This document shows, one piece after another, positions 1-64,000 of a DNA stretch of 64,000 nt. Position 1 is the stretch's first letter, and every line of letters starts with the position of its first letter. Under the pieces are notes generated by a model. That model searched no databases and was not told where the DNA came from. It saw only the letters and a program-made list of their open reading frames with translations. Source of the stretch: an uncultured Candidatus Rokubacteria bacterium (GTDB taxonomy: Bacteria; Methylomirabilota; Methylomirabilia; Rokubacteriales; CSP1-6). A program made the translations under genes and the position numbers. The stretch is from contig CAVXJS010000009.1 of assembly GCA_963762145.1 (NCBI GenBank), positions 736,001-800,000 of the forward strand, written 5' to 3'.

Positions 1-1156
1 GCGTGCGCACCTTCTGGGCCTTGCCGTAGTAGGCGTCGTAGTAGCCCGGCGGAGAGCGCGTAGGTCCCCAGCATGATGCGGCGCTTGACCTCGTCGCCGA
101 AGCCGGCCGCGCGCGTCTTGCTGTACATGTCGATCAGGTCGCGCGCGCCCGGCGCCCGCAGGCCGTACTTCACGCCGTCGTAGCGCGCGAGGTTCGACGA
201 GGCCTCCGCGGGCGCGATGAGGTAGTACGCGGCGAGGCCGTACTCGGTGTGCGGCAGCGAGACCGGCTCGGTGCGGGCGCCGAGCTTCTCGAGCGCCGCG
301 ATGGCCTCGCGCACCGCGCGCGTCGACCTCGGGATCCATCCCGTCGATGAAGTACTCCGCCGGCACGCCGATCCGCATGCCCTCGATCGCCCTGCCCGAG
401 CGCGGCCCGGTAGTCGGGGACCGGCACGTCCACCGCGGTCGAGTCCATGCGGGTCGGCGCCCGCGATGACCCCCAGCAGCACCGCCGCGTCCTCCACGTC
501 CTTGCGCGAACGGGCCGACCTGGTCGAGCGAGGACGCGAAGGCGATGACGCCGTAGCGCGAGACGCGGCCGTAGGTGGGCTTCAGGCCGAGCACGCCGCA
601 GAAGGCGGCGGGCTGGCGGATCGAGCCGCCGGTGTCGGTGCCGAGGCTGAGCGCGGCGCAGATCGGCCGCCACCACCGCGGACGCGCCGCCCGAGGAGCC
701 GCCGGGCACGCGGGCGAGGTCCCACGGGTTGCGCGTGGTGCCGAAGGCGGAGTGCTCGGTGGACGAGCCCATCGCGAACTCGTCCATGTTGAGCTTGCCG
801 AGCAGGATCGCCCCCGCCGCGTCGAGCCGCGCGACCACCGTGGCGTCGTAGGGCGGCACGAAGCGGTCGAGGATCCTGCGAGTCCGCACGTGGTGCGGAT
901 GCCGCGCGTGCAGAAGAGGTCCTTGAGCGCGACCGGCACGCCGTCCAGCGGCCCCCGCGGCGCGCCCGCCTTGAAGCGGGCGTCGGCCTCGGCGGCCCGG
1001 CGCAGCGCGTCCTCCCGGGTGACGGTGAGGAAGGCCCGCACCTGCGGATCGAGGCGGTCGATCCGGGCCAGGTACTCGCTGGTGGCCTGCGTGGGCGTGG
1101 CCGGCGCCGCTCCGGTACCGGGCCGCCAGCTCGTGCGCGGTCAGCGACGGCAGCAT
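1..1156 (-). CDS. gatA: Asp/Glu-tRNA amidotransferase subunit A; 3' end outside the window, several apparent frameshifts
   Basis: Amidase signature [15 protein letters not shown]...[13 protein letters not shown]; NLARYDG and KRRIMLGT segments recoverable in other frames; adjacent to gatC. Confidence 0.9.
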
Positions 1157-1163
1157 GCGGCGG

Positions 1164-1470
1164 CTACTCCTCGATGATCTTGGGGACGCGGAAGAGGTCG
1201 CCCTGCCGATCCGGCGCGTTGGCGAGCGCGTCGGACTGGGGCAGCGACGGGCACGGCACGTCGTCCCGCATCACGTTGGTGACGGGCACCGCGTGCGAGG
1301 TCGGCTCGACGCCCGTGGTGTCCAGCGCCCGGAGCTTGTCGATGTAGGTGAGGATGCCGTCGAGCTCGCGGGCCATCCGCTCCTTCTCGGCCGCCGACAG
1401 GTCGAGCCGGGCCAGCCGCGCCACGTGCTCGACGTCCTCGGGCCGAGATCTTCGTGCCGGAGGCCGCCAT
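1164..1470 (-). CDS. gatC: Asp/Glu-tRNA amidotransferase subunit C; one apparent frameshift near 1445
   Basis: MAASGTKIS + [14 protein letters not shown]...VEPTSH...[15 protein letters not shown] split over two frames. Confidence 0.9.
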
Positions 1471-1471
1471 C

Positions 1472-3653
<2,182 letters not shown>

Positions 3654-3691
3654 GGGAACAAACGATAACACAAGCAGGAGGGGTCGTGCCG

Positions 3692-3716
3692 CTCACCCTG
3701 CACTTTCCCCGGTGGG
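3692..3716. repeat. Degenerate copy of the CTCACCCTG-CCTCTCCCC palindromic repeat
   Basis: ctcaccctgcactttccccggtggg resembles the copies at 12771 and 62522. Confidence 0.4.
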
Positions 3717-3782
3717 CAGCGCCCGTCCAGCGGGAGCTTCCCTATCTATATCCGCTCGGCTCGCCTTCTGCTGCGCCTCGCC

Positions 3783-5621
<1,839 letters not shown>

Positions 5622-5631
5622 GGGCCGGCTC

Positions 5632-7020
5632 CTAGTGCTTGGGCTTCTTGTCCTTTTGCTTCCGGGCGACCCACCCCTCGCGCGTCTCCTGCCGGCCGCG
5701 GGCCACCGCCAGCGATCCCGGCGGCACGTTCTTGGTGATCACCGATCCCGCCGCCACGTAGGCGCCCTCGCCGATGGTGAGCGGAGCCACCAGGCTCGAG
5801 TTGGTGCCCACGAACACGCCGTCGCCGATCACCGTCTCGTGCTTGGCCACCCCGTCGTAGTTGCAGGTGATGGTGCCGGCCCCGATGTTCACGCCTTCGC
5901 CCATCTGGGTATCGCCCACGTAGGAGAGATGCGGCACCTTGGAGCCGCGCCCGATCCGCGACTTCTTCAGCTCCACGAAGTTGCCGACCTTGGCCTTCGC
6001 GCCCACGTGGCTCTGCGGGCGCAGGTGGCAGAAGGGGCCGAGCTGGACGTCGTCCTCGACGGTCGAGGCGGCGAGCACGCAGTACGGCTTGAGCAGAACC
6101 CGATCCCCGAGCGTCGTGTCGGCCACGTGGCAGCCGGTGTTCACCACGCACTCCGCCCCCACCACCGTCCGGCCTTCCAGGATCACGCCCGGGTGCAGCA
6201 CGGTGTCGGCGCCGATCGTCACGGTGTCGTCCACGTACGTGGTGGCGGGATCGATCACGGTGACCCCGCCCGCCATGAGGCGGTCGAGGATGCGCCGCCG
6301 CATGATGGCGGAGAGCTCCGCGAGCTGCTTGCGGTCGTTGACTCCCAGGCACTCGCTCGGATCGTCGGTGATCACCGCCTCCAGCCGCTGTCCCTGACGA
6401 TGCAGGATCCCGATCACGTCGGTGAGGTAGTACTCGCTCTGCTCGTTCTCGGGGGTGACCTGGGCCAGCGCGGGCCAGAAGCGCGCGGCGTCGAAGCAGT
6501 ACACGCTGGTGCCGATCTCCCGGATCTGCCGCTGGGCCGGGGTCGCGTCGCGATGCTCCACGATTCCGACCGGCCGGTCCTGTTCCCGCACCACGCGGCC
6601 GTAGCCGCTGGGGTCCGCCACCTCGGCGGTCAGCAGGGTGGCCGCCGCGCCGGTCCGCACATGATGGTCCACCAGCCGCTTGAGCGTCGCGTCCGACAGC
6701 AGCGGCACGTCGCCCGGCAGGACCAGCAGCGTGCCGGGGCCGTCCCCACAGGCCACGCGGGCCTGCAGCACGGCGTGCCCGGTCCCCAGGCGCTCCTTCT
6801 GCTCCACGAAGCCGGCCCCGGTCTCCGGGGAGACCGCCGCCCGCACCTCGTCGGCCGCCCGGCCCACCACCACGACGACCCGGCTGCCGAGGGTCCGGGC
6901 CGCGTTGACGGGATAACCGATCAGGGGGCGTCCGCAGAGGCTGTGGAGGACCTTCGGCCGGTTCGAACGCATGCGCTTGGCCTCGCCGGCCGCGAGGATC
7001 ACGGTGGTCAGCTGAGTCAT
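5632..7020 (-). CDS. glmU: Bifunctional UDP-GlcNAc pyrophosphorylase / GlcN-1-P acetyltransferase
   Basis: ILAAGEAKRMRS..PKVLH, LGTGHAV, EYYLTD, hexapeptide repeats, GAGTITCNYDG; alternative start at 7032. Confidence 0.96.
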   Translation of the reverse strand: MTQLTTVILAAGEAKRMRSNRPKVLHSLCGRPLIGYPVNAARTLGSRVVVVVGRAADEVRAAVSPETGAGFVEQKERLGTGHAVLQARVACGDGPGTLLVLPGDVPLLSDATLKRLVDHHVRTGAAATLLTAEVADPSGYGRVVREQDRPVGIVEHRDATPAQRQIREIGTSVYCFDAARFWPALAQVTPENEQSEYYLTDVIGILHRQGQRLEAVITDDPSECLGVNDRKQLAELSAIMRRRILDRLMAGGVTVIDPATTYVDDTVTIGADTVLHPGVILEGRTVVGAECVVNTGCHVADTTLGDRVLLKPYCVLAASTVEDDVQLGPFCHLRPQSHVGAKAKVGNFVELKKSRIGRGSKVPHLSYVGDTQMGEGVNIGAGTITCNYDGVAKHETVIGDGVFVGTNSSLVAPLTIGEGAYVAAGSVITKNVPPGSLAVARGRQETREGWVARKQKDKKPKH

Positions 7021-7112
7021 TGTGGCATCCATCGTAGCACGCGGCATGCCACGGTTCAGGGCGCGGATTGATCCCTCAAACGCGCGCGAAGCCGCGCGAA
7101 TACGGCGCTCGG

Positions 7113-8105
7113 CTAGCGCGACCTGTTGCGCAGATGAGACAGGATCTGGCCGATCCTGTCGGGCAGAGGACACGAAAAGTCCATCGGCGCCCCCGTGGTG
7201 GGATGCGTGAACGCGAGACCCGCCGCGTGGAGCGCCACGCCGCCCAGCCCGGAGATCAGCTCGGTCAACCGCTCGTCCCCGGCCGGCGCCGCTCGGCGGC
7301 CCCGATAGGTATCGTCCCCCAGGAGGGGATGCCCCAGCGAGGCCAGGTGCACGCGAATCTGGTGGGTGCGCCCGGTCTCGAGCCGACATTCGACCAGGGA
7401 GACCGCCCCCGCGGCGGCGCCGAAGCGCTCGAGCACGCGGAAGTGGGTCACCGCGCGCTTGCCCCTGTCCTCCCTCAGCACCGCCATGCGCAGACGCGAG
7501 CGCGGATCGCGCCCGATCGTGGTGTCGATCACGCCCTGGGCCCGCCGCACCGAGCCCTGGGCCAGGCAGAGATAGCGCCGTCTGACCGTCCGCCGAGCGA
7601 GCTGGGCCGTGAGGGCGTCGTAGGCCACCTGGGTCTTGGCCAGCACGATCAGCCCGGAGGTGCCCTTGTCGAGGCGGTGCACGATCCCCGGCCGGCGAGG
7701 GCTGCCCACCCCGGCCATCCCGGGCGCGTGCGCGAGCGCGGCGGCGGCCAGCGTGCCGGTCGGCCGACCGGCCCCCGGATGCGTCACCATGCCCACCGGC
7801 TTGTCCACCACGAGCACGTGCTCGTCCTCGAACACGATGCTGAGCGCGACCGGCTCCGGGGCCAGCCCCTCCCGGGGCGGCGGGGGAATCGACACCTCCA
7901 CCCCGTCCCCCGCCTGCACCCGGTAGGCGGCCTTCACCACCCGTCCTCCGACCAGCACGCGGCCCGCTTCGATCAGCCCCTTGACCCGCATCCGCGACAG
8001 GTCGTCCAGCCGTACCGCCAGCCACGCATCCAGCCGCGCGCCCCCGTCCGTCGCGGCCACCACGCCGCGCCAGTCCCGGGGGAGATCGGCCCCGGATTGG
8101 CTCAA
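7113..8105 (-). CDS. rluD: RluA/RluD-family 23S rRNA pseudouridine synthase with S4 domain
   Basis: RLD.WL S4 domain, VDKPVGMVTHP, GIVHRLDKGTSG, LETGRTHQIRVH. Confidence 0.92.
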   Translation of the reverse strand: MSQSGADLPRDWRGVVAATDGGARLDAWLAVRLDDLSRMRVKGLIEAGRVLVGGRVVKAAYRVQAGDGVEVSIPPPPREGLAPEPVALSIVFEDEHVLVVDKPVGMVTHPGAGRPTGTLAAAALAHAPGMAGVGSPRRPGIVHRLDKGTSGLIVLAKTQVAYDALTAQLARRTVRRRYLCLAQGSVRRAQGVIDTTIGRDPRSRLRMAVLREDRGKRAVTHFRVLERFGAAAGAVSLVECRLETGRTHQIRVHLASLGHPLLGDDTYRGRRAAPAGDERLTELISGLGGVALHAAGLAFTHPTTGAPMDFSCPLPDRIGQILSHLRNRSR

Positions 8106-8148
8106 TGGGACCCGGCCCGTGCCCGGTCAACCACGCCGCGCCCGGAGA

Positions 8149-8625
8149 TCAGCGAGAGGGGGAGGGCGGCGCCGTGAGCATGCGGAGCGCCAGCAGCACG
8201 ACGCCGACGGAGATGGACGCGTCCGCCACGTTGAACGCCGGCCAGTGATACCCGCGCCAGTAGAAATCGAGGAAGTCCACGACCGCGCCGAAGCGCGCGC
8301 GATCGATCAGGTTGCCAACCGCGCCCCCGAAGATGAGCCCCAGGGCGAACGGGGTGAGTCGCCCCCCCGTCGGCAGCATGCGCAGGCCCACGACGGCCAG
8401 CACGCCGAGCGCGCCGATCGACAGCAGGGCCACGAGCCAGCGCCAGCCGGCGGGCGTGCCGGCGAGCATCCCGAACGCGAGACCGGGATTCATGACGAGC
8501 GTGAGGGAGAAGGACCCGTCGATCACCGAGACCGGTCGGCCGGGGGCCAGGCGCTCGAGCGCCAGGTGCTTGGTGATCAGATCCAGGACGAGGACGGCGA
8601 CCGCGGTGAGGGCGGCCGACCTCAC
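8149..8625 (-). CDS. lspA: Lipoprotein signal peptidase II
   Basis: [34 protein letters not shown]; GTG start overlaps the ileS stop. Confidence 0.95.
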
Positions 8626-11468
8626 CGCTGGAGCGCCGTCACGACCGGAGCGCAGCGCTCGCAGAGGCTCGGGTGCGTGGGGTCCTCGCCCACCCGTTGG
8701 CTCCAGGTCCAGCACCGCTCGCACTTCTTCCAGCCGAGGGCCTGGGCGGGCACGACCTCGAGGAGAAGGCCGGGGATGTCCTGGCTCTCGTACCGCACCG
8801 CCTCCCCGGGGGCGCGCTGCTTGAGCCGCGTGCCCGACACGTTGAAGAGGGTGGTGAGCAGGGCTTCTCCCTTGGCCTCGAGCAACGGGAGCCACTGCTC
8901 CTCGGGAGCGCTCGGGATGTAGAGCACCGCGTCGATGCCCTTGCCGATCTTCCCCTGCTGGCGGGCCGCCTCGAGCGCGCGCGAGACCTCGCCGCGCACC
9001 TCGAGCAGCCGCTCCCAGTCCGCGCTGAGGCGCTCGTTCAACCACTCCCCGCGCTCCTCCGGGAAGACCACGAGGTGCACGCTCTCCGGCTTGCCCCGCC
9101 CCGGGATGTGCGACCAGACCTCATCGGCGGTGAAGGTCAGGATCGGCGCCATCAGGCGCGTCAGCGCGGTGAGCACCTCGAAGCAGACCGTCTGCGAGGC
9201 GCGCCGCCGCGAGTCGTCCGGGGCCGACACGTAGAGCCGGTCCTTGATGGTGTCGAGGTAGAGCGCCGAGAGGTCCACCGCGCAGAAGTTGTGGAGCGCG
9301 TGGAACGCGACGTGGAACTGGTACTCCTCGTAGGCCCGGCGCACGCGCGCGATCAGCCCGCCCAGGCGCAGCAGCGCCCAGTGGTCGAGCTCGTCCATGT
9401 CGCCGTACGGACGCCGGTCGCGCTCCGGGTCGAAGTCGGCCAGGGTGCCGAGGAGGAAGCGCGAGGTGTTGCGGATGCGCCGGTACGCGTCGGCGAGCCG
9501 GTTCAGGATCTCGTGGGAGAGCCGGATGTCCTCGGACGAGTCCTCCGCCGCGACCCACAGGCGCAGGACCTCGGCCCCGTACTTCGGGATCAGCTCGTCG
9601 GGGGAGATGTTGTTGCCCCCCGACTTGGACATCTTCCGGCCCTCGCCGTCCACGACGAACCCGTGGGTGAGGACGGAGCGGTAGGGCGGGTGGTCACGCG
9701 TGCCGACCGCCTCCAGCAGCGAGGAGTGGAACCAGCCGCGATGCTGGTCCGAGCCCTCGAGGTACATCTCGGCGGGCCACCGCAGCTCCGGACGCGTCTC
9801 GAGCACCGCGGCGTGGCTGCAGCCCGAGTCGAACCACACGTCGAGGATGTCGGTCTCCTTGCGGAACTCCCCGCCCCCGCACTTCGGGCAGCGCGTGCCC
9901 GCGGGCAGCAGCGCGGCGGCCTCCCGCGTGTACCACTCGTCCGCCCCGGCGCCGTCGCGCATGATCCCGGCCACGTGCGTGACCAGCGCCTCGTCGAGGA
10001 GCAGCCCGTCGCAGCTCGTGCAGTAGAACGCGACGATCGGCACGCCCCACACGCGCTGGCGGGAGATGACCCACTCCGGCCGGTGCGCCACCATGTTGTA
10101 GATGCGCTCCTCGCCCCACCCGGGGATCCACGTCACCTCGCTCCGGATCGCGTCGAGGGCCCGCTGGCGGAGCCCGTGGCGGTCCAGCGCGATGAACCAC
10201 TGCTCGGTCGCGCGGAACAGCGTCGGATTCTTGCAGCGCCAGCAGTGCGGGTAGGTGTGCTGGAGCGGGACCTGGGCCACGAGCGCGCCCGCCGCGCGGA
10301 GGTGCTCGATGATGCGCGGGTTCGCCTCCCAGACGGTCTGGCCCGCGAAGTGGGCGACCTCGGCGACGAAGCGGCCGTCGTCGTCCACCGGGTTGTAGAT
10401 CTTGAGCCCGGCCTGGCGGCCGAGCTCGTAGTCTTCCTCCCCGTGTCCGGGCGCGATGTGAACCAGTCCGGTGCCGGCGTCCATCGCCACGAAATCCGCG
10501 TTGAGCACGGGCACGTCGCGATCGATCCACGGGTGCCGGGCGACGATCTCCTTGAGCGCCTGCCCCGGCACCGCGAGCGGCAGGGGAGCGGCGAGCCCCT
10601 TCACCCCGGGCAGGCGCAGGAACGCCTCGAGCAGCGGCTGGGCGACGACGAGCGCCTGGCCGCCGAGCTCCACCGCGGTGTAGGTCTCGGTGGGGTGCAC
10701 CGCGATCGCGAGGTTGGCCGGCAAGGTCCACGGCGTGGTCGTCCAGATCACGAGCGAGACCGGCCGGCCGCCGGCCGCGCGGGCGATCTCCGCGGGCACC
10801 GTCTTGACCGGGAACTTCACGTAGACCGACGGCGCGGTCTGGTCCTCGTACTCCACCTCGGCCTGGGCGAGGGCGGTCTTGCAGTGCATGCACCAGTGCA
10901 CGGGCTTGAGGCCCTTGTGCACCAGGTCGCGGCCCACGAACCGCCCGAACTCGCGCGCGATCACCGCCTGGTAGGCGGGTGCCATCGTCCGGTAGGGATC
11001 GCTCCAGTCGCCGAACACGCCCAGGCGCCGGAACTCCTCCCGCTGGATGTCGATGAACTTGGACGCGTACTCGCGGCAGCGACGGCGCTTCTCCATGGGG
11101 TCCATGGCCTGACGCACGTCCACGCTCGCCTGGTCGAGGCCGAGCTCCTTGTCCACCTGGTGCTCGATCGGCAGCCCGTGACAATCCCAGCCCGGCACGT
11201 AGACCGCGTTGTGGCCCAGCATGGAGCGCGACTTCACGACGAGATCCTTGAGGATCTTGTTCAGCGCGGTGCCCATGTGGATGTGGCCGTTCGCGTACGG
11301 CGGTCCGTCGTGGAGGATCCACCGCGGACGATTCGCCGAGGCCTGCCGGATCCGCCCATAGATGTCCATCGCCGCCCAGCGCTCGAGCCACTCCGGCTCC
11401 ATCTTGGGCAGGTTGGCCTTCATGGGAAACGCAGTCTTGGGCAGGTTTAGCGTGTCCTTGTAATCCAT
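8622..11468 (-). CDS. ileS: Isoleucyl-tRNA synthetase
   Basis: [44 protein letters not shown]-terminal KCERCW Zn motif. Confidence 0.98.
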
Positions 11469-11537
11469 AGAGGGCCAAAGCTAGCACTCATCCCGGGTCC
11501 CGGCAAGAACGCGGCCCCGGAGCGGGCCGACGGCGAG

Positions 11538-12176
11538 TTACTTCTTGGGGGTCAGCGTGACGACGCGGGCGGCGCTGTCGATCGTGACGATGAAGTGGTC
11601 GAGGAAGTCACGGCCGAGCAGGCCGTCGCGCCCCGACCCGAGGCCGGAATCGTGGGAAACGACCATCAGCGGGCCGACCCGGGCACCCTCCACCTCGATG
11701 CTCTCGATCCGCACCGCGAGGACATTGGCGTCACCGGTCACACCCTTGATGGAGCCGCGAACGGCGTCGCGGTAGCTGATGCCCAGCGCGGCCAGGGCGG
11801 TGGGGCTGATCAGCGTCCCCTGGGCGCCCGTATCGAGGATGAGCTGCGTGGTACCGCCGCCGTTGATCTTGGCCGAGACCATGATCGGCTGCCCGGGCGT
11901 GAACGGGATGCGGGCCACCCCCGCGGGCTGGGCGGTCGGCGCGGCAGGCTGGGGCGCGGGCGAGGCGAGAGCGGGCGGCGGAGCCTGACTCGGCGAGCCG
12001 ACGATCACCGCCCCGCCGCGAAACTGCGGCGGCACGCTGTTGATGCCCTGAGAGAAACGCACCTCGCCGCGCTCGTCGGTCCAGCGGTAGATCTGCGCGG
12101 ACGCGGGCGTGAACGCGCCCGACAGCAGGCTGCCGAGCGCCAGGATCACCGCGAGAAGGGGGAAGCGGCTCTTCAT
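11538..12176 (-). CDS. Secreted retropepsin-like aspartyl protease with N-terminal DUF4124-like domain
   Basis: Signal peptide, IYRWTDERGEVRFS, LILDTGA and GLLGRDFL motifs. Confidence 0.8.
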   Translation of the reverse strand: MKSRFPLLAVILALGSLLSGAFTPASAQIYRWTDERGEVRFSQGINSVPPQFRGGAVIVGSPSQAPPPALASPAPQPAAPTAQPAGVARIPFTPGQPIMVSAKINGGGTTQLILDTGAQGTLISPTALAALGISYRDAVRGSIKGVTGDANVLAVRIESIEVEGARVGPLMVVSHDSGLGSGRDGLLGRDFLDHFIVTIDSAARVVTLTPKK

Positions 12177-13843
12177 TGATACCTGGTGACAAGTATACGA
12201 TCCCCGGGAATTTCCCCGGCCGGCTCCCACGGAGCCCCCGGGCCCCTAGCCAGAGCTCCCGGACAGGGCTGCCGATCCTTGCGCCAGCGGCTCCAGGCGG
12301 TCTCGTAGACCACCAGCTCGTCGGCTCCCGCCACCTCGTTGTGGGCGAGCCGCACGCGGTACACGGGATGGAAGCGCTCGGCCATCGCCGAGATGGTCGG
12401 GAACCACGCCGGAAAGACGATCAGATAGTCGGGGCAGACATGCTCGAGGTATCGCAGCACGCCCGGCTCGCCAGCCCGGCGGAACGGAATGATGGCGGGC
12501 GTGATCAGGCCCATCACGTCGACGACCTCGCGCCGCGAGACGTAGGCGATCGCCCCGACGTCGTTCAGGGCGATCCGCGCCGTCGGGGGCGTGTGGCGCG
12601 CCACCCAGTGGCCGAGATGCACCTGCATCGCCTCGATGTTCTGGACCGCCCATCCGTAGCGCGTCGCCGCGGACGGCAGCGCCGCGACGGCGGCCACGAG
12701 GAGCGCCGCGGCGGCGATCCATCCCGCGCGCGCGCTTACCCATTTGGCCCCCCTCACCCATTTGGCCCGCCTCACCCTGCCCTCTTCCCCGGAGGGGGAG
12801 AGGGTGGAGTAGGAAAAGAGGGGGGTCAGAGACACGCTGGCGACGACGAGTGCGAGCGGAAGCAGGTGGATGGAGTAGCGGCCCTCCTGGAAGGACGGGG
12901 CGCGATAGGGTGCGAGCAGGGCCATCGCGAGCGGGTGGAGCACGAGCACGGAGGCGGGAGCGAGCGCCGCGCGGCCGACGTGGCGCCCGAGCCACCAGAG
13001 CCCGGGCAGCAGCAGGAGCGGCAGGAGCGCATCCACCCGCCACAGCCAGCGCACCCATTCCGTCTCGAACTGCCACGGCCGCTGGAGGAGCGTCGTGTGG
13101 AGCGGCTCGCGCACCCCCGCGAGGAACCCGACCAGGCCGCCCTCGATCTTCGCCGCCGCCGTGGCCGGCAGCGGCGTTCCGGTCGTGACGAGGTTGAAGC
13201 CGACCCAGGGGACCAGGAATCCCGCGACCGGAAGCCCCCACGCCAGCGCGCGCCGCCCCGTGAGCGGACCTGCCAGCCAGAAGAGGGGGAGCAGCAGAAC
13301 GGCCTCCGGGCGAGCGAGCGCGGCAAGCCCGAGCGCACCGCTCGCCAGCCAGACACGGGCGCGCGCGTGCAGCAGGAACGCCGCCATCACCAGCAGCGCG
13401 GCCAGCGCGACCTCCATGCCCGAGAGTGCGCCCCACACCATCGGCCCGGCGAGCACCACCAGCAGGGAGGCGAGGACGGCGACTTCGGGGCGGCCGGCCC
13501 AGATCAGGGCAAGGCGGCCGGCCAGCCACGCCGTCCCGAGGGTGCCGGCGATACCCAGCGCCTTCGCCAGCACGGGGTGGCTCCCGAAGGCCGCGAACGT
13601 GGCGCCGAGCGTGAGCGTCCAGAGGGGAGCGGTCGAGCCCGACACCGGCACGCCCGGGTTGTAGGAGAAGCCGCGCCCCTCGGCCAGGTTCCGCGCGAAC
13701 TGCAGGTGGATCCACGAGTCGTCGAGCGGGAAGGCCTCCACGCCGAGCACCCCCGCGAGCTGGCGCGTCCTCAGCAGGAAGAGACCGACCGCCAGGGCGA
13801 GCGCGGCGGCCGGGGCGGCGACGGCGAGTGTCCGTCCCGTCAC
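12173..13843 (-). CDS. Polytopic membrane protein, putative GT-C glycosyltransferase (arabinofuranosyltransferase-like)
   Basis: DDSWIH..FARNLAEG.G..YNPG.PVSGSTAPLW, SGME, LARPE, DVGAIAY...VVDVMGL; many TM helices; GTG start overlaps the upstream stop. Confidence 0.75.
   Translation of the reverse strand: MTGRTLAVAAPAAALALAVGLFLLRTRQLAGVLGVEAFPLDDSWIHLQFARNLAEGRGFSYNPGVPVSGSTAPLWTLTLGATFAAFGSHPVLAKALGIAGTLGTAWLAGRLALIWAGRPEVAVLASLLVVLAGPMVWGALSGMEVALAALLVMAAFLLHARARVWLASGALGLAALARPEAVLLLPLFWLAGPLTGRRALAWGLPVAGFLVPWVGFNLVTTGTPLPATAAAKIEGGLVGFLAGVREPLHTTLLQRPWQFETEWVRWLWRVDALLPLLLLPGLWWLGRHVGRAALAPASVLVLHPLAMALLAPYRAPSFQEGRYSIHLLPLALVVASVSLTPLFSYSTLSPSGEEGRVRRAKWVRGAKWVSARAGWIAAAALLVAAVAALPSAATRYGWAVQNIEAMQVHLGHWVARHTPPTARIALNDVGAIAYVSRREVVDVMGLITPAIIPFRRAGEPGVLRYLEHVCPDYLIVFPAWFPTISAMAERFHPVYRVRLAHNEVAGADELVVYETAWSRWRKDRQPCPGALARGPGAPWEPAGEIPGDRILVTRYQ
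12735..12810. repeat. Palindromic repeat plus 18-bp tandem duplication inside a CDS
   Basis: cttacccatttggccccc / ctcacccatttggcccgc followed by ctcaccctgccctcttccccggagggggagaggg. Confidence 0.75.
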
Positions 13844-15450
13844 CGGGCGGCGCGCTCGAAGGTGTAGCCGGCGTACTCGGCGGGTCTGCGGGTGAGCGGC
13901 AGGACGTACAGATAGCGGCCGTACGGGAGCTGGACCTCTCGCAGGCCCTCGGGCCGCGGTGTTGCCGGATCCCAGTGATCCACGAACCAGACGAGCCGTC
14001 GAATCTCCGCGGGCAACCGGATGTACGAGCCGGGGGTGAGGATCATGGTCGCGGCGGATTGCGGGGCGTAGAAGCCGGCCGGCATCGGGCCGACCTGCAC
14101 CTGGTAGATGGGATACTCCGGCATGTAGAACATCGCGTGGCGCAGCCACGGGTAGGAGCGGGGATTGCCGAGCTCGGTCACGAGCGCGGTATCGGAGGGC
14201 TCGTAGACCGTGCGGATGGCCTCGACGTAGGTGCGGATCACCGCCTCGTGCTCGCGCAGCGCGGCCGCGGTGCGGCTCATGATCCAGTCGTGAAACTCGT
14301 CGCGCGCGCGCCAGAACCACTTGTCGCCCGCCGTCCGATGCTCGAACTCGCGCGGCAACGGACGCGCGCTCACGAAGAAGCCGGTGTTGATCAGCACCAG
14401 GGGCAGGACCGCGGCGGTGGTGAGCGCCCAGCGCCAGTTGGGCCGGCGCAGCCGCGCGGAGCCCGCCGCGACGGCCCACACGAGCACGCGGCTCAGCAGG
14501 ATCACGAGCGCGGGCAGGAACGTCAGCACGTAGCCCGCCTGCCCGAAGTGCACGAGCGTGTAGAAGATCCCCGCCGGGAGTATCCACGCGAGCAGGAAGA
14601 GCTCGGGCGCGCGCCAGCCCACGCGGCGCGCGTACACCGGCAGGGCCAGCGCCACCAGGCCGAGCGGGCCGAGCCCGACCAGGATGGACTCGAGCAGGTA
14701 GCGTATCTGGGCGAGCGTGACCTCGAGCGAGCCGCCGAGCACCGAGGTCGGGACGAGCATCGAGCCGTAGAGCTGGGTGGAGGCGGCCAGGTACGCGGCG
14801 GGACCGCCGCTCAGCCAGAGCATCGGCAGGAGCCACGAGAGCACGGACGCCACCAGGATTCCGCCCGCCAGCGCCAGGCGGCGCCGCGAGCGGACTCCGA
14901 GCATCGCGCACCCGAGCCAGAGCGGCAGGAGCAGGAGCAGGACCGACTGCCGCACGCCGCCGGTGAGACCGAGGGCCAGCGCGCCCCAGTAGAGATGCCG
15001 CGCGCTGCCGCCGAGCGTCGCGTAGGCGAACCAGGCCACCACCGTCGCGGCGAACGCTTCCCCGGCATAGGTGAGACCCACCGAGCCGTAGAACCAGAAG
15101 AGCGGGCTGACCGCCAGCAGCGACGCGGCCACCAGCGCGGTGGCGCGATCGTAGAGCCGGCGCGCCAGCGCGTAGAGGACGAAGGTCGTACCCGCGCTGA
15201 AGAGCATCGCGAGCGCCACGTAGGCCAGCGTGGGATCGCCGAGCGAAGCGTTGAGCAGGCGGCCCAGTCCGACGTACAGCAAGTAGCCCGGCGGGTGCGG
15301 CTGATGCTTGGCGATGTCGAACTCGCGCAATGCGAGGGCGAACTGCACCGCGTCCCAGTTGTAGAGCATGCGGGCGCGGTACGGCCAGCGCGAGAGCAGC
15401 GTGACGATCGCGAGTCCCAGCGCCACGCACAGGTCGCCGTGACGCGCCAC
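13840..15450 (-). CDS. GT-C/PMT-like (DUF2723-like) membrane glycosyltransferase
   Basis: YNWDAVQFALAL...HQPHPPGYLLY motif, multiple TM helices. Confidence 0.7.
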   Translation of the reverse strand: MARHGDLCVALGLAIVTLLSRWPYRARMLYNWDAVQFALALREFDIAKHQPHPPGYLLYVGLGRLLNASLGDPTLAYVALAMLFSAGTTFVLYALARRLYDRATALVAASLLAVSPLFWFYGSVGLTYAGEAFAATVVAWFAYATLGGSARHLYWGALALGLTGGVRQSVLLLLLPLWLGCAMLGVRSRRRLALAGGILVASVLSWLLPMLWLSGGPAAYLAASTQLYGSMLVPTSVLGGSLEVTLAQIRYLLESILVGLGPLGLVALALPVYARRVGWRAPELFLLAWILPAGIFYTLVHFGQAGYVLTFLPALVILLSRVLVWAVAAGSARLRRPNWRWALTTAAVLPLVLINTGFFVSARPLPREFEHRTAGDKWFWRARDEFHDWIMSRTAAALREHEAVIRTYVEAIRTVYEPSDTALVTELGNPRSYPWLRHAMFYMPEYPIYQVQVGPMPAGFYAPQSAATMILTPGSYIRLPAEIRRLVWFVDHWDPATPRPEGLREVQLPYGRYLYVLPLTRRPAEYAGYTFERAAR

Positions 15451-15508
15451 ACTGGCGAGGCGGGAAGAGTCGAGGAGGCGGGGGACGAAGTGGTTCAGAG
15501 GAGCGGAG

Positions 15509-15697
15509 CTATGCCTTCTTCTCGTCGTCCTTCTTCACGGCCGCCGCGGGCTCGTCCTTCACCTCGGCCACACCCTTCTTGAACTCCTTGATGCTGCCAC
15601 CGAGCGAACGGGCCAGATCGGGGAGACGCTGGGCCCCGAAGAGGATCAGCACGATGACCAGGATCAACAGCAGCTCTTGATATCCCAGACCGAACAT
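15509..15697 (-). CDS. tatA: Twin-arginine translocase TatA/E
   Basis: MFGLGYQELLLILVIVLILFGAQRLPDLARSLGGSIKEFKK; AAGGAG SD. Confidence 0.93.
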   Translation of the reverse strand: MFGLGYQELLLILVIVLILFGAQRLPDLARSLGGSIKEFKKGVAEVKDEPAAAVKKDDEKKA

Positions 15698-15731
15698 GGC
15701 GGGACTCCTTTCCTTTTCCTGACGCCCCCTT

Positions 15732-15760
15732 ACCCTACGCGCCCGGTCCGGGGTTGTCAA
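15732..15760 (-). promoter_or_regulatory. Putative sigma70 promoter for tatA
   Basis: TTGACA (15755-15760), 17 nt, TAGGGT (15732-15737) on the minus strand. Confidence 0.55.
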
Positions 15761-17669
15761 CGCGGCCATGGCCCTCTCGGAGCACCCGGCGCTCGCCGAC
15801 CCGCACGGTCACGCGCTGGGCATCGAAGTACTCCATCAGCGGGATGGCGTACTTCCGGCTGACCCCGAAGAGGTCCTTGAAGTCGGCCGGCCCGATCTCC
15901 TTCTTCTCCCGCAGGAAGCCGACGAGCTGCGCCTGGACGGTGCGGAGCGCCTCGGCGTGGAAGAAGAGCGACTCCTTCACCCGCAGCAGGGTCCGATCTG
16001 CGACCAGGACCTGGAAGAGCTCGTGCTTCTCCGTGCCCTTGACGCCCAGCCGGCCCAGGGCCTCCTCGGGACTCGGGGGCGCGGCGCCCGCGGCGCGGAA
16101 GTCGGCCTCGAGTCCCTTGACCACCCGCTCCTGGTCCGGAGTGAGCCGGATGGCGTGGGAGCCGAGCCGGACCTGGTCGCGCTCGCTCTTGACGACTCCT
16201 TCCGCCTCGAGCGCGGTCAGGAGCTGGGTGAAGACCCGCTCCTGCGCATTGCCGACCCGGCTGCGCAGCTCCTCCCGGGAGATCCCGCCCCGCAAGGGGT
16301 TCTCGGTGTGGAAGGCCTCGAGGAGACCCAGCGTCTGGGCGCGCAGCCGATCGCTCGCGTCGCGGTGCAGGTACCACTCACGATCGACCGCGAGGACGCG
16401 GCCGTCCTGCTGGAGTCGCTCGAGCAGCTCCCGGAGCTGGTCGGGACCGAAGGGCGTCCGGGCACGAAGATCCGCCACCCGCGCGCCCGCCGCCCCGGCC
16501 TGCTTCAGGTGCTCCTCCAGGATCTCCGGAGGCCCGCCGGTGGCGAGCAGTGCCAGGTGCGCGGCGAGCGCGGGCCCCTTGCGCTTGAAGCGCGGCGGCG
16601 CGATGTCGAGCACGGTACCGCCCCCGATGGTCACGATGGGCGAGTACGACCGCACGACGAAGCGGTCCCCCGGCAGGGCCACCACCGGTGCCTCAAGCCG
16701 GAAGCGGGCATGACAGGATCCGCCGGGGGCGAGCTCGGGCCGATCCACCGGCAGGACGCGCGCCATCACTTCCTGGGTGCCGACGTGGAAGCGCACGCGG
16801 TCGCGCGTCTTGACCGGCCGCGGCGCGTCCTCGAGAAGCTCGAGCGTGCCGTCGAGCAGGAGCGTCGGCACGAGGGCGCCGGCGGGCGCGAGGACGTCGC
16901 CGCGCTCGATCGCCGCCCGCTCCACGCCCTGGAGATTCACCGCGGTGCGCTGGCCGGCGGTCGCACGCGGGACGGTGTGGCCGTGCACCTGCAGGCCCCG
17001 CACCTTGGATTGAACGCCTCGCGGATACACCTCGACCTTGTCGTCGAGCGCGAAGCGGCCCGCGACCAGCGTGCCCGTCACCACGGTGCCGAACCCCTTC
17101 ACGGTGAACACGCGGTCGATCGGCAGGCGGGCCGTGCGGTCGGGATCCTTGGCGGGCACCCCCCGGGCCAGCTCCGCGAGCGCCGCGCGCAGCTCGGGCA
17201 GTCCCGCGCCCGTCTTCACCGAGGCGGGGAGGATCGGGCAGCCCGCGAGGAAGGTGGGGGCGAGGGCGCGCCGCACGTCGTCGCGGACCAGCTCGATCCA
17301 CTCGGGTTCGGCCAGATCCGCCTTGCTCAGCACCACGAGCCCCGACCTGATGCGCAGGAGCTGACAGATCGCCAGGTGCTCGCGGGTCTGCGGCATCACG
17401 CCCTCGTCGGCGGCGACCACCAGAAGGGCCAGGTCGATGCCGCCCGCGCCGGCCAGCATGTTCCGCACGAAGCGCTCGTGGCCCGGCACGTCCACGATCT
17501 CGATCACGAGCCCGTCCGGCTCCTCCAGGAACGCGAAGCCCAGGTCGATCGTGATACCGCGCGCCTTCTCTTCCGGCAGCCGATCGGTGTCGGTGCCGGT
17601 CAGGGCCTTCACGAGCGACGTCTTCCCGTGGTCGATATGACCGGCGGTGCCGACGACGACGTGTCTCAT
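15735..17669 (-). CDS. selB: Selenocysteine-specific elongation factor
   Basis: [30 protein letters not shown]-terminal winged helix [13 protein letters not shown]. Confidence 0.97.
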
Positions 17670-17746
17670 GCGTGTGTCGCGGATACGGGATCCGCCCTGC
17701 GGACTACCGGCTGGGAGCGGACAGTCGGATCCGCCCCTCTATTTAA

Positions 17747-17780
17747 TGCGGGGGCCCAGAAATGGCCCCCGCACTCCCCC
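17747..17780. repeat. Intergenic palindrome (REP-like) between selA and selB
   Basis: TGCGGGGGCC-cagaaat-GGCCCCCGCA perfect 10-bp stem followed by ctccccc. Confidence 0.65.
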
Positions 17781-17844
17781 AGGCCGCGGACACTTGTCTC
17801 GGCACTTCTCATCCCGCGGCTCTCGGCGCCGTTCATGCCTGGTG

Positions 17845-19254
17845 CTAGAGGGCGGCGAGGCGCGTCGCCAAGGGGCCGATGTCGGCGGCGAGGATCGTGC
17901 GGCAGTCCAGGAGCAGACGGTCGTCGAGGACGCGGCCCAGGACCGGCGGGCGGCCCGAGCGGAGCGCTTCGTCCAGGCGCTCGGCGGGACGATCGGCGGT
18001 GCCGAGGGCGATCGCCGCAGTGGGCAGCTCCACCGTGGGCAGGGCGCCGCCGCCCACCTGCGAGGTGGCCTCGACCAGCTGTGCGCCGAGGGCCCGCTGC
18101 GTCTCCGAGGAGAGGCGGGCGAGGACCCGGCGCGCGCGCCGGCGCACCGACGCCGCGGCCTCGGTCAGCATGGTCAGCGTCGGGATGGTCTCGAGGGCCG
18201 TTCCCGCCTCGTAGGCGTAGAGCGTGGCCTCGAGCGCCGCCACCGTGAACTTGTCGATGCGCAGCGCGCGATTGACCGGGTTGCGGGCGAGACGCTCGAC
18301 CAGCGCCGAGCGACCCACCAGGATGCCGGCCTGCGGGCCGCCCAGGAGCTTGTCGCCCGAGAATGAGACGAGGTCCACCCCGGAGGCGACCACCTCGGGC
18401 ACCGTCGGCTCGTAGGGGAAGCCGTAGCGCGTGAGATCCACGAAGCAGCCGGAGCCCAGATCCTCCATCACCGGGATGGAGCGGGCGTGTCCCAGCTCGG
18501 CGAGGTCGCGGGAGGACACCGCGGCGGTGAAGCCCACGACGCGGTAGTTGGACGTGTGGACCTTGAGGATCAGCCCGGTCTCGGGCCCGATCGCGTTGAC
18601 GTAGTCCTTGAGGTGCGTGCGGTTGGTGGTCCCGACCTCGCGGAGGATGGCGCCCGACCTCCGCATGATGTCGGGGATGCGGAACTCGCCGCCGATCTCG
18701 ATGAGCTCGCCACGGGAGACGATCACTTCCTTGCCCCGCGCGAGGGATTCGAGCGCGAGCAGCACCGCGGACGCGCAGTTGTTGACGACGAGCGCCGCCT
18801 CCGCGCCGGAGAGCCGGCGCAGGAGGCCATCCACGTGCGCGTACCGCGAGCCCCGCTCCTTGCGGGAGAGATCCATCTCGAGGTTCGAGTACGCGGAGGC
18901 GACCTCGCGCAGCCGCTCCCGGGCCAGCGGGGAGAGCAGCGCGCGGCCCAGGTTCGTGTGGAGGACCACCCCGGTGGCATTGATGACGGGGGCCAGCGAG
19001 AAGAGACCGTCCCGCGTGAGCGCGGCGACGACCCGGCGGCCGAGCGTGTCGGCGTCCGCGGCGGGTCCGCCCGCCTCCAGCAGCCGTCGCCGCTCGGCGG
19101 CCAGGACCTCCCGCACGCCCGCGGCCAGGCGGGGACGCGGCATCCCCTGGAGCGCGCGCTCCCCGCCGAGCGCGCCGATGAGCGCGTCCACCGAGGGCAG
19201 CCCGCGAAGCAGGGCCTGCGTGTCCGCCCGCCCGCTCTTACCCGCCCGCGGCAA
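17845..19254 (-). CDS. selA: L-seryl-tRNA(Sec) selenium transferase; start uncertain (TTG at 19254)
   Basis: LPSVD, VINATGVVLHTNLGRA, SRGELIEIGGEFRIPD, FSGDKLLGGPQAG. Confidence 0.95.
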   Translation of the reverse strand: MPRAGKSGRADTQALLRGLPSVDALIGALGGERALQGMPRPRLAAGVREVLAAERRRLLEAGGPAADADTLGRRVVAALTRDGLFSLAPVINATGVVLHTNLGRALLSPLARERLREVASAYSNLEMDLSRKERGSRYAHVDGLLRRLSGAEAALVVNNCASAVLLALESLARGKEVIVSRGELIEIGGEFRIPDIMRRSGAILREVGTTNRTHLKDYVNAIGPETGLILKVHTSNYRVVGFTAAVSSRDLAELGHARSIPVMEDLGSGCFVDLTRYGFPYEPTVPEVVASGVDLVSFSGDKLLGGPQAGILVGRSALVERLARNPVNRALRIDKFTVAALEATLYAYEAGTALETIPTLTMLTEAAASVRRRARRVLARLSSETQRALGAQLVEATSQVGGGALPTVELPTAAIALGTADRPAERLDEALRSGRPPVLGRVLDDRLLLDCRTILAADIGPLATRLAAL

Positions 19255-19525
19255 GCTCGGTCTCCACGCGCTCCTTGACCCGCGCGATGACCTCGTGGGC
19301 CTCGCGCCGGATGGCCTCGACGCTGGCGCCCTCCCCGCGCACGCGCAGGAGGCGGCGCACCGCGTCCTCGGTGAGGCCGGCCCACAGCTCGTCCAGGTCG
19401 CGCGGCGAGAATCCCTGGCCGCGGAGCGCGGCGCTCCACTCGCGCGCCAGCTCCTGCACGAGGCGGTCGCGCTCGAGCGCCAGACGGCGGGCACGCTTGA
19501 TCAATTCGGGAAGGCGCGGGGCCAT
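19238..19525 (-). CDS. Hypothetical helical protein (95 aa)
   Basis: AAGGAG SD within the upstream gene end, typical codon usage, operon context. Confidence 0.65.
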   Translation of the reverse strand: MAPRLPELIKRARRLALERDRLVQELAREWSAALRGQGFSPRDLDELWAGLTEDAVRRLLRVRGEGASVEAIRREAHEVIARVKERVETELAAGG

Positions 19526-19532
19526 GGCCGAC

Positions 19533-20039
19533 CTACTCCTTCACGAGCCGGCGGACCGAATCGAGCAGGTTCGCCTCCCACCGTCCGGTGGAGACGCACT
19601 GGAACACGCGATCGGTCTTGAGCCGGCCGGAGCTTCCACGCCGGTAGGCGTGGGTGTTGATCTTGGTGTTGACCTGGATCAGGGTAGACCCGTTCTGCCC
19701 CGGCTGCACGAAGAGCGTGAACGAGCCCATCGCCTCGCCCTCGAGCTGCACCTCGCCCATCCGGCCGCAGTCGGCGTAGACCCCGATCGGGGAGATGAAA
19801 TCGTCGGTCGAGATCACCCCCGAGTCCTTGGCCACCACCCGGAGGGGCACGTTCTCTCCGGCGAGCGCCCGCACGAGCGCGTGCCACGTCGTGTCGTAGC
19901 CCGCGGCCGCCGCGTCACGGTAGGGAGGCGGTGCGATGGCCGAGACGACGGGCCCCGCGCATCCGGCCAGCGCCATCATCGAGACGGCCGTGCAGAACGC
20001 CGCGAGGCCACGGCGAGAGGGCCGCGTCATGCGCATCAT
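19533..20039 (-). CDS. Putative lipoprotein (BamC/NlpB-like segment)
   Basis: Lipobox LAGC; TWHALVRAL...VVAKDSGVISTD; C-terminal CVSTGRWE. Confidence 0.65.
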   Translation of the reverse strand: MMRMTRPSRRGLAAFCTAVSMMALAGCAGPVVSAIAPPPYRDAAAAGYDTTWHALVRALAGENVPLRVVAKDSGVISTDDFISPIGVYADCGRMGEVQLEGEAMGSFTLFVQPGQNGSTLIQVNTKINTHAYRRGSSGRLKTDRVFQCVSTGRWEANLLDSVRRLVKE

Positions 20040-20040
20040 T

Positions 20041-20592
20041 CTACCCTTTGTGATGGTCGATCCCGCGATACGTGCGGATGAACCGTACGATGCGGGCCTC
20101 GTCGAAGGCGTCGAAGGCGTCGAGCCGTGTCCACGCGGTGAGCGCGATGCGCGTGCGCATCCCCGGATAAGGCGCCAGGATGACCTGCGTCTCGTACCGT
20201 CGCACGATCTCGGTCAGCTTGGCTACCAGGTCCGGGCACGGCGCGGCGCAGTGATACTGCACCATCACGCCGCCATCCTCCAGGTTGTGGACCTGCAGCT
20301 CTCGCACGATCGGCTCGGTGTGGATGCCCCACGGCGCGATGTACGGCAGGTGTGGCCCGGAGGTGGGCGGATCCGAGTTGTACGGCACGTGCGGCTCCGT
20401 CGCGAGCTGGATGTGCGCGTTGCCCTGGTCCGCCAGCTTGACGCCGGGCAGGTCGGCCGCCGCGCGATACGCCCAGTAGCCGACGAGGGCCGCCACCACG
20501 ACTGCGACGGTCACGCCGGTCGCGAGCAGACGCCAGCGACCTTGGCGCGTCGGTCGAATCGTCTCCGCCCGTCCTGCCTTCTTCCTGTCCAA
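20041..20592 (-). CDS. DUF3105-family membrane-anchored protein
   Basis: TM anchor, QGNAH, YNSDPPTSGPH, VHNLEDGGV, IALTAW; TTG start with GAAGGAG SD. Confidence 0.8.
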   Translation of the reverse strand: MDRKKAGRAETIRPTRQGRWRLLATGVTVAVVVAALVGYWAYRAAADLPGVKLADQGNAHIQLATEPHVPYNSDPPTSGPHLPYIAPWGIHTEPIVRELQVHNLEDGGVMVQYHCAAPCPDLVAKLTEIVRRYETQVILAPYPGMRTRIALTAWTRLDAFDAFDEARIVRFIRTYRGIDHHKG

Positions 20593-20628
20593 TCAGCGAC
20601 TCCTTCGAGCCCGGACGACGAAGCGGGA

Positions 20629-20726
20629 TGGCGGAAGCGTGTGGGAGTCGAACCCACCTCCGACTTGTCTAGAGCCGGACGCCGGATTTGAAGTCCGGGA
20701 GGCCCACCGGGATCCTAGACGCCTCC
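20629..20726 (-). tRNA. selC: tRNA-Sec (anticodon UCA)
   Basis: 8-bp acceptor GGAGGCGT/ACGCTTCC + GCCA, anticodon loop CTTCAAA, long variable arm, GGTTCGACT T-loop; near selA/selB. Confidence 0.95.
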
Positions 20727-20828
20727 GAGCCAACTTCGCCTGAAATCAGGGCGTTTCAGTGTACCACCGAGCGGCGATCCGGGAGGCGGGCCGGGGGGTC
20801 GGCGGGGGGCCCGTGCTACCCTCGGCTG

Positions 20829-22070
20829 GTGAGCCGGATCTGGCGCTGCCTGGCACTGGCCGGCCTCGTCCTGGCGCTCTTGCCCGGCGGCCGAGCGGCC
20901 CAGGGCAACGGCGCGGGGCCGCGGCCGATCTCTCCCGCCGAGGAGCAGTTCCTGGAGCGCCACTGGCGTATGCCGATCCCGCCCCAGGGCCCCGCCCCGG
21001 CTTCGTTTGCTCCGCTGGAACGCTCGCTCGCTCCGCGGGACTGTGGGGCCTGCCACCCGGTCCAGTACGAGGACTGGCGGGAGAGCATCCACGCCCGCAG
21101 CATGGGACCCGGCGTCGCGGGGCAGCTCGTGGAGCTCGCGCGACGCGATCCGGCGGGCGCCCGCGCCTGCCTCGTCTGTCACGCCCCGCTCACGGAGCAG
21201 TCCCCGGTCACCCGGGGCGCGGCCGGGCTCGAGGCGAACCCGGCCTTCGATCCGGCACTGCAGCAAGAAGGCATCGTGTGCGCCACGTGCCACGTGCGCG
21301 GGCATCAGCGCTTCGGGCCACCGCCCCGGGCCGACGCCCAGGGTCTTCGCGTCCCGCGCGCGCAGCTTCCCCACAACGGGGCCACCTACACGGGCGCATA
21401 CGAGCGCGCCGAGTTCTGCGCCGCCTGTCATCAGTTCGGGCCGCGCGGCCCCACCCTCAACGGCAAGCCGCTCGAGAACACCTACGAGGAGTGGCGGACC
21501 AGCCCGGCCGCGCGCCGCGGGCTCGCTTGCCAGCACTGCCACATGCCGGACCGGCGGCATCGGTGGCGCGGGATCCACGATCCGGAGATGGTGAAGTCGG
21601 GAGTGCGGGTGACGCTGGCGCTCGACCGCGCCCGCTACCGGCCCGGCCAGCGGGTTCGGGCGACCGTGACCGTCGCGAGCGTGAACGTGGGGCACTACTT
21701 CCCGACCTACGTGACCCCGAAGGTACTCGTTCGCGCCGTGCTCCTCGGAGCCGACGGCCAGCCGATCGCGTCGACCGCCGAGGAGGGGGTCATCGGACGG
21801 CAGGTCCCCCTCGACCTCTCGCGCGAGATCGCGGACACGCGCATTCCGCCCGGAGGGCGATTCGTGCTGCGCTACGATCGCGGGCTCGAGGGGCCGGGGC
21901 TTGCGCTCCGGGTCACGGTCACCGTGTACCCGGATCACTTCTACACCGGCTTCTTCGCGGCCCTCCTCGAGACGGGACCGGGCGCGGGGGAGGCGGAGAT
22001 CCGCCTGGCCCTGGAGGCGACGCGCCGGTCGCCCTTCGAGATCTTCGCGCGCGAGGTGCCGCTGACCTGA
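20829..22070 (+). CDS. Secreted pentaheme cytochrome c (c554-like) with C-terminal beta domain
   Basis: Signal peptide; five CxxCH motifs (CGACH, CLVCH, CATCH, CAACH, CQHCH); W.ESIHARS, ENTYEEW, VGHYFPT. Confidence 0.85.
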   Translation: MSRIWRCLALAGLVLALLPGGRAAQGNGAGPRPISPAEEQFLERHWRMPIPPQGPAPASFAPLERSLAPRDCGACHPVQYEDWRESIHARSMGPGVAGQLVELARRDPAGARACLVCHAPLTEQSPVTRGAAGLEANPAFDPALQQEGIVCATCHVRGHQRFGPPPRADAQGLRVPRAQLPHNGATYTGAYERAEFCAACHQFGPRGPTLNGKPLENTYEEWRTSPAARRGLACQHCHMPDRRHRWRGIHDPEMVKSGVRVTLALDRARYRPGQRVRATVTVASVNVGHYFPTYVTPKVLVRAVLLGADGQPIASTAEEGVIGRQVPLDLSREIADTRIPPGGRFVLRYDRGLEGPGLALRVTVTVYPDHFYTGFFAALLETGPGAGEAEIRLALEATRRSPFEIFAREVPLT

Positions 22071-22909
22071 CGGTCAGGTGACACCCGCCGGGTGGGGGCG
22101 GCCTGCCCGCCCGGCGCGGGCGACGGGTCCGCCGGCGCGATGTCGCCCATGTCCGGCTCGAGCTGCAGCGTGTCCGCGATCTTGGTATAGCTCGAGAACA
22201 TCTGCGCCACCCCGAAGACCTCCACCACCCCGCGTGGGCTCACGCCGAGCCGGCGCATCTCGGCCAGGTGGAAACCGGTGCCGAACGGAGAGCGCGAGGT
22301 CAGGGACACCGCGAAGGCCAGGGTCTCCTTCAGGCGCCGCGAGAGGTGGTGGTCGGCGAAGGCACGCTGGACCGCCCCCCACACCTCCGCCGCATAGGCC
22401 GGATCGTGGGCCATCAGGCGGAACGGTAGCGGCACGTCCGTGGCCTGGTAGAAGGACCGGACGTCGTCGAACAGCGCGCGTACCTCGTCGGTGGCCGCGG
22501 CCGGATCGACCGCGGGCAGGCTGGGCGTGCTCATCCCGAGGGCATCGGCCGCCACGTTGAGCGCGTTGGTGACGCCCACCACGTGCGCCGCCTCGTACCA
22601 CAGCGCGTCGTCCTTCATCCCCTGCAGCTTCCCGGCTGCAGTATGAGCGCGTACTCAGTAATTGCAGGCGTTGACGCCGCTCACCACCGCGGCGACCATC
22701 TCCTTCTCGGCCCGCGAGAACTCGCCCGGGCTCATCGCCCGCTTCATGGCGCGCCCGTGGGGGCCGCCGAACTCGGCGTCCCACGCCATCACCCGGCTCA
22801 TGGCGGGGGGCTGGGGAAAGTCGTAGGCGAACCAGAGCTTGGACAACTCGAACAGCCGCTGGGCGGCCTCCGGGTACTCGGATGCGTCGCGCAATCGGAC
22901 GGTGGGCAT
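21941..22909 (-). CDS. Selenoprotein with tandem AhpD/carboxymuconolactone-decarboxylase domains; Sec at UGA 22655-22657; C-terminal end uncertain
   Basis: EKEMVAAVVSGVNAC-N-Y-[TGA]-VRAH matches the AhpD CxYCxxAH motif; the frame continues 12 codons into ORF 21941-22618; SECIS-like hairpin downstream. Confidence 0.88.
22616..22654 (-). promoter_or_regulatory. Bacterial SECIS element
   Basis: After UGA: 13 nt, then CUGCAGC-CGGGAA-GCUGCAG (7-bp stem, G-containing loop 20 nt from UGA) with a lower CAU/AUG stem. Confidence 0.8.
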
Positions 22910-22929
22910 CGCGTGCCTCCTGCCGGAGG

Positions 22930-23172
22930 TCAGCGACCGCCGGCCAGCGGGGGGAACACCGACAGCACGTCACCTTCGGCCAGCCGCTGGTCCGGGGTGG
23001 CGTCGAGGCCGTTGACGACGGTCAGACGCTCCATCGAGGGTGGAATCCTGAGGGAGTGTACCACCTGATCCACGGTGGTGCCGTCGGGGAGGTCGAGAAC
23101 CACACTGTCCCCTCGCGTGCCCGGCGGCAGGTAGGCTCGCAGGGTCGCCGTGAGGTGAACCGCCACCCTCAC
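22930..23172 (-). CDS. MoaD/ThiS-family ubiquitin-like sulfur carrier ending GG-R
   Basis: Beta-grasp pattern LPDGTTV...VNG...LAEGDVLSVFPPLAGGR. Confidence 0.85.
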   Translation of the reverse strand: MRVAVHLTATLRAYLPPGTRGDSVVLDLPDGTTVDQVVHSLRIPPSMERLTVVNGLDATPDQRLAEGDVLSVFPPLAGGR

Positions 23173-23175
23173 GGT

Positions 23176-36346: not shown

Positions 36347-38500
36347 ATGGCGGCAGACCGACGCTCCAAACGCGCCACGCTCGTCCGTCGGCGCTGGCTC
36401 CGCTGGGCGATGATGGCCGCGCTCGTGCTCGTGCTCGTGACGGGCCTTGGCGTCGCGGCCTCCGCTTTCTGGGTCCTCACCATCCTGCCCGGCTCGCTGC
36501 CCTCGGTCTCCCAGCTCGAGCGGTTCGACGCGAGCGAGGGCACCAAGGTCTACGACGACAACGACGAGCTCATCACCGAGTTCCACGTCGAGCGCCGCAT
36601 CTTCGTGCCCCTCGCCCAGATCCCCAAGGCGCTCCGCGAGGCGATCATCGCCACCGAGGACGCTCGGTTCTATTCCCACTACGGGGTGGATCCGATGGGG
36701 ATCGCGCGCGCGGTCTACCAGAACTTCCGGCGCGGGCGCATCGTGGAGGGCGGCAGCACCATCACCCAGCAGCTCGCCAAGGTGCTCTTCCTCACTCCCG
36801 ACAAGAGCCTCGAGCGCAAGCTCAAGGAGGCGGTGCTCGCCCTGGAGCTGGAGCGGCGCTACTCGAAGGACCGCATCATCGAGATGTACCTCAATCAGAT
36901 CTATTTCGGGCACGGGGCCTTCGGGGTCGAGGCGGCGGCCCGCACGTTCTTCGGCAAGTCGGTGACCGAGCTCAGCCTGTCCGAGTCCACGCTGCTGGCC
37001 GGCCTGCCCAAGGCCCCGTCCACCTACTCGCCCTTCGAGCACCCGGAAGCCGCCAAGCGCCGCCGCGCCACCGTGCTCGCGCGCATGGTGGACGTCGGCT
37101 GGCTGCCCGCGCCGCAGGCCAAGAAGGCGTCCGACAGCTCGCTCGGCCTCATCCCGCCCGAGCGCCGCCGCACCACCGGTCAGCACTATCTCGAGTACGT
37201 CCAGCAGCAGCTCGAGGCCCAGTACGGCGCCGACCTCGTGTTCAAGGGCGGCATGCAGGTCTACACTACCCTGTCGCCGCTGATGCAGGTCAAGGCCGAG
37301 CGCTCGCTGCGCGAGGGGCTCAAGGCACTCGAGTCGCGTCGGGTCGCCGCGGTCAAGGACAAGACCGTTCCCGCGCCCGAGCGCCCGGAGGGCGCGCTGC
37401 TCACCATCGATCCGCAGACCGGCTACATCAAGGCGATGGTGGGCGGCTACGACTTCTTCAAGAGCGAGTTCAACCGCGCGGTGCAGGCGCGCCGGCAGCC
37501 CGGGTCGGCGTTCAAGGCCTTCGTCTACCTGGCCGCGCTCGAGTCGGGTCAGACCCCCGCGAGCGTGGTGGACGACTCGCCCGTCGAGTTCCCTCCGGCC
37601 GCGCGGAACGGCAAGTCGTGGAAGCCCGAGAACTACGACCGCAAGTTCCGCGGGCTCATCACCTACCAGCAGGCACTGGAGGAGTCGGTGAACGTGGCGG
37701 CGGTCCGAGTGCTCGAGAAGAACGGCATCCGCCGCACGGTGGACATCGCCCGGCGGCTCGGGGTCGAGAGCCCGATGGGGGAGAACCTCTCGGTCGCGCT
37801 GGGGACGTCCGATCTCACGCTGCTCGAGATCACCTCCGCGTACGGTGCGCTCGCCAACCAGGGCAACTGGATACGGCCCACCGCCATCCGCTACGTGCTC
37901 GACTCGCAGCGGAAGCTGCTCGAGGAGAACACCCCGCAGGGCAAGCAGGTGGTCTCGCCCGAGCTCGCCTACGTCATGACCCACATGCTGCGGGGCACGA
38001 TCGAGCGTGGCACCGGCGCGGCGGCGCGGGCGCTGGCGCGGCCCGCGGCGGCCAAGACCGGCACCACCAACGACTACTCCAACGCGTGGTTCATCGGCTA
38101 TACCCCGCAGCTCGTCACCGGGGTGTGGGTCGGCTACGATCGTCCGCGCAGCCTGGGCAAGGACGAGACGGGCTCACGCGTCGCGGTCCCGATCTGGACC
38201 ACCTTCATGCACGAGGCGCTGGCCGGGACCGCGGTGGAAGACTTCCCGATTCCGGAGCGGGTGGTGCTGGTCCCGATCGATCTCAGCACCGCCGGGGGCT
38301 GCGTCCGGCCGGTGACCATGGCCTTCATCGCGGGCACCGAGCCGAAGGAAGCGTGCGGGCCCGCGCGGTACGCACCCGGGGTGTCCCCGCCGCGCGTCGA
38401 GCCGCCGCGGCTGGATCCGGCCCCGCTCCCCGCGCCCGGGGCCGCGCCGCCGGCGCCCGCCCTGCCGCCCCCGAACCCGACAACGCCGCCCCAGTCCTAG
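36347..38500 (+). CDS. mrcA: Class A penicillin-binding protein (PBP1A family)
   Basis: EDARFY.H.G, GGSTITQQLAK, RKLKE, QPGSAFK (SxxK), SVN, KTGT. Confidence 0.93.
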   Translation: MAADRRSKRATLVRRRWLRWAMMAALVLVLVTGLGVAASAFWVLTILPGSLPSVSQLERFDASEGTKVYDDNDELITEFHVERRIFVPLAQIPKALREAIIATEDARFYSHYGVDPMGIARAVYQNFRRGRIVEGGSTITQQLAKVLFLTPDKSLERKLKEAVLALELERRYSKDRIIEMYLNQIYFGHGAFGVEAAARTFFGKSVTELSLSESTLLAGLPKAPSTYSPFEHPEAAKRRRATVLARMVDVGWLPAPQAKKASDSSLGLIPPERRRTTGQHYLEYVQQQLEAQYGADLVFKGGMQVYTTLSPLMQVKAERSLREGLKALESRRVAAVKDKTVPAPERPEGALLTIDPQTGYIKAMVGGYDFFKSEFNRAVQARRQPGSAFKAFVYLAALESGQTPASVVDDSPVEFPPAARNGKSWKPENYDRKFRGLITYQQALEESVNVAAVRVLEKNGIRRTVDIARRLGVESPMGENLSVALGTSDLTLLEITSAYGALANQGNWIRPTAIRYVLDSQRKLLEENTPQGKQVVSPELAYVMTHMLRGTIERGTGAAARALARPAAAKTGTTNDYSNAWFIGYTPQLVTGVWVGYDRPRSLGKDETGSRVAVPIWTTFMHEALAGTAVEDFPIPERVVLVPIDLSTAGGCVRPVTMAFIAGTEPKEACGPARYAPGVSPPRVEPPRLDPAPLPAPGAAPPAPALPPPNPTTPPQS

Positions 38501-39972
38501 CCGGCGGCGACTCCGGCCGAGACGTCGGCCCAGCGCTTGCCCGCGAGCAGGTCCCCGAAGACGTTCGTGAGCTGGGACGCGGCGACGCGAATCTGCTCCA
38601 TCGAATCGCGGTCGCGGATCGTCACCTTGTCGTCGGCCCGCTCACCCTTGTCGGTGTCACCGACCGTCTGCACGTCCACCGTCACGCAGTAGGGCGTGCC
38701 CACCTCGTCCTGCCGGCGGTAGAGGCGTCCGATCGCGGCGGTGTCGTCGTAGACCGCGGTGAGCCGGCGAGAGAGCTCGTCTCGGATGGCGTGCGCCTTG
38801 CGCACGATGTCGTCGCGCTTCTTGAGCAGGGGCAGGACCGCCACCGAGACCGGGGCCAGCTCGGGATGCAGCCGCAGCACCACGCGCTTCTCGCCCCGGA
38901 CCTCCTCCTCGCGGTACGCGTCGGACAGGAAGGCGAGGAGGGCCCGGTCCACTCCCGCGGAGGGCTCGATGACGAAAGGCACGAGGTGCTCCTTGCGCTC
39001 CTCGTCGAAGTAGGTCAGCGTCTTTCCGCTGAACTTGGCGTGCTGCTTGAGATCGAAGTCGGTGCGGTTGGCGATGCCCATCAGCTCGCTCCAGCCGATC
39101 GGGAACCGGTACTGCACGTCCGCGGTGCGCTTGGAGTAGTGGGCCAGCTCGTCCCGCTCGTGCTCGTGCAGGCGCAGGTTCTCCGCCTGCAATCCGTAAC
39201 GCTGGAACCAGGCGAGGCAGTCCGCGATCCAGCGATCGTGCCAGTGCTCGTCGGCGGGGCGTCCGTCCACCGTCTCGTGGGGATTGACGAAGTACTCGAT
39301 CTCCATCTGCTCGAACTCGCGGCTCCGGAAGATGAAGTTCCCGGGCGTGATCTCGTTGCGGAAGGCCTTGCCGATCTGGCCGATGCCGAACGGGAGCTTG
39401 CGCCGCATGGACTGGAGGACGTTGTCGAAGTTGACGAAGATGCCCTGCGCGGTTTCCGGGCGCAGGTAGGTGACGGAGGCGTCCTCTTCGACCGGCCCCA
39501 TGAACGTCTTGAACATGAGATTGAAGTGGCGGGGCGGCGTCAGCTCGCCCTTGCCGCAATCGGGACAAAGGCTCCGCCGCGCCTCGCAATGCGAGCACGC
39601 TTCCCCCGCGGGGATCGTGAACTTGTTCCCCTTGGTGGCCGGGCAGTAGTGGATCCACGGGATCTCGTCGATCTGGTCGGCCCGGAAGCGATGGCGGCAC
39701 TCGCGGCAGTCCACCATGGGATCGGTGAAGTGATCAACGTGTCCGCTCGCCTTCCACACGGTGGGATGCATCAGGATGGACGCGTCGAGACCCACCATGT
39801 CGGGGCGCTGCTGGACGAAGTCGCGCCACCACACCTGCTTGATCTTGTTCTTCAGCTCGACCCCGAGCGGGCCGTAGTCCCAGCACGAGCCGGTGCCGCC
39901 GTAGATCTCGCTCGACTGGAAGATGAACCCGCGGCGCTTGCAGAGCGAGACGAGCGTCTCCATCGTGACCAT
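38497..39972 (-). CDS. glyQS: Glycyl-tRNA synthetase, alpha2 type
   Basis: LCKRRGFIFQSSEIYGG, YLRPETAQGIF, FRNEITP, RSREFEQME, IEPSAG. Confidence 0.96.
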   Translation of the reverse strand: MVTMETLVSLCKRRGFIFQSSEIYGGTGSCWDYGPLGVELKNKIKQVWWRDFVQQRPDMVGLDASILMHPTVWKASGHVDHFTDPMVDCRECRHRFRADQIDEIPWIHYCPATKGNKFTIPAGEACSHCEARRSLCPDCGKGELTPPRHFNLMFKTFMGPVEEDASVTYLRPETAQGIFVNFDNVLQSMRRKLPFGIGQIGKAFRNEITPGNFIFRSREFEQMEIEYFVNPHETVDGRPADEHWHDRWIADCLAWFQRYGLQAENLRLHEHERDELAHYSKRTADVQYRFPIGWSELMGIANRTDFDLKQHAKFSGKTLTYFDEERKEHLVPFVIEPSAGVDRALLAFLSDAYREEEVRGEKRVVLRLHPELAPVSVAVLPLLKKRDDIVRKAHAIRDELSRRLTAVYDDTAAIGRLYRRQDEVGTPYCVTVDVQTVGDTDKGERADDKVTIRDRDSMEQIRVAASQLTNVFGDLLAGKRWADVSAGVAAG

Positions 39973-40018
39973 GGCGGTCAGGATAGCACAGCGACGCGAG
40001 GGCTCCCCTCACCGGCCC

Positions 40019-40807
40019 TCACGGGCGCGGCGGAGTGGGCTCGGACACCAGGGACAGCGAGCGGCGCGTCTGGGCGAGGAAGCGCGAGGAAAGCGGATAG
40101 CGGCCCATGAGCCGCGCGACCAGGCCCTCCAGTACCGCGACCAGCTCCGCGTCGAGCTCGGGGACCAGGTTGAGCCGGAGCGCTTCGTCCCAGGAGAGCG
40201 CGCGAAGCCGCGTCAGGGTGCCCAGGAGCGCACCGGAGAGCGGCATCGCGTCGGCCCCCGGCCGGCAGCCCGCGCAGACGAGCCCTCCCGCGGTCACGTC
40301 GAGGGCCGCGTCCGGGAACGGGGCGGGCCGCCCGCACGCCACGCAGCGGTCGAGCCGCGGACGATGGCCCAGCAGATCCACCGCCCGCAGCCCGAAGCAG
40401 ACCGAGACCCGCGCGGGACGACGCGTCAGCTCGAGCGCGGCGAGGGCCCGGACGAGCAGCGCGAAGAGGGCGGGGTGGGGGTCGCGATCGGCCGAGAGGC
40501 GCGCGACCATCTCCACCGCCCACGCTCCCTGGCCGAGACGCTCCAGGTGCTCCCGCACCTTGACGAACGGGCGCACGATGTCGAAGTGATCCACCTGGAC
40601 CAGATCGCTCCGCCCGCCGTCGAAGAAGACCATCTCGCCGAGCGTGAAGAGCTCGAGCGCGCTCCCGAAGCGCGAACGGGGCCGCCGGGCCGCGCGGGCG
40701 ATGCCCCGCACCTTGCCGTACTCGCGGGTGTAGAAGTCCACCAGGCGGTCGCTCTCCCCGAAGGCGCGTCGCCCGATCACCACCGCACGGGTCTTGTGGA
40801 GCGGCAT
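40019..40807 (-). CDS. recO: DNA repair protein RecO
   Basis: FGESDRLV.FYT.EYGKV..IARAAR, CVAC...C.GC Zn motif; downstream of era. Confidence 0.93.
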   Translation of the reverse strand: MPLHKTRAVVIGRRAFGESDRLVDFYTREYGKVRGIARAARRPRSRFGSALELFTLGEMVFFDGGRSDLVQVDHFDIVRPFVKVREHLERLGQGAWAVEMVARLSADRDPHPALFALLVRALAALELTRRPARVSVCFGLRAVDLLGHRPRLDRCVACGRPAPFPDAALDVTAGGLVCAGCRPGADAMPLSGALLGTLTRLRALSWDEALRLNLVPELDAELVAVLEGLVARLMGRYPLSSRFLAQTRRSLSLVSEPTPPRP

Positions 40808-40808
40808 G

Positions 40809-41714
40809 TCAGGACGTGAGGAGGAAGCCGAACTCCCGGAGCGCCTTGTCGTCCTTGCGCCAGTCGGAGCGCACGCGCACGGTGAGGTCCAGGTAGACCT
40901 TGATGCCGAAAAAGCGCTCGAGATCGGCCCGGGCCGCGGCCCCGATGCGCTTGAGCATCGTCGCGCCCTTGCCGATCACGATCCCGCGCTGGGACTCGCG
41001 CTCCACGAAGATGATGGCCCGGATGTACAGGCACTCCGGTCGGTGGCGCTCGGTCAGCTCCTCCACCCGCACCGCGCAGGCGTACGGCACCTCCTGGTGG
41101 GTGAGCCGGAAAATCTTCTCCCGGATGGCCTCCGCGACCCAGAACGTCTCGGGCTGATCGGTGAGCGCGTCGGGCGGGAAGTAGGCCGGCCGCTCCGGGA
41201 GCGCGGCCACGATCAGGTCGAGCAGGCGGTCGCAATGCTCGCCGCGCTCGGCCGAGAGCGGGACGATCTCCGCGAACGGATAGGCCACGCGATAGGCCGC
41301 CATGAGCGGGAGCAGGCGTGCCTTCGGGCTGACCAGGTCGGTCTTGTTCAGGCAGCAGTAGACCGGCGCCCGGCAAGCCTTGAGCCGGTCGAGCGCGTCG
41401 CGGTCGAGGCGCGCCGGGTCCTCGGTCGCCTCCGCCACGAAGCAGGCGAGGTCGACGTCCTCCACCGCGCGGTCCGCCGTCCTGGACATGAACTGGCCGA
41501 GGCGCCCCGCCCCCGCGTGCAGTCCCGGGGTATCCACGAAGACGATCTGCGCGCCCGGCAGATGGCGGATTCCGGTGATGCGGGTGCGCGTCGTCTGGGG
41601 CCGCGGCGAGACGATCGCCATCTTCTCGCCGACCAGGCGGTTGAGCAGCGTGGACTTGCCCACGTTGGGCCGTCCGACGAGGGCCACGAAGCCCGCCCGG
41701 TGCGGCGATGCCAT
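40809..41714 (-). CDS. era: GTPase Era
   Basis: GRPNVGKSTL, PQTTR, DTPG, NKTD, KH domain IVIGKG. Confidence 0.97.
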   Translation of the reverse strand: MASPHRAGFVALVGRPNVGKSTLLNRLVGEKMAIVSPRPQTTRTRITGIRHLPGAQIVFVDTPGLHAGAGRLGQFMSRTADRAVEDVDLACFVAEATEDPARLDRDALDRLKACRAPVYCCLNKTDLVSPKARLLPLMAAYRVAYPFAEIVPLSAERGEHCDRLLDLIVAALPERPAYFPPDALTDQPETFWVAEAIREKIFRLTHQEVPYACAVRVEELTERHRPECLYIRAIIFVERESQRGIVIGKGATMLKRIGAAARADLERFFGIKVYLDLTVRVRSDWRKDDKALREFGFLLTS

Positions 41715-42178
41715 CAGGCCTCGAGGAGCCCGGCCCAGAGCCGCGCCGGGATCGCGCGCGGGGCCCGGCCGGCCAGGATCTCGCGCGCGCGCTCGTGCAT
41801 CCGGCGAGCCTGGCGCGGCTCGTGATCGTCGTAGCCGGCCAGGTGCAGAAGTCCGTGCACGACCAGCAGGTCCAGCTCGGTGGCGAGCGGCACCCCGAGC
41901 TGTCGCGCCTGGCGCGCCGCGGTCTCCACCGACACGATCACCTCGCCCCAGAGGCGGCCCGGGCCGGGGCCGGCCAGGTCGAACGCGAGCACGTCGGTCG
42001 CTCGCCGGATGCCGAGATAGCGCGTGTTGAGCGCCCGGATCCGGCGATCGTCCACCACCGTGACGTGGACCTCACGGTCGGCCCGGCCGAGCGCGGTGAG
42101 AGCCCGGCGGGCCACCGTGCGCAGACGCGCCGGCGATACGCGGGCCTTCCGCTGGAGATTGGAGACCGCGACCGGCAC
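41714..42178 (-). CDS. ybeY: rRNA maturation endoribonuclease YbeY
   Basis: LN..YLG..RATDVLAF, HGLLHLAGYDDH. Confidence 0.93.
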   Translation of the reverse strand: MPVAVSNLQRKARVSPARLRTVARRALTALGRADREVHVTVVDDRRIRALNTRYLGIRRATDVLAFDLAGPGPGRLWGEVIVSVETAARQARQLGVPLATELDLLVVHGLLHLAGYDDHEPRQARRMHERAREILAGRAPRAIPARLWAGLLEA

Positions 42179-42192
42179 GGCCGGGCCGGACC

Positions 42193-43179
<987 letters not shown>

Positions 43180-43209
43180 CGAAGGCTCATTCCTCTGCCC
43201 GCGAGCATA

Positions 43210-44997
43210 TCACGGGGATCCGAGCCCTTCCACGAGGCGGATCCCGAGGTCGCGAAGCTGCTTGGAGTCCACCGGAGCGGGCGCGTCGGTGAGCGGACAG
43301 GTGCCCTTCTGGGTCTTGGGGAACGCGATGACCTCCCGGATCGATTCCTGCCCCGCCATGTTGGCCGCGAGGCGGTCCAGGCCGAAGGCGATCCCGCCCA
43401 TGGGCGGCGCCCCGAACTCGAGGGCATCCAGGAGGAAGCCGAAGCGTGCCCGCGCATCGTCCTTGGAGATGCCGATGAGGCCGAAGACCCGCTCCTGGAC
43501 CGTGGGCTGGTGGATGCGGATCGAGCCGCCCGCCGCTTCCTGCCCGTTCAGCACGAGGTCGTAGGCCTTGGCGCGCGCGCGGCCCGGATCGGACTCCAGC
43601 AGTGGGATGTCCTCGTCGCGCGGCGCGGTGAAGGGATGGTGGACCGCGTCCCACCGCTTCTCGTCGGCGTTCCACTCGACGAGCGGGAAGTCGACGACCC
43701 AGGCGAAGACGTCACGATCGGTCGGGATCAGATTGAACCGACGCGCCAGGTCCACGCGCAGGCGCCCCAGCACGGTGGCCGCGACCGCGGGCGTATCGGC
43801 CACCAGCAGCAGCAGGTCGCCGGCCCCCCCGCCCAGCGCCTCCTGGAGCCGCGCCTGGACGCCCTGGATGAACTTGGCCACCGGGGACTGGAGCCCATCC
43901 GGGTTCACCTTGATCCAGACCAGCCCCTTGGCCCCGGCCTGCTTCGCCTCCGCGGTCAGATCGTCGAGCTCCTTGCGGCTCATGCCCCCCGCGCCGGGGA
44001 CCCGGAGCCCCTTCACCGCGCCGCCGGCGGCCACCGTCTGGGCGAAGGCCTGGAACTCGCCTCCCGCGAAGAGGGCCGAGCAGTCCTGGAGCTCCAACCC
44101 GAAGCGCAGATCGGGCTTGTCCGATCCGTAGCGGGCCATCGCCTCGTCGTACGGGATGCGCGGGAACGGCCGCTCGAGCTCGACGCCCTTCACGCGCCGC
44201 CACATCTCGGCGACCAGCCCTTCGATGATGGGAAGGAAGTCGTCGCGGTCGAGGAACGACGTCTCGATGTCGATCTGGGTGAACTCGGGCTGGCGGTCCT
44301 TCCGGAGATCCTCGTCGCGGAAGCAGCGCACGATCTGGAAGTAGCGCTCGAAGCCCGCCACCATCAGGAGCTGCTTGAAGAGCTGCGGCGACTGGGGGAG
44401 GGCGTAGAAGCTGCCCGGCTGCAGGCGGCTCGGCACGAGGAAGTCGCGCGCGCCCTCCGGGGTCGAGCGCGTCAGGAACGGCGTCTCCACCTCGAGGAAC
44501 GCCTCGCCGTGGAGGTAGTCCCGCGCGGCCCGGCAGATCTGGTCCCGGATCTGGAAGGCGCGCAGCACGTGCGGCCGCCGCATGTCGAGGTAGCGATACT
44601 TGAGCCGCAGCGTCTCGTCGATCTCCGCGTCGTCGTCGAGCTGGAAGGGCAGCGGCCGCGATTCGTTGAGGATGCGCACCTCGGAGACCTGCACCTCGAC
44701 GCCCCCGGTAGCCAGCTTCGGGTTCTCGGTGCCGGGCGGCCGCGCGGACACCGTCCCGCGCACCGCCAGCACGAACTCGGTCCGCACCGCCTCCGCCTTG
44801 GCGTGCGTCCCGCCGCCGGCGGCGGGGTTGAACACGCACTGGGTGAGGCCCTCCCGGTCGCGCAAGTCGATGAAGAGGAGGCCCCCATGGTCCCGACGGC
44901 GATACGCCCAGCCCATCAGGGTGACCGCCTGCCCCACGTGCTCGCTCCGCAGCGCGCCGCAGCTATGCGTCCGCCGCCAGCCGCCCAGGCTCTCCAT
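43210..44997 (-). CDS. aspS: Aspartyl-tRNA synthetase, probably non-discriminating
   Basis: RTHSCG, RRDHGG (His typical of ND-AspRS), LPQSPQLFKQ, CFRDEDLR, FPKT; gatCA in the window. Confidence 0.96.
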   Translation of the reverse strand: MESLGGWRRTHSCGALRSEHVGQAVTLMGWAYRRRDHGGLLFIDLRDREGLTQCVFNPAAGGGTHAKAEAVRTEFVLAVRGTVSARPPGTENPKLATGGVEVQVSEVRILNESRPLPFQLDDDAEIDETLRLKYRYLDMRRPHVLRAFQIRDQICRAARDYLHGEAFLEVETPFLTRSTPEGARDFLVPSRLQPGSFYALPQSPQLFKQLLMVAGFERYFQIVRCFRDEDLRKDRQPEFTQIDIETSFLDRDDFLPIIEGLVAEMWRRVKGVELERPFPRIPYDEAMARYGSDKPDLRFGLELQDCSALFAGGEFQAFAQTVAAGGAVKGLRVPGAGGMSRKELDDLTAEAKQAGAKGLVWIKVNPDGLQSPVAKFIQGVQARLQEALGGGAGDLLLLVADTPAVAATVLGRLRVDLARRFNLIPTDRDVFAWVVDFPLVEWNADEKRWDAVHHPFTAPRDEDIPLLESDPGRARAKAYDLVLNGQEAAGGSIRIHQPTVQERVFGLIGISKDDARARFGFLLDALEFGAPPMGGIAFGLDRLAANMAGQESIREVIAFPKTQKGTCPLTDAPAPVDSKQLRDLGIRLVEGLGSP

Positions 44998-46289
44998 CAC
45001 GCGCTCGTCTCCCCCGCCCCGCCCGCGCGCGGCTCGCGCCACTGCACCACGCCATCGGCCCCGAGCACGCCGATCTTCCGGTACCCGCGGATCTCGAGAT
45101 CCTGGAGCTGCTTGCCGAGCCGCTTGGCCCGCGCCTCCAGGAGCACGTGCTTGCCTTGCTCTCGCAGGTCGCGGGCGAGGGCCAGCACGGGCCCGAGGGT
45201 CGCCTCGGCCTCGTCGAAAACCAGCGCCACGCGCTCCCCTTCCACTTCGGCCGCCGGCCCGCGCTCGAGCAGGATCGAGATCACGCGCTCGAAGCCGATC
45301 GAGAAGCCGGTGGCGGGCACGTCCCGCCCGATGAACTTGCCGATCATCCGGTCGTAGCGCCCACCGCCCGCGATCGACGAGGCGCCTCCGCCGTGCTGGA
45401 CCTCGAAGATGGGGCCGGTGTAGTAGCCCATCCCGCGCACCAGCGTCGCGTCGAACGCGAGCCGGAAGCGGCCCGCCGCCTGGGTTTCGACGGTGTCGAG
45501 AACGCGCTGCAGGCCGCGCCACACGCCCTCGTCCACCTGCGCGCCCAGCAGCGCGCGCAGCACGGCCGGCGTGGAGCTCGAGGCGAGCAGGTCCAGCAGG
45601 CGGTCGACCGCGCCGGCGGCGTGCCCGGCCTCGCGCAGCTCGGCCGCCACCCCCTCCCGCCCGATCTTGTCGAGCTTGTCGAGCCCGATGAACACCGAGC
45701 CGGCCCGCGACGGGTCGAACCCGCAGTGGGCGACCGTGGCCCCGAGGAGACGGCGGTCGTTGATGCGGACGGTCAGGTCCTTGAGCCCCAGCGCGGCGAG
45801 CGCCTCGGTGGTGGCCAGGATCAGCTCGATCTCCGCGACCTCGGACGCGACCCCCAGGATGTCGATGTCGCACTGGGTGAACTGCCGGTAGCGGCCCTGC
45901 TGCGGCCGCTCGGCCCGCCACACCGGCCCGATCTGGATCGCCTTGAGCGGCTGGGGCAGCTTCGCGAGATTGTGGGCGTAGTAGCGGACGAGCGGCACCG
46001 TGAGATCGAACCGCAGGCCCAGATCCGCCAGGTCCTCCGCGCCCCCCGCCGCCGCGAGCTTCTCCCCGCGCTTCAAGATCTTGTAGATCAGCTTCTCGTT
46101 CTCCCCGCCGTCGCTCCGGAGCAGCAGGCGGAGGCTCTCCACCGCGGGCGTCTCGATGCGGACGAAGCCGTGGCGCCGATAGACGGTCAAGATCTGGGCC
46201 ATGGCCCAGTCGCGAAGCGCGGCTTCCTCGGGGAGCACGTCCCGCATGCCGCGGGGCGGCGAGGCGTCGAGGCGGGGCGGGTTCGTCAG
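44997..46289 (-). CDS. hisS: Histidyl-tRNA synthetase; first ATG at 46247, conserved PRG motif lies upstream of it
   Basis: PPRGMRD, LRFDLTVPL, RAERPQ.GRYRQF.Q, RGMGYYTG, GGGRYD. Confidence 0.95.
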   Translation of the reverse strand: MTNPPRLDASPPRGMRDVLPEEAALRDWAMAQILTVYRRHGFVRIETPAVESLRLLLRSDGGENEKLIYKILKRGEKLAAAGGAEDLADLGLRFDLTVPLVRYYAHNLAKLPQPLKAIQIGPVWRAERPQQGRYRQFTQCDIDILGVASEVAEIELILATTEALAALGLKDLTVRINDRRLLGATVAHCGFDPSRAGSVFIGLDKLDKIGREGVAAELREAGHAAGAVDRLLDLLASSSTPAVLRALLGAQVDEGVWRGLQRVLDTVETQAAGRFRLAFDATLVRGMGYYTGPIFEVQHGGGASSIAGGGRYDRMIGKFIGRDVPATGFSIGFERVISILLERGPAAEVEGERVALVFDEAEATLGPVLALARDLREQGKHVLLEARAKRLGKQLQDLEIRGYRKIGVLGADGVVQWREPRAGGAGETSA

Positions 46290-46296
46290 GGCAGAC

Positions 46297-48186
46297 CTAA
46301 TCTTGAGGAACGGTCATGATGATCTGCGTCTCACCGCCCACCTTCAGGAGGGCGTTGCTGTACCGGACCACCGACGCCATGATCGTCGGCTGGGTGGCGT
46401 CCTCGGTCTTGTAGGACCCGAGACAGGTGATGCCGCCCTCGAAGCCCGAGGCGATCGACTGCAGCCGGAAGCCGGCCGGCCCCTTGAAGACCACCGCGAG
46501 CAGGCCCTCTCGCACGAGATTCTGGGGCACGATCAGCTCGTCCACCCCGTCGCCGTCGAGATCGACCGCGAGCGGGGTCGGCTCGATCTTGAAGAACTTG
46601 CTGCGGTCGACCCGGGAGCTCTGAATCGCGCCGAACAGCTCGATCGTCATGTAGCCGCCGCCGACCGAGGTGGAGGAGCGCCACAGCTCCTCGCCCTCGT
46701 TCGCGATCTGCAGCCGATTCCACTCGTCGATGTAGGCGAGCGCGCGCGTGTCCTTGCCCATCACGTTGGAGAAGGCGGCGCCCATGGGCCGGAAGGAGCC
46801 GGGCACGCGCACCGCCTTCTCGACGCTGAGCTTGCCGTTCTTCAGGATCATCTGGTCGGCCTGTCCCGGCGTGAAGAAGTTCTCACCGCTGTAGCGCTGG
46901 CTCCACAGCGTCTGCTTGACGCCCTCGCCCTTGAGGTCCACCGCGAACAGGAAGTCGGACACGTACTCGATCATCGTGAACGGCTTGCCGTCCTTGGAGG
47001 AGATGACGAAGCCGTTGAGCCCGACCTTGGGCGCGTACCGGTTACCGATCACCTCCAGGGTGCCGTCGCCGTCCAGGTCCGCGAGCTGCAGCGAGAACAC
47101 CTTACCCAGGCTGCGCATCGACTTGCTCCACTCCGGCTCGACCTTCTGGTTCACGATCCGGTACATGTAGATCTGCTCGCCGTCGCTCACCACCATGCGG
47201 GGAATCTTGTCCTTCGGAGCGACCGCGAGATCCATGGCCAGCACCGCGAAGTTGAACTTGGCCACTTCCCGGAGAGGCAGCGAGCCCTCGCCGGACGAGT
47301 AGCTCCCGGCCTCGAGGTCGCCACCCAGGAGCCGCTGCAGCAGCGTGCGCTGCTTGGCCTGGGGCGGGTTCGCGGGGCCCCCCTGGGAGAACCGCGGGCC
47401 CGGATTTGCGGCCCGCAAGGTCGACGGGGGAACGAAGAACGACGTCGTGACCGCGGCATCCGCACTGGGAGCCGCGAAGAACCGCACGTCCATGAACGGC
47501 CTGCCCTGGACCCGGGTGAAGTACACGGCCAGGATGTTGTCCGCCTTGAACCGCTCGGCAGCTTCGCGGACCCCCTTGCCGGCCAGGAAGTCGGCGGCGG
47601 TCAGTCGCTGCTGGGCGATGAACACGTTGATCGTGTCGCCCATGGTCACCTTGAACCGGCCGGTGGCGGCCAGGCGCTCCACCACCTCCTGGGTCGCGGT
47701 CTCGACGAGCGTATCCTTCACGCTTCCCAGGAGGGGCAACAGCACGATGTTGACCTTGGCGGAGGAGACCCGGAAACGGTCGCCCGGCTTGATCTCGGCT
47801 CCCGACGGCGGGGTCGCGACCGCGAGGCTCTCCTGCGCCTGCGTGATCCGGGCGAGGCCGAGCGCATCCTCCGCCCGGCCAAGCATCTCACCGGTCCGCG
47901 GATGCTTGATCTCCCGTCCCTCGCGAAAGAGCTCCACCTCGAGGCCGACGCGGGCTCCTGCCTTGCTCCCCGTTCCGAGGGTGAGCGCCCCGGGACGGAC
48001 CTCGAGCACTTCACCCTCGAACCTGGGGAAGAGGTCGAGGAGCTGCTCCACCAGCGCGGTCATCGGAGCCGAGGTGACAGGCCCCGGGGGCGGCGCCGGC
48101 GCGGCCGGCGACTGAGCCGCCGCGCTTCCCGCCGCGAACACGGCCAGGAGCAGTAGCGGAGCGACCTCGCGAAGACGTCTGCGCAT
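46297..48186 (-). CDS. Exported protein with FlgT-C-like N-terminal domain and FG-GAP/VCBS-repeat propeller
   Basis: Signal peptide; HPRTGEMLG; DLDGDGTLEVI and DLDGDGVDELI repeats. Confidence 0.7.
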   Translation of the reverse strand: MRRRLREVAPLLLLAVFAAGSAAAQSPAAPAPPPGPVTSAPMTALVEQLLDLFPRFEGEVLEVRPGALTLGTGSKAGARVGLEVELFREGREIKHPRTGEMLGRAEDALGLARITQAQESLAVATPPSGAEIKPGDRFRVSSAKVNIVLLPLLGSVKDTLVETATQEVVERLAATGRFKVTMGDTINVFIAQQRLTAADFLAGKGVREAAERFKADNILAVYFTRVQGRPFMDVRFFAAPSADAAVTTSFFVPPSTLRAANPGPRFSQGGPANPPQAKQRTLLQRLLGGDLEAGSYSSGEGSLPLREVAKFNFAVLAMDLAVAPKDKIPRMVVSDGEQIYMYRIVNQKVEPEWSKSMRSLGKVFSLQLADLDGDGTLEVIGNRYAPKVGLNGFVISSKDGKPFTMIEYVSDFLFAVDLKGEGVKQTLWSQRYSGENFFTPGQADQMILKNGKLSVEKAVRVPGSFRPMGAAFSNVMGKDTRALAYIDEWNRLQIANEGEELWRSSTSVGGGYMTIELFGAIQSSRVDRSKFFKIEPTPLAVDLDGDGVDELIVPQNLVREGLLAVVFKGPAGFRLQSIASGFEGGITCLGSYKTEDATQPTIMASVVRYSNALLKVGGETQIIMTVPQD

Positions 48187-48944
48187 CACTCCCTCGGCGA
48201 GACCCCCTCGATGTTGGAGCGGTCGGACCCGCGCCGGCGCTCCCAGCCCACCACGGCCTTGAAGGTCGTGGGCTGCGGCGGATGCTGGATGACGACGTAG
48301 ACCCAGTCCGCGAACGAGGGGTTCGAGTTCTCCCCCACAATGGCCGCGATACCCTGTCCGAGCCCCGTCGACCGGGACAGATAACGATCCCACAGAGTCG
48401 GGCCGCGATCCTCATAGAAACGCAGCAGCGGCAGCGGATAGGTGACGACGGTCTGCGGGATGGGTGACCCGGTCACGCGATACGGCACGTAGTACCGGAG
48501 CGCCGGGGACTCCCCGCTGCCGACCGGTACCCCCTGGAGGGCGACGTGCACGGCTTCCTGGGTCCGGATGGTCGTCGGAGCGATCACCCAGACGCTCCGC
48601 TCACCCGGATTCCCCTGCCAGACCACCTCGTCCCACCGCCGGGAGCCTTCGGCCGGCTTGACCTCGGCGATGACCTTGACGGCCCGGAACGACCCGGCCA
48701 GAGCTTCCCAGCCGTAGCGGAGGCTGCGGTCGAACAGCAGGGCTCCCTCCGGGACCTTGGCCGTGTCGAGCGCCCGGCCCAGGCGCTCCATCACCAGCTC
48801 GCCCGAGCCGGTACCGATCGGCCCCTCGAGATAGTGGACGAAGCTCTCGCGGTACATGCTGGTCACCTGCAGCCGGTACTCGGCCGCCCCGGCCGGGCCC
48901 ACCAGGCCCAGGGCCACGGCCACTCCCAGCAGAGCCTTCCACAT
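48186..48944 (-). CDS. Hypothetical exported protein
   Basis: Signal peptide MWKALLGVAVALGLVGPAGA; stop overlaps the next start. Confidence 0.65.
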   Translation of the reverse strand: MWKALLGVAVALGLVGPAGAAEYRLQVTSMYRESFVHYLEGPIGTGSGELVMERLGRALDTAKVPEGALLFDRSLRYGWEALAGSFRAVKVIAEVKPAEGSRRWDEVVWQGNPGERSVWVIAPTTIRTQEAVHVALQGVPVGSGESPALRYYVPYRVTGSPIPQTVVTYPLPLLRFYEDRGPTLWDRYLSRSTGLGQGIAAIVGENSNPSFADWVYVVIQHPPQPTTFKAVVGWERRRGSDRSNIEGVSPRE

Positions 48945-48990
48945 GAGCGTGACTATACGTCGCCCGTCGGATGGCGGCAAGAAACCGTGA

Positions 48991-49026
48991 AAAAACAACG
49001 GGCCCGGGGGTTGCCCCCCGGGCCCG
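48991..49026 (-). terminator. Rho-independent terminator of the porin gene
   Basis: CGGGCCCGGGGG...CCCCCGGGCCCG stem followed by TTGTTTTTT on the minus strand. Confidence 0.85.
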
Positions 49027-49046
49027 AAGCGCTGCGCTCTCGCGAG

Positions 49047-50681
49047 CTAGAACGTGAAGCGGATGCGAGAGGTGATCATCCACGGGTCGTTGGTGTTGCG
49101 CCCCGTGTAGTTCGGATCGGTCACCGCGTCCAGCGCGGGTCCCATGAACATGTAGCCGAACTGGTTGTCCCAGGCCAACCCGGGGGCGAACCGCCAGGAG
49201 ATCTGGGCCATGAGCTCGGTACCGACGAAGCTCTTGTTCTCACGCGGCGCGGCGCCGGTGAACACCGGCGTGATGCCGGAGCCGGCCGTTGCCACGCTAC
49301 CATTGCGATCCACGTTCTCGGCCGTCCAGTGCGCGTTGGCACCACCCATGACGCTCAGCTCGGGGGTGATCGCGTAGGTGGCCTTGGCGCCGAACTGCAT
49401 ACGTCCGTACTTGTCCCAGCCGATGCTCACGCCAGGGTATGCGATCCGGCCGCCAGCCTCGTTCCAGGCGTTGAGGTAGTCAATACCCAGCGACGTGAGC
49501 GAGGTGCCCCAGTCGGCCAGGTAACCCGTGTCCGTCGTCAGCGGCTGGAAGGACCGGGTCGTCCCGAGCGTCGTGTTGCGAGCGGTGTTACCCGTCGTGT
49601 ACATCGCGAGACCCTCGAGGAGCAGCGGTCCGAGCTGGAACCCGCCGCGCACGTCGATGAGCCAGGCATCGAGCTCCGAGTAGTACTTCCTACCCGGCAC
49701 CGCGACCGCGCCGAAGGTCGCCGGCGCGATGATCGCCTTGTTACCGAACTGATACATGATGGTCGGATCGAGGGAGAACGGCCCCATCCGCAGGCGGGTG
49801 TCCAGACCGACCGTGTGACGGTACTCGTTGACGCCACCCCGGACGTCGCCGGTCGGGCTGTATGCGGTGGTGGTGTTGATACCGCCGCGGCCCTGACGGG
49901 CGCTACCGCTCGTGGTGCCCTGCGCGTAGAACGTGGAGATGATCGGCTTGAGGTCCAAGCCCTTGAACGGGGTGATCTCAGGCGCGAAGATGGCGGCGAA
50001 GTCATCACCACGGTTCTGCGAGCTGAGCACGCCGGCTGGAGCGGCCGTCGTGCTGGTCCTCGTGTCCGTCCCGACGAGGGCTTCCTCGACCTGGACGAAC
50101 GTAAGCACCGCCTTCACGTTCGGGGTGATCTGGCTGACGACGTTCACACCGGCGAAGTCACCGGTGGCGTACGCCGCCAGCTTGTAGCTGGCCGCCGCGC
50201 CGAACGGCTGGGCGCCGAGGCGGACCGTGGTCGGCACCGGGATCCAGGGCATCGGGAACTCGACGTACAGCCACTTGACCTCGATGATGCCGCGGGAGTC
50301 CGTGTTGATGTCGAAGCTACCGTCGGTGCCGAAGCCGGTCTGCACCGGAGTGGTGGCGGCGGCGCCGGCAGCGACGAAGGTCGAGTCACTCGACCCGGCC
50401 TGACCATAGATATGGTCGAGCTCGATGCCGAGGACACCCTTGGCCTTGCCGACTTCACCGATGAAGTCGAACCGGCCGCGGGTACGGGCGTACCACATGC
50501 TGTCTTTGCGGTTGAAGACACCGCCGTTGTAGTTCGAGATGTTCTCGGAGTACGACGTGACGTTGTCGATGAGGCCGTTGATGGTCACCTTCGGGGCGGG
50601 CGCCTGGGCGAAAGCCATGGGCGCCGCCAGGGCCACGAGGGCCAAGGCGAGCATCAGGACGGCAAGACTCGTCCTTTTCAT
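49047..50681 (-). CDS. Outer-membrane beta-barrel protein (porin-like)
   Basis: Signal peptide, alternating amphipathic strands, C-terminal RIRFTF beta-signal, GAGGAG SD, own terminator. Confidence 0.8.
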   Translation of the reverse strand: MKRTSLAVLMLALALVALAAPMAFAQAPAPKVTINGLIDNVTSYSENISNYNGGVFNRKDSMWYARTRGRFDFIGEVGKAKGVLGIELDHIYGQAGSSDSTFVAAGAAATTPVQTGFGTDGSFDINTDSRGIIEVKWLYVEFPMPWIPVPTTVRLGAQPFGAAASYKLAAYATGDFAGVNVVSQITPNVKAVLTFVQVEEALVGTDTRTSTTAAPAGVLSSQNRGDDFAAIFAPEITPFKGLDLKPIISTFYAQGTTSGSARQGRGGINTTTAYSPTGDVRGGVNEYRHTVGLDTRLRMGPFSLDPTIMYQFGNKAIIAPATFGAVAVPGRKYYSELDAWLIDVRGGFQLGPLLLEGLAMYTTGNTARNTTLGTTRSFQPLTTDTGYLADWGTSLTSLGIDYLNAWNEAGGRIAYPGVSIGWDKYGRMQFGAKATYAITPELSVMGGANAHWTAENVDRNGSVATAGSGITPVFTGAAPRENKSFVGTELMAQISWRFAPGLAWDNQFGYMFMGPALDAVTDPNYTGRNTNDPWMITSRIRFTF

Positions 50682-50908
50682 TGAGACTTCTCCTCAATCA
50701 GGTGGATGACGTGCATTCCTGCAACGTGTGTGCTTCCTGACTTCCCGCGATACGCGCGACGACGGTACGGCTGGAGAGACGGGTGTTCTTCCTTGTCACC
50801 TCCCAGGAGAAAGAATAGGAAAAGGCTTGACCTTTTTACCGCGAAGCTCGTTTATGGGTCAAGGAAAAAGCCGGCGGGGGTACTTGAAATAAACGAAAAA
50901 TAAAACAG

Positions 50909-51583
50909 CTACTTAGGGTCTGGCCCCATCGCTTTCAGCACCTCATCCGCCCGCTTGCCGAGCATGGAGGCCGGATCGAGGTCCCGCGCAGCCCGGAGGT
51001 GGACCTTCGCCTCCGGCTGCCGCCCTTCCCTCTGAAGCAATACCCCGAGCCAGAAATGGGACGGTACCAGGTTGGGGTCCAGCTGGAGCGCAGCCCGGAA
51101 CGCGTCCTCGGCGTCCCGGCGCCGGTCGAGCGCCCAGTACGCGTACCCCAGATTGTTGTAGGTGGTCTCCGGGCGGTTATAGATGGTCTGGGAGAGTGCC
51201 TTGCGGTACGCGGTGATCGCGTCCTCCCACTTGGCCTGCTCGGCGTAGGCGGAGCCCAGGTTGTGAAACGCGTCGGCATAGGTCGGATCCAGCTCGACCG
51301 CCTTCTGGAATTCGAGCTGGGCGTCCGCGAAGCGGCCGATGTTGAGCATCACCGCCCCGACCGCGTTGTGATAGATCGGATTGCGCGGCTCGATCTCCAC
51401 GGCCTGCCGCAGCGAGGACAGGCCGAGCGAGATGCGGCCCTCCGAGATGCTCTTGACCCCCGCCTCGTAGGACGCGCGGGCCTCGAGCTTGCGAATCTCG
51501 TCCTCGGCCGACGTCGTCGCGCACGCCGGAAGCCACGCGGCCGCGCACAGGGCTAAGACCGATGCGCTCCTTGACACCCTCAT
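50909..51583 (-). CDS. TPR lipoprotein (PilF/PilW-like)
   Basis: Lipobox LPAC; TPR repeats AFHNLGSAY, YNRPETTYNNLG. Confidence 0.75.
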   Translation of the reverse strand: MRVSRSASVLALCAAAWLPACATTSAEDEIRKLEARASYEAGVKSISEGRISLGLSSLRQAVEIEPRNPIYHNAVGAVMLNIGRFADAQLEFQKAVELDPTYADAFHNLGSAYAEQAKWEDAITAYRKALSQTIYNRPETTYNNLGYAYWALDRRRDAEDAFRAALQLDPNLVPSHFWLGVLLQREGRQPEAKVHLRAARDLDPASMLGKRADEVLKAMGPDPK

Positions 51584-51607
51584 GATCGCCATGTATTCCT
51601 TTGTTTC

Positions 51608-51994
51608 ATGCCAACCTACGAATACGAGTGCCCGCGCTGCCCGCGTGTCTTCGAGGTGAAGCAGCGCATCACCGAGCCGGCGCTCGTGACCTGCGAGGTC
51701 TGCGGCGGGCCGATCCACCGGCTGCTGTCGGCGGCCCCCTTCATCCTGAAAGGTGGAGGCTGGTACGTCACCGACTACCCGTCCGAGTCACGCAAGAAAG
51801 GCCAGGAGTCCACCTCGAAGGACTCGACACCGAAGGAATCCGCGGGAAAGGAATCGGCGTCGAAGACGGACGGTGGCAGCGCCGAATCCAAGCCGGCGGC
51901 GTCATCGGAGAGTAAGTCTAGCACGGACGGCAGCAGCGGCTCCCCTTCCTCCGGCACCAAACCAGCCGCGGGAAAGCCGGCCGCCAGCTCCTGA
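51608..51994 (+). CDS. FmdB-family zinc-ribbon protein with Ser/Lys-rich tail
   Basis: MPTYEYECPRC...FEV.Q.I.E...CEVCGG...FILKGGGWYVTDY. Confidence 0.9.
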   Translation: MPTYEYECPRCPRVFEVKQRITEPALVTCEVCGGPIHRLLSAAPFILKGGGWYVTDYPSESRKKGQESTSKDSTPKESAGKESASKTDGGSAESKPAASSESKSSTDGSSGSPSSGTKPAAGKPAASS

Positions 51995-52002
51995 GAGGCG
52001 CG

Positions 52003-52791
52003 TCACCCGACTCGGGTCACGCGCACGATCGTGCCGCGGCGCGCAGTCAGATGGTCCCGTGCGCTGCCGGCCTTCACGAAGATCTCCAGCCGTCCCGTCG
52101 AGCCGACGATGAAGGCCGGCTCGCCATCGGCGCCCTCGTGGTAGGCGTCCACGGGCCCAGGCACGCGACGCCCCCCCACCTCCACCACCACCCCGCCGAC
52201 CCCGGGAACCTCGTCGAGCCGCGCGGCCGGGATGGAGGTCAGGAGGTTGCCGAAGCGATCGGCGTCGAGCACCTCGCCGATCAGCCCGGCGCCTTCCAGG
52301 CGGCAGCCGGGACGGCGGAGTCGCTGCGGGTCGGCAACCACCGGGCCGAGGCGCTCCAGCGGAACGCCCGAAGCCAGATAGGCCGCGGCGGGCGCGAAGA
52401 CGTCGCGGCCGTGAAACGTCCGGCTGACCTCGGGCAGGCGGTACTCCGGCGCGGTGAGCGATACCGCCGTCCAGCCTGAGCCCTCGAGCGCCCAGGTGAA
52501 CAGGCCGTTGTCCGGCCCGACCAGGAAGGACCCGCCCGCACGGACGGCGATTCCCCGGCGGCCGGTCCCGACGCCCGGGTCCACCACCGCCAGATGAACC
52601 GTCCCCGCGGGGAAGAACGGGGCCGACGCCTCCAGCGCGAGCCCGCCGGCGAGAACGTCCTGGGGAGGGACCTCGTGGGTGAGATCCACCAGCCGGGCCG
52701 AGGGACAGATGGACAGGATCACCCCCTTCATGATCCCCACGAAGGGGTCGCGCAGCCCGAAGTCGGTGGTGAGGGTGATCAGGCCCGGCAA
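52003..52791 (-). CDS. SAM hydroxide adenosyltransferase (DUF62 / fluorinase-like family)
   Basis: ITLTTDFG, DLTH, VVDPGVG, GPDNG, SRTFHGRDVFAP, DRFGN. Confidence 0.9.
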   Translation of the reverse strand: MPGLITLTTDFGLRDPFVGIMKGVILSICPSARLVDLTHEVPPQDVLAGGLALEASAPFFPAGTVHLAVVDPGVGTGRRGIAVRAGGSFLVGPDNGLFTWALEGSGWTAVSLTAPEYRLPEVSRTFHGRDVFAPAAAYLASGVPLERLGPVVADPQRLRRPGCRLEGAGLIGEVLDADRFGNLLTSIPAARLDEVPGVGGVVVEVGGRRVPGPVDAYHEGADGEPAFIVGSTGRLEIFVKAGSARDHLTARRGTIVRVTRVG

Positions 52792-52795
52792 AGGC

Positions 52796-53797
52796 CTAGC
52801 GGTCGCGATCGGCGACGAAATCCGCGACCAGGAGCAGCGTGTCCTTGTCGTCCGACCTCGGGAAGGACCCGAGCGCGTCCTTCGCGCTCCGGACATACTC
52901 GTGGGCCCGCTCGAGCGCGTACTCCACGCCCGCGTGCTTCACCACCAGCCGGCGGATCTCCTCGATCTCGTCGGGAGAGAGGGCGCGCTGCTTGAGCAGG
53001 GCGTGGATCCGGTCCCGGTCCGCCGGCCCCGCCCGCTCGATGGTCGCGATCAGGGGCAGCGTGCGCTTGCCTTCCTTCAGGTCGGCGCCGACCGCCTTGC
53101 CGAGCCGTGCCTGATCCGCGACGAAGTCGAGTGAGTCGTCGCTGATCTGGAACGCGATGCCGATGTCGAGCCCGTAGCGCGTCAGGCCCTCCACCTGCTC
53201 CGGGCTCGCCCGCCCCAGGAGGGCGCCGATGCGGCAGCAGGCCGACATGAACGACGCGGTCTTCTGGGTGATGATCCGGAGGTAGTCGGCCTCGCCGGTG
53301 CTGCCGCTGCGCTTGCGCTCGAGCTGGAACACCTCGGCCTCGGTCATGGACACGGTGGCGCGGGCGAGCGTCTCGAGCACGCCGGGGTCGCCGTCCTCCA
53401 CCATCAGGGCGAAGGACTTCGAGTAGAGATGGTCGCCCACCAGGATCGAGGCGTCATCGCCCCAGCGGGCATTGGCGGACGGCCGGCCCCGACGCAGCGG
53501 CGCCTGGTCCACGACGTCGTCGTGGATGAGGGTGGCGGTGTGCAGGAGCTCGACGACGCAGCCCATCCGGATGGCGCGCGGCCCCTGGTAACCGGCCAGG
53601 CGGGCCGCGATGAGGAGGAGGATCGGGCGGAGCCGCTTGCCTCCCGCTCCCGCGATGAACTCCCCCATCTCGTGGATGAGCGGGACGGGCGACTCGATCT
53701 CGCGCCCGATGGCGGCCTCGATGGCGCCGAGCTCGGCCCCGATCGCGACCGCAACGCGATCCTTCAACAGAGCTTCGAGCGGAGTGGGCGCTTTCAC
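52796..53797 (-). CDS. ispB: Polyprenyl diphosphate synthase
   Basis: GGKRLRP, LIHDDVVD..LRRG, FQISDDSLD, DLKEGKRTLP. Confidence 0.9.
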   Translation of the reverse strand: MKAPTPLEALLKDRVAVAIGAELGAIEAAIGREIESPVPLIHEMGEFIAGAGGKRLRPILLLIAARLAGYQGPRAIRMGCVVELLHTATLIHDDVVDQAPLRRGRPSANARWGDDASILVGDHLYSKSFALMVEDGDPGVLETLARATVSMTEAEVFQLERKRSGSTGEADYLRIITQKTASFMSACCRIGALLGRASPEQVEGLTRYGLDIGIAFQISDDSLDFVADQARLGKAVGADLKEGKRTLPLIATIERAGPADRDRIHALLKQRALSPDEIEEIRRLVVKHAGVEYALERAHEYVRSAKDALGSFPRSDDKDTLLLVADFVADRDR

Positions 53798-53816
53798 CGA
53801 AGAGGGGAGGCGCCGG

Positions 53817-54545
53817 CTACCGGAGCACCACCCGGTCCTTGACCTGAACCTGCACCCCCGCGGCGGCCTTCTGCACCTCGACCACCGAGAACTTGTCCTG
53901 GACCTCCACCACCCGCCCCGACGCCACCTCCTCGTCGAGCTCGCCGAGCAGCTCGCCGGTGATGGGGTGGACGATGGCGACCTTGTCCCGGCGAACGCTC
54001 ACTCCGGTGCCCAGCTTGACCCCGTCGCTCGCGGCCAGGTCGATGATGACGCGCGAGGTGTCGACGAACACGACGTAGCCGCGCGTCGCCGACTGGGTCG
54101 CTATCCGGCTGGGCGCGTCGGTGCGGGTCGTGCTCGACACCGCCGCCGCCGTGCTCCGGTTCGTCGGGACCGTCGGCACCACGTTCTCCACCTTGTAGGC
54201 CCCGCCCTGCCGGGGGCTGATGCGCCCGCCCCCGGGCGGAGCCCCGTACTTGGCCACGACGTCGGGTGAGGCGATGAGGGTGGACTCGCCGAAGATGAAG
54301 GACTTCACGGTCGTGGGGACCTTGTCCTCCTCGACCCAGACGTACTCCGGCTCGCTGGCGATGTCGCAGCACCGGGGATTCTTGATCAGGAGCCACTTGG
54401 GCTCAGCCGGACGGAGGGTGACCGACGGATCAGGGGGCGCGGTGAGCCCGACGTACTCTCGCCAGTTCCGGCCGCCGCACCCCGACACCGCGATCACGAT
54501 GAAGACAGCCAGGACAAGCAAGTGCCCGCGCCGGAGGATGGTCAT
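53817..54545 (-). CDS. Lipoprotein with C-terminal FlgT-C-like domain
   Basis: Lipobox VSGC; VIIDL...DGVKLG...HPITGELLG...KDRV. Confidence 0.65.
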   Translation of the reverse strand: MTILRRGHLLVLAVFIVIAVSGCGGRNWREYVGLTAPPDPSVTLRPAEPKWLLIKNPRCCDIASEPEYVWVEEDKVPTTVKSFIFGESTLIASPDVVAKYGAPPGGGRISPRQGGAYKVENVVPTVPTNRSTAAAVSSTTRTDAPSRIATQSATRGYVVFVDTSRVIIDLAASDGVKLGTGVSVRRDKVAIVHPITGELLGELDEEVASGRVVEVQDKFSVVEVQKAAAGVQVQVKDRVVLR

Positions 54546-54603
54546 GACGTCCCACAGCATACCAGAAGCCCCCCTCATATCGGTCGTGCCTCGGGGGGGT
54601 GGC

Positions 54604-55416
54604 TCAGTCGATCGGAACAGGCTCCCAGGGGAACCGCTGCTCGGCCGTGTTCTCGGTCCGGGTCAGGGCCGCCCGCCGGGAGAACAGGGCCGTACCGGTC
54701 ACCGCGGAGATCCAGGTGATGTCCAGATAGGTCACCCCCCGCCGCTCGATCAGCATGGGAACCAGCCAGCCCGAGACCTCCAGGGCCCTCCCGGACGCCC
54801 TGGCCTTGTCCGGACTGACCAGCAGCTCCTCGCTGCGGGTCTTCTGGCTCAGCAGGTGCTCCTGCACCAGGGTGGGGTCGGCGACCTGGAACCGCTTCGT
54901 CTGCTCCAGGGCGTTGGCGAGCATGAAGGGCACCCGCCGCAGGTCCGCGTTGGCGGCCTTGGTGAGGTCGGTGGCCGGCGCCACCGCGACGCGGATCCGA
55001 CCCTTGGTGATGCGCACCCCGTCCTCGGGCTCGGGCGTCGGCTTGCCGCCGGCCGGCACGAAGAGCGCCTCGGTGTACTGCGGGTGCAGGCGAACGATCT
55101 GGGCGTAGCCGAGGACGTCCTCGTAACGCCCCAGCGGCCGGCCGTTGATCGGGTGCCGGAAGGCCTCGCCCTTTCGGAAGACCGAGTACTCCTGCCCGGG
55201 CTGCACCCCGCTCTTCTCCGTGAGATCGATGAAGAGCCGGTCACCCTCGGCCGCGACCACGAGGCCTTCCGCGGGCGGAAACGCGCTGACCACGTCCTGG
55301 ATCAGGAGGCCGAAGGTGGCGCCGACCTGATCCGCGGTCCCCGCCCCCGCCGGCCCCGCCAGCAGGACGACGAGCAAGGGCAGCGCGATCAGTCGCCTCC
55401 AGGGCATCGATCCCAT
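54604..55416 (-). CDS. Exported protein with FlgT-C-like and CsgG/FlgT-M-like domains
   Basis: Signal peptide; FPPAEGLVV...FIDL..GVQPG..FRHPINGRPLG; LEQTKRFQV. Confidence 0.65.
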   Translation of the reverse strand: MGSMPWRRLIALPLLVVLLAGPAGAGTADQVGATFGLLIQDVVSAFPPAEGLVVAAEGDRLFIDLTEKSGVQPGQEYSVFRKGEAFRHPINGRPLGRYEDVLGYAQIVRLHPQYTEALFVPAGGKPTPEPEDGVRITKGRIRVAVAPATDLTKAANADLRRVPFMLANALEQTKRFQVADPTLVQEHLLSQKTRSEELLVSPDKARASGRALEVSGWLVPMLIERRGVTYLDITWISAVTGTALFSRRAALTRTENTAEQRFPWEPVPID

Positions 55417-55417
55417 C

Positions 55418-57088
55418 CTAGAACACCACCGAGGGCTGATGGACGCCGAACACGCGCCTCAGGGTGTCGCAGATCTCGCCGAGCGTCACCTGCGCCCGCA
55501 CCGCGGTCAGGATGTGGGGCAGCAGGTTGTCGCGGCCGCGGGCGGCCCGATCCACCGCCTCGAGCGCGCGATCGGCGGCGGACGCGTCACGCGTCCGGCG
55601 AATGACCGCGAGGCGCTCGGCCAGGGCCTGGCCGACGGTGGCGTCCACCTGGAAGAGGTTCGCGGGCGGCGGCTCCTCCATGACGAACTCGTTCACGCCC
55701 ACCACCACGCGCTGCTTGGCCTCCACGTCCTGCTGGTAGCGGTAGGCCGCCTCCTGGATCTCGCGCTGCATGAACGGGATGGCGTGCACCGACCCGCCCA
55801 GGCCGTCGATCTTGGCGATGTAGGTCTCGGCCTCCTCCTCGATCCGCTTCGTGATGCGCTCGATCGAGTACGAGCCGCCGAGCGGATCGACGATGTCGGC
55901 CACCCCGGACTCGTGGGCCAGGACCTGCTGGGTGCGGAGCGCGAGGCGGACCGCGGCCTCGCTCGGCAGGGACAGGGCCTCGTCCATCGAGTTGGTGTGG
56001 AGCGACTGGCAACCCCCCAGCACCGCGGCCAGCGCCTGCACCGCCACGCGCACGATGTTGTTTTCCGGCTGCTGGGCGGTGAGCATGCTCCCCGCGGTCT
56101 GGGCATGGAAGCGCAGCATCCGCGAGCGCGGATCCCGTGCGCCGAAGCGATCCTTCATGATGCGGGCCCACAGCCGCCGGGCCGCCCGGAACTTGGCCAC
56201 CTCCTCGAGGAGGTTGTTGTGGGCGTTGAAGAAGAACGACAGCTGCGGTGCGAACTCATCCACCTTGAGCCCGGCTTCCTGGGCCGCGGTCACGTAGGCG
56301 ATGCCGTTGGCGAGCGTGAAGGCGACCTCCTGGGCCGCGGTGGACCCGGCCTCCCGCAGGTGATAGCCCGAGATCGAGATCGTGTTCCAGCGCGGCACCC
56401 GCTCGCGGCAGAACGCAAAGGTATCGGTGATCAGTCGCATGGACGGGCCGGGAGGGTACACGTAGGTCCCCCGCGCGATGTACTCCTTCAGGATGTCGTT
56501 CTGGACCGTTCCCGAGATCCGGTCCGACGACACGCCCTGCCGCTCTCCCACCGCCATGTACAGGCAGAGCAGGATGGACGCGGTGGAGTTGATGGTCATC
56601 GAGGTCGAGACCCGGTCGAGCGGGATGGCCTCGAACAGGGCCGCCATGTCCTCCACGCTCGAGATCGCCACCCCGACCTTGCCGACCTCGCTGCGGGCCA
56701 CCTCGTGGTCCGCGTCGTACCCCATCTGGGTGGGCAGGTCGAAGGCCACGCTGAGGCCGCTCTGTCCCTGCGCGAGCAGATAGCGGAAGCGCTGGTTGGT
56801 CTCGGTCGCCGAGCCGAAGCCCGCGTACTGGCGCATCGTCCAGAACCGCCCGCGGTACATCGTGGGCTGCACGCCGCGCGTGTACGGGAACTCGCCCGGG
56901 AACCCCAGGTCCCGCACGTAGTCCACCCCCGCGGTATCCGCGGGCGTGTGCAGGCGCTCGACCGGCGCGCCGGCCGAATCCGCGAAGGGGCCCGGCCGCT
57001 CGGGGGACCGGGCCAGCGAGGGCTTGAGCGTCCGCTCCTCCCACTCGCGGCGGGCCTGCTCGAACCGCGCCTGCTCTTCCGGCGTCAT
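55418..57088 (-). CDS. Methylmalonyl-CoA mutase, substrate-binding subunit (no fused B12 domain)
   Basis: [18 protein letters not shown] (Tyr as in MCM), [19 protein letters not shown]. Confidence 0.92.
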
Positions 57089-57116
57089 CGGAACCACGTC
57101 ACAGTGGGGGGCCACG

Positions 57117-58668
57117 TCATAGGGGAATATTCCCGTGCTTCTTGGGCGGGTTGCTGTCGCGCTTGGTGTGCAGGACCTCGAGGGCCTGGATCAGTCGCCG
57201 CCTCGTGTCGCGCGGCTCGATCACCTCGTCGATGTAGCCCCGCTCCGCCGCCACGAACGGGTTGGCGAACTTCTCCCGGTACTCGCGCACCTTCTCGTCC
57301 TTGAGCGCGGCGGGATCCGGCGCCCCGTCCATCTCGCGCCGGTACAGGATGTTCACCGCCCCGTCGGGGCCCATCACCGCGATCTCGGCGGTGGGGAACG
57401 CGAAGTTGGCGTCACCGCGGATGTGCTTCGACGACATCACGCAGTAGGCGCCCCCGTAGGCCTTGCGGGTGATCACGGTGAGCTTCGGCACCGTGGCCTC
57501 GCAGAAGGCGAAGAGCAGCTTGGCCCCGTGCTTGATGATGCCACCGAACTCCTGGGCGGTCCCGGGCAGGAACCCGGGCACGTCCTCGAAGGTCACGATG
57601 GGGATGTTGAAGCAATCGCAGAACCGCACGAAGCGCGCCCCCTTGACCGAGGCGTTGATGTCGAGGCAGCCGGCCAGGTGCGCGGGCTGGTTGGCGACGA
57701 TTCCCACCGGGCGGCCCCCGAGCCGTCCGAAGCCGATCACCAGATTCGGCGCGAAGTCGGCCTGCACCTCGAAGAAGTACCGGTCGTCGAGCACCGGCCG
57801 CACGATGTCCTTGATGTCGTAGGGCCGGTTCGGCTGCTCCGGCACCACCGTCTGCAGCTCCTCGTCCACCCGGTCCACCGGATCGAGCGAGGGCCGGATC
57901 GGCGGGATCCTCGGCATTGTTCTGCGGCAGGAAGGTCAGCAGCTCGCGGATGAGGGCCAGGCACTCCTCCTCGTTCTCCGCCGCGAAGTGGGCCACTCCC
58001 GAGGTCGCGCCGTGGGTGGAGGCGCCGCCCAGGTCCTCGAACGAGACCTCCTCGTGGGTCACCGCCCGGATCACGTCGGGCCCGGTCACGAACATGTACG
58101 AGCTGTGCTTGACCATGAACACGAAGTCGGTGATGGCCGGAGAGTAGACCGCCCCGCCCGCGCACGGTCCCATGATGGCCGAGATCTGGGGCACCACTCC
58201 CGAGGCCAGGGTGTTGCGCAGGAAGATGTCCGCATAGCCGGCCAGCGAGACCACGCCCTCCTGGATCCTCGCCCCACCCGAGTCGTTGAGGCCGATGATG
58301 GGGGTGCCCGTCTTCATGGCGAGATCCATGATCTTGCAGATCTTCCGCGCGTAGGCTTCCGAGAGCGACCCGCCGAAGACGGTGAAGTCCTGGGCGAACA
58401 CGAAGACCGGTCGGCCGTGGATGCGGCCCGCCCCCGTGACGACCCCGTCACCCGGGAAGCGCTGCTCGTCCATGCCGAAGTCCACGCTCTGGTGAACGAC
58501 CAGGCGGTCCATCTCGTTGAACGATCCCTTGTCGACGAGCAGCTCGACGCGCTCGCGCGCGGTCTTCTTGCCCGCGTTGTGCTGCCGGGCGATCCGTTCC
58601 GGGCCGCCCGCGAGCTCGGCCGCCTCGTTGCGTCGTCGGAGCTCATCGAAGCGATCGTGGAGGGGCAT
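57117..58668 (-). CDS. pccB: Acyl-CoA (propionyl-CoA) carboxylase carboxyltransferase subunit; apparent frameshift near 57905
   Basis: [45 protein letters not shown]. Confidence 0.92.
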
Positions 58669-58785
58669 GGCGGGACCTCTGCTGATGGAGTATAGGGGTC
58701 CCCGTCCCGGAAAGTCAATGAATGCGGGCGCTTCTCGGCCCCTTTCATTGACTTGCACGATGCCGCCTGCCATACTCGGTTCCCG

Positions 58786-59166
58786 ATGACCCCCCTCGCG
58801 GTTGGCATCATTCTCGCCTGCGTCGTGGCGCTCACGATCGTGCTGATCTCCACCCTGCTGTCCGTCAAGAAGACGGCCGCGCGCGCGGAGAGCGTGCTCG
58901 CCCAGGTGGAGCGTGAAGTCCGTCCGATGGCGAGCGAGCTCGAGAGCTTGACCGGCGAGCTGCAGAAGCTCTCGCGCAATGCCAACGACAACCTCCAGCG
59001 GATCGGGGGAATCGTGGATCGCGTCGAGGACATCTCGGTGCAGGCGGCGCGGATCGCGGGCGCGGTGGCGGGGCTCACGCGCGTAGGGCAGTATGCGGGC
59101 ATGGCGGCCGGCGTCAAGCGGGGCGTCGAAGTCTTCCTTCACCGGCTCAAGGACCGACACCACTGA
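58786..59166 (+). CDS. DUF948/YoxC-like membrane-anchored coiled-coil protein
   Basis: N-terminal TM helix followed by heptads; upstream of a YtxH gene; TTGACT-17-CATACT promoter. Confidence 0.75.
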
Positions 59167-59192
59167 TCGGCGGCAAGGCCAAGGAGAAGACC

Positions 59193-59507
59193 ATGGCGGA
59201 TGAACGCGGAAACGACGCGGCGGGTTACCTCGGGTGGTTCTTCCTCGGCGCCATCGCGGGCGCGGCGGCGGCCGTCCTCCTCACGCCCAAGACGGGGCGC
59301 GAGACGCGCGAGCTGCTGGCCGAGCACAGCGGCGATCTCCTCAAGCGCGCCCAGGACGTGGCGGGCCAGGCGCAGGATCGCGCGGGAGATCTCTTCGACA
59401 AGGGCCGCGAGTACTTCGAGGAGCAGGCGCAGCGTTTGACCTCGGCCTTCGAGGCGGGCCGCTCGGCCATGAAGGACGAGATCACGCGGGGGCGCTCCAG
59501 CAACTAA
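59193..59507 (+). CDS. YtxH-domain protein
   Basis: [24 protein letters not shown]. Confidence 0.88.
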
Positions 59508-59510
59508 CGC

Positions 59511-60110
59511 ATGGCGGCGGAAGTCGAGCTACCCAAGCCCGACGACCTGCACGAGCACGCCGCCAGTTCCTTCAGCCGTCGGGTCGCGCTGGTCACGGCC
59601 ATCTACGCGGTGGCCCTGGCCATCGCGGCCCTCGGCGGCAACCACGCGGTCAAGGAAATGCTGCTGGCCCAGCAGCTGTCCACCGACCAGTGGGCGTTCT
59701 ACCAGGCCAAGGTCATCCGCGAGCATCTCTACCGCGCCCAGAAGATGGGCCTCGAGGTGGATCTGGCCTAGCGCGCCGCGGCGCCTCAAGCGGCGGCGCG
59801 CGAGCGGATGGAGGCGCTTCTCAAGAAGTTCGACGAGGAGGAGAAGCGCTACAACGCCGAGAAGTAGGACATCGAGAAGGACGCCAAGAAGCTCGAGGCG
59901 CTCCGCGACACCTACCAGGCCCGCGAGCCCTACTTCCTGGTCGCGGAGGCGTTGCTGCAGATCGCCATCGTGATGTCGTCGGTGTCCATCCTGGCTCGCT
60001 CGGGCCTGATCTTCTCGGTCAGCCTCGTCCTCGCCGTGGTGGGCGCCGTCCTGACCCTCAACGGCTACTTCACGATCTTCCACCTCCCGTTCTTTCACGG
60101 CGGCCACTAG
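59511..60110 (+). pseudogene. DUF4337-like membrane protein with two in-frame TAG codons (59769, 59865)
   Basis: DQWAFYQAKVIRE before the first TAG; PYF..AE.LLQIAIVMSSVSIL after the second; single frame of 200 codons. Confidence 0.75.
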
Positions 60111-60112
60111 GC

Positions 60113-60135
60113 TCGGAGGGGGGCTATGCCCCCCT
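60113..60135. repeat. Left part of a REP-like palindrome interrupted by IS110
   Basis: TCGGAGGGGGGC-TAT-GCCCCCCT; the hairpin is completed by TCCGA at 61263-61267. Confidence 0.8.
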
Positions 60136-60147
60136 TGTATCTTAGGA

Positions 60148-60312
60148 ACTCCGGCGGATAGCGTAGCCGGAGTGAAGGCGGGCGGGAGCCCGCGCCCCCC
60201 TGGGTCGGCCAAGACCGTTCGGAAGCCTGGGGCCCTGCCTGCCGCTTCACGTGCCGTGAACCCGAACAGTCGCTTGGGCCGCTCGGCGAGCCCGCATCGA
60301 CAAGGACGGGAC
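60148..60312 (+). ncRNA. IS110 bridge RNA
   Basis: 5' hairpin ACTCCGGC/GCCGGAGT; target-binding loop with GCCCCCCT (60194-60201) and TCGGAAG (60219-60225); donor-binding loop with ACAGTCGCT (60266-60274) and ACAAG (60300-60304). Confidence 0.88.
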
Positions 60313-61245
60313 ATGGAACGGATCTTCGTGGGGCTGGATGTCTCGAAGGATCGGCTGGACGTGCATGTACGCCCCACGGATGAGCAGTTCGCGGTGGCGT
60401 ACGAAGAGGCGGGGGTGGCCACGCTGGTGCACCGGCTGGTCGACCTGCGGCCGATGCTGATTGTGCTGGAAGCGACCGGCGGGTATGAGAGCGCCGTCGC
60501 CGCCGCGCTGGCACACGCCGGGTTACCGGTGGCGGTGGTCAATCCCCGGCAGGTCCGGCAGTTTGCGCTGGCCACGGGGCAGCTGGCGAAGACGGATCGG
60601 CTCGATGCGCGGGCCAATGCGCGCTTTGCGGAGTTGGTGCAGCCGGCGGCGCGGCCGCTGGCCACGGAGCAGGCGCAGGGGCTGGGGGAACTCGTGGCCC
60701 GGCGGCGCCAGCTCGTCGATATGCTGGGGGCCGAGCAGAACCGGCATCGCCAAGCGCGGGTCCGCGGGCTGCAACAGCGCATCCGGGCGCACGTCACGTG
60801 GCTCACGCGGGCGATCGCGGAGGTCGACAAGGCGATCGCCCGGCTCATTCGCACGAGCTCCGTGTGGCGGGAGACGGAGGATCTGCTGACCTCGGCGCCG
60901 GGGATTGGCGCCCTCACCGCGCACGCGCTGATCGCCGACCTCCCGGAACTGGGTCGGCTGGATCGGCGTCGGATTGCCGCGCTCGTCGGCCTGGCGCCGT
61001 GGAATCGCGACAGCGGCCGCTGGCGGGGGCGGCGCATGATCGGCGGGGGCCGGGCCGCCGTCCGCCGCGCGCTGTACATGCCCACCATCGTGGCGATTCA
61101 CCACAACCCGGTGATCCGGGAGGTCTACCGGCGGCTCACGGCCGCGGGCCGCCCCAAGAAGGTCGCCGTCATCGCGGCCATGCGCAAGCTACTCACGATC
61201 CTCAACGCCATGCTCCGGGACCGCCGCCCATGGCAACCCGCTTGA
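60313..61245 (+). CDS. IS110 DEDD recombinase/transposase (310 aa)
   Basis: VGLDVSK, LEATGGYE, VNPRQVR, KTDRLDA, PGIG, GLAP..RDSG (catalytic Ser), A.MRKLL. Confidence 0.96.
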   Translation: MERIFVGLDVSKDRLDVHVRPTDEQFAVAYEEAGVATLVHRLVDLRPMLIVLEATGGYESAVAAALAHAGLPVAVVNPRQVRQFALATGQLAKTDRLDARANARFAELVQPAARPLATEQAQGLGELVARRRQLVDMLGAEQNRHRQARVRGLQQRIRAHVTWLTRAIAEVDKAIARLIRTSSVWRETEDLLTSAPGIGALTAHALIADLPELGRLDRRRIAALVGLAPWNRDSGRWRGRRMIGGGRAAVRRALYMPTIVAIHHNPVIREVYRRLTAAGRPKKVAVIAAMRKLLTILNAMLRDRRPWQPA

Positions 61246-61262
61246 CCGGCAAGACAGTCGCT

Positions 61263-61343
61263 TCCGACGGTCGTCGCGCGCCGGACGGCGCACTCCTCCC
61301 TGCCTCCCCCCAAGCGGATTGCGCGGGCGAAGCCCGCGCTCGA
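61263..61343. repeat. Right part of the interrupted REP-like element
   Basis: tccga...cctcccccca...GCGCGGGC-gaa-GCCCGCGC second hairpin. Confidence 0.65.
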
Positions 61344-61354
61344 AACGGCCGGGA

Positions 61355-62512
61355 CTAGCGGCGGAAGTCGGCGCGGGTCGGCAGCAGCCGGTCGGCGATG
61401 AGGTTGCGCATCATCTCGACGGTGCCCCCGCCGATCGCGAACATGCGGGCGTCGCGCGCCATGCGCTCGAGGGGCAGGCCGCGCCCGTAGCCGGCCGCCC
61501 CGTGGATCTGGAGCGCCTGGCCGGTCACCTCCTGCGCCATCTCGGCCGCGAAGGTCTTGGCCTCGGCGGCCTCGAGCGCGTCCGGGAACCCGGCGCCCGC
61601 GTTGGCGGCGGCGCGGTGGATGAGCAGTCGGGCCGCGTCGAGCTTGATCGCCATGTCGGCCAGCTTCCAGCGGATACCCTGGAAGTCGCCGATGACCCGG
61701 CCGAACTGTCGCCGCGTGCCCGCGTAGGCCAGGGCGAGCTCGTACGCGCCCTGGGCCAGGCCGAGGGCCACCGTGGCGGCGCCAAGGCGCTGGCTGTTGT
61801 AGGCCTCCATCAGCTTCTTGAAGCCGTCGGGCGGACCCACCAGCACGTGCTCACGGGGCACGCGACAGCCCTCGAAGTGGAGCCGCCCCTCGGGGATGCC
61901 GCGGAGGCCCATGGTGTGGTCGCGCTCGCCGACGCGGAATCCCGGCGTGTCGCGCTCGACGAAGAGGCCGCCGATGCCCGCCGCTCCCGGCTTCCCGCCC
62001 ATGCGGCAATAGACGAGATGGAGCCGAGACGTCCCGGCGCCGGTGATCCATCGCTTCTCCCCGTGGAGGGCGTAGCCCTCGGGCGCCTCGTCGGCGCGGG
62101 TCACGAGGTCGGTCGCCGCCGAGCCCGCCTCGGGCTCGGTGATCGCGATCGCGGGCTTGTCGCCCTCGAGCACCCACGGGAAGTAGCGCCGCTTCTGCGA
62201 CTCGGTCCCGTACGCGGTGAGCGCCCCGACCACCCCGAGGCTTCCCTCGACCACGATGCGCGCGGTGACCCCGCAGGCGCGCGCGATCTCCTCGACGACC
62301 AGCAAGACATCGAGGATGGACGCGCCGGCTCCTCCGAACGCCCGGGGAATGCTGAGCCCCATGAAGCCGGCCTGGACCAGATCCTTCACGTTGTCCCAGG
62401 GGTATTCCTCGGCGGCGTCCCAGCGGGCGGCGCGGTCGCGGAAGACGGTGTCGGCCAGGTGGCGCGCGCGAGCCTTGAGTGCTTCCTGCTCCGCAGTGAG
62501 CTTGAAGTCCAT
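61355..62512 (-). CDS. Acyl-CoA dehydrogenase-fold protein resembling 3-sulfinopropanoyl-CoA desulfinase
   Basis: EYPWDNV, GDKPAIAITEP.AGS, MGLRGIPE, YNSQRLGA, RDARMFAIGGGT (no catalytic Glu at the usual site). Confidence 0.8.
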   Translation of the reverse strand: MDFKLTAEQEALKARARHLADTVFRDRAARWDAAEEYPWDNVKDLVQAGFMGLSIPRAFGGAGASILDVLLVVEEIARACGVTARIVVEGSLGVVGALTAYGTESQKRRYFPWVLEGDKPAIAITEPEAGSAATDLVTRADEAPEGYALHGEKRWITGAGTSRLHLVYCRMGGKPGAAGIGGLFVERDTPGFRVGERDHTMGLRGIPEGRLHFEGCRVPREHVLVGPPDGFKKLMEAYNSQRLGAATVALGLAQGAYELALAYAGTRRQFGRVIGDFQGIRWKLADMAIKLDAARLLIHRAAANAGAGFPDALEAAEAKTFAAEMAQEVTGQALQIHGAAGYGRGLPLERMARDARMFAIGGGTVEMMRNLIADRLLPTRADFRR

Positions 62513-62517
62513 GTCGG

Positions 62518-62552
62518 CCCCCTCACCCTGCCTCTCCCCGCTGGGGAGAGGG
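62518..62552. repeat. CCCTCACCCTG-CCTCTCCCC palindromic repeat
   Basis: cctcaccctg CCTCTCCCC-gct-GGGGAGAGG 9-bp stem. Confidence 0.75.
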
Positions 62553-62559
62553 AGAAGAA

Positions 62560-63957
62560 TCAGATGTGGATCGGGTGGCCGAGCGCGGCCAGGACCGCCT
62601 CGAACGCGGCCTCGGACAGGGTGGGATGGGCGTGCATGGTGTGGACGAACTCGTCCAGCGTGGCCTCGAGGGTCCGGCCGACCGCGAACTCGTGGATCAG
62701 CTCGGTGGCCTCGGGTCCGACGATGTGGACGCCGAGGATCTCGCCGGTGGCCTTGTCCGCCACCACCTTGACGAAGCCTTCGGTCTCGCCCTGCGCGACC
62801 GCCTTGCCGCTCGCGGTGAACGGGAACTTGCCGACCGCGATCTCGCGCCCTCCCGCGCGCGCCGCCGCCTCGGTGAGCCCGATGGACGCAACCTGAGGAT
62901 GGCAGTACGTGCAGGACGGCACGTTGCCGTAGTCCACCGGCCGCGGGGACTGGCCCGCGATCGCCTCCGCGGCCACGACGCCCTCCGCCATCGCCTTGTG
63001 GGCGAGGAGCTGGTGACCCGCCATGTCGCCGATGGCGTAGATGCCCTTGACCGACGTCTCCATGGCCGCCGACACCGTGACGAAGCCGCGCTCGGTCGCG
63101 ACACCCAGGGCCTCGAGCCCGAGCCCGCGCGTGCGCGCGCCGCGTCCCACCGCCATCAGCACCTGGTCGGCCTTGAGGGTCTCGGTCTTGCCCTCGGCCT
63201 CCACCTCCACCGAGACCCCGGCGCCGGTCGGCGTCACGCTCTTGACCTTCACGCCGGTGCGGATCGTGATCTCCCGCCGGGAGAAGAGCCGCGCGATCTG
63301 CGCGGACGCCTCCTCGTCCTCGATGGGCAGCACGCGCGGGAGCGCCTCCAGCACCGTCACCGCCGCGCCGTAGGCCGCGTAGACGTCCGCGAACTCGATG
63401 CCCACCGCGCCCGCGCCGATGACGATCAGTGAGCCGGGCCGGCCCTCGTTGGTGACCGCGCCGGTGGAGGAGACGATCCGCTTCTCGTCGATGGTGACGC
63501 CGGGCAGCGACTTCGGCTCGGACCCGGTGGCGAGGATGACCGCCCGTTTTGCTTCGAGCGTAGTCGCGCCGTCCTTGCCCGCGACCTCCACCACGCGGGC
63601 GCTCTTGAGCGTGCCCCGGCCGAGGAAGAGGGTGATCTTGTTCTTGCGGAAGAGGAACTCGACGCCCTTGGCCATGCGGTCGGCGACCTTGCGCGAGCGC
63701 TGCACCGCCTGCGCGTAGTCGGCCTTCCACTCGCCGACGGTGATGCCGAACTCCTTCGCCCGATTGAAGAGGCCGACGACCTCCGCGTTGCGGAGGAGCG
63801 CCTTGGTCGGGATGCAGCCCCAGTTGAGACAGACCCCACCCGGCCGGTCGTCCTCGACGGTGGCCACCGAGAGCCCGAGCTGCGCGCAGCGGATGGCGGC
63901 CACGTACCCGCCGGGGCCGGTACCCACCACCACGACGTCGAACGGCTGGGTGGCCAT
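62560..63957 (-). CDS. lpdA: Dihydrolipoamide dehydrogenase
   Basis: GTGPGGY, GGVCLNWGCIPTK, LAHKA, HAHPTLSE. Confidence 0.96.
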   Translation of the reverse strand: MATQPFDVVVVGTGPGGYVAAIRCAQLGLSVATVEDDRPGGVCLNWGCIPTKALLRNAEVVGLFNRAKEFGITVGEWKADYAQAVQRSRKVADRMAKGVEFLFRKNKITLFLGRGTLKSARVVEVAGKDGATTLEAKRAVILATGSEPKSLPGVTIDEKRIVSSTGAVTNEGRPGSLIVIGAGAVGIEFADVYAAYGAAVTVLEALPRVLPIEDEEASAQIARLFSRREITIRTGVKVKSVTPTGAGVSVEVEAEGKTETLKADQVLMAVGRGARTRGLGLEALGVATERGFVTVSAAMETSVKGIYAIGDMAGHQLLAHKAMAEGVVAAEAIAGQSPRPVDYGNVPSCTYCHPQVASIGLTEAAARAGGREIAVGKFPFTASGKAVAQGETEGFVKVVADKATGEILGVHIVGPEATELIHEFAVGRTLEATLDEFVHTMHAHPTLSEAAFEAVLAALGHPIHI

Positions 63958-63960
63958 GGG

Positions 63961-64000
63961 CTAGACCAGGAGACGCAGGGGCTCTTCGAGCAGCCGCTTC
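63961..64000 (-). CDS. 3' end of a 2-oxoacid dehydrogenase E2 (dihydrolipoamide acyltransferase), partial
   Basis: KRLLEEPLRLLV* is a typical E2 C-terminus; immediately upstream of lpdA. Confidence 0.7.
   Translation of the reverse strand, partial: KRLLEEPLRLLV

Follow-up and report, generated by a model that had tools for sequence, protein, structure and literature searches.

Anatomy of the element and its genomic copies

The window, a 64,000-nucleotide stretch of contig CAVXJS010000009.1 (positions 736,001 to 800,000) from an uncultured Candidatus Rokubacteria bacterium, carries an IS110 element of 1,127 bases at 60136-61262, with a CT core at both ends. It consists of a 177-nt non-coding left end (60136-60312), a gene for a 310-aa DEDD/Tnp recombinase and a right end of 17 nt. 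Its features are listed below, the RNA parts and promoter boxes being predictions.

60112-60133, forward strand: left target half, with 5' arm CTCGGAGGGGGGC (60112-24), loop TAT and left target (LT) TGCCCCC (60127-33)
60134-60135, forward strand: CT core dinucleotide, left copy
60136-60312, forward strand: left end, 177 nt, non-coding, putative bridge RNA source; its first bases are the right donor (RD) TGTAT; match to covariance model R1 at 106.6 bits
60138-60143, forward strand: predicted -10 box TATCTT, part of a promoter formed on the circle only
60148-60173, forward strand: 5' stem-loop of the minimum-free-energy fold, CUCCGGCG / GCCGGAG...
60177-60243, forward strand: target-binding loop module; outer stem 60177-86 and 60188-91 with 60230-43, bulged A at 60187; interior with internal loop and inner hairpin GGTC (60203-06) / GACC (60213-16)
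60193-60201, forward strand: left target guide (LTG) CGCCCCCCU, same sequence as the LT-plus-core top strand
60219-60225, forward strand: right target guide (RTG) UCGGAAG, reverse complement of core plus right target (CTTCCGA)
60226-60227, forward strand: target-loop handshake guide CC; C60226 pairs with donor position 7 (G61260), not target position 7 (C60133)
60261-60310, forward strand: donor-binding loop module; outer stem CCCG (60261-64) / CGGG (60307-10), inner hairpin GGGC (60276-79) / GCCC (60290-93)
60266-60274, forward strand: left donor guide (LDG) ACAGUCGCU, 9/9 identical to left donor (LD) plus core at the right end
60296-60304, forward strand: right donor guide (RDG) AU-CG-ACAAG, middle CG bulged; pairs with all seven bases of CTTGTAT (core plus RD)
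60305-60306, forward strand: donor-loop handshake guide GA; G60305 pairs with target position 7 (C60133), not donor position 7 (G)
60313-61245, forward strand: recombinase gene, 310 aa plus TGA stop; coding frame proper 60313-61242
61242-61247, forward strand: predicted -35 box TTGACC, sharing bases with the stop codon; end joining brings it to 17 nt from the -10 box
61246-61262, forward strand: right end, 17 nt, closing with the left donor ACAGTCG (61254-60) and core CT (61261-62)
61263-61267, forward strand: right target (RT) TCCGA, adjoining the right CT core

On recheck the ends, flanks and core agreed base for base with the initial annotation of this DNA. The target TGCCCCC-CT-TCCGA and circle-junction donor ACAGTCG-CT-TGTAT that it had derived from them were recovered, and its 177-nt left end and 310-aa recombinase correspond to 60136-60312 and 60313-61242. 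No terminal inverted repeats were seen when the ends were judged by reading alone. A co-directional open frame ends nearby, its stop codon beginning 27-28 nt upstream of the core's end.

Three copies of the element are present in the genome. They are 99.2% identical, with 9 differences in 1,129 bases between the window copy and each of the other two, and all have the same organisation of long non-coding left end, short right end and 2-bp CT core. The 310-aa frame is open in every copy, with differences of 3-4 amino acids between copies. No substitution falls in a guide or stem; the only change in the left end (60207-08, copy B) lies in an apical loop.

All three copies are flanked by ...GCCCCC-CT and CT-TCCGA whilst the outer sequence is unrelated, and each occupies the same 13-14-nt site within a REP-like hairpin. 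Insertions at sites unrelated to GCCCCCCTTCCGA had been named in the initial annotation as evidence that would count against it; the three copies share one target. Without the insertion, the 3' arm of the GC-rich hairpin of a REP-like repeat is made up of LT, core and RT, with GGGGGGC (60118-24) complementary to GCCCCCC (60128-34). Such repeats are common in this genome, with 53 copies of C[TC]CGGAGGGGG. A genome search with the guide-predicted 14-mer returned no unoccupied perfect site; five sites with one mismatch and 69 with two were found, all unoccupied. In several sequencing contigs the left hairpin arm runs into an unbroken ...CCCCCTTCCGAACCTCCCC... repeat. We did not read these as the empty site because the short side spans only 23-26 letters, and they most likely represent other members of the repeat family.

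The recombinase

The protein has an N-terminal DEDD RuvC-like domain (Pfam DEDD_Tnp_IS110, PF01548, 7e-21, residues 6-147) followed by a C-terminal Tnp domain (Transposase_20, PF02371, 5.3e-18, residues 190-273). It aligns over its full length with ISCro4, whose structure 9t56_A is the best solved-structure match (E 1e-36), and with IS621 (phmmer, E 6.4e-35). All five catalytic residues are kept: D9, E53, D95, D98 and S234-G235 align with D11, E60, D102, D105 and S241-G242 of IS621, where D11, E60, D102, D105 and S241 are the catalytic residues named in PMC11208158. The element had initially been described as intact and RNA-programmable, a wording too strong for properties that are predicted from sequence.

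Structure of the putative bridge RNA

The minimum-free-energy fold of the left end gave a 5' hairpin and two internal-loop stems, reproducing the fold proposed in the initial annotation. The z-score of this single sequence against shuffles was -1.26, which is not significant for a GC-rich RNA, and structural support was therefore taken from covariation. Across 30 sequences and 26 stem pairs, 95.1% of cells were paired, compared with 36-53% when the partners were slid. Two-sided changes were found in 14 of the 26 pairs, and the observed values were reached in none of 500 shuffles. In the outer stem of the target module 12 of 14 pairs had changes on both sides. The 5' stem-loop varies among relatives.

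Searching the genome with a covariance model, R1, recovered the three copies and nothing else. R1 also matched 20 of 21 sources, 18 of them outside its building set and including ISMno7 and ISMex17, each time directly 5' of the ORF. L021 (Nonomuraea, 29% identity) gave no match to the model. A scan of 59800-61600 with Rfam 15 returned no matches at E<=1, although Rfam 15 may not hold a bridge-RNA family.

Target and donor guides

As proposed in the initial annotation, target guides occupy the first internal loop and donor guides the second; the annotated strings, coordinates and inner hairpins were all confirmed. In loop 1, GCCCCCCT (60194-60201) and TCGGAAG (60219-25) are separated by the GGTC/GACC hairpin. 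In loop 2, ACAGTCGCTTG (60266-76) and ACAAG (60300-04) are separated by the GGGC/GCCC hairpin. The LTG matches its flank at 8 of 9 positions in the window copy, where the outermost (ninth) base C60193 mismatches T60127, and at all nine in both other copies. The RTG begins 2 nt (G, U) past the inner hairpin and matches 7/7 in all three copies, and its match to the flank ends sharply after 7 nt.

The right donor guide is discontiguous, 9 nt of RNA pairing with 7/7 donor bases around a 2-nt bulge. Pairing of nine RNA bases with seven DNA bases in this guide is described for IS621 (PMC11208160, PMC11208158), and compensatory changes between RD and RDG were found in relatives L013 and L014. Each right guide is followed by a handshake guide. 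According to PMC11208158, this guide pairs with position 7 of the non-cognate partner, as do both C60226 and G60305. The discontiguous 9-nt RDG, the two handshake bases and the circle-only promoter described below are additional to the features in the initial annotation.

The probability of such strings arising by chance was assessed by shuffling the left end 20,000 times in a dinucleotide-preserving manner. The 8-mer, 7-mer, 9-mer and 5-mer guide strings occurred in 429, 452, 4 and 1,296 shuffles, respectively. Both target guides occurred together in nine shuffles and all four guides in none.

Covariation of guides with flanks in relatives

Guides in relatives were read by alignment to the covariance model, giving 40-42 guide pairs from several phyla. 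The right ends of three Planctomycete loci (L014, L015, L017) were not found, and these were excluded from the right-target counts. For the right target (n=40) the cognate match averaged 4.45 of 5, with 28 perfect, compared with 1.81 for non-cognate combinations. For the left target (n=42) the cognate mean was 5.10 of 7 and the non-cognate mean 3.15. Matching is thus imperfect in 12 of 40 guide pairs on the right and partial (mean 5.1/7) on the left. The guide-flank sums were reached in none of 100,000 permutations, and likewise for the 15 held-out pairs alone, although these figures overstate independence because the sequences are related to each other. Flanks and guides hence covary, which was the check proposed in the initial annotation together with the covariance model. 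The relatives carry 30 distinct RT pentamers.

The handshake bases follow the same pattern. Across the family, donor position 7 is paired by the target-loop base in 46/46 cases, two of them U:A, and the donor-loop base with target position 7 in 43/46, including C:G twice and A:T twice; it is unpaired in the remaining three (L007, L044, L050). Cognate ('locking') pairing was found in 2/46 target loops and 1/46 donor loops. The LD heptamer equals the LDG in 43/46 cases, a count with some circularity, the LDG itself having served to find the right end.

Predicted promoter at the circle junction

Joining the two ends gives TTGACC-17 nt-TATCTT, which passes a sigma-70-like rule by consensus match only. 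By the same rule no site was found in the 1.6 kb of integrated sequence at 59900-61500. Among related elements, TTGACN stands at the same fixed position in 23 of 25 right ends and TATNTN at the -10 position in 24 of 25 left ends; the strict rule was passed by only 11 of the 25 junctions. No circle junction was seen among assembled Logan contigs of sequencing runs, which cannot show rare forms. Near-identical left-end contigs are present in soil runs of three studies. Contigs of the RNA run X16 cover 59631-59886 only and say nothing on transcription of the element.

Proposed mechanism and alternatives

Taken together, the sequence anatomy, the three insertions in a guide-specified site and the covariation of guides, handshakes and stems are direct observations. 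The domains, catalytic residues, covarying stems, guides in 3/3 copies, handshakes and split promoter support the IS621-type bridge-RNA layout claimed in the initial annotation. Judged from sequence, this is very probably an autonomous IS110-family element of the IS110 group, an insertion sequence that would work like IS621.

Its transcription, circle formation, RNA binding, catalysis and reprogrammability are predicted on this basis. On excision both ends would join at the CT core to form a circle, placing the right-end -35 box 17 nt from the left-end -10 box. The resulting promoter would transcribe the left end into bridge RNA, and probably the recombinase mRNA too. The RNA would be held by a tetramer of the DEDD/serine recombinase, with internal loop 1 pairing with both strands of genomic (C/T)GCCCCC-CT-TCCGA and internal loop 2 with the circle junction ACAGTCG-CT-TGTAT. 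After top-strand cleavage beside CT, the two handshake bases would each pair with the opposite partner at position 7, aiding strand exchange and leading to insertion.

The anatomy could be right and the element nonetheless an inactive relic, its copies fossils of past transposition and its RNA or protein no longer working. Neither a circle junction nor empty-site polymorphism at these loci was seen in assembled contigs, and 3-4 amino acid differences separate the three copies. No perfect target remains in the assembly either, so current activity would be invisible from the genome. We nevertheless consider a relic improbable: every ORF is open with all five catalytic residues kept, the substitutions between the 99.2% identical copies spare guides and stems, and near-identical left ends recur in the three soil studies.

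A different objection is that the matching strings are not guides but captured remnants of the REP-like hairpin, or products of wrongly placed boundaries, the left end being only a 5' UTR. The near-palindromic target does make both 'guides' look like halves of one repeat, and the repeat has 53 copies in the genome. This reading is very unlikely given that the same positional match is seen in relatives whose targets are unrelated and not palindromic (30 RT pentamers, 28/40 perfect). It also sits poorly with a match ending sharply after 7 nt, with the covariation of handshake and donor guides and with identical boundaries in three independent insertions. Membership of the IS1111 subgroup, with a seekRNA encoded downstream of the recombinase, is hardly credible. 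IS1111 elements share the Pfam domains, but the structured, covarying RNA matched by R1 lies upstream of the ORF. Moreover, in place of an IS1111-type long right end with a guide RNA there are only 17 nt (61246-61262), leaving no room for a downstream RNA.

Within the reading of the element as an IS621-like insertion sequence, we tentatively raise a further idea, which we think rather doubtful: that this clade performs naturally high-specificity bridge recombination. The gate would consist of the sharp 7-nt RTG, both handshakes and a left target locked in a hairpin. The genome fits such specificity, its three perfect sites being filled and its 5 one-mismatch and 69 two-mismatch sites vacant. 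Should the element prove active and reprogrammable, its 310-aa recombinase would make a compact orthologue for use on GC-rich targets.

Comparison with known elements

The bridge-RNA mechanism was published in 2024, and predicted orthologues already number in the thousands (PMC11208160). The element thus adds a clean new case to a known kind, and its novelty and interest were overstated in the initial annotation. It or close relatives may already stand in the orthologue tables of PMC11208160. As an engineering candidate it is one among thousands. Its interest lies in the published bridge-RNA rules, including handshakes and the discontiguous donor guide, being readable from the raw sequence of an uncultured soil lineage of 70% GC. 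To the catalogue it contributes a well-resolved natural pair of guide and target, seen in three independent insertions.

The element resembles IS621 of Escherichia coli, as described in PMC11208160 and PMC11208158, in domain order, the five catalytic residues, the CT core and the 177-nt left end. The RNAs, which were compared by the papers' descriptions and not by alignment, share a 5' stem-loop followed by target-binding and donor-binding loops, a 9-nt LTG with a 1-nt linker and an RTG starting 2 nt (G, U) past the inner hairpin. They also share 2-nt handshake guides after each right guide, a discontiguous RDG and a promoter split over the RE-LE junction. The IS621 donor 14-mer, as given in the initial annotation, is present within a published dDNA oligo (PMC13396178) and differs from the donor of this element at 2 of 14 positions. 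By contrast, the proteins are distantly related (E 6.4e-35; 326 aa in IS621, 310 here). The natural RTG is described as 4 nt in IS621 and is 7 nt here, where the LDG matches both core bases. The target is another, very GC-rich one, and the host belongs to an uncultured soil lineage.

ISCro4 / IS622 of Citrobacter rodentium has the same architecture and provides the best solved-structure match (9t56_A, E 1e-36). In a screen of 72 orthologues in human cells, as reported in 10.1101/2025.05.14.653916, IS622 alone gave luciferase activity above background; any signal was recorded for 18 of the 72 and robust activity for one. ISPpu10 of Pseudomonas putida, in the account given in bioRxiv 10.64898/2026.03.19.712850, likewise targets a repeated extragenic palindrome, and its 5' sequence complementary to LT gives a GC-rich stem-loop, which is reported to gate its insertion. 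Its repeat family is another one, and for the element studied here a role of the hairpin in recognition is a candidate only.

The nearest named ISfinder-type elements are ISMno7 and ISMex17, from Methylobacterium / Methylorubrum plasmids, with protein identities of 55% and 51% (tblastn). These lie far under the usual same-IS level, and the element is therefore unnamed. The left-end RNAs of ISMno7 and ISMex17 match R1 at 109 and 108 bits, directly 5' of the ORF. Their guides and targets differ from those described here but fit their own flanks, with RT matches of 4/5 in each and LT matches of 5/7 and 6/7, respectively.

Anatomy of the element and its predicted bridge RNA

The IS110-family element is 1,127 bp long, one CT included, and its anatomy, as read from the sequence, is that of IS621. 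Re-reading of the window bore out every string and coordinate of the initial annotation.

Features of the element, read from the sequence
60127-60133, +, left flank, TGCCCCC
60134-60135, +, left copy of the CT core
From 60136, +, first bases of the left end, TGTAT
60136-60312, +, non-coding left end, 177 nt
60313-61242, +, open reading frame of 310 codons, with its stop at 61243-61245
61254-61260, +, ACAGTCG, last bases of the 17-nt right end
61261-61262, +, right copy of the CT core
61263-61267, +, right flank, TCCGA

A longer frame from GTG 60172 was rejected as the gene: the alignments of relatives begin at ATG 60313 and the RNA model stops just upstream. The minimum-free-energy fold of the left end returned the 5' hairpin and two internal-loop stems drawn in the initial annotation, with a z-score (-1.26) that is not significant by itself. 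The RNA layout was interpreted against the published description of IS621 and agrees position by position with that description as given in excerpts of the two papers (PMC11208158, PMC11208160).

Features of the predicted bridge RNA, layout read against IS621
60187, +, bulged A in the outer stem of the first module
First module, +, G linker between outer stem and left target guide
60193-60201, +, left target guide, 9 nt, followed by a 1-nt linker and the inner hairpin
60219-60225, +, right target guide, 7 nt, preceded by a G-U linker after the inner hairpin
60226-60227, +, handshake guide of the first module, 2 nt
Second module, +, stem CCCG / CGGG that opens and closes the module
60266-60274, +, left donor guide, followed by the inner hairpin and a G-C linker
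60296-60304, +, right donor guide AU-CG-ACAAG, 9 nt
60305-60306, +, handshake guide of the second module

The target and donor guides had been decoded correctly and in place, except that only five bases of the right donor guide were listed and its remaining bases and both handshake guides were missed. With its middle CG bulged out, the right donor guide is able to pair with 7/7 bases of CTTGTAT. As for the handshake bases, donor position 7 (G61260) is a possible partner of C60226, and target position 7 (C60133) of G60305; neither base pairs with position 7 of its own partner. Pairing with the opposite partner's position 7 is said to promote strand exchange in the passages of PMC11208158 that describe it. 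Both target-guide strings occurred together in 9/20,000 dinucleotide-preserving shuffles of the left end, and all four guide strings in 0/20,000.

The sequence AAGGA (60302-60306), a likely ribosome-binding site 6 nt 5' of the ATG, falls within the right donor and handshake guides; recombinase translation could therefore be sensitive to donor-loop folding or DNA pairing.

Recombinase and predicted circle-junction promoter

The recombinase matched the Pfam families DEDD_Tnp_IS110 (7e-21) and Transposase_20 (5.3e-18). A search of all PDB chains gave just two matches, the transposases of ISCro4 (E 1e-36, residues 3-307) and IS621 (E 6.4e-35, residues 4-307). Residues D9, E53, D95, D98 and S234-G235 align with D11, E60, D102, D105 and S241-G242 of IS621, where mutation of D11, E60, D102, D105 or S241 abolishes recombination according to excerpts of PMC11208158.

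No sigma-70-like site was found on either strand of the integrated stretch 59900-61500. Joining of the two ends brings TTGACC (61242-61247), which shares bases with the stop codon, to a distance of 17 nt from TATCTT (60138-60143), and the junction passes that same sigma-70 rule. TTGACN stood at equal distance from the core in 23/25 related right ends and TATNTN at the equal place in 24/25 left ends, while the strict promoter rule was passed by just 11/25 related junctions, failures coming mostly from C or A as the last -10 base. The predicted junction promoter is of the kind described for IS621, which is rebuilt across the joined ends in the relevant passages of PMC11208160 and PMC11208158.

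Covariation of guides and flanks

Guides were taken from the covariance-model alignment, with boundaries set by rule, and each guide pair was compared with every flank. Guides fitted their own flanks better than those of other loci, as an RNA-guided reading of the element had implied. For the right target (n = 40 guide pairs) the cognate mean was 4.45/5 (28 perfect) against a non-cognate mean of 1.81 (47/1,560 perfect); for the left target (n = 42) it was 5.10/7 (9 perfect) against 3.15 (4/1,722 perfect). The observed sum was reached in 0/100,000 permutations in each test, statistics that overstate independence, given the kinship among the sequences. Taken by themselves, the 15 held-out guide pairs gave 4.47/5 and 5.00/7, likewise with 0/100,000 permutations. 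Thirty distinct right-target pentamers were represented and, judged by eye, the match stops after base seven.

In 46/46 cases (44 C:G, 2 U:A) the handshake base of the target loop pairs with donor position 7; that of the donor loop pairs with target position 7 in 43/46 (36 G:C, 3 G:T, 2 C:G, 2 A:T), the exceptions being the related loci L007, L044 and L050. The left-donor heptamer equalled its guide in 43/46, in ten variants, a count that is partly circular because right ends were located with that guide. The two core positions of the left donor guide vary among relatives (CT, AC, CC, AT, CA), in agreement with IS621, whose guide pairs no farther than the first core base as described in part of PMC11208158.

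Three Planctomycetota loci (L014, L015, L017) start CT-AGTAT, not CT-TGTAT, and their right donor guides carry the matching change ACUAG; their right ends were not found by the left-donor-guide search.

Copies and target site in the genome

The genome searched (6.26 Mb, 25 contigs, 70% GC, 88% complete) holds three copies of the element, two of which each differ from the window copy at 9/1,129 bases. The 310-aa frame is open in 3/3, with 3-4 amino-acid differences among copies, and the sole left-end difference (60207-60208, in one further copy, copy B) falls in the apical loop of an inner hairpin. Insertion of other copies at unrelated sites, named in the initial annotation as evidence against its reading, was not seen: 3/3 share the guide-predicted flanks, left ...CTCGGAGGGGGGCT(AT or GC)GCCCCC-CT and right CT-TCCGA. 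Farther upstream the three sequences are unrelated. By this comparison of flanks, the copies are thus independent insertions into one repeated site.

The uninterrupted target would be a GC-rich hairpin with its 3' arm formed by left target, core and right target, the same kind as the hairpin described for ISPpu10 in part of 10.64898/2026.03.19.712850. Its family is a REP-like repeat, and C[TC]CGGAGGGGG occurs 53 times in the genome. Each time, an open frame running in the same direction ends ahead of the target site, its stop codon starting 27-28 nt before the core end. No perfect copy of the guide-predicted 14-mer stood unoccupied in the assembly. Single-mismatch copies numbered 5, all of them unoccupied, and two-mismatch copies 69.

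The REP-like repeat is composite and lies after stop codons (window 60112-60133 and 61263-61345, and genome-wide): the hairpin CTCGGAGGGGGGC-nnn-GCCCCCCTTCCGA comes first, ACCTCCCCCC follows, and another hairpin, GCGCGGGCGAAGCCCGCGC, comes last. Loose patterns for these three modules gave 53, 66 and 11 genome counts. Just upstream of the element is a DUF4337 gene (59511-60109, +; Pfam 4e-18 over 59511-59771), whose frame runs on to TAG 60107-60109 across two in-frame TAG codons (59769-59771 and 59865-59867). Two soil sequencing runs, X1 and X7, have A (AAG, Lys) at position 59865 in their assembled contigs, as does X5 in part. Possible explanations are a pseudogene, strain variation or an error in the assembly.

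Relatives and conservation of the RNA

With each species represented by one genome, a scan gave 18 related loci, from Methylomirabilota/Rokubacteria, Gemmatimonadota, Proteobacteria, Chloroflexota, Planctomycetota and an actinomycete, with identity from 67% down to 29%. Of the 251 genomes in the window's own phylum, 41 gave a match at E<=1e-40, and the closest one from another genome is 70% identical. Named relatives from plasmid records are ISMno7 (55%) and ISMex17 (51%).

Bridge RNAs (PMC11208160), structures with handshake guides (PMC11208158) and an orthologue screen (10.1101/2025.05.14.653916) have been published, as excerpts of these sources state. With the mechanism already published and the nearest named elements just 51-55% identical, this unnamed IS110 element is classed as a new member of a described type.

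The hand-drawn structure (26 pairs) was counted on an alignment of 30 left-end RNAs. Paired cells made up 95.1%, against 36-53% with partners slid, and 14/26 pairs changed on both sides, 12 of these among the 14 pairs of the target module's outer stem; the observed values were reached in 0/500 shuffles. A covariance model derived from the 30 aligned RNAs matched the three copies alone in the genome and 20/21 sources in another search, 18 of them not used in building it. Its matches, which include ISMno7, ISMex17, a Klebsiella plasmid element and Planctomycete elements, all lie directly 5' of the recombinase gene. The sole source missed of the 21 was the Nonomuraea locus (29% identical).

Several relatives show arrangements of their own. 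A gammaproteobacterial contig has two IS110 elements in tandem: ~110 nt after the right end of the first begins another bridge-RNA left end, distinct from the first (L016:1855-1982; 87.7 bits). The left end of a Burkholderiaceae relative (L018:1164-1488) is 325 nt; ~115 additional bases separate its TGTATCT start from the target-binding module, apparently an insertion in the 5' portion of the RNA region. Related elements in two Rokubacteria genomes (L005 and L020) both have right target CAGTC and similar downstream sequence. In L020 the frame is shortened to 269 codons and the left flank is a poor fit to the guide (4/7), a pattern that points to an old insertion, now decaying, at a site shared with L005.

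Soil metagenomes

Contigs carrying the element were found in soil metagenomes of three studies. The left end (60128-60304) was present without any difference in one run, and in another study a single contig crosses the left junction (59927-60955). An X7 contig matches the right flank to 61305 (window 61304-61305) and continues into a further IS110-type element, whose left end reads TGTATCTCTG...; in that community a different bridge element occupies a CT of the neighbouring repeat module.
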